Under the pieces are notes generated by a model. That model was not told the origin of the DNA. It saw only the letters and a program-made list of their open reading frames with translations, and made no database searches. From Paraspadella gotoi (lineage: Eukaryota > Animalia > Chaetognatha), in assembly GCA_051294375.1 (NCBI GenBank), contig CM119267.1:1-47876 (forward strand): a DNA stretch of 47,876 bases, in the 5' to 3' direction. How positions within the stretch are numbered: the first letter of the stretch is position 1; the number at the start of each line of letters is the position of its first letter. This document shows positions 1-47,876 of this stretch, one piece after another. The translations under genes were made by a program, and so were the position numbers.

Positions 1-32
<32 letters not shown>

Positions 33-687
33 AATGACTTTCGTGTTTCATTTCCTTTGGCAGCGGAGAACTCATTAGAGAAAAAAAGGATTCTCCTTTT
101 TTGAAGTTGAAAGGAAATAAAAGAAAAAAAGGAAAAAAGGAAAAAAGGAAAAAAAGAAAAAAAAAGAAAAAAAGAAAAAAGGAAAAAAGGAAAAAAGGAA
201 AAAAAAGGAAAAAAAAGGAAAAAAGAAAGTGACCTAAAATGACCCGAAGTGCATTTTCTGCTTGATTCGGATATTTATGATAATTTTATCTCAAAATTGA
301 CATTTTGGCCCAAAGCAGAAGCTCTCTCTCTCTCTCTCTCTCTCTNNNNNNNNNNNNNNNNNNNNNNNNNNNNNNNNNNNNNNNNNNNNNNNNNNNNNNN
401 NNNNNNNNNNNNNNNNNNNNNNNNNNNNNNNNNNNNNNNNNNNNNNNNNNNNNNNNNNNNNNNNNNNNNNNNNNNNNNNNNNNNNNNNNNNNNNNNNNNN
501 NNCTCCATCGAGTCTGATCCAGCATCTGGTTCTGTATCTGCGTCGGCATCTGCGTCGGCATCTGCGTCGGCATCGGCATTAGCACCGTTATCTACACCGG
601 CATCTGCATCAGCATCTGTATCGGCATCGGAATTCGTGTCGGCGTCTTTGAACCGAAAATGTTTTACCTGAAAAGATCAAAGGAAGT
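1..687. repeat. Duplicate of about 1640-2342 (tandem duplication or uncollapsed haplotype)
   Basis: GGGAAATGACTTTCGTGTTTCATTTCC, GACCCGAAGTG..CATTTT and CTCCATCGAG..GATCCAGCATCTG recur at an offset of about 1.65 kb; N gaps lie within and next to this copy. Confidence 0.85.
503..667 (-). CDS. Exon encoding an acidic Asp-Ala repeat (cleaner duplicate of 2120-2323)
   Basis: TTTCAG acceptor, then open frame VKHFRFKDADTNSDADTDADADAGVDNGANADADADADADADTEPDAGSDSME running into the N gap. Confidence 0.45.
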
Positions 688-764
688 NNNNNNNNNNNNN
701 NNNNNNNNNNNNCCTGCTCCCGGCACCCCCTCAAAGACCTCCCAACCCACGGCTGGCTAGCCCG

Positions 765-1480
765 ACCGACCAAACGTAATTACAAAACCGCCCAGGAGAC
801 GACCGACCGACAAACGAATTACCGACCGACCAAGAGACGACCCGATTCCGACCAACGGAATTACCGACCGACCAAAGAGACCGATCCGACCGACCAAAAC
901 GAATTACCGACCGACCTAAAGAGACCGACGACCGACCAAAACGAAATTATCCGAGCGACAATGGACGGACCGACCGACCAACGAATTACCAACCACCAGG
1001 AGACCGCACCGACCGACCAACACGAAATTACCGACCGACCAGAGACCGACCGCCGACCAAACGGAGATTACCGGACCGACCAGACCGACCGACGCAATCA
1101 CGAACTCATTACGGCAATCCGACAAAGACCGACCGCGAACCAAAACGAATTACCGATCGAGACAGGAGACCGACCGACCGACCAAACGAATTACCCGAGC
1201 TCACGGACCAGACGAGACCACTAATACCTAGATAGCGCTTCGACGACCCGAGCCGACCGACCAAAACGAAATTTACCGACCACCAGGGAGACCGACGACC
1301 GACCAAAACGAAAAATTATCCGACCGTCCGAGCCAAGGAGGACCGACGACCGACCAAGAACTACCATTTAGCCGAACCGACCAAGTGGAGACCGGACCCG
1401 ACCGACCCACGCGAAAATACGGCCAAGTACCGAGGCCGATCGCACGATTTGAGCGAGTAGAGCCGACCCGACCGACCCTC
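765..1480. repeat. Minisatellite, about 35-40 bp unit built on (GACC)n
   Basis: Recurrent GACCGACCGACCAAAACGAATTACCGACCGACC(A)AGAGA with many indels. Confidence 0.9.
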
Positions 1481-1801
1481 CTTGACTCTCTTTTTTTCTT
1501 CTTCTCTACGATTTTGAGGCGTGATAGTTAAATTTCAAAGTCGGCCTGGGGTGTTTTTTTCTGCGAGAGAGACGAGAGAGAGAGAGAGAGAGAGAGAACT
1601 GAGAGAGAGGTGGGAGATGATGGAGACGCATGAAGAGAGAGAATAGAAGGCAGAGAGAAGAGAGAGAGAGAGAGGGAAATGACTTTCGTGTTTCATTTCC
1701 TTTGGAGCGGAGAACTCATTAAGAAAAAGAAAAAAAGATTCTCCTTTTTGAAGATTGAAAGGAAAATAAAAGAAAAAAGAGAAAAAAGAGAGAAAAATAG
1801 G

Positions 1802-1846
<45 letters not shown>

Positions 1847-2119
1847 GAAAAAAAAGGAAAAAAAGGAAAGAAAAAAGATGAAAAAAGGGAAAAAAAAAGG
1901 AAATGAAAGTGACCTAAAAATGTTGACCCGAAGTGGCATTTTCTGACTGCTTGATTCGGATAATATTTATGATAATTTACTTCAAATTGACATTTTTGGC
2001 CAAAAGCAGAGTTCTCTCTCTTCTCTCTCTCTCTTCTCTCTCTCTCATCTCTCCTCTCTCTCTCTGCTCTCTTCTCTCTGCTCTCTTCTCCTCTCTCTTT
2101 TGTTCTCCGTTTAACAAAC

Positions 2120-2323
2120 CTGTTAACACATGACATGAGATCCTTCCTCCATCGAGTTTGATCCAGCATCTGTTCTTTATCTGCGTCGGCATCTGCGTTC
2201 CGGCATCTGCGTGCGGCACTCGGCATTGCAGCTTAGCACCGTTTATCTACACCGGCTCGCTGCATCAGCATCTGTATCGCATCGATCTCGTGTCGGCGCG
2301 TCTTGTGAACCGAAAAGTTTTAC
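2120..2323 (-). CDS. Putative exon 3 of a secreted acidic DA-repeat protein (indel-noisy copy)
   Basis: TTTCAG acceptor and CAG|GTTTGT donor; homologous to 503-667. Confidence 0.4.
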
Positions 2324-2389
2324 CTGAAAGATCAAAGGAGAGTTATTAATTTATCCTTTCTCTTCTTCTTGTTCCTCTCCCTCTCTCCC

Positions 2390-2465
<76 letters not shown>

Positions 2466-2530
2466 TTCTCTCTCTCGCACATATAAAGAAAAACAAACCA
2501 AAGAAAAATTGATTTTTTGAAACAATAAAC

Positions 2531-2586
2531 AAGTTTAATTCCCAACAGAGAGATTTTTGAGCCTTCAAACATCTCAGGGGAGAAAT
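2531..2586 (-). CDS. Putative exon 2 of the same gene: (D)FSPEMFEGSKISLLGIKL
   Basis: Pyrimidine tract plus CAG acceptor and GTTTAT donor; phase 1 in and phase 0 out, matching both neighbouring exons. Confidence 0.4.
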
Positions 2587-2599
2587 CTGAAGAGACGAA

Positions 2600-2666
<67 letters not shown>

Positions 2667-2938
2667 AGAGAAGAAAGAGAGAGAGGAAGATAGAGAGGAG
2701 AGAGAGAGAGAGGAGAAAGAGAGAGAAAAAGACAGAGAGAAAAGATATATAGATAGATAGATAGAAAGAGAGAGGAGAGAGAGAGAGAGAGACGAGAGAG
2801 AGAGAGAGAGGAGAGATATATATATATATTTGATTTGATTCGATTTGATTTATTATGCTGAAAATGTGAAAGTTTAACAAAGTAACAATACAATTGTTAA
2901 TGAGCTCTATCATATATCTATGTATGTTCCTACTATTT

Positions 2939-2978
<40 letters not shown>

Positions 2979-3011
2979 AGAGAGAGAGAAGAGAGAGATC
3001 AGAGAGGAAAC

Positions 3012-3108
3012 CCCTTCCATAACCCTGGCCATATACAGTCTTTGTTAGACGAGACAGGACGACGACGACGACGACGAAGATCTTATTTTGTGTTGACGAT
3101 AGTTTCAT
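3012..3108 (-). CDS. Putative first coding exon with signal-peptide-like MKLSSTQNKIFVVVVVVLSRLTKTVYGQGYGR
   Basis: ATG at 3108, hydrophobic core, VYG|Q cleavage-like site, phase-1 GT donor, CCAAT cluster directly upstream. Confidence 0.4.
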
Positions 3109-3109
3109 G

Positions 3110-3270
3110 GGGCTGGGGCTTGGGCTGGGCGTGGGGATGTTTTGCTCTGTGCTGGGGCTGGGCTGGGTCGTTTGGCTAAAAAGTCGGGCCGTGATTGGTT
3201 GGCCGAAAAGTCGGGCCGTGATTGGTCGGTTGGCTAAAAAGTCGGGCAGTGATTGGTTGATTCACAACTC
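3110..3270 (-). promoter_or_regulatory. Candidate promoter: CCAAT boxes in a roughly 24-28 bp repeat plus GC-box-like motifs
   Basis: Three GTGATTGG (CCAATCAC on minus) within repeats of AAAAGTCGGGC(C/A)GTGATTGG; GGGCGTGGG and GGGGCTGGG nearby. Confidence 0.4.
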
Positions 3271-3514
3271 CTTCATCGCGCCTCCAAATTTGAGTCATAA
3301 AAAATCCCAACGCGGGAATCGATCTCGGGTAATTTTTGGGATCGACTCACCTCGAGGATAACAACAACAACAATGACGACGACGACGACGACGACGAAAA
3401 TGGACGCGAAAAAATAGGAGAAAAAAATTGTTTCTTCTAAATAATGCAAATGGCAATTTTCGTGGCAGCGAGAGGGCTAAAGTGATAGAGAGACATAGAG
3501 AGAGAGGCAGATAG

Positions 3515-3573
<59 letters not shown>

Positions 3574-4099
3574 AGTCTATAATTAGTTTATATCCCCGAC
3601 TTCCTTTCTCAATTTTCTATTTTTTTCCTCGGGAACTAATTACACCATAGACGCCCCAGGTATTAATTACACCATAGAAGCCCATGAGAGATCCCGGTCG
3701 ATCGCCGATGGGAGATCCCGGTAGAGATCGCCCACGACGATATCGATCTCTTGTGATTTTGTTGAGGGGGAGAGAGAGGGAGAGAGAGAGAGGGAGAGAG
3801 AGAGAGGGAGAGAGAGAGGAAGAGAGAGAGAGGGAGAGAGAGAGGGGGAGAGAGGAGAGAGAGAGGGAGGGAGAGAGAGAGGGAGAGAGAGAGAGGGAGA
3901 GATAGAGAGAGAGGGAGAAAAAGAAGAGAGAAAGATAGAGAGAGAGGGAGAGAGAGAGAGAGTAAGAGAGAGAGGAAAAGGGGAGAGAAAGAGGAAATTG
4001 AAAATGATTGATAAATAAATAAAATAAAACAAACTAAAAAAAAGGACTAATGACAAATGGAAGTTAAAGAAGTTAAAGTCAGTTACAATACAATATTGT

Positions 4100-4240
4100 A
4101 ATATTACATCACTTCATTGATAGGGAAGCCAGATACTGTGGGAGTGAATCAACGAGACTGTGAGAGAGTCTTATGTTATGTTATCATCTTGCAAATGGCA
4201 TGGAGGCCCTCAGGTCAAAAGACACGAGGCAAGATATATT
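4100..4240 (-). repeat. Diverged inverted copy of part of the 324-bp tandem unit at 7190-8015
   Basis: CACTTCATTGATAGGGAAGCCAG..GGAGTGAAT..AACGAGACTG is the reverse complement of the unit core. Confidence 0.8.
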
Positions 4241-4506
4241 TATTTTATGATTAAATATTTTTCTATATCGGTTGTATGAATTCTATTATTGCTAATTGAT
4301 AAGAAATGCCAAAATTAACGACAAACCGACCTACCGACAGACCGACAGACCGACAGACCGACCGTTAAAAGTTTATACTGACGACGACGACAACAACAAC
4401 GACGAAATCACGTCAGTCATTTTCTTCTTTTCTTTTTTTTATTCAATTTTTATTCTCTTTTAAAATCGATGAATTTCGTCGCCAGATGTGAAACGAGTCG
4501 ATTCCA

Positions 4507-4830
4507 TTAGAGTTGCCCTTAGAGTTGCTCTTAGAGTTGCTCTTAGAGTTGCCCTTAGATTTGACTTTAGAATAGCCCTACAGTAGCCCCCTCAATAGTT
4601 GCCCTAAAATGCCCTTAGCGTTGCCCTTAGCATATCACTGAGCACTTCCTTAGCGTTTATCTAAGCATTGCCTTTAGCGTTGGCAATAGCATTTTTCTCA
4701 GCATTGCCCTTAGAGTTGCCTTCAGAGTTGCCCTTGAAGTTGCCCTGTTCCTTCGTTCGTTCATTCGTTCGTTCGTTCGTTCATTCGTCCGTTCGTTCGT
4801 TCGTTCGTTCGTTCGTTCGTTGGTTCGTTA
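4507..4830. repeat. 12-bp minisatellite (AGTTGCCCTTAG)n followed by (TTCG)n
   Basis: Direct reading. Confidence 0.9.
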
Positions 4831-6125
4831 TATTCTTTCTTCGGTTCATTAGTTATAGATTATTCGTTAATCGGTTCGGTTCATAATGGTTTTGTGTATT
4901 GATTAGTTCATTCATTAGTTCGAGGAATGAGGAAGAGAAGGAGGAGAAGGAGAACGAGGAGGAAGAAAAGGAGGAAGAGGAGGAAGAAGAGGAGGAAGAG
5001 CAAGAGAAGGAGTGGTTGGAAGATGATGGGAAGAAAAAAATCAAAAAGCAAAAAGNNNNNNNNNNTATATATATATATATTTGATTTGATTCGATTTGAT
5101 TTATTATGCTGAAAATGTGAAAGTTTAACAAAGTAACAATACAATTGTTAATGAGCTCTACATATATCTATGTATGTACCTACTATTTAGAGAGAGAAAT
5201 AAAGAATTCAAAGTGACAAAGACAAATAGAAAAAAAGATAAGGAAGGAAAAAAAGTCACGTGACCAAGAGATGATCAAAATTATTTTTTACGGAGAAATT
5301 GGGCGACCCTCTCCCTCTTTCTCCTTCCTCTTCCTCCCCTTCTCCCTCCCCTCTTACTCACCCTCCTCCCCATCCTCTTCATCTTCCTCCTCGCCTTCTC
5401 CCCCGCCACGATCCTTCCTCTCGTCCTCCCATAGATTTGTCGATTCTGCGCGTCGAAACAAGAAACGTAGATTTCGGGCGAAGTGACTTTTGCTCGATTT
5501 GAGAAGCGGACGACTTTGCCGAGACGAAGGGTAGGAGGGTGGCTGAGGAGAAGTGGGGGGGAGGAAGAGAGAGGGAGAGAGGGAGGAAGAGAGGGAGAAA
5601 GTTGGGGGGGGGAGATCGTTTTGATAAAAACGATCGATCGATTGATTGATTGAAATCGATTCATTTGAAATCGGAAAAAAAAGCGAATGGAATCTAAATT
5701 GGGTTAGTTGTAAATTTGTAAATAATAATGAAGGACAATGTGGCGTTAATTTTAAAGCTAATTTTTGTTATTTCTTGATTCTATTTTTTTTTATTTTATT
5801 ATTATTATTGTTATTATTATATTATTTCATTATTTTATTAATCGATTTTCTATTTTATTTTGTTTCTTGAAGAATCTCTCCTGAGTAAAAATAAAAAGAA
5901 GAAAGGAAAGAAAGGAAAGAAAAGAGAGGAAAGGAAAGAAAAGAAAGGAAAGTAAAGTGAGATAAAGAGAGGATGTGACTTAAGGTTTTTTGAACAAAAA
6001 GTTTTTGAATTAATTTTCGACGACGACGACGAAAAAAATCATTTCCGTGAATTTTAAAGTCAATGGGACGATTTGAGATTTGATCTCTTTGACTTTTCAG
6101 TCATATAAATTTGCGGAATATAGAT

Positions 6126-6187
<62 letters not shown>

Positions 6188-6376
6188 AAACAACAGTTTA
6201 GTTATATAATGATAGAGCAATAAATCAATTTTAGTAATCAAATTAAAACATTGAATCAAATATATTAAATAAATAAATGAACCATTTTATAAATCAAATC
6301 AAAATCAAAATCAAAATCAATCAAATGAAAATCTAAATCAAATTTAAATCAAAATCTAAATCAAATCAAATCTCAC

Positions 6377-6577
6377 CCTCTGTCCTTCCATCCGTTGGAC
6401 CGACTCTTTCGAAGTCGATTCATCTTTTGAAACTGACAGTAGCCGAAATTCGTACGGACATCTGGATTAAAGACGGACACATTGACGGCGATCACTTCGT
6501 CGTCGTAGTCGTCGTCGTCGTCATCATCGACGGCGACCACTGGCGGAGACGAGAAATACCACGAACACGTGCGCCGT
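6377..6577 (-). CDS. Isolated 201-bp exon, CUB-domain-like
   Basis: Pyrimidine-rich CAG acceptor and GG|GTGAG donor; only one frame is open: RRTCSWYFSSPPVVAVDDDDDDYDDEVIAVNVSVFNPDVRTNFGYCQFQKMNRLRKSRSNGWKDR. The C-x-W...(I/V)-x-V-x-V-x-x-F...C spacing resembles CUB. Confidence 0.4.
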
Positions 6578-6779
6578 CTGTCGGTGAAAGAAAAGAAAAA
6601 TGAAACAAGATGGGTCCATCCAATGCGTTGCGCCGCAGTGACTTTATTTTCACGTGTATTTCCCTGTGATCACATGATTAATTAATTAATTGATTAATAT
6701 TATTTTTCTTTATTCGTGTCAAAATCGTTTTTCACTTTTGTCTCGCCTCTCAATCACAAAACAACAATCTCGATCACAA

Positions 6780-7147
6780 AATTAATCAATTAATTAATTA
6801 TAAATAATCAATAATTAATTTACATTTAATATAAAAATAAAAAACATAATCAAATAGTGAAATAGATTGTTTTTTTTTTTCTATTTTACCTCATTTCCAC
6901 TTGGACGAAACTTGATTTCCTGCTCAATAAAACACTTTCATACCCACACACAAAATTTCATTCTTATCCATCCATAAAATCACGAGTAATTGGTGTTTTT
7001 GCTAAGGTGGGACGGACAGACATAATTTATCATAATTCGATGTTCTGACATGATATAAGTGAGTGCCCGACAAGATTGAAGGGGCGTACCGACGGACCTA
7101 CAAAGTGAATTATAGGGTCGGGATCTGCTGAAAGCAGATCCGACTAA
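6780..7147 (-). mobile_element. Partial DINE-1/HINE-like (non-autonomous Helentron) copy, 5' end
   Basis: Terminal hairpin GTCGGGATCTGCTGAAAGCAGATCCGACT and core shared with 38905-40353. Confidence 0.7.
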
Positions 7148-7189
7148 AAAAAAAAAAAAAAAAAACCCGACCGGACGGATTGATATTAA

Positions 7190-8015
7190 TGAAATTGGTA
7201 CAACTAATATAAAAATTATCCATTCATATTAATAAATCAGACTATCTTGCCCCTGACTTTGGACAGGCTTTGGTGGTTTAAGGCCTCCATCACTCTTACA
7301 AGATAATGACATATCAGGTCCCTGCAAGCTTTCAATCAAGACTCTCTCAGTCTCGTTTATTTCACTCCCAGAGTACCTGGCTTCCCTATCAATGAAGTGG
7401 TATAATATTCAAGAATGTTTTCAATTGTATGAAAAGACCACTCCCTTAAGTATTAGATCGGGGAATACTTATTGTACTCCGCACTAGTCAAAATACAAGG
7501 AGCTGAATTTTTATGAAATTGGTACAACCAATATAAAAATTATCCATTCATTTTAATAAATCAGCTATCTTGCCCCTGACTTTGGACAGGCTTTGGTGGT
7601 TTAAGGCCTCCATCACTCTTACAAGATAATGACATATCAGGTCCCTGCAAGCTTTCAATCAAGACTCTCTCAGTCTCGTTTATTCACTCCCAGAGTACCT
7701 GGCTTCCCTATCAATGAAGTGGTATAATATTCAAAGAATGTTTCAATTGTATGAAAAGACCACTCCCTTAAGTATTAGATCGGGGAATACTTATTGTACT
7801 CGCGCATTAGCATCAAAATACAAGGAGCTGAATTTTATGAAATTGGTACAACCAATATAAAAATTATCATTCATTTAATAAATCAGCTATCTTGCCCCTG
7901 ACTTTGGACAGGCTTTGGTGGTTTAAGGCCTCCATCACTCTTACAAGATAATGACATATCAGGTCCCTGCAAGCTTTTCAATCAAGACTTCTCTCAGTCT
8001 GCGTTATTCACTCCC
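7190..8015 (+). repeat. Tandem repeat, about 324-bp unit, about 2.6 copies; possible Helitron-type array
   Basis: Units start TGAAATTGGTACAAC at about 7190, 7514 and 7838; each full unit has hairpin TAAGTATT..AATACTTA, followed in the first unit by CTAG|TC. Confidence 0.85.
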
Positions 8016-8029
8016 ATTCACAACATTTA

Positions 8030-8150
8030 ACTTCAACCTTAACCCTTAACCTTATGCCCTAAGCCCTAAGCCTTAAGCCCTAACCTTATTCTCTTACATA
8101 ATCCTTAACCCTAACTACCTTCCACTAACCAATAACCACTAACCACTTAC
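8030..8150. repeat. Degenerate telomere-like (CCCTAA)n tract
   Basis: CCCTAAGCCCTAAGCCTTAAGCCCTAACC; similar tracts in the opposite sense at about 10030-10160, 41250-41364 and 43450-43640. Confidence 0.6.
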
Positions 8151-9868
8151 CTAATATTTAAACCTTTTTTTTGGTTTAAATATATTTAAACCTTAAAACT
8201 GACTTCATTCCGAATTCGAAAACAAATGAGGCGTTTTAAGAAAATAGGGCCCAATTCATCTATAGGCAGCTGGATTTCGATTTAGTTCATTTATTACAAA
8301 AACAAACAAAACCGAGAAAATTAAAAAAAAAAAATTCTAAATATATTTTTTAAAATGTTTTATTTTTTTTCCAAGAACCGAATATATTTATTCTCTTTGC
8401 TCATATTTTACCTCCTGGGGATGACCAATTTTTAAGACTCCCTCTCTCTCTCCTTCCCTTTCTCCGCTTCCTTCTCCTCTCCCTTCCCTTTCTTCCTCTC
8501 CTTCCTTTATCCTTTTCCTTCTTCTCTAACCTACCCCTCTCCTCCTTCCTTCTCCTCCTCCTTCCTCAGTCTCTCTTCCCTCCCCTCTTTCCCTTCGTCA
8601 CAAATATATGTTCTTCGATTCTGAAAAAAATGTAAGTGTCTCTCTGTCCTTTCCTTCCTCCCTCCCCTCCCTTCCTCCTTCCTCCCTCCCTCCCCTCCCT
8701 CATCTTCCCTCTCTCCTCATCTATTAGAAAATCCACAACATTTTGCCCAATTTTTTTCCTAGAATTTATACTTTTTCTCCATCGCGACTCATGCACTCTC
8801 TCTCTCTCTCTCTCTCTCTCCCTCTCTCTCCTTCTCTTCTCTTCTCTCCACCCTTCCACTTCCTTCTTCATCTCTCAAAGGATAGGATTCAAATCTTTTT
8901 CTCTCATCTGAATCAAGACGCGAGGAGAATGAAATCCTGATGTGGAGGAGGAGGAGGAGGAGGAGGAGGAGGAGGAAGAGGAGAAGGAGGAGGAAAAGAG
9001 GATGAGGAGGAAGAGGAGGAGGAGAGAGGCGACGACCGCATTAATTCTCACGACCCCAAAAGCGTTGGGACTCATGGATCCTTCAGGCCCTATAGTACCG
9101 AGGTGGGACCAAATATGCAGACAAAACTTAACGTCCTGCCCTGTCTATTTTAACCTTTATTTACTAGAGGGGTCCCAAACAAAAGAGCATTTAGTAAGAC
9201 AAGTTAGTACTTTTGATTAAGTTTTAAAAATTACTCACCAGATATCTTATTCTTTTTTAAGAAACAAAGGAACGTGCATAATAAATTTGATCTGCACCTG
9301 CTAGATCTTCCTTTGCACCTGCTTTTACACAAAATAGCAATTTCTGTTTAAATTGCTATTATTCCAAATAGCAATTTCTGCTTAAATTTCAATCATATTA
9401 AAAAATTTAGAAATTTCTTAATCAAGATCATTCTTTAAACATCATTCTATATAATTAAATATTATATCTTATTTTTTTTTCTTACCCATATATATTTTGA
9501 AAAAATGATGCAAGTTAAAAAAAACAGACACAAAACGTTTTGAACGCTCTTCGCCTCTTTTACCGGAGCCACTGGAAAAAATTCTCAAACTAGGGCATCG
9601 TAATTTTTATCCGTTAATATTTTTATATTTTCCCAAGGACTTTAAAAATGAATAATTGCTTTCGTGCGGTATATTTTTATTTAAAACATTCACGGGCCTG
9701 GACATTTTTGTATAAATTTAAACTTTAAGTGATTCAATTTTTTATTAAATATAAAAAGAAAAAGAAAATAATTGCAAAGTAGACAAGATAAATAGAGACA
9801 GAGAGAGAGGAGAGAGAGAGAGAGAGAGAGAGAGACATCCAAACTTGCAAATTGGACAGGAGAAATAA

Positions 9869-9913
<45 letters not shown>

Positions 9914-10788
9914 GAAAGAGAGAGAGACTTCCAAACTTACCTAACTTACCTATTTGCCCTTTCTTTCAATAGACAAAAATTTGGTGATATTTTCCAAAAA
10001 TGACTTCAATTCAATTAAAATTAAGAATTGAATAGTTTAGGGATAAGGATTAAGAAAGAGATTAGGTTGTTGATCGAATGAGGGGATTTGGTCGGATGTT
10101 AGGGATTGAGTTGAGGGGATAATGAGGGGATTTGGTGAAATGTTAGGGATTGAGGGGATAATGTTCCCTCTTTCCTTCCCAAACTTACCTTTTCCTTTCG
10201 CCGCCGCTTCTTTCCCACCTCAGGTAAGGAATGACGCAGGTCGGCGTCTCGATGACGTAACCGCGACTCATTTCTGGTGACGCATCGATTCGCCAAGAGG
10301 AGGAGGAGGAAGAGGAAGAGGAGGAAGAGGAGGAGGAGGAGGACGACAGCGAAGTGAACTGGAGAAAGTTCCGTCGGAGATGAGGCGACGATTCGAATCG
10401 ACTGCGATCAAACCAGGCGCCACTGGCGCCAGTCAAGGAATGAGAGGATTGGCCTGATTGATCGCCTGTTAAGGAAGAGGAGGAGGAAGAGGAGGAGGAA
10501 GAGGAGGAGGAAAAGGGAAGACTGGAAGTGGAGGGTAGGTCAGGGGAGGTGAGGTTAGGGAGAAAATGAGAGTAAGATACTTACTCTTTCTCTCTCTCTC
10601 TCTATTTCTCTTTTTCTCTCTCTCTATCTCTAAATTCTTATTCTCTTTCTCTCTCTTTCTCCCTTCCTCTCTCTCTCTCTCTCTATCTCCCTCTCTCTCT
10701 CTCTCTTTTTCTCTTCCTCTCTCTCTCTTTCTCTTTCTTTTTCTCTCTCTTTCTCTGTCTCTCTCTTTCTTTCTCTCTCTCTCCATCC

Positions 10789-10819
<31 letters not shown>

Positions 10820-11019
10820 CTCTCTCATTTATATATATATATATATTATATATATATTATATGTGGATAAGGGCTACGTGGCTGAAGATGACTGTCCGTA
10901 CTTCTGTAACCCCCTCTAGCAGGCCATGGAACGGGTCCCTGGGCTTCGAACCAGGCTTGAGGTTTGCCATGCCCCCAGGGCGGCTTACGGCCGTTCCTCA
11001 CGCTTCCCGGCAGGGTAGG

Positions 11020-11091
11020 TACCGGGTTGGGATTGAACCCGGTACCTAGCTGGTCATGAGCTGTTGGCTTTACTCAATGAGCCACCGGGTC
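11020..11091 (-). ncRNA. tRNA-like Pol III promoter region inside the LTR (second copy at about 11420-11491)
   Basis: GACCCGGTGGCTCATTGAGTAAAGC (A-box-like)...CTCATGA...GGGTTCAATCCC (B box); no convincing acceptor stem. Confidence 0.7.
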
Positions 11092-13213
11092 ACAACTGAA
11101 AGTGTCATGATTCTTGGCGGTGGTAAACCTAGCAATGCCCGACTAAACAGCCCCCCAGATTGTAACCCACCCTGCACTGCTTCCAGTGGAGGAGGGAGCA
11201 ATCTTCAGCTAGACCAAGGGCCTGGAATCAGAAGGTTGGAATACGCTCGACAGGATGGGCTCACCAGTGTGGATAAGGCGCTACGTGGGCTGAAGATGAC
11301 TGTCCGTAACTTCTGTAACCCCCTCTAGCATGCCATGGAACGGGTCCTGGGCTGAACAGGCTTGAGGTTTGCCATGCCCCAAGGCGGCTTACGGCCGTCC
11401 TCACGCTTCCCGCAGGGTAGGTACCGGGTTGGGATGAAACCCGGTACCTAGTGGTCATAGCTGATGGCTTTACTCAATGAGCCACCGGGTCACAACTGAA
11501 AGTGTCATGATTCTTGGCGGAGGTGAACCTAGGCAATGCACTATCATCGAAATAATTTTTTTCTCGGGAAAAAGTGTAGTCCATCGTACAAAAATATATA
11601 TGCTTTTAATTAATTAGGGACTATCATCGGAAACCTCTCAAGCAATATCAGTTGTCAAAAATCATTTCTTAGGAATATAAGGCCTTTTCTCTATTTCAGA
11701 CTCACTTTGTCGGCTATATTCCAGGAACTTTATGATGAATTTACTTTTTTTTTAAATATTGAATAAACAACTGGATACCAAGCATGGATTAAATACAAAT
11801 TTGTTCTAAAAGGTTTTTACTGATCTGAGTTTTTGAAAACTAGCTTAAAAATATAAAGGGAATCATGGGGAATCACTACCATTCTAATTAAATATAATGA
11901 TTGATATTATAACGCACTTGATGTGTTCGGGATTCATCGCAACGATCCGCAAAATGAGTAATTGCCAAAATGATTTCAAATTAATTTTTTTTCTAACACC
12001 CGATAAGGAACCATTTACTAAGTAAATTATTTTTTTAACTGCGGCGAACGTTTCCGGGGACGCAACCAAAGCTCGGCGGACAGCGGCCAGGTCCGACATA
12101 ACTAGGGGCGCTGGGCAACAACATGTCTCTTTAAACTAAAGCAAAGCCCGGAAGTAAAAAAACTTACCCAAGAATTAATAACTTATGTCCCAACGATTGG
12201 GGTTAAAAGCCGAAGACTTTTGCGGCCTTTGATGACGACGCCGCCGCGAAAAGAATTTCTATTATTAGTCGATAAAAGATTTCGTGATTCGTCCTCAGTT
12301 TTTTTTTATTTTTTTTATTTTTACGTGAGACGCTTTTTACGTCCTCGTTGTGGATACGTAGAAAGAGCTCCGGTCAACCAACCAAATTGTATTCAAGTCG
12401 AAATTCGTTTGTTTTGACCGACGTTTAATATTGAGGGAGTCGAGACTTTTTTTGCCGCGATACGAAGTATGAGGAATTGAATGGAATTTCGCGGACATTG
12501 AATTTAGAATGATCGAAAGCTTCGTGAATAAAAGAAATAAAAATTGTTAAGTGAAAAACAAAAAATAATTATGTGTAACCGGTGAAGAACGTTTTCGGTT
12601 ATTAGTGAAAATTGGTAATTTATCATTTCTTTTCGAATAATTTGAATTTAAGTCTCAAGCTTAAGGTTCAATCGAGCACTTTGGTTCGTTTATAATTATT
12701 AATGACGTGCGTATGACTCCGCATTGGAACTGGCTATTCTTTTATAACACAGTAACACAATGGTCATCTGACGTACAAGCTCATGAACAATTGAACATTG
12801 AACAGTTAAGGCGTTAGTGAAAGTAAGTTTGAAAATTAGTTTTGAAAGCATAAATTCGAATTCTTTCATAAAGTTGATTAAAAGAAAATAAAGTCTTAAC
12901 AAAAATGTTTCATTAAGTTTTAGCTAAAAATTGAATAAAACTTTATTATTTTTTGACTAAAATGTTAAATTAACTATAACAGTTTTTAGATTTGGACCCA
13001 CTTAATGAAATAAGTTTCTAAAGAGTCTATATTTTCTTTTATTAACTTTTTGTGAGGAATTCGAATCTGCTTACAAAATAACGAAAAAACAATTTTTTAA
13101 AATTTTAATGCCGCGAGTACTATGTATAAAATTATGAGCTTAACTGCCTAACTGAAAAATAAAAAAAAATTTTATTTTATTTAAAAATGTTCACAGATAC
13201 TTACCTGTTTCAG

Positions 13214-13548
13214 ATCTACTATTTCAAAATTTTGATTCTACTTGATTTTTAATATCTTTGCTACACATAAGCCTCGGGACTGTTCTGCGAGGCTGCTAAC
13301 TTCTGCAGATGGTGCAACTTTTGATTGTACTTTTGGTCTCGATCCTGATACACCTTGCCATCGCTCAATTCCTATGACTAATGCTACAAATATTGTGTAC
13401 AAATATAAACACGACCTAATCTTGCGATCCTTGGTTTGCCAAGCGATGGAGCAAGATCAAAACGATCAACTAATAACTAACATACGTTTGATTGCCGTTA
13501 GTGCTCATTGCTCAACTTGGAATGCAGAAAAGCTAATTATTTTAACAG
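13214..13548 (+). pseudogene. Exon-like cargo of unknown function inside the Transib-like element
   Basis: TTTCAG acceptor, ACAG|GTAAAT donor, about 100 open codons of non-repetitive composition. Confidence 0.35.
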
Positions 13549-13824
13549 GTAAATATTTACAAATTTTTTTAAATGCCACATATTTGTGATGACTTTATTA
13601 ATAAGAAAAAACTACAAAAAATAAAAAAAAAGCTTTAAATCCGCTTGGAAACAAATGGGAAACATTAAATGAATAAGGAAACGCTACATGTTTAGCATTG
13701 CATTTAAGCATAAATAATTTGATAAAGAGGGGAAAATTTTTTCTTAAAATGAATAAGGTTAAAAAGCTAACTTTACAATAAACATCTGAACAATAGGCAT
13801 AATAATAGGCACGATATATGTCCA

Positions 13825-14436
13825 TAGAGTATAGATGAAAGTTACAGTACGAAAATTCTAAATTGTCAATTTATGAACGAACATACCATCATTGACATTT
13901 TATTTGAAGAAAAAAAATTAATTTATGTTGCTTACATTTTTGCAGGAGGCTATATTTATATTTGTACTCATCCTTATAAAAGATCGAAAAATTTAAAATA
14001 GCCTTTTCTTAATTATTTGATTGTCAGATTTGAATTCCTCGTCAAAAGTTGATAGAAAGAAAAATATAAATCATTTACAAAATTCTTTTCATTAAGTCGG
14101 TTAAATTTAAAAAACTAATTTAATAATAATTATTTTGCATATTTTTTCTATTGATAATTGAAAGAATTTTAAAAAAAGAGTTTATTTTCTGTTATATCAC
14201 ACTTTTCATGCGAATCCAAATCTGGTAAATATCTTACAAAAAACTATTTGAAATTTTTAACAACTTATTGGATTAGTACTAGTAGTAAATGAATCGAATA
14301 TGGCCCTACTGCGTTAAATGTTAATATAAATTATGAAAATTTTTTATAACGTAATGTTCTCTAGTATATGTTGATTCGTTCCTTCACTTTCTAGAATTTG
14401 GTAATTAAAGTTAAATTTAGAATTTGCTACTCTTTA
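13825..14436 (-). mobile_element. Roughly 600-bp MITE (TAAGGCGTAGTGAAA-type ends), degenerate copy
   Basis: Reverse-complement match to the bodies of 18715-19856 and 21664-23511. Confidence 0.75.
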
Positions 14437-14489
14437 GTAGGTGAATAATTATAGATTACTATAAAAAAAATTTTTTGTTTTTCTTTCGA

Positions 14490-15157
14490 TGATCTTTCGA
14501 CAAATATGACAATTAGCAAGATGCTGAGCGCAATTCTTACAGGCAAAATGACGCAAGGACTAAAGTTGATGGATACTTTTTTATCCAATACAAGACGGCG
14601 CATTCAATAGTACTCAAGCTTATTTTTAAGTTGCATGTTTTGCATTTCTGGTTTTCTTCCGATTCATGCATACTTCGTAATTGGCATGATGGCAATCTTT
14701 GGAATTTTTAAAGCGTACTATATTTTACATGAGTTTATTGGTTATGTTTCGTGTAGAGCATAATTTCTTCACACAAATGATTTCCACAATCACTTTGTCT
14801 GCAAACCAATTGAGCAATAATTGTGCTTGATGATTCCAATGAGATTTATTGCATTTTAGTTGACATTTATGTTTCTTACAGTCTTTTGAGTTGAAGGCAA
14901 GTTTGTTCGCCAAAATTCCATGGTTTTTATCATGGAAATGGCAGGAGCGTCACATTTATGACCACATTCTTAATGTCTCAGAGCAAACTTTCAGCAACAA
15001 AATTTTTTTACGGTATATTTTTTCTCTAAACTATTTTGTTATCCAATTTGTGTACACCTTTCAGCATTGTGCCATGACAAATGGGCAAAAATTGTTAGAA
15101 ATTCTTAATGTTGACTTGCTAATTATAAATTTCTCCAACAGTTATAATTTTTTGTAA
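14490..15157 (+). pseudogene. Decayed coding-like cargo inside the Transib-like element
   Basis: About 90 codons with one stop (DDLSTNMTISKMLSAILTGK...) followed by an 88-aa ORF; no recognisable domain. Confidence 0.3.
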
Positions 15158-15761
15158 AAGTTTTTAGAGTTTCCGACCAAATATTAAAGTTAACATTTTG
15201 GGCACAGTGACTGAGCAACACATTCGTTCGATTTCTCTCTTTAGAAAAACCAATTAAAACCCTTTTGTTCGATCTAACCAAGAGGAAACCTATAATGTGA
15301 CCTGTTTTTCCATTTCCCTTGAAAAAGGCTGTATTTTGAAGTGCTTTTAACTATTGAATCTACCTTGTTTTCTCCTCTCTCTCTTATGCTACTATGAATC
15401 GATGTGGTTCCTCTTTATCTTCGTAAATTATTTGAGAGGTAAAAATAATTAAATAAGCCGAAAAAACTCCGCTTAGGCGTTTTTGATTCATCTTTAGGAA
15501 ACATAAAAAATAAAATGACAACATTTTTGTTTCCTTTTGGAAATATAAAAATTTATGGCGAATAACCTCTAAATTCCTTCAAGAATTACTCGTGTTAGCT
15601 ATTTCGCAATATGTCCATTAGTATAATTTTTCCGATTTTAACGTTCACTTCGATCATAGTGCAATGCCCGACTACATATATATATATCTTTCTCTGTCTC
15701 TCTCTCTCCCTATCTTTGTATCTCTATTACTCTCTCNNNNNNNNNNNNNNNNNNNNNNNNN

Positions 15762-16225
15762 ACTCCATCATAATTAAATATAATGATTGATATTTATACG
15801 CACTTTGAATGTGTTTCGGTAAATTTCATTCCGCAACGATCCGCAAAATGAGTAATGCCAAAATGATTTTTCAAATTAATTTTTTTTCTAACACCCACGA
15901 TAGAACCACTTTACTAAGTAAATTATTTTTTTAACTGCGATTTTGAAGTGGTTTATACTTATTGAATCATTTTTTTCTCTTTAAAATTTCATTTTACCGT
16001 ATTTGAGAGTAAAAATTAATTAAATAAAGCCCAAAAAAAACTGCCGCTTAGCGTTTGATTCATCTTTAGGGAAAACATAAAAAATAAAATGAAACATTTT
16101 TGTCCTTTTTGGAAATATTTAAAATATTATGGGAATAACCTCTAAAGTTTTCAGAATTACTCGTGTTAAGCTATCCGAAATGTCATTAGTTATATTTTTC
16201 CGTTAACGTTCATTCGATCATAGTG
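15762..16225. mobile_element. Internally deleted copy of the Transib-like element with the same right flank
   Basis: Matches about 11878-12043, then jumps to about 15333-15661; ends CGATCATAGTG|CAATGC..(TA)n. Confidence 0.8.
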
Positions 16226-16423
16226 CAATGCGCCGTATATCATATATATATATCTTTTTCTCTGTCTCTCTCTCTTCCTATCTTTTGTATCTCTATTCTC
16301 TCTCTCTCTCTCTCTCTTCTCTCTATTTCTCTATCCTCTCTCTCTGTGAATCTCTCTCTCCTCTCTTTCTCTCTTTATCTCTCTCTTCTTCTTGTCTATC
16401 TTCTCATCTCATCTTCTCTTCTC

Positions 16424-16478
<55 letters not shown>

Positions 16479-18714
16479 TCTCCATATTTTCTCTATTTCC
16501 CTTCTTTCTCCTTGTTTTGGGGGGGGGGGTGGGGAAAAATTTTTTCTTCTTTCCTCCCTCTCTCTCTCTCTCTCTCATTACTCTCTTTCTCTCCCTCTTT
16601 CTCTATCTTTCTCGTCTCCACATGAACCTAATTTATTTAATTTATTTCATTAACTTTTAAATTAATCTTTTTATCACAAACATTAAAGATGATTGTCTAT
16701 CTTTCTTATAATCCATTACCTGTCTAACTACAGAATAATTAATTTTCTCAATTGTTTCTTTATTAATTGGCAAATGTTTTTTATTCACATAATTTCTTCA
16801 TTTATCAAACCAAGGTCAAATTAAAATCCAGGAAAATCCTTTTTTGTTACATGTAATTATTAAATCGGAAAAATACGCAGTATTCTTAAAAAGTTAACAA
16901 AATAAAAATAGCTGGACCAAATAATAACACAAAGCAAATTACATTATATTTTTCAAAAAGCTCCGGTTTAATGATTTGTATAAATTCCCCCATTTTTTTT
17001 GAAAAATAATTTATAACTTGTTCACTATTTTTTCTCACAAACTTAGATGTGTGTATTCTTTTATTTTGACCAGAGCAAAGGGTAATAAGTTCATGAAACT
17101 CTTTAACAAAAAGATATTTCGGCGCATATTTTTCGTGTTCTGAGTACCTAAGACTTAAGTCTCTATATGTAGTCAATTCTGAATATTCTAAGATCGAAGA
17201 AAGATAATCATTCAGGATTAATTCGTTTTTCGGAAATAGCAAAACCTCAAAAAGTTTACAAAAAATTAGGTGGAATGATATAATAATTAAAATACATAAC
17301 ATTTTTTTGTATGGTCTTAAATTTTTTATCTGAGATACAAAAAGTTTAAAGAGAACAACAAAAATAAAAGAATATATTTCAAAAAAATTTTCATTAATAA
17401 ATATTATGTAAAGTAAATTACTAAGAATATCATGCCTTGAACCATAGCTCATGGTTGTAGTAGAATTACAAATTTGAGAAAAATAAGAAGTGGATATAAT
17501 TTTTATATCGTTGATCCATTGTTTATAGTAAATAAAGAAATATGAACAAAAAAAATAAAACAAAACAAAAATTAAAAAAAATATTTTGGTTCTGAATATT
17601 TTCATTGAAACTTTGTTTAAAAATGATGAAAGTATAATAAAAATTATTAGTAAAAAATAATTGGTGAAAAGGTTAAAAAACATGTTAATTTTTTGGTGCG
17701 ATTTTATTAAAATTTTGTCAAATCTTGGTGGAGAAATATTTAATGATCTTTTATCATTGAAAATTAAAAATCTTGAACTTGTGAAAAAAAGTGGAAAATT
17801 TATATTATATTTCGCATACATTTGACGCATCAGGTTCTGGAGATTTATAAGTCTTGTAAAGTAAAACAAATTAATATAAAGAACTGATATCAGAAAAAGC
17901 TGTAATGCTAGTATAAAAATGTATTTATGAAAAAGTTTCATAAGTATAATGTTTGACCAAGTATGTATCAAGCACAATAATAAGTCTATAATAACGAGAA
18001 TCATTATCATTCCATAATCAGGAGAGAGAAACAAATAATTCCCAAGTTTGTTTTCTTCCAAAAAATTCCTGTTTTTATAATATTTATTAAATGTTTTCAG
18101 TTGCTCTATATTTTTTATACAATACTCTTCAGTTTTATATTTTCCATTGAAGGAAAGAACTTTTTCCCATTGGTTCTTGTTACTAAGGATTCCTTTTATT
18201 ACAATGCATTTACTTCCATAGATTTTATTTTCTATACCATACCGGATAATAATCAGTTTTATGATTGGATCCAATTTTTTGATAAATTTAGAGACTCCCC
18301 AAAAGCCATTCTGGCTAAAAATTATATCACTAATTTTGTTGTGCTTATCAAAAAATAATAACAGGGACACCATCAAAAAGTTAAGAGCAGGCAATGTTGC
18401 TAAATCCAAAAAATCTATTTTGTTTTTATTTTTATTTTGAATTAAAAAATTTTTCTTTATATTTTTAGCAATTTGTATGAGTTCTAAGGTGTAAAGACCC
18501 TGAGAATCATTTAGCGGAGTGAGAGTTTTCAAACCAAACAGAATATGTCACTGATTTCCAGTTTAAAAGATAGAGAAAAAGTGTTGAGCCATAAATAGCC
18601 TGAATAATTCCAAAAAATGAGCTGATTGAATTCAAGAAGCAAAATAATTTCCATGAAAAAACTGGTTTTGAGTATCGAAAATAGATAGCAATCTTGGAAA
18701 TGCTAAAGGTGAGA

Positions 18715-19856
18715 TAAGGCTAGTAAAATTTCCTAAATTTAACTTTAATTAAAATTCTAAAAGTGAGGAATAACAACATTATATGCGATTTTATTCGAAT
18801 CAAACGAGGTTGATTCAGTAACAATCCTCATCAAACAAACAAACAAAACAAAGACAGACTAAGTCTAAGCAAAAAAACATAAAATAGAAGAGAAAAAAAA
18901 AACGCAGTTAATTTAAATAAAATTAATTAATTAAAATTTAAACAATTAAAATTGTGTTCGCTTTGTTGTAAAAATGGAACAAGTTCTGAAGACAGTATTT
19001 TTCATTGTATATATCTTTGAGATAAAGGTTTTTCCTTACGAATTATTAAAAATTGTAGATAGGTCGTGTATCCCAAACATACTCCTAAGTCTCTCACACT
19101 TTCCCATCGATTATATCCAAAAATTTTCGTAACATCATTTAACAGCAACAATTAAGTCTATTCATATTACGTACAGAAAAAGTTTTTACCTTCACAACCA
19201 ATAAAGGAAGAACGAACCACAGTTAGAATAATACAATTCATCAATAATTCCTAAGGTTTTAAAGGCATTTACAAACAGTTTACTTGAAATCTAAAAAAAG
19301 ATACCAAATCTCTTTGCTTGGCTTTACTAATTAAATCATTTAATGTAATAAAAAAATTTATAAGAAATTTTACAAATTATGCAGTAGGCCATATTTTACT
19401 AGTACTAATACCAATAAATATTAAATTTCAAAAACAGTTTTTTCTAAAATTTTTTTCTAAAAAAAGTTGAATAAAAGAAATATAACTCTTTTTGAAAAAT
19501 TCCTTCATTAAGTGGTCAAAAATTAGAAAAAGCTATATTTTAAAGCTGAAAATTTAACTTTTTTATATATAATGTAGTTTTTTTAATTTTTTAACCACTT
19601 AATGAAAGAATTTTTAAAAATGATTTATATTTTCTTTTAATCAACTTTGGACGAGGAATTCAAATCTGCAATCAAAATTAAGAAAGCTTATTTGGAAATT
19701 TTTCGATTTATAAGGATAGTAACTATATATAAATATAGCCTACTGCGAAAATTAAAACACATAAAATTAATTTTTTTACATATTAATATTCACTGAATAA
19801 TATGTTGTTCATAATTGACATTAAGAATTTTCGTATGTAACTTTCACTACGCCTTA
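18715..19856 (+). mobile_element. hAT-like MITE inserted in the XK coding block
   Basis: Ends TAAGGCTAGT.. and ..CACTACGCCTTA; target GTGGAGA duplicated (left copy imperfect) and single in copy B at about 37852. Confidence 0.8.
18783..19324 (-). mobile_element. 5'-truncated LINE ORF2 3' fragment (CR1/L2 group) nested in the MITE
   Basis: Minus-strand remnants FIGCEG and LNDVTKIFGYNRWESVRDL; (TTTG)n tail at about 18830-18850; absent from other MITE copies. Confidence 0.55.
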
Positions 19857-20289
19857 GTGGAGATGCTATTGAAAATTAAATCAAAGTATGATTTGAATTG
19901 GCCAACTGCATTGAAAACTGCCAATCAAGTATATGTGGCCAAACAGAAAAATTTTTAGTGCCAGAAAAAAGTATAACAGTCACACTTTTCTTGGTTTTTC
20001 ATGGATAATGTATTGTTGTGTCACACAGTGCAAAAACTAGGCCTCCATTTTGATGAATTTTCCTTTAATGTTCTTCGCTGGTAAAAGGCGATATCGTTGA
20101 GGAAATGCACAACTCTGACAAAGAAAGCCTTACTACAGTTTATCACACAAAATCATTTTAAATACAAATATATGCAAAACTAAGGATTTTTCTATATTAA
20201 TAATTGGTAAGATTTTTCTTATTTGCAGACATCCAAACCTTACATGTCTCTTTTAGAATTTCATGAAATTTAAAATGATTTATACTGTA

Positions 20290-20924
20290 CTATCTAGGAA
20301 AAAAGTTAGAAACATTTTTTTTTTTAAAAGTTCATTAATTCAATAAAAAATATACAAAACCATGGTAAAACCATCTCATATTTGGTTGCCCTCCCTCGGC
20401 ATCGGACCCACTGCCTGCATTTGTCTGGGCATGCTCTCGTAAAGCTGACAACACAAATGTTTTTGATTTGTTGTGATCGCCGTAAAAAATTTGGCAAATG
20501 GTGATGACGAGGGAATTCAAGTCTATTGCTGATGAATTGTTTGCGTCTTTCCCTCTTTTCTCTGAGAGCTACAATTGCACCTTTATATGAACAAAGAGAG
20601 GGGCTGTCTATCGGCAAAAGCAAATTTAAAAAAATGAAAAAAATACTAACTCAATTTGAAATAGAAACAAATAAACTCATTACCAAGAATTGTGGAAAAC
20701 CTAAAGGCGGATTTTTGTTCGCCGCATTTTTCACTTGAGGTAAGCAATCTGTATTTGCCTCTAGACTTTCTAATACGGTTGGATCTTACGAAAAAATGGA
20801 AGGAAGCAAACTGAAAGAAATTTAGTGTAGAATCTGAAAACATCCTGATTTTTTAAAAAATCGAGCAAGTTTTCGAGTAGATATCCTCAAATTAAAAATG
20901 TTTCTAACTTTTTTCCCTAGATAG
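20290..20924. mobile_element. Tc1/mariner-like non-autonomous element
   Basis: About 30-bp TIRs CTATCTAGG(G)AAAAAAGTTAGAAACATTTT at a TA target; empty site CTGTATATGACC in copy B at about 38272. Confidence 0.75.
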
Positions 20925-21039
20925 TTATATGACCGATAATTTTTACAAATCTTTTTAAAAGGAATTAAATTAAGGGCTTTATGGTAGGCAGAGAGGATGT
21001 AAAAAAAAGAAAAAGTGCCATCTCTGAAACCAAAAACCA

Positions 21040-21400
21040 AAAAAATGGGGCGCTTAAGGAAAATAGTGCTGATATCTTAAAATGATAAAATGTTTTGGTG
21101 AAAACTGAAAAAAGGCTTCCCATTTGATGAAGTCACCAGGTAATTATGATTGCGCCACTTTGAACCCAAAAGTTGGGGAAAAGACTCAACAAAACGTGTA
21201 TGAATGTCATAGTTGTAATCAAATTGTTCTTCATACTTTTTAATTCCATATCTCTGTCAAAACGAAGTGGTAAATTTTATTACTTCAAACCTGAGTAACT
21301 CTTAAGTTTTGTAATTTTTTTTTTATTTTCAAATTTAGGCATACAATCTTTTTTTGACCTATCTTAGTCAATTCAAGGTTATTTGAACACTGATCATGAT
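21040..21400 (-). pseudogene. XK-related copy A, segment with the ESFPQ motif
   Basis: Homologous to 43635-43990, with frameshifts. Confidence 0.7.
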
Positions 21401-22089
21401 TTTATTATGATTATAATCATTATTTTAAATGATTTTATTGTGAAATTTTTATTTTTAATGATTTAATTCCTTTCTTTAATAAACATTTAGGGATACGACA
21501 CTTAGTTTTTCTATTATTAATCCTATAGAATCACTTGGAACTAGGCATGGGGGTTGCTTGGCTCCCAAGGGACTTAAGCCTGTTCCCATAGTGTAGATTG
21601 CTCCTGGTCACAACTTAATTTTTTGGCAGGGTGAACCTGAGCAATTCTTGATACATATCTAATTAAAGCATAGTAAAAATTCTAAATTTAACTTTAATTA
21701 CAATTCTAAAAGTGAGGAACGAATAACATTATACTAATGAACATTAACGTTAAAAAAAATTTATATTAAATTTTACAATTTACGCAGTAGGCCATATTTA
21801 TACTAGTACTAATCCAATAAATATTAAAAATTTCAAAATAGTTTTTTGTAAGATATTTTTACAGATTTGGATTCGTCATGAAAAGTTGATATAAAGAAAT
21901 ATAACTCTTTTTTAAAAATTCTTTCCTTAAGTTGATCAAATATAGAAAAAACTATATTTTAAGCTGAAAAAAAATTTTATGTATTAAATGTAGTTTTTTT
22001 AAATATTTAACCCACTTAATGAAAGAATTTTTAAAAATGATTTACGAGTGAAACGAAAAATTCGTCTGTAATAGCAATTTTATTTTTAT

Positions 22090-22139
22090 TATGTACAGTT
22101 TCGACTCTTAGTTTTTGCGAGTCGCTTCATCAGCAAGTG
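22090..22139 (-). ncRNA. Minimal hammerhead ribozyme, left arm (small indels)
   Basis: Reverse complement of 23133-23182. Confidence 0.6.
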
Positions 22140-22174
22140 AATTCAATAGCGCAAAAATTTTTAAACATTAGTTT

Positions 22175-22205
<31 letters not shown>

Positions 22206-22932
22206 TTTCCAACAAAGAATTGAGCAAGGATAGTGGTCAGATGTGAGGACAGGTGAAAGTAGGGAAAGAGAGAGTATGATTTTTTGAAATTGGTGAAAAG
22301 AAAAGAGAGAGAGAGAGAGAGAGAGAAGAGAGACCACAGGGATCAATACATTAGGCAATGTACAACAGTGAAAAATTTTTTTTTAGAAAAACTAAATATT
22401 TAACAAAAGTAATAATAAATTAATTGTTAGCTGATGATTGTTAGTAAGAGAAAATGAAATAGAAAGAATAAGTGATGAGGGATAGATAAGTTAAAGATTA
22501 AGTGAAATAGTAAGGTAAGAAAAAAGAGCTCAAAAATGAGCTGGCCCCCCCCAGCCGGGCAAATGTGGGACGTTAAGATGTAGTCGGGTCATTGGCCTGT
22601 CATAGGCTGAGATGATATTGTGGTGGAATGGGACAGGGCTGGATCTGGTAAATGATCCGGCTGAAAAATGCCTAGTGCCACTCGAATATCTCTCTGACCT
22701 GATAGGCCTGCGAAGGGCCCTCCTCTCACCTGACGGTGAGGTGGCGATTGCCTGTTCGGGCCTGTTTGGGGACAGGTGATACAGACTCCTTCCGTCCTCT
22801 TTGTAGCTGTCGTTTTGGGCGACGCTTCAGCACGAGAAGAGTCGCGCCAAGTTGCTGCAAGCTCGGTTGAGGCATCGACGTCCATATGCCTGCTGAGAGG
22901 CCTCCGCCTGACCCGTTGAGTGAGGACAGGGG

Positions 22933-22968
<36 letters not shown>

Positions 22969-23132
22969 CTTTTCAACCAATTTCAAAAATCATACTATCT
23001 CTTTCCCTACTTTCACCTGTCCTCACATCTGACCACTAATCCTTGCTCAATTCTTTGTTGGAAACTCTGCTCATCTCGTCTATTCTCTCTCTCTCTCAAA
23101 CTAATGTTTAAAAAATTTTGGTCTATTGAATT

Positions 23133-23182
23133 CACTTGCTGATGAAGACTCGCAAAAACTAAGAGTCGAAACATGTACATTA
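23133..23182 (+). ncRNA. Minimal type I hammerhead ribozyme
   Basis: CTGATGA-A-GACTC(GCAAAAACTAA)GAGTC-GAAA-CATG-TA; palindromic stem III; stem I weak. Confidence 0.75.
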
Positions 23183-23699
23183 ATAAAAATAAAATTGCTA
23201 TTACAACGAATTTTTCGTTTCATCTCTAACTATTCTAAATAGGCAAAAAAGAAAGTCAAAATACAATGTCTAAAAATGATTTATATTTTCTTTCATCAAC
23301 TTTTGACGAGGAATTCAAATCTGCAATCAAAATTAATAAAAACTTATTTTGAAAATTTTTTTCGATTTATAATGATAGTACTAAATATTAATATAGCTCT
23401 GCAAAAATTTAAGCACACAAAATTAATTTTTTTACAAAATAATAATCAATGATGGTATGTTGTTCATAATTGACATTTAGAATTTTCTTACGTAACTTTC
23501 ACTACGTTCTAATATCTATATCTATAGCCTCCTAAATTAAAATTTTCTTGTTTACTAAAATGTATTTTCTTTTTTTTCTCTTTCAAATAACTTATAATTT
23601 TTAGTAAAAGATTATTTAAGCCTACAAATTATAATTAGTAAATCGGCTCTGGAGACATAAAAAAGACTGAATATCATGAATAGAAAGAAATATCCAACT

Positions 23700-24240
23700 T
23701 AATTTATAAGTTTGAAGTAATATAGTTGAATGATATCTAGTATTATTCACTCTACTAACTTGGCATCCATATGCATATCAAGAAGTAGGGGTACAAGTGC
23801 CAGGCCGAGCACATTCAATGTAAAAGTCATAACAATTCTCCAGGAATTTCCAATGAGTCGTGGATAGTTATTTCTGTTCTTTGTCAAAAAAAATATGCAC
23901 AATAAACTGCACAAAAAAGCCCGTGAAATAGCAATATAAACAATAGAATCCACCCAAATATGTTTTTAATGTCCTGATCGGACAATAAGTTCGAAATTGT
24001 AACTTGTACATCAGATCCCAAGTCAAATATGTTCAGAAATATGTTGATCCATAAATATATGGATTGAAACTCCATAATTTGTACACTTTCTACTATACTC
24101 ACAGTGGTTTTGATGAAATCTAAGGGTAGCTACCACAACTTATTGGGCAAACAGTTTCTTTTATTTATCAAATCTTTGATATTTGTTTATTGAGAATCCA
24201 ATACCAAAATGCTACATGCATACTGAATATCTTCAAAAGA
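23700..24240 (-). pseudogene. XK-related copy A, N-terminal coding segment
   Basis: IFLNIFDLGSDVQVT (XK-type D-x-x-S-D helix) followed by hydrophobic helices; frameshifted; homologous to 44530-45065. Confidence 0.65.
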
Positions 24241-24440
24241 AACAATAGAATTAATCAATAAAATCAATGGAATCACTAGAATCAATTAAGAGAATCAATG
24301 GAATCAATAGAAACAATAAAATCAATAGAAACAATGTAATCAATAGAATCAATACAATCAATAGAAACAATAGAATCAATAGAATCAATGGACTCATTAC
24401 TCATTAGAAACAATACAATCAATAGAATCAATAACAAAAA
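24240..24440. repeat. 9-bp minisatellite (AATCAATAG)n
   Basis: Direct reading. Confidence 0.85.
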
Positions 24441-24732
24441 TCTTAAAAGAATAGGATCTCGCCTACCTTTATTGATAACCAAATATTGATGATTTCGGTA
24501 AGAAATCTATGCGAAAATCTCCGCGATTGTAAATTTGGCATTTTGTAGAGAAAAAAGCGCGGAATAAATGGCGGCCAATAATAAAAGTTTTAGAAGCGAA
24601 AAAGACAGAGAGAGTAGAGAGAGAGAAAGACAGGAGAGAAAGCTGGACAGCCGCTGGACCGCCCGCTGCAGATAGCTGAACTCGTTTTTTTGACGAATCT
24701 GCAGTTTAGAAACGAACTCTTTCCTTTCTATT

Positions 24733-26253
24733 AAAACAAGTTATGAGCAAAAATGTCGGATCTGCCTTACAATTAATTAAGCGGTAATCTGCTAATCAGA
24801 TGATAATCACAATATTTTTTTTTTTAAATTTATTTTTTAACCGCATTCATTTTTTTTTTAACTCGGCATAATTTGTTCACGGCACATAATTTTCAACTTC
24901 AACATTTATTTCAATTTACATTATTTTTTTACAATTCGCATCATTTTGAAACTCGCATCATTTTTTCCATGCACATAATTTCTTCAACTCATCATTTTTT
25001 TTCAAATTTAAATCATTTTTACAATTCGGCATCTTTTTTTAACTTGCATAATTTTTTCAACTTGCATAATTTTTTAACTTGCATAAATTCTCAATTGCAT
25101 TAAATTTTTTCAACTTAATAATTTTTTCAATTGCCCATAATTTTTTCAATTTGCATATTTTTTTCAACTTTGCATAATTTTTTCAACTTGCATAATTTTT
25201 TTTACTTGCATAATTTTATAAAATTGTATCATTTTCAAATAATTATATTAATTTAATTAAAACCTTTATAGTAATCATAAATAAAAAAGATTCAAGGAAA
25301 ATGTGAATTTATGCTTTTTTTCCATTTAAACTGCATTTTCCACAGACACCAATTCCCGTCAAATACTTTATAATCTAGCTTCTTCACACACTTTCCTTTC
25401 AATCTATTAATTCAATTATAATTAATCTCGAGTAATTATGCGGTTAAAATAATAACATTGCCAGGACTAACAGATCGTGGAAAACAAAAGATTCAAGTAA
25501 GTGTAATCGTGGCGAGTGTTTCCCACTCGCACGATTCCATGCGAAACTTTTATATCAGCTTTATCTCACACTGTCCTACCCACACACAAAATTTCATTCT
25601 AATCCAACCAGCCAATCACAAGTTATTGGAAGCTTTTTGACTAATTGATTAATTAACTGATTAATTATTTTGCTATTTATTAATTACATACTTCATTTAC
25701 ATTTAATATAAAAGCGAAAAAAGAAGCATAATCAATTAGTGCAAACAGGTTTTTTTTGTTTTTTTTCATTTAAAAATTCATTTCCACTCCAAACGATTCC
25801 ATCGAAACTTTATTTCCAGGCTTAATCACACTTTCCTACCCAATACAAAATTTCAAGTCAATCGCCCCATCCACTCTGAGTAATTGGTGCTTCAAATATG
25901 TGAAATTTATTTTTATTTTTTCCATTTAAAACTCATTTCCACCTCTGGCGATTCCATCGAAACTTCATACACAGCCTCAATCACCACACCCATTACACAA
26001 AATTTCAATTCCAATCCATCCATCCAACACGAGTAATTTGGTGTTTTTTGCTAAGTTGCGGACGGACGGACGGACGGATGGACGGGGAATGATGGATGGA
26101 GGACGGACGGACTTACTTTTTTTAACATAATTTTATTCATAATTCAATGTTCTGACATTGCTAATAAGTTAGTGCCCGATAATATTGGAGGGCGACCGAC
26201 TGACGGACAAAGTGAATTATAGAGTCGGCGATCTTTATCAGCAGATCCGACAA
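24733..26253 (-). mobile_element. Full-length DINE-1/HINE-like element
   Basis: Reverse complement of 38905-40353, including subTIRs, (GGAC)n, central tandem repeats and the 18-bp minisatellite. Confidence 0.75.
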
Positions 26254-29200
26254 AAAAAATATTAAAAAATAATATTTGGGTATAGCAGCCCTATAGAGCC
26301 ATATAAAACAATTGTTATTACATTAAAATACTTTAAAAATGCCATACAATTTTTCGTTTTGGAGCATGTTTCGCTAAGGTACGTAGTAAAGTTACATACG
26401 AAAAATTCTTAAGTCAATTATGAAACAACATACCATCATATAATTTTCGCTGTAGAGTAGCTATAGTATATATAGTATTATCCTTATAAAATCGAAAAAT
26501 TTCAAAAATAGCTTTTTTAATTTTAATTGCAGATTTGAATTCCTCATCAAAAGTTGATAGAAGAAAATATAAATCATTTTTTAAAAATCTTTCATTAAGT
26601 GGTTAAAAATTAAAAAAACTATTTTAATATATAAAAAGTTAATTTTTCAGCTTAAAATATAGCTTTTTCTAATTTTTGACCCACTTAATGAAGAATTTTT
26701 CAAAAAGAGTTATATTTCTTTATATCAACTTTTTATGACGAATCCAAATACTGCAAAAAATTTCTTAGAAAAGAAAAAGAAGCAGGACAACGCTGCAGAG
26801 GCCGGAACTCGTTTTTAGGCAAATCAGAAGAAGCTTGGTGAATCGGAGAAAGAATCATTAAAAATGGCAGACGCGAAAATTGGAATCTATTAATAACTAT
26901 GATTGATATGTCATAAGTATTATCTAGCTTGTAATTATTATAACATCGGCTTGCGACTAACCTGTTATGTGTATGTTTGAGACGAGGAAAATTAAGGAAG
27001 AGAGAGAGAGAGATAGAAGAGGAGACTTGCTATGCTTTTGCCAAAGCGCATTTCGGATAACTTTTCAACCATTTGTCCACATCATGACTGATTCAATTTA
27101 TTAAATTCCTAAATCGGAGAATTTTGTTCAAAACTTTTGCCGATGGCCCTTGGAATTTTAGCACGTGGAAGCGACCATCAATTTACGACATAATTTATAT
27201 ATATTTAAAAATACATGCCAACTTGATATTTAGCCGATCTGCTACAGACAGATCTCAGCTCATAATTCACTTTTCTTCGATCTGTCAGTCGCACACCATT
27301 ATTCTTGTCGGTCGGTCGGGTCTGCGTTCAGTCACTTAATCATCAAAAACACTCGGAATAAATAGAAAATACAATTTTGACAAACAATATCGGATCTGCC
27401 TCCAATAATTAAGCGGTAATACAGTGATAATAAAATCACGGTAATTTTTTTTATTACTTTTAATTTGTGATCCACTAAGCAAATTCATGGTTCAGATATT
27501 GAACTCCAAAAATTACTTCTGAACTATGAGCATTAAAATGCAGGAATGTTTATAATTTTTAAGGAAATCAAATTTTGGATTTTTAAAGATCATCTTAGAG
27601 TTATACGCATTATTCTTTAATATTAATAAGTGGTTTAATTAGACTAAAATCAATCATATCGATGAAGCATTTTCTTTTTAGAATAAACATAAATCTAAAG
27701 ATTATATTTTGCTTATTAAGATCTATCAGATTCATAAAATAAATATCCAAAAATACATAGAATAATTTTTAGCGAACTCTTCGGCATTTTGAAATTTAAA
27801 CAATTCATATGGATATAAGCCCTAAGATTTCACCTTCCGTAATATTACAGACTTTAAAAAATTTGAATCTATAAATCAATTTAATCACTCATATTTGTAT
27901 TACATTTTTGCTAATTTTGATAATTGGGTCACTTTGGCATAATTGGTCAACTTGCTCCATTTAATCAATTGGCATAATTTAATCAACTTGCATATTTGCG
28001 TCAACTGCGGCATTTTTGGTCAAACTGACATAATTTTTCAACTGGCATAATTGATCAACTTTCAAAATTGGTTAAGACGGAATAATTTGTCAACTGCATA
28101 ATTTGGTCCTCCGGCATAATTTGTCAACTGAAATAATTTTCATGAATGGCATAGTTGCTTATTTGACGTTAATTAGGACAACTGGTATAATTGAATAGAT
28201 TGCGTATAATTGGTAGACTGGCATAATTTGGTCAATTGACGTAATTTGGTCAAACCGACATAATTGGTCAATTGACTTAAATTGTTGACTGGCATTAATT
28301 TGGTCAAGTGGCCATAATTTGGACAATGGCATAATTTGGACAACTTGTGCATAAATTGGACAACTTGCCTAAATGGTAAACTGACATAATTTGCTTAACT
28401 GACATTAATTTGCTCAAACGGCCAATAAATTGGTCAGCTGGCATTAATTTTTATCAACCGCATAATTTGGGTCAATTGATCTTAATTTGGTCAATTTCAT
28501 AATTTGGTCATTGGCATAATTTTCAGACTTGCTTAATGGTCACTAAATGGTCACTCTGACATAAATTACTCAACGGCATATTGCTCACCAGTATAATTTG
28601 GTTAACAGCATAAATTTGCTCAATTGCAAATTTTATCAACTGGCATAAATTGATCAACTTGCAGTAATTTGGGTCACTGAATAATTTGGTCAACTCGGCT
28701 AATTTAGTCAATCATTGCATCAATTCAATCAATCAATTAGAAGAGATATTACATTTTGGATTTAAGTTATTTTTGTTTGAATTTCCACTTCATTATGATT
28801 TTACGCAATATGCAAATGAAGATATAGTACTCATTTTATAATATCAAATTATAATATAAGAAAGCTTATCGTACATTAACATATTTGAGGTATAAATATT
28901 GAAGATGAAATTCAAAATTTTTCTTTAAATCTATAATAAAAATGGGAAATCAAAGCCTTTTAATGAGAGCTATATCTTAATTTTAATACAATAAAAAATA
29001 AAATACAAGCTATGATTGGAAACAATTGTAAACAATTTCCAATTTTAAACCAATTGTAACATTTTTTCTTCTTTTATTTCTTTAAATATTATGTATTTTT
29101 CTTCCCTATTTTGTCAGTTGCTGCCTCTTCTGAACCCTTTAAAAACGAGTTCAGGCTTGCAGTGATTGTACAACTGCCCTTCCAGCGGCTTGTCAGCTTT

Positions 29201-32200
29201 TCTCTATTTCTCTTCTCTGTCTCTATCATGTCTCTTTCTTTCTCTTCTGTCTCTCCTGCTCTCTGTTTCTCTCTCCCTCTCTCTGCTACGGATCTCTCGT
29301 GCGCGATCGTTTTTTGAAACAATTTTGATATATTTTTCCTTTTAAAAAATTTTATTATCGCAATTTATTCTGCGCTTTTTTCTCAATGCAAAATCCCAAA
29401 TTTACATCCGAGATTTCGTGGATATTCTCTTACTTTCTCTCTCTCTATTCTTTCTCTCTCTCTCTCTTTCTCTCTCTTTTCACTCATACACGCATTTTGT
29501 CTTGTTTTATTTATGATGAATGATTCATTGCGTCAATGAATGACTATCATCTGCATCAATGAGATGACTATTCATCCATTCAATGAATGACTTATCAATG
29601 CACATCATGATACTGCATTGATAAATTGTTATTATCACTTCATCATTTTGTTATCATCACATCGATCATTGGTTATATCGCCATCAATTATTGCGGTTAT
29701 CATGCGCATCATTATTTGGTTATCATCGCATCAATCACTTTGAGTTATCATCGCATCTCAATCCTTTGGTCTATCATCGCANNNNNNNNNNNNNNNNNNN
29801 NNNNNNATTTGAATCTTCTTTTAAAAATAAAAAATTCCAAAAAAAAAATTTTGACATTTCCTATCTATAAAAAAAATTAAAAAATTAATTACTAATTCTT
29901 CTTGCCATTTTAAAAAATTTTGCTCCATTGAAAGTTTTCTCAGAAATGTATGAAGTTTCATTTGGAAAGGTTCCCAAATCAAACTTCTGACCCACCCCAT
30001 TGACGAAGTTTGGCTCTAGTGTTGAGATCACAAATTAAAAGTAAAAAAAAAATTACCGTGATTTATTATCACTTTATTACCGCTTAATTATTGGAGGCAG
30101 ATCCGATATTGTTTGCTCAAACTTGTATTTTCTATTTATTCGATGTTTTTGATGATTAAAGTGACTGACCAACCGACCGACCGACAAGATAATGGTTGGC
30201 GACTGACAGATCGAGAAAGTGAATTATAGAGCTGAGATCTGCTGTAAGCAGATCCGGCTAAATATCAAGTTGCATGTATTTTAAATATATAAAATTATGT
30301 CGTAAATTTGATGTCGCTTCCCACGTCTAAAAATTCCAGGGCCATCGGCAAAAGTTTTGACAAAATTCTCCGCATTTAGGAATTTAATAAATTGAATCAG
30401 TCATGATGTGACAAAATGGTTGAAAAGTATCCGAAATGCGCTTTGCAAAAGCAAGCAAGTCTCTCTCTCTATCTCTCTCTCTCTCTCTTCCTTAATTTTC
30501 CTCGTCTCAAACATCACATAACGAGGTTAGTCCCAGCCGTTGTTATAATAATTACAAGCTAGATAATTACTTATGACATATCAATCATAGTTAATTAATA
30601 GATTCCAATTTTCGCTCTGCCATTTTTATGATTTCTTTCTCCGATTCACCAAGCTTCTTCTGATTTGTCTAAAAACGAGTTCCGGCTCTGCAGCGTCTGT
30701 CCTGCTTCTTTTTCTTTTTCTAAGATTTTTTTGAGTTTGAGTTCGCATGTATGATTGCATACTCTTTTAAAAACTTCTTCATTAAGTGGGTCAAATTAGA
30801 AAAGCTATATTTTAAGCTGAAAATTAACTTTTTATATATTAAATATATTTTTTTAATTTTTAACCCACTTAATGAAAGAATTTATAATATTTTATATTTT
30901 CTTCTATCAACTTTTGATGAGGAATTAAATCTGCAATTAAAATTAAGAAAAGCCTATTTTGAAATTTTTCGATTTTAATAAGGATAATACTACGCGAAAT
31001 TTAATGATGGTATATTGACAAGATGGTTGAGAAAAAATTTTTATTTCGGTTTTCGGGCCTTTTTATCTTCCTTACCACTGAGTCAGTTCATATTCAATTG
31101 AAAATATATTGTTTGCCTTTGAATTAATTTTAAAATTGAACTAGTCAAAAACTCAACATTTTTAGTTATTTATTACAATTTGTTAAAAACAAAAAAGTTT
31201 GATTTACTTACAATTCTAGGCAAATATTCCTATTCAACCGAGCTTCCAACACCTAAAAAATTATGGAAATATTCAATACTTTGGTAAAATTTAAACCGAC
31301 TTTTATATTTGTGAGGTATATTTTTTTTAAAACTAAAACTCGTTTTTTAACTAATTTTATAGTTTCATCAGATGAGAAATGCACTTATGTTCAAGTTTTA
31401 AAAAAAAACCGCATTCTTTTAATGTCATGGGAAGCTTCAGGACCTTTTTTTCTTCCATCGACACGTTTTTGCGGAAAAAATTTCCGCAAAAATCTGTCGA
31501 TTTTTAAAATCTGCTAGGCAACCAAACTTCCGCTAAAATCTTGCACTCCCTATTTTTTTCTTACAATACATTTGAAAGATTTGAAAATTAGTGAGAAGAG
31601 AAAAAGATAAGAGAAGCAGAGTATGGGTGAAAAAAAAGGGGCAGGGAGAGGGAGAACAAGTGAAAAATTATTATATGGGGAGAAGATGGAGAATGAGAAT
31701 GATTAAAGAAAAGAAAAAACAAGAAAGAAGGAAGAAAGAGAATCAGAGAGGGAAGAGAAGCAGAGATAGAGCGGAAGGGAAATAAAGGTAAAGGAAGAAA
31801 AGAATGGATGACACAGATAATTATGAGGAGAGAAAGTAAGAGAAAGGGAGAAAGACAGAGAGAAAGAGAGAGGGACAGAGAGAAAGTTCAAAAAGAGAAA
31901 AGTAAATAAGAAAAGGAGTAGAAAAAAAGGAAAAGTTTTATACTATAGCATGCCGTTTTTTTGCCTAAGCAGTACTATATCTAAAATATGTGACAGATCT
32001 TACGAGCAATTTAATCTCTAAAAGTTGATCTTACCATGAAAAATCGTTTTTAGTTTCTTCTTAATTAAGGATGATACCGTATTTGGAATGATTGTCGTAA
32101 AAGAAATCATGTCTTACCGTATTTTTCATGTAAAAATGTGAGATGGAATGGAATCTTTTAATCTTTTAACCTTTTGACGACGACGACAACAATCAAGAAA

Positions 32201-33070
32201 AAAAAAGGGAAAGAACTAAACTAAACCAAAATAAACTTTTCGTCTTCACCTCTATTCTCAAATCTCGAATCTCGAATCTCAATTCTCAAATCTCAAATCT
32301 CAAATCTTAAATCTTAAATCTTAAATCTCAACTCCCAATTCTCATCTCTCAATTCTCAAAATCTCAACTATCAACTATCGACGCCAAAGAACTACAAAAT
32401 GGTCTTCTCCCACCGCTGCCACCATGTCACTATACTCTAGCTACGAGATAGTTTCTGACGAATTCTCTTGGCCTATAAAAACACAGGGGTTTGTAATATC
32501 TATTGTAATATATATAAGGTAAACAAATACAAAATAATATTTAAAGAGAAACGTTTCCTTCGGAGCCACGGCTAAAACTACCAAGATTTCGCGACAGAAT
32601 CGACGAAGTACAATTGTTTACATTTTACAAAGAAAGAAAAGTGGTCATTTCTAAAACACTGGGCCGAGATTTCTTTGTGTTGCACCAGAGTATTCTGACA
32701 CTTTTAGAATTTTCGTATGTCACTTTCACTACGCCTTAGCGAACATGCTCAAACGAAAATTTATGCATTTTTAAGTATACTTTCAATGTACAAACAATTT
32801 TTTATATGGCTCTATAGGCTCTATACCCAAATATTTATTTTTTAATATTTTTTTAGTCGGATCTGCTGATAAGATCCCGACTCTATAATTCACTTTGTCG
32901 GTCAGTCGGTCCGCCCCCTCAATATTATCGGGCACTAACTTATATCATGTCAGAACATTGAATTATGATAAATTATGTAAAAAAAGTAATGTCCGTCCGT
33001 CTGTCCGTCCATCCGTCCGTCCGTCCAAACTTAGCAAAAAACACCAATTACTCATGATTGGATGGATGGA
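26010..33070. repeat. Large inverted duplication: left arm about 26010-27477; right arm about 30017-31017 plus 32700-33070
   Basis: Colinear reverse-complement match through the HINE end, a unique linker, half a MITE and flanking DNA; right arm split by a 1.7-kb insert. Confidence 0.85.
27930..28720. repeat. About 20-bp minisatellite (TTGGTCAACTGGCATAATTT)n
   Basis: Several dozen degenerate units visible. Confidence 0.9.
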
Positions 33071-33089
33071 GGGTCGTACACCAGAGAGA

Positions 33090-33569
33090 GAACTCTTATG
33101 GTATTGATAGGATAGAGATAGAGAATTCTTTGCACCTAATTTTCTTGCTAACTTTTCTGCAGTTTTGCTATTTCGACAAAAATATCCTCCATGTTAATTT
33201 GATTTGATCACCCCATTTAATTATCAGATGCACAGCATTTCATTGAGTTTCACCACGACATACTCAGCCAAACGAAAAATCACTGCCGCCCGAACATAAT
33301 CGCTCCCTCTGTTTGAACACGATTTTCCATATACTTCTTTCCAGTTTGGTTCATTCCGCTCAAAATCAAAGACTACATGTCATACTCTGAAGTTTGGGCA
33401 ACGAAAAACGTCACTGAACAAATTTGAATGACATCATTTTTCAAAAAAAATGGAGGATTTTAACAAAGTCATTAAACACCAGAGCTTTTTGAAAAGAATA
33501 TTAATGTAATTTGCTTTGGTGGGTCTATTAATGTTGGCGCGGCTATGTTTTATTTTGTTATCTTTGTAA
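33090..33569 (+). pseudogene. Inverted, insertion-riddled copy of the 3' end of XK copy B
   Basis: CAAAATCAAAGACTACATG..CATTTTTCAAAAAAAATGGAGGA..CCAGAGCTTTTTGAAAA..AATGTAATTTGCTTTG matches the reverse complement of 36027-36430; homology resumes at 34555-34812 versus 35808-36030. Confidence 0.75.
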
Positions 33570-34554
33570 GAGGGAGAGAGAGGGTCATATACAGTAGGTT
33601 TTGTCGCATAGAGCCAATACGGTAATCATTGGATGTTGTTAGAGCTAATATATACCGAGGAAACTAGCTTATTTACTAAGTCATCAGTAATGCACCAGGA
33701 CATAGACCAGAAATAGAAGTTCTCTAATTTATTGTGTGTTGCATTCTGTTCATTCAAATATATTTTTTGTAAATGGGTAAGGAACTAACAACGAATTGTT
33801 AAAGCGGTTAAATGGGTAAGCAACACATTTTTTAAACAGAGTTGTGTTTTTGATACAAATCCTGGTTGTTAAAAAATTCATAGGTAAAGAAAGTTAAAAC
33901 ACCCGGTAATCGGCGGGATAAGGTTTAGGGAAGGGAGAATTAAAAAATTTAGCATCTTGCGTTACTGCTGTTTGGTTTTCGGCAGTCAATGAAACAAAAA
34001 TCTTCAGTTAAATAGACTTGGTAAACGAACTCTCCGAGCTACAATGAATCTTGGACTGAATTTGAACGAGTTTTCGCAAGCCTACAACGACTGGCAATAA
34101 TATGAAATTAAAAGATTTGATTAGCAATCTTAAAAACACATTTGTAAACAATGTAATAAGAGAGACATTTTTGATAAAGCAGCGCGTTTCCAGTTAGAGA
34201 AGAATCGTCAGGGTTAAAGAGTTCGAGCTAAAAACGTTTCACTTTTCAAGGATACAAGGTTGAAATTTTAAAATGTCTCTCTATTACATTTTTTCTAATT
34301 CAGTAATAAATAATTCGATCGAAAAAAATATCAGATGGATTGGCCTTTTTTCGTTTGACCTGCAAACTGCTTCAGATAGGTTTTCCTTTTTATTTTATAA
34401 TTATAATTAAAACCGATATACAAATGGGGTAGAAATGCATCAACATGCTTAAAAGTGAATAGCATTTCGGAATCGCCAGGAAGCTCAGCTTTCGAATTTG
34501 TACTGCCATTTTAGCCTATTATTATGAAGTTGAAATTGAATGACGCCTTTTTCT
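33570..34554. mobile_element. About 1-kb insertion at the TTAA overlapping the XK stop codon (possibly Kolobok-like)
   Basis: Absent at the homologous site 36026-36029; imperfect inverted ends GAGAGAGGGTCAT / ATGACGCCTTTTTC; noisy sequence. Confidence 0.4.
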
Positions 34555-36026
34555 TTAAGAATTTTCATAATTATGGAACACCGGTGGGAAACAGACAAGT
34601 TATAAGGCAAACATACCGATCTGGCCCACGATTGTTAAGCGGGTATTGTATTTAATCGGAGCCATGACGCGGCGAAGCCGGTTCAGGCATTGGCAACTAA
34701 TTTTTTAGATTTAGCTTTTTTGTGACGTCGTCGGCGTCGGTCGTTCCTCGATCGTTCGTCGGCGGGGCGTCCACGCTAGTTGTTTAATAAAAAAGCTACT
34801 GAAACGCTTTTTATTAGGTTTGGTTGGGCAACTTAAACACGTTTTTTTAAATAAAAATTATCTATGGAATTATGATAAAGTTTTTAACAAAAGTGTGCGA
34901 TCATAGTAAGTAAAAAAATTTAGATATGGCTTCTCATCTGAAATAGCTTTGATAATTTTTCGTATTACATTTGGATTTAAGTATATTTTTGGTTTGAACT
35001 TTCCACTTCATTGATGATATTTACTGGCAAATATGGCAAATGAGATTGATAGTACTCATTATAGATATCCGAAATTAGTATAATAGAAATGCTTTACATC
35101 TAATTTGCATATGTGGCAGTATATCAATACTTGAGAAGGATGAAATTCAAGAAATTGTTATTTTTACAATCTATAAGTAATAAATTCGAACTGCAAAAAA
35201 AGTTAAAAACCTTTTTTTTTTTAAATGAGAAGGCTAATATCTAAAATTTTAATAACAAATAAAAATAAAAATCTTTTTACAAGCTATTTACAAAATTGGT
35301 TCATTCTTACATCCAAACCAAGCCAATGCACGAGTTATTGGAGCCTGTATTTGCACTAGATTGATTAATTTAACCTGAATTAAATTATTTGATTTTATTA
35401 ATACATACCTTCACTTTACATCTTAACTATAAAAGGAAGAACGCAGGAGAAGCCATAACTCAATTAGTGAAACGGTCTTTTTTGTTTTTCTTTTTCAGTT
35501 TACAATGCAATCTTCCACCATACAAACATTGCATCGAAACTTGATTTCGCAGCCTTAATCACACTATCCTACGCGGCAATACAAAATTTTGCAAGTCATG
35601 CGCACACCATCAGACTCTTGAGGTAATTGGCTGTTTCAAATAGTGAACATTTATTATTTTTATTTTCTTCTATTTAAACTGCAATTTCCACTCGTGCGAT
35701 CTCCATCGCAAACTTACAACAGCTCAGATCACACACTTCCTACCCATGACACAAAATTTCATTCCAAATCGCATCTGCATGCNNNNNNNNNNNNNNNNNN
35801 NNNNNNNAAAAGCGTAGTAGTTTTTATTTAAAAATAGCGTGACGCCGCCGACGACGACGAGGACGACGACGCCGACGACGTCACAAAGAAGCAAATCTAA
35901 AAAATTATTGAGCCTGAACCGGCTTCGCCGGTCATGGCTCGATAAAAAATACCGCTAACAATCGTGGGCAGATCCGGTATTGTTTGCTATAACTTGTTTG
36001 TTCCATGTTCATAATTATGAAAATTC

Positions 36027-38105
36027 TTAAAAAGATAACAAAATAAAAATAGCTGGACCAAATAATAACACAAAGCAAATTACATTATATTTTTCAAAAA
36101 GCTCTGGTTTAATGATTTGTAAAAATTCCTCCATTTTTTTTGAAAAATGATTCATAAATTTTTCAGTACGTTTTCTTGCAAACTCATATACATGTAGTCT
36201 TTGATTTTGACGAAAGCAAATGGAAAGAAGTATATGAAAATCTTTAACAAGGAGATATTTCGGCGCATATTTTTCGTTTTCTGAGTATGTAACAATTGAA
36301 CTTGCACTATATTTTAAATTTTTTGGGATCAACAAAATATAATCATTTAGGATTATTTTTTTTTTTGGAAATAGCAAAACTTCAAAAAGTTTACAAAAAA
36401 TTAGGTGGAAAGATATAATCATTAAAATACATAAGATTTTTTTGTAAGGTCTGAAATTTTTTATCTGAGATACAAAAAGTTTAAAGACAACAACAAAAAT
36501 AAAAGAATACATTTTAAATACATTTTCATTAATAAATATTATGTAAAGTAAATTACTAAGAATATCATAACTAAAACCATAGCTCATGGTTGAAGTAGAA
36601 TTACAAATTTGAGAAAAATAAGAAGTGGTTATAATTTTTAAATCATTGATCCATTGTTTATAGTAAATAAAAAAATATGAACAAAAAAAATAAAACAAAA
36701 CAAAAATAAAAAATGTTATTTTTGTCCTGATTATATTCATTGAAACTTTGTTTAAAAATGATGAAAGTATAATAAAAATAACTATTAAAAAATAATTGGT
36801 GAAAAGGTTAAAAAAAATGTTAATTTTTTGGTGCGATTTTATTAAAATTTGGTCAACTCTTTGTGGAGAAATAGTTAAAATATTTAATGATCTTTTTCCA
36901 TTGAAAATTAAAAATCTTGAACTTGTGAAAAAAAATGGATAAAATAAGTTATTTTTCAAATATATTTGACGCGTTAGGTACTGGAGATTTATATGTCTTG
37001 TAAAGTAAAACAAATTAATATAAAGAACTGATATCAGAAAAAGCTGTAATGCTAGTATAAAAATGTATTTTTGTAAAAGTTTCATAAGTATAATGTTTGA
37101 CCAAGTATGTATCATGTATAATAATAAGTCTATAATAACAAGAATCATAATCATTCCATAATCAGGAGAGAGAAACAAGTAATTCCCAAGTTTGTTTTCT
37201 TCCAAAAAATTCATGTTTTCATAAAATTTATTCAATGTTTTCAGTTGCTCTAAATGTTTCATACAATACTTTTCAGTTTTATATTTTCCATTGAAGGAAA
37301 AAACTTTTTCCCATTTGTTCTTATTACTTAGGATTCCTTTTATAACAATGGTTTGAAATTTATAGTTTTCATTTTCTTTAAAATAATCGATATTAATAAG
37401 TTGTACATATGGAGAAAAATTTTTGATAAGTTTAGAGACTCCCCAAAAGCCATTCTGGCTAAAAGTTATGTCACTAATTTTATTGTGCTTATCAAAAAAT
37501 AATAACAGGGACACCATCAAAAAGTTAAGAGCAGGCAATGTTGCTAAATCCAAAAAATCTATTTTGTTATCATTTTGCTTTTGAATAAAAATATTTTTCT
37601 TTATATTTTTAGCAATTTGTATGAGTTCTAAGGGTGTAAAGACCCTGAGAATCATTAGCGGAGTGAGAGTTTCAAACCAAACAGAATATGTCACTGATTT
37701 CCAGTTTAAAAGATAGAGAAAAAGTGTTGAGCCATAAATAGCCTGAATAATTCCAAAAAATGAGCTGATTGAATTCAAGAAGCAAAAGAATTTCCATGAT
37801 AAAATCGGTTTTGGGTATCGAAAATAGATAGCAATTTTGGAAATGCTAAATGTGGAGACCGCTATTGAAATTAAATCAAAATATGATTTGATTGGCCAAC
37901 TGCATTGAAACTGCTGATTAATTACATCTGGCCAAACATTAAACTTTTTAGTGCCAAAAAATTGTAAACAGTCACACTTTTGCTTGGTTTTCATTAATGT
38001 ATTGTTGATCAGAGCAAAAACTAGGCCTCCATTTTTGCTGAATTTTCCTTTCATGTTCTTTGCTGGTAAAAGGCTTGATCGTTGAGGAATGCACAACTCT
38101 GACAA
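36027..38105 (-). CDS. XK-related multi-pass membrane protein copy B, large 3' coding block (692 open codons)
   Basis: Long ORF with many TM helices; DLISIAVSTFSISK resembles the XK helix that follows ExPQ; the upstream segments carry the XK motifs. Confidence 0.75.
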   Translation of the reverse strand: MSELCIPQRSSLLPAKNMKGKFSKNGGLVFALINNTLMKTKQKCDCLQFFGTKKFNVWPDVINQQFQCSWPIKSYFDLISIAVSTFSISKIAIYFRYPKPILSWKFFCFLNSISSFFGIIQAIYGSTLFLYLLNWKSVTYSVWFETLTPLMILRVFTPLELIQIAKNIKKNIFIQKQNDNKIDFLDLATLPALNFLMVSLLLFFDKHNKISDITFSQNGFWGVSKLIKNFSPYVQLINIDYFKENENYKFQTIVIKGILSNKNKWEKVFSFNGKYKTEKYCMKHLEQLKTLNKFYENMNFLEENKLGNYLFLSPDYGMIMILVIIDLLLYMIHTWSNIILMKLLQKYIFILALQLFLISVLYINLFYFTRHINLQYLTRQIYLKNNLFYPFFFTSSRFLIFNGKRSLNILTISPQRVDQILIKSHQKINIFFNLFTNYFLIVIFIILSSFLNKVSMNIIRTKITFFIFVLFYFFCSYFFIYYKQWINDLKIITTSYFSQICNSTSTMSYGFSYDILSNLLYIIFINENVFKMYSFIFVVVFKLFVSQIKNFRPYKKILCILMIISFHLIFCKLFEVLLFPKKKIILNDYILLIPKNLKYSASSIVTYSENEKYAPKYLLVKDFHILLSICFRQNQRLHVYEFARKRTEKFMNHFSKKMEEFLQIIKPELFEKYNVICFVLLFGPAIFILLSF

Positions 38106-38536
38106 AGAAAGCCTTACTACAGTTTATCACACAAAATCATTTTAAATACAAATATATGCAAGACTAAGGATTTTTCTATATTAATAATTTGGTAAGATTT
38201 TTCTTATTTGCAGACATCCAACCTCCACATGTCTCTTTTAGAATTGTCATGAAAATTTAAAATGATTTATACTGTATATGACCATATTTTGACAATTTTT
38301 TTTAAGAATTAAGTTAGGGCTATATGGTAGGGCAGAGAGGATGTAAAAAAAAGAAAAAGTGCCATCTCTGAAACCATAAGACAAAATGTGGTAGGTCAGC
38401 AAAATTCAATAAACGCAGGATTTTTTCAAAGGCTAATTAAAGTTTTCTAATTTAAAAAAAAATACTTTCATAGTTTTGGTGAAGTCGGAATCTGCTGATA
38501 AGCAGATCCGACTAAAAAACAAATGCGTGTGTGAGT

Positions 38537-38572
<36 letters not shown>

Positions 38573-38904
38573 AAGATAAGTCCAGCCGCTGCAGAGCTGA
38601 ACTCGTTTTTAAACGAATCAGAATAGGCAGTAACGGAGAAAAAGAAAGAGAGAAAAATATTATTAAAATGTAATTTGTAATAGTTTTAATATAAAATTGT
38701 TTTGTAAATAAAACATAAAAAATCTGAGTATTGATATAAAACATGACAAATTTAAAGATCTAAATTTTTAGCTAATATCATACTTTTACATGAATCAATC
38801 ATAATTCATAGTAGTTTTTATTTTAGAAAAGCGTGACAACAATAACAACGACGACGACAACGATGGCAAAAATTAAATAATTTGAGTTCCCAAATGAATT
38901 ATTT

Positions 38905-40353
38905 TTAGTCGGATCTCCTTATCAGCAGATCCCGACTCTATAATTCACTTTGTCAGTCCGTCGGTCCGCCCCCTCAATATTGTCGGGCACTAACTTATAT
39001 CATGTCAGAACATCGAATTATGATAAATTATGCAAAAAAAATGATATCCGTCCGTCTGTCCGTCCGTCCGTCCGTCCGTCCCACCTTAGCAAAAAACACC
39101 AATTACTCGTGATTGGATGGATGGATTGGAATTAAATTATGTGTGTGGGTAGGGAAGTGTGTGATTGAGCTGTATATGAAGTTTTGATGGAATCGTTTGA
39201 CTGGAAATGAGTTTAAATGGAAAAAATAAAAAAATAACTTTCACTATTTGAACACCAATTACTCAAGAGTGGATGGGGCGATTGACTTGAAATTTTGTAT
39301 TTGGGTAGGAAAGTGTGTGATTGAGCTGGAAATCAAGTTTCGATGGAATCGTTTGAGTGGAAATGAGTTTAATTGGAAAAAAATAAAAAACCTGTTTCAC
39401 TAATTGATTATGCTTCTTTTTCCTTTTATATTAAATGTAAATGAAGGATGTATTAATAAATAAAATAATTATCAGTTAATTAATTAATTAGTCAATCAAT
39501 CCGTCCATCCGTCACATCTTAGCAAAAGCTCCAATAACCGTGATTGGCTTGGTTGGATGCAATGAAATTTATGTTCTGGGTTTTAGGACAGTGTGAGATG
39601 AATGCGATATAAAGTTTCGATGGAATCGTGCAAGTGAAAATGAGTTTAAATGGAAAACACATAAGTTGCCATTTACTAAATATCTTTTTACTTATTTTAA
39701 CCCATAATTACTCGAATTAATCATAATTGAATTAATAGATTGACAAGGAAAGTGTGTGAAGAAGCTAGATATAAAGTTTTGACGGAATTGTGCCAGTGGA
39801 AATGAGTTTAAATGGAAAAAACATAAGTCACATTTACTTGAATCTTTTTTATTTATGATTACTAATAAATGTTTATAATTAATATTATATAATTTGAAAA
39901 AATGATACAATTTAAAAAAATTATGCAAGTTGAAAAATTAGCAAGTTGAAAAAAATATGCAAGTTGAAAAAATTATGCAAGTTGAAAAAATTATGCAATT
40001 TAAAAAATATGCAAGTTGAAAAAATTATGCAAGTTGAAAAAATTATGCAAGTTTGAAAATTATGCAAGTTAGAATATGAAGTTAAAAAATTATGCAAGTT
40101 GAAAAAATGATGCAAGTTGAAAAATATGCAGTTAAAAAAATGATGCGAATTGTAAAAATGATGTAAATTGAAAAAAATGATGAGTTGAAAAATTATGTGC
40201 GTGGAAAAAATTATGCGAGTTGAAAAATGATGCGAGTTTAAAAATGATGCGAGTTAAAAAAAATTTTAAAAAATATTGTGATTTATCATCTGATTAGCAG
40301 ATTACCGCTTAATTATTATAGGCAGATCCGACATTGTTTGCTCAAACTTGTTT
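38905..40353 (+). mobile_element. Full-length DINE-1/HINE-like (non-autonomous Helentron) element
   Basis: T-rich flanks; 5' subTIR plus inverted repeat hairpin AGTCGGATCT..AGATCCCGACT; (GTCC/GTCT)n; roughly 140-bp central repeats; (GCAAGTTGAAAAAATTAT)n; 3' subTIR GCAGATCCGAC followed by hairpin GTTTG-CT-CAAAC. Confidence 0.8.
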
Positions 40354-41494
40354 ATTAAAAATATGGTTCTACGTAGTTGGTTGGCGCCGCCATAAAATTG
40401 AATGAAGGTCTGTTAAGGTTAGGGGATATGATCCTTCACCTCATTGGCTAGCAGGTATGTCTCTACCTCCACACGGTGCTTGCGGTAACATCCTTTTTGG
40501 ATGGAAAAAGAAGGCTCAAGCAAACATGGAGAAGGAAAAGCCAAAAGACGAAATCCTGATCTGTTTCTTGGGTAACGGAGTGGGTCGGGCCCAGCCAACC
40601 TAGTCATGTGTCACTTCCCCCCTCTTCCTTCACTTCCCATCCTTTTCCTCCTTTCCCCCCTTCCCCTTTCTCCTTCTATCTTTCCCCACCCTTTTTAAAC
40701 AACATTCTGGCTGCAGCCTCTCAAAGAATTGTTGTCTGCCATCTGAGACAGCTTTGAGAGAGAGGTAGTCTCTCGTTGGACAAATGAGTCAATTAAACCC
40801 ACGAAGATTATGTAAGGCAAACGCGATGATGAGACCAAAGGTCCTGCTACGTCGGGTTTGGAATCTGCCGAGTTGGCTGTAAATATAAGGGAGGGAACCC
40901 TTGAAGAGGTTGCCAATCTATCAATAAAATCCGCAACACACGCTGCCAACCACGAGGATGAGGAGTTAAACACTGGACATTTTGGACAACCTCTTGGGCG
41001 CCCCACCTGAAAGGCCAGGTGAGGCACCTTGTCAGGCGTTTTTATTTCTTGCAGTGGGCGGGCAACATGGTTATTAAATCATGAACATTTAGCGGGATGA
41101 TTCCCCTTGTTCTAGAATGGACACTACAGCCTTAATTCCCTCTCTTTGCTGATTTCGGACCTACAACATTAGGTGTCATATGGGATTTAATAGGTTTCAG
41201 AGGTGGCACTTTTTTATTCCTTTCACAGTACTCTCTGCCCTAACGGGGTTAAAGATTAGGTTAGTATTCGAGATTTATTTTGGGATTAGGGTTAGAAATT
41301 AGGTTAGGGATTTTGGAAAAGAATTAGAATTGAGGGTTTAAGGAATAAGGTTATGTATAATGGTNNNNNNNNNNNNNNNNNNNNNNNNNTTTAAATGGAA
41401 ACACTGTGTTTTTCTTCCTTTCTGTTTCGCTTGTGATTTGATTTAGAACAAAGTTTGAAGAGGAGATTTAATCAACGATATTTTATTTCATAGA

Positions 41495-41541
41495 TGAAAC
41501 GGACATGTTTCGACTCACCATACGAGTCTTCTTCAGCGCCA
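41495..41541 (-). ncRNA. Minimal type I hammerhead ribozyme
   Basis: CTGAAGA-A-GACTC(GTATGGT)GAGTC-GAAA-CATG-TC on the minus strand. Confidence 0.8.
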
Positions 41542-41542
41542 A

Positions 41543-41592
41543 TGGCGCTGAAGAAGACTCGTATGTTGAGTTCGAAACATTGTCCGTTTCAC
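41543..41592 (+). ncRNA. Minimal type I hammerhead ribozyme, mirror copy (two extra T)
   Basis: CTGAAGAAGACTCGTATGTTGAGTTCGAAACATTGTC followed by AATAAA. Confidence 0.65.
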
Positions 41593-43634
41593 TATGAAAT
41601 AAAAATGTGTCTAAATCTCTCTTCAAACTTTGTTCTACAATGGGAAAACACATAAGTTGCATTTACTAAAATCTTTTACTTATTTTAACCATAAATACTC
41701 TATTTTTTCATAATTTGGATGGATATTTTGAGTTGAAATTTTGTGTGTGGGTAGAAAATGTGTGACGAAGCTTGATAAAAGTTTTGGTGGAAACGTTACG
41801 AGTAGAAATGAGTTTAAATTAAAAAAATATGGGTCACACTTTACTTGAATATTTTTGCTTTCACGATCTTGTTAGTCCTGCAATGTTACTTATTTTAACC
41901 CATAATTACTCGAATTAATCATAATTGAATTATAGATTGAAAAGGAAAGTGATGTGAAGAAGCTAGATATAAAGTTTTGACGGAATTGTGCCAGTGGAAA
42001 TGAGTTTAAATGGAAAAAACATAAGTCACATTTACTTGAATCTTTTTTATTTATGATTACTAATAAATGTTTTAAATAATTAATTAATTAATTTGAAAAA
42101 ATGATACAATTTTAAAAAAATTATGCAAGTTGAAAAAATTATGCAAGTTGAAAAAAATATGCAAGTTGAAAAATTATCAAGTTGAAAAAATTATGCAAGT
42201 TGAAAAAATTATGCAATTTGAAAAAATTATGCAAGTTGAAAAAATTATGCAAGTTGAAAAAATTATGCAAGTTGAAAAAATTATGCAAGTTGAAGAAATT
42301 ATGCAAGTTAAAAAAATGATGTGAATTGTAAAAATGATGTAAATTGAAAAAATGATGAGTTTGAAAAATTATGTGCGTGGAAAAAATTATGCAAGTTGAA
42401 AAAATGATGCGAGTTTAAAAAATGATGCGAGTTAAAAAAAATTTTAAAAAATATTGTGATTTATCATCTGATTAGCAGATTACCGCTTAATTATTATAGG
42501 CAGATCCGACATTGTTTGCTCAAACTTGTTTATTAAAAATATGGTTCTACGTAGTTGGTTGGCGCCGCCATAAAATTGAATGAAGGTCTGTTAAGGTTAG
42601 GGGATATGATCCTTCACCTCATTGGCTAGCAGTATGTCTCTACCTCACACGGTGCTTGCGGTAACATCCTTTTTGGATGGAAAAAGAAGGCTCAAGCAAA
42701 CAAGGAGAAGGAAAAGCCAAAAGACGAAATCCTGATCTGTTTCTTGGGTAACGGAGTGGGCGGGCCCAGCCAGCCTAGTCAGTGGTCACTTCCCCCCTCT
42801 TCCTTCACTTCCCAATCCTTTTCCTCCCTTCCCCCCCTTCCCCTTTCTCCTTCTATCTTTCCCCACCCTTTTTAAACAACATTCTGGCTGCAGCCTCTCA
42901 AAGAATTGTTGTCTGCCATCTGAGACAGCTTCTGAGAGGTAGTCTCTCGTTGGACAAATGAGTCTTAAACCCACGAAGATATGTAAGGCAAACGCGATGA
43001 TGAGACCAAAGGTCCTGCTACGTCGGGTTTGGAATCTGCGATGTTGGCTGTAAATATAAGGGAGGGACCCTTGCAGAGGTTGCCAATCTATCAATAAAAT
43101 CCGCAACACACGCTCTCTGCCTTCCTCCAATCGGCGCTGCCAACCACGAGGATGAGGAGTTAGACACTGGACATTTTGGACAACCTCTAGGGGCCGCCCC
43201 ACCTGAAAGGCCAGGTGAGGCACCTTGTCAGGCGTTTTTATTTCTTGGCAGTGGGCGGGCAACATGGTTATTAAATCATGAACATTTAGCGGGATGACTT
43301 CCCCTTGTTCTAGAATGGACACTACAGCCTTAATTCCCTCTCTTTTGCTGATTTTACGGACCTACAACATTAGGTGTCATATGGGATTTAATAGGTTTCA
43401 GAGGTGGCACTTTTTTATTCCTTTCACATACTCTCTGCCCTAACGGGGTTAAAGATTAGGTTAGTATTCGAGATTTATTTTGGGATTAGGGTTAGAAATT
43501 AGGTTAGGGATTTTGGAAAAGAATTAGAATTGAGGGTTTAAGGAATAAGGTTATGTATAATGGTTAGGTATCAGATTAGGGATTTATTAAAAGATTAAGG
43601 TTAGATACCACAGCGATAAAATTAAGTTCAGGAA

Positions 43635-43990
43635 TTAAGGGAAAAAAATGGGGCGCTTTAGGAAAATAGTGCAGATATCTTTAAATGATAAAATGTTTTG
43701 GTGAAAACTGAAAAAAAGCTTCCCATTTGATGAAGTCACCCAGGAAATTATGATTGCGCCACTTTGAACCAAAAGTTGGGGAAAAGACTCAAACAAAACA
43801 TGTATGAATGTCATAGTTGTAATCAAATTGTTCTTCATACTTTTTAATTCCATATCTCTGTCAAATGACGTGTGGTAAATTTTATTACTTCAAACCGCAG
43901 ATTAACTGTAATTTTTTTTTTCAATATAAGTTATACAATTTTTTTGACCTATTTTAGTCAATCCAAGGTTATTTGAAAAAAAATTTTTAA
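43635..43990 (-). CDS. XK-related copy B, segment with the ExPQ motif
   Basis: IHVLFESFPQLLVQSGAIII matches the XK-family E-S-x-P-Q-L-x-(L/V)-Q signature; exon borders uncertain. Confidence 0.75.
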
Positions 43991-44529
43991 TCATATGATT
44001 ATAATCATCATTTTTAATGAAGAGAATTGATGCAAATAAAAATTAATTGGTTCAGGAAAAAAATGGAATTGACACAAAGTGATTTTTGGAGGTTAAGTTG
44101 ATACTTTTTTTTTTAACTGATGATAAAAGATTATTTTTTTTAATATTGTCCTTAATTATTTTAATTTGATTTAAGTCAAAAATGGTTGACACCTATTATC
44201 CCTACAGATATTCTATGCTGAATTCGTTCAGCCAATTTAATATTATAAATATTTTATAATAGGGAAAAGTCATTAACTTTTGTTGACTAAAAAAAAACTA
44301 ATTTTTTGGGGGATTTTTTGTACCAATCGACTTGGTCGTCTTATAACTTTAGAATGCGTTGCTCGATTTTATTAGGACTTAGATCTATCACTTAATCTTT
44401 CAAAAAGCATTGTTTTTTTGTTTTTGTATCTTTGTAAAAATCAGCCATCCAATATGGTTTTTTTGATGTGAAAAAGTGGCTACTTTTTTTTTCGCCGGAG
44501 TGTATATCTATAGCCTCCTTAATTTAACT

Positions 44530-45110
44530 TATAAGTTTGAAGTAAATATAGTTGTATGAAATCTAGTTTTATTCACTCTACTAACTTTGCATCCATATGC
44601 ATATCAAGAAGTAGGGGTACAAGTGCCAGGCCGAGCACATTCAATGTAAAAGTCATAACAATTCTCCAGGAATTCCAATGAGTCGTGGATAGTTATTTCT
44701 GTTCTTTGTCAAAAAATATGCACAATAAACTGTACAAAAAACCGTGAAATAGTAATATAAACAATAGAATCCACCCAAATATGTTTTTAAACGTCCTGAT
44801 CGGACAATAAGTTCGATTGTAACTTGTACAAAGATCCCAAGTCAAATATGTTCATAAATACGTCGATCCACAAATATATGGATTGAAACTCCATAATTTG
44901 TACACTTTCTACTATTCTCACAGTGTTTTGATGAAAATTTAAGGATACTACCACAACTTATTGGGCAAACAGTTTCTTTTATTTACAAATATTTCATATT
45001 TGTTTATAGAGTTAATACTCTGGAAGTTTCCAGTACAAAAATGTTAAATGCATACTGAGTATCTTCCGGCTCTGCAAAATGTAGTCGTGTAATAAACGAT
45101 CAATTGATAA
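44530..45110 (-). CDS. XK-related copy B, N-terminal coding segment (frameshifted in this assembly)
   Basis: Homologous to 23700-24240; single-base indels prevent a clean ORF. Confidence 0.55.
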
Positions 45111-45786
45111 CATGCAAATATGTAAATGATTACATGTATATTTGGTCTAAAATGCTGATTATAAATGCTTAGAGCGATAAATACATAGTTAAACATGTAA
45201 TTTTGTTTGATTTTTTAAAAATTAAAATTCGCGGTTTATGTGTTTTTAAATTTTTTCCAATTTGGATAAATTATAAATAGGAAAAGTAAAGAGATAAACA
45301 ACAGATTTTTTAACGTTCTCAATTACACTCTATCTTTCATCCAAGCAGAGGTGACGCGTAATAAGAAGAATAATATAATATATATATATATATTATATTA
45401 TATATGATATCTGACATGTAATCAACGTTTTAGATATGTTATAAATATATTATAGAGCTGTGACAAGGAATCTGAGAGATTGAATATCATTACTTAACCC
45501 AATCAGCTGCAAAAGGTAAGAGATAGGATCAAGAGTCGATGAACAGTGATAAAAGTGATTGGAAAATAATATATTTGCAATTTGCCAGATTAAGCAGAGC
45601 GAAGTGAAAGTTTGGATTTAAATTTAGAGTTATATCTTGAAAAAAAATTATGTCATTAAGTTAGGTTTAACATTAAAAAAAAACTATATTTTTAAGCTGG
45701 ATTCTTGTGATACAAGCGTGATTCTAGCCCTATGACTCTGAACTGTTACTTTTAACATCTCTCTCTCTCTCTCTCTCACTCTTACC

Positions 45787-46230
45787 TCATCATCGTCCAC
45801 GGCGTGACGTAAACGGCGACAACAAAAACGACGACGATGACCAAACGACGCCGCCGCGCCATCACGTGACCTCCGCGCCAAAAACGGCGCCACCGCGCCA
45901 ATTTGTGACGCGGCCACGCTACGAGAGGATGCATGACGGAGGATTAAAAGGCAAGAAGATTTTGAAAAGGGCGCGTAAATGAGAGCAAAATAGGCGCGTA
46001 AATTATATTGAAATCGGCGTCCATATATTTTGGCGCGCGAATGAGCGTGGAAACTTTAGTGGGAAAATGGAGAAACGGACGAGTTGTCACAATTCGAAGT
46101 CTCGGTAGACAGGGATCTGTGGATGCCGCACGTTGAGATCATTGATGAGTTTAGATTTCGTAAGCTAAATTCAATTAAATTAAACTAAATTGGCGCGCAG
46201 ATTGATTGGCGCCTAAAAGGAGGGTGTCAT
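45787..46230 (-). promoter_or_regulatory. CpG-rich candidate promoter and first exon
   Basis: E2F-like TTTGGCGCGC and GGCGCGTAAA (twice), ATTGG, E-box TCACGTGA; minus-strand donor GAG|GTAAGA at 45786. Confidence 0.45.
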
Positions 46231-46669
46231 TTGCTTGAAAAAAATTTGCCCATGCTTGGTCCGACGATAAAGGAGGCGGTTTTATCTATTCGCTTACGAG
46301 CTTGGTACGAACATTTTATATTCACAACATTCTCTCGGTGATTGCTTTCAAAGTAGATGCAGTCATTGTTTTTCTTAATGTTTTTCTTAACAGCATCGTC
46401 TTAGTGATTGGTTCGAGTTACCAAACAATGATTGGTTCGAGCTACCAAGCAATGATTGACACCGAATCGACGCAAGACGAGATTCGAGCGACGAAAATGA
46501 CGAATCAGTGAGAGAAAGAGGAAGAGGAAGAAGAACAAAGGGAAGAGGAGGAGGAAAAGAAGGNNNNNNNNNNTTTTTTTTCGTTTTGTTTCTGCAAAAA
46601 TTAATCTTTAGATCGATTATTTTCAAAACTTATTTGTTATTTAATTCATGATATTTTTGGCTTTTTTTT

Positions 46670-46840
46670 CATCGCATTATTTGTCATCATCATTTTTTAT
46701 CATCATTTGTCATTTGTCATCATTTGTCATCTTATCATCTTTTGTCATCATATGTCATCATTTGTCATTTGTCATCTTATCATCTTTTGTCATCATATGT
46801 CATCATTTGTCTTTTGTCATCTTATCATCTTTTATCTCTT
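46670..46840. repeat. (TCATCATTTG)-type repeat with a 48-bp higher-order unit
   Basis: Direct reading; related tract at about 29620-29780. Confidence 0.8.
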
Positions 46841-47876
46841 TTTAACTCAAAAGATGAGGTTTTTTTCCATTTTGATCACATAACGATTACGTTTTGCCAT
46901 TCACGGAGTGACCCTTAGTCTCTCCTTTGATCACCTGACCCATTTCCTTAGTACGTCACGTTATCAGATCGCATGACCTATGCCCCTTTGGATCGCTTGA
47001 CCCGCGTCCCTAAACAGTCACGTGATCAGGTCCCGTCTGAAAATTCGGTCTCACGATTCTCATGATTTTGAGCAGAAGAAACGACAAATGAAAGCAGAAG
47101 ATTTAGTAATTGATGTAGTCATTTAAATAAAAANNNNNNNNNNNNNNNNNNNNNNNNNNNNNNNNNNNNNNNNNNNNNNNNNNNNNNNNNNNNNNNNNNN
47201 NNNNNNNNNNNNNNNNNNNNNNNNNNNNNNNNNNNNNNNNNNNNNNNNNNNNNNNNNNNNNNNNNNNNNNNNNNNNNNNNNNNNNNNNNNNNNNNNNNNN
47301 NNNNNNNNNNNNNNNNNNNNNNNNNNNCCTAAAAAAACTTTAGTTTTAGCGATTTAAAAAAAAAATTATTTATAATATTGATGAAAATATAATATTGTTT
47401 TGTAATAAATCAGTTGAATAATAAGTTTTTTTACTTATCTTTAATAAAAGCTGATACAACATTACTCTTTTATTACATAATTAATTATTACTTAATTAAA
47501 TCAATTTTTATTTTTATTTTAATTTTTGTTATTCTAACATCGCAATAGTTTGGCCACAAAGTCGCCTACATAAATTGCCGCCATTTGACGCTTCAGCGAC
47601 TTTGGCCACTTCAAATCATTTTCCAATCAAGGGATCTTGAGGCCATCGTAAGGCCAATTGACCAGAGCAGATGCCAGAAGGGATCTTGAGGCCGTAAGGA
47701 AGAATAGAGATAAATTGAAATTTGGAATAAAAAAATGAATAGCTCAGTTGAATAATTTAAAAGATACGTTCTTACTTCTTAATTTTTCTTTGTTTATTTT
47801 TTTTAAATATTTTTTTATTTATATTTTTTTGGTTTCGTTTCTCTGTTTTTTGTTTTTTCCCATCGAAAAAAAAAAA

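What the first reader, a model, noticed from the sequence alone, without database searches (positions are those of the whole stretch)
22045..23270. A second, sequence-distinct element with the same twin-hammerhead inverted architecture
Seen: 290-bp inverted arms that mimic DNA-transposon TIRs, each with CUGAUGA-A-GACUC..GAGUC-GAAA-CAUG-UA and a downstream AATAAA. One arm is 45 bp longer and the TSD is a perfect 13 bp. The arms share only the ribozyme core and the GACUC/GAGUC stem with the 41.4-kb element. Inference: two independent events with the same geometry (outward-facing ribozymes, asymmetric extension, 12-13 bp TSD) point to a common integration mechanism such as twin priming or template switching, possibly a class of fold-back ribozyme retroelements usually mis-annotated as MITEs.
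Basis: partly seen in the sequence, partly recalled or inferred. Interest (0 to 1): 0.85.

Follow-up and report, generated by a model that had tools for sequence, protein, structure and literature searches.

The report
Head-to-head Penelope retroelement stub
This 1.2-kb insertion with mirror-image ends and a hammerhead-ribozyme motif is real, but it is likely an ordinary truncated, head-to-head landing of a Penelope-like jumping gene, a layout already described in print, rather than a new class of element.

Summary
Real insertion, known kind. Arms 22045-22333 / 22935-23226, a 44-nt one-sided extension and a perfect 13-bp target duplication are there; 3 of 5 paralogues of the host repeat show the clean empty site. 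Only the right arm has an intact hammerhead core; the left has a 2-nt insertion and a 1-nt deletion, possibly assembly noise. The core is more widely shared than its flanks. Inverted 5'-truncated pseudo-LTR, one-sided tail of 30-40 nt, target duplication and minimal hammerhead are the published layout of Penelope-like element (PLE) insertions (PMC8557442, PMC3846280); opposite-strand hammerhead pairs 100-700 bp apart were reported in 2014 (PMC4209133). Most likely mechanism (inferred): both target nicks prime cDNA on the element's 3' end at two start sites, and the two truncated cDNAs join head to head. No RT or endonuclease was found, so PLE membership is not shown at protein level; the 600-bp interior is multi-copy and unidentified. 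The scan found this layout before in at least 5 other genomes.

The parts
22032..22044 (+). left copy of 13-bp target-site duplication TAAAAATGATTTA
   Evidence: single copy in empty paralogues at 14067, 19617, 26570
22045..22333 (-). left arm: pseudo-LTR-like 3' end of the element, RNA sense on minus strand, no tail; begins in a (CT)n run
22094..22133 (-). left minimal hammerhead motif, damaged as assembled (+2 nt before stem II, -1 nt in the palindrome); predicted cut 49 nt from the left end
   Evidence: no contig of 4 runs was laid on 22085-22198 (a hole proves nothing)
22334..22535 (-). AT-rich (25% GC), pyrimidine-rich on minus strand, likely 3' UTR continuing the left arm
   Evidence: covered by high-depth contigs; weak joints 22260>22464 and 22265>22469 with sides of 24-29 nt
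22536..22934 (-). GC-rich (57%) multi-copy interior, unidentified; possible coding remnant on the minus strand
   Evidence: no Pfam family; only two spurious tandem-repeat hits among 1.84 billion proteins
22935..23226 (+). right arm: inverted, 5'-truncated second copy of the same 3' end, starting in the (CT)n run
23139..23177 (+). intact minimal type I hammerhead motif: CUGAUGA, extra A, 5-bp stem II with G-C first pair, GAAA, palindrome ACAUGU, predicted cut after GUA, 2-bp stem I (extendable by 6 bp past a bulge)
   Evidence: features as listed in PMC4209133
23182..23187 (+). AATAAA after the predicted cut site; in AT-rich DNA, no weight on its own
23227..23270 (+). 44-nt one-sided tail; long end 93 nt and short end 49 nt beyond the predicted cut
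23271..23283 (+). right copy of the 13-bp target-site duplication
21677..22044 (.). left half of the AT-rich, partly palindromic host repeat that was interrupted (right half 23271-23507)
41405..41637 (.). comparison element: hairpin of two ~95-bp arms, 1-nt loop, 39-nt left tail, imperfect ~12-bp TSD, intact hammerhead motif in the tailed arm only
   Evidence: empty paralogue at 39648

Best explanation
The 1,226-bp insertion carries the same hammerhead-bearing 3' end twice, facing outward, between a 13-bp target duplication, and is likely a truncated head-to-head insertion made by a Penelope-like retrotransposon enzyme that would have primed DNA copies from both nicked target strands. Steps: (1) an element-encoded GIY-YIG endonuclease supplied in trans nicks both strands of AT-rich DNA 13 nt apart (stagger shown by the TSD; enzyme inferred); (2) each 3'-OH primes reverse transcription on the element RNA's 3'-terminal region, one at the proximal start site (49 nt past the hammerhead cut, left end) and one at the distal site (93 nt, right end), which gives the one-sided 44-nt tail (positions shown; cause inferred from PMC11167929); (3) both copies stop early, about 890 nt on the left and 336 nt on the right, the latter in the (CT)n run, and are joined (inferred; which copy is the long one rests on weak evidence). 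The product is built at landing, codes for no complete protein and is likely a dead end: a read-through RNA holds only one sense ribozyme, predicted to be locked by the antisense arm.
For: Insertion with TSD shown by empty paralogues (3 of 5 clean) and by a skip in 4 of 4 runs. Ends not flush with the arms. Minimal hammerhead with the extra nucleotide, G10.1-C11.1 pair and palindrome listed for PLE ribozymes (PMC4209133 parts 1-2). Core shared beyond its flanks: in runs X1 and X9, 37 and 13 contigs go on unlike before 23138 and 39 and 16 after 23176, agreement 0.49-0.55. Same layout with very different interiors: 601 nt here, 1 nt at 41.4 kb, about 10 nt in L003 from another source. Literature: inverted truncated copy plus 30-40-nt tail typical (PMC8557442), TSD 8-10 bp with inverted pLTR and 31-bp tail (PMC3846280), purified Poseidon protein cleaves and extends both strands, prefers AT-rich DNA, has two RT start sites that define the tail, one of them 85-92 nt past the ribozyme cut (PMC11167929). 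38 of 39 core nt pair with the other arm in the predicted read-through fold.
Against: No RT or GIY-YIG sequence was found in the element and no autonomous partner could be sought, as no genome is held. The tail (44 nt) and TSD (13 bp) are slightly longer than the values in the papers read (30-40 nt; 8-10 bp). No contig spans either (CT)n junction because repeats were skipped, so it is not shown that other copies join their arms elsewhere. Only 1 of 3 metagenome loci with the same core has the inverted partner, and no TSD was found there. Cleavage is untested; Rfam does not score the motif.
Confidence: 0.8

Rival explanations
1. Same PLE origin, but the inversion arises by fold-back self-priming or template switching of one cDNA/antisense template, not by priming from both nicks.
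For: Proposed for palindromic inverted junctions in PMC3846280 (Discussion passage); fits the 1-nt-loop hairpin at 41.4 kb and L003.
Against: The 22-kb element has no palindrome at its junction but 601 nt present once, and its two ends differ by a tail, which two start sites explain directly (PMC11167929).
Confidence: 0.1
2. The whole 1,226-bp unit is a fixed non-autonomous fold-back retroelement that is copied as a unit by a PLE enzyme.
For: Arms and interior are all covered by many high-depth contigs; PLE pLTRs can mobilise unrelated DNA in trans (PMC3846280); the junctions of other copies could not be seen.
Against: Interiors differ in each case seen (601, 1, about 10 nt); contigs show many internal deletions and variant subfamilies; a read-through RNA is predicted to be a 280-bp hairpin that buries the sense ribozyme and the priming region.
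Confidence: 0.06
3. A DNA transposon (MULE/Foldback-type MITE) with long TIRs in which the hammerhead-like motif is incidental.
For: Long inverted arms and a TSD; inserted in an AT-rich repeat-rich region.
Against: TSD is not flush with the right arm; TSDs of the two elements differ (13 and about 12 bp; MULE 9-10 bp is recalled, not checked); the ribozyme core is shared across unrelated flanks; no transposase.
Confidence: 0.03

Closest known systems
Complex insertion unit of endonuclease-bearing Penelope-like elements (Penelope/Poseidon, Neptune, Hydra): inverted 5'-truncated pLTR plus one-sided tail (PMC8557442 passages and supplement parts 1, 2, 54 of 59; PMC3846280 passages; PMC2377424 passages)
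   Same: Head-to-head inverted copies of the 3' end, one-sided extension, TSD, hammerhead motif in the repeat; Penelope-13_HM in File S2 has the motif on both strands.
   Different: No RT/EN sequence left; tail 44 nt and TSD 13 bp, a little above the values read; interior not identified.
Minimal type I hammerheads of metazoan PLEs (PMC4209133, parts 1-2 of 4 read)
   Same: Extra nucleotide between 9 and 10.1, G10.1-C11.1, palindromic 15.2-16.2, short helix I; dual motifs on opposite strands reported 100-700 bp apart.
   Different: Here about 1,000 bp apart; helix II 5 bp; one of the two motifs damaged as assembled.
PAc Poseidon element of Anolis (PMC11167929, passages and section 3 part 2)
   Same: AT-rich target, tail between two end points downstream of the ribozyme cut; one start site 85-92 nt past the cut against 93 here and 97 at 41.4 kb.
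   Different: PAc's ORF starts within the ribozyme; no open frame runs on from the motif here. The text read does not say on which side the second start site lies.
L1 twin priming and dual priming (PMC2837659, passages)
   Same: Both target nicks prime cDNA; TSD flanks an inverted structure.
   Different: Twin priming gives two non-overlapping pieces of one RNA; this insertion repeats the same 3' end, as dual priming would. No poly(A) tail.

Membership tests
EN+ Penelope-like element | ORF with telomerase-like RT and GIY-YIG endonuclease | tested here: inconclusive
   No Pfam match for two interior frames; one natural frame gave only spurious hits; copy is short and no genome is held
EN+ Penelope-like element | Inverted 5'-truncated copy giving flanking inverted repeats | tested here: met
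EN+ Penelope-like element | 30-40-nt tail at one end only | tested here: met
   44 nt here, 39 nt at 41.4 kb; slightly above the published range
EN+ Penelope-like element | Target-site duplication of variable length | tested here: met
   13 bp with empty paralogues; about 12 bp at 41.4 kb
EN+ Penelope-like element | Minimal type I hammerhead motif in the pLTR | tested here: met
   right arm 23139-23177; left arm damaged
EN+ Penelope-like element | Partial-tandem direct pLTRs around a full ORF elsewhere in the genome | not testable with these tools
   no genome; arm 23-mer absent from metagenome contigs
Minimal hammerhead ribozyme | Self-cleavage (dimeric or protein-assisted) | not testable with these tools
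   prediction only; two-copy cofold prefers the overlapping palindrome AUGUACAU to the catalytic ACAUGU register
Naiad (N-terminal EN PLE) | ORF ends with RT, no canonical hammerhead | tested here: inconclusive
   an RT-thumb likeness of the interior (recalled motif) got no support; a canonical-type motif is present, unlike most Naiads in PMC8557442
MULE/Foldback MITE | TSD flush with both TIRs | tested here: not met
   44 nt between right arm and TSD
Non-LTR retrozyme | Head-to-tail tandem units each with a hammerhead on the same strand | tested here: not met
   motifs lie on opposite strands, no tandem copy; definition from bioRxiv 10.64898/2026.07.22.740005 part 1

The most novel reading that the evidence does not exclude
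The 1,226-bp fold-back is itself a multi-copy, non-autonomous retroelement that PLE enzymes copy as a unit (a 'retro-MITE'), carrying a captured coding remnant of unknown origin between two outward hammerhead arms.
Probability: 0.06. Interest if true: 0.6.

Novelty: new member of a known kind. Interest (0 to 1): 0.15.

Why it matters
As it stands it is one more footprint of a known class. Its use is modest: how PLEs form inverted insertions is still open (PMC8557442, PMC11167929), and clean cases with an empty site, two measurable end points (49 and 93 nt past the ribozyme cut) and a non-palindromic junction are the kind of record from which dual priming can be told from fold-back priming if tabulated genome-wide. 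It also shows how such stubs could pass as MITEs in automatic annotation.

Tried and rejected
No whole genome held, so no genome-wide table. Rfam at E<=1: no hammerhead family. Single-strand folding z-scores not significant. Arm 23-mer in metagenome contigs: 0 matches. Core pattern: 3 loci; core conservation in L001-L003 is by construction, and 2 of 3 have no inverted partner. No RNA holder listed among 11 runs; two runs guessed as RNA give no evidence on expression. Idea that the interior is an RT-thumb C-terminus without endonuclease (Naiad- or Athena-like; motif likeness recalled from memory): a word-indexed protein search found nothing, and substitutions among family contigs fall at first positions of that frame, favouring another minus-strand frame (15 of 22 shown substitutions in one phase for 22577-22800, p about 0.003, but only if a minority indel is counted; p 0.49 without it, no signal in 22801-22885, rows are the best-supported only and several come from one contig). 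That other frame gave two hits, both translations of tandem repeats. Atlas look-up not answered. ARAGORN: no tRNA head. The supplement of PMC8557442 was read in 3 of 59 parts; Naiad C-termini were not compared. Paper searches found no paper describing a self-propagating fold-back hammerhead retroelement; subscription papers (e.g. Evgen'ev and Arkhipova 2005) were not seen.

Full report
Observation. The window is AT-rich, microsatellite-rich animal-type DNA; no whole genome is held. A local alignment of the two halves gives inverted arms at 22045-22333 and 22935-23226, 280 of 286 aligned pairs identical. TAAAAATGATTTA stands at 22032-22044 and 23271-23283 and is the longest word shared by the flanks. 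The right arm is followed by 44 nt (23227-23270) with no partner on the left. The insertion interrupts an AT-rich dispersed repeat: of 5 paralogues in the window, 3 (at 14067, 19617, 26570) join left and right flank across a single copy of the 13-mer, 2 are consistent but diverged; contigs in 4 of 4 public runs skip the insertion with 10-13 shared letters (these may be paralogues rather than alleles). So this is a real insertion with a real target duplication.

Ribozyme motif. The right arm reads CUGAUGA-A-GACUC-(11 nt)-GAGUC-GAAA-CAUG-UA at 23139-23177. Near-identical repeat pairs in this window differ mostly by small indels (6 substitutions/14 indels here; 3/7, 3/14, 5/7, 11/59 elsewhere), whereas an older duplicate pair gives 67/3 and the L003 arms 19/0; this suggests assembly noise, so the damage may not be real. 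My descriptor, written after seeing the motif, finds 2 sites in the window, one per element, and none in 100 block shuffles. Rfam finds no hammerhead and the folds are not unusually stable, as expected of a motif with almost no helix III. The 22-kb and 41.4-kb elements share only this core.

The 41.4-kb element is a hairpin with a 1-nt loop, a 39-nt tail on the left and an imperfect duplication of about 12 bp with an empty paralogue at 39648. Counted from the predicted cut, the ends lie at 49 and 93 nt (22 kb) and about 55 and 97 nt (41.4 kb; counted by hand). A scan of metagenome contigs for the core gave 3 loci; 1 of 3 (L003) is again a head-to-head hairpin with outward motifs, ends 60 nt past the cut, no TSD found.

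Interior. 22334-22934 is not single-copy host DNA: every bin is covered by contigs, many of high depth, with variant subfamilies and internal deletions (depth is no copy number). It has a 25%-GC part next to the left arm and a 57%-GC part. Weak joints tie the left arm to the interior in other copies (sides under 30 nt), and a post-hoc codon-phase test leans to a minus-strand coding remnant (with the caveats given under Tried and rejected). I therefore read the long copy as the minus-strand one and the right arm as the inverted partner, with low weight. No protein family or relative was found, so what the interior encodes stays open.

What is known. PMC8557442 (passages) describes PLE insertions as often having an inverted 5'-truncated copy that forms flanking inverted repeats, with a 30-40-bp tail often at one end and a hammerhead in the pLTR; its File S2 lists Penelope-13_HM with the motif on both strands. 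PMC3846280 (passages) shows inverted pLTRs with a 31-bp tail and 8-10-bp TSDs, unrelated DNA between solo pLTRs, and head-to-head palindromes. PMC4209133 (parts 1-2 of 4) defines the minimal motif with the same extra nucleotide, G-C pair and palindrome and reports dual motifs on opposite strands 100-700 bp apart. PMC8969392 (passages) lists inverted pLTRs and short 3' extensions in a curation guide. PMC11167929 shows a purified Poseidon protein nicking and extending both strands of AT-rich DNA, with two RT start sites that define the tail, one 85-92 nt past the ribozyme cut, and finds ribozyme cleavage dispensable for insertion in vitro.

Mechanism. The simplest account is dual priming (term from PMC2837659): staggered nicks 13 nt apart give two 3'-OH ends, each primes cDNA on the element's 3' region, one at each start site, and the two truncated cDNAs are joined. 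Stagger, end points and orientation are shown; enzyme, order and joining are inferred. Classical twin priming does not repeat the 3' end. Fold-back self-priming remains a fair rival, better suited to the hairpin cases. The two ribozyme motifs never lie on one RNA strand, and in a read-through RNA 38 of 39 core nucleotides are predicted to pair with the other arm, so the 'twin' layout has no evident ribozyme function; a two-copy cofold also prefers a non-catalytic register.

Verdict. Real, well-formed, and of a known kind. It works like a PLE inverted insertion; membership is likely but not shown at protein level. Earlier scan reports from at least 5 other genomes reached the same reading; they are unchecked notes and were seen after my reading was set down. 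The untested residue is whether this unit ever moves as a whole.

Noticed in passing
window 7183-8016: Three tandem units of about 322 bp, each with a weak type-P5 twister match on the minus strand (25.8 bits, below the gathering score 37.6). An earlier scan note describes a 322-bp twister repeat in this genome.
   Followed up: no
window 26678-27472 and 30026-30792: Another element with long inverted arms inside the same AT-rich host repeat family; no minimal hammerhead found; 59 indels against 11 substitutions between arms.
   Followed up: partly
window 16886-18547 (-) and 36027-38123 (-): Two paralogous intron-free hydrophobic ORFs of 553 and 698 aa in AT-rich DNA, about 89% alike as DNA, no Pfam family.
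   Followed up: partly
window 40697-41364 and 42874-43564: Duplicated GC-richer segment of about 690 bp next to an assembly gap and the 41.4-kb hairpin; no Pfam family in three frames tried.
   Followed up: partly
window 22094-22133, 23139-23177, 41502-41584: In both elements the arm with the tail has the intact ribozyme motif and the tailless arm has indels; 2 of 2 cases, may be chance or assembly error.
   Followed up: no
window 22247-22257 and 22920-22930: The 11-mer GTGAGGACAGG occurs in the left arm and again just before the inner junction; possible role in joining not tested.
   Followed up: no
L003 3037-3394: Head-to-head hairpin with 179-bp arms and outward minimal hammerheads nearly identical in core to the window's, in a metagenome contig from another source.
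   Followed up: yes
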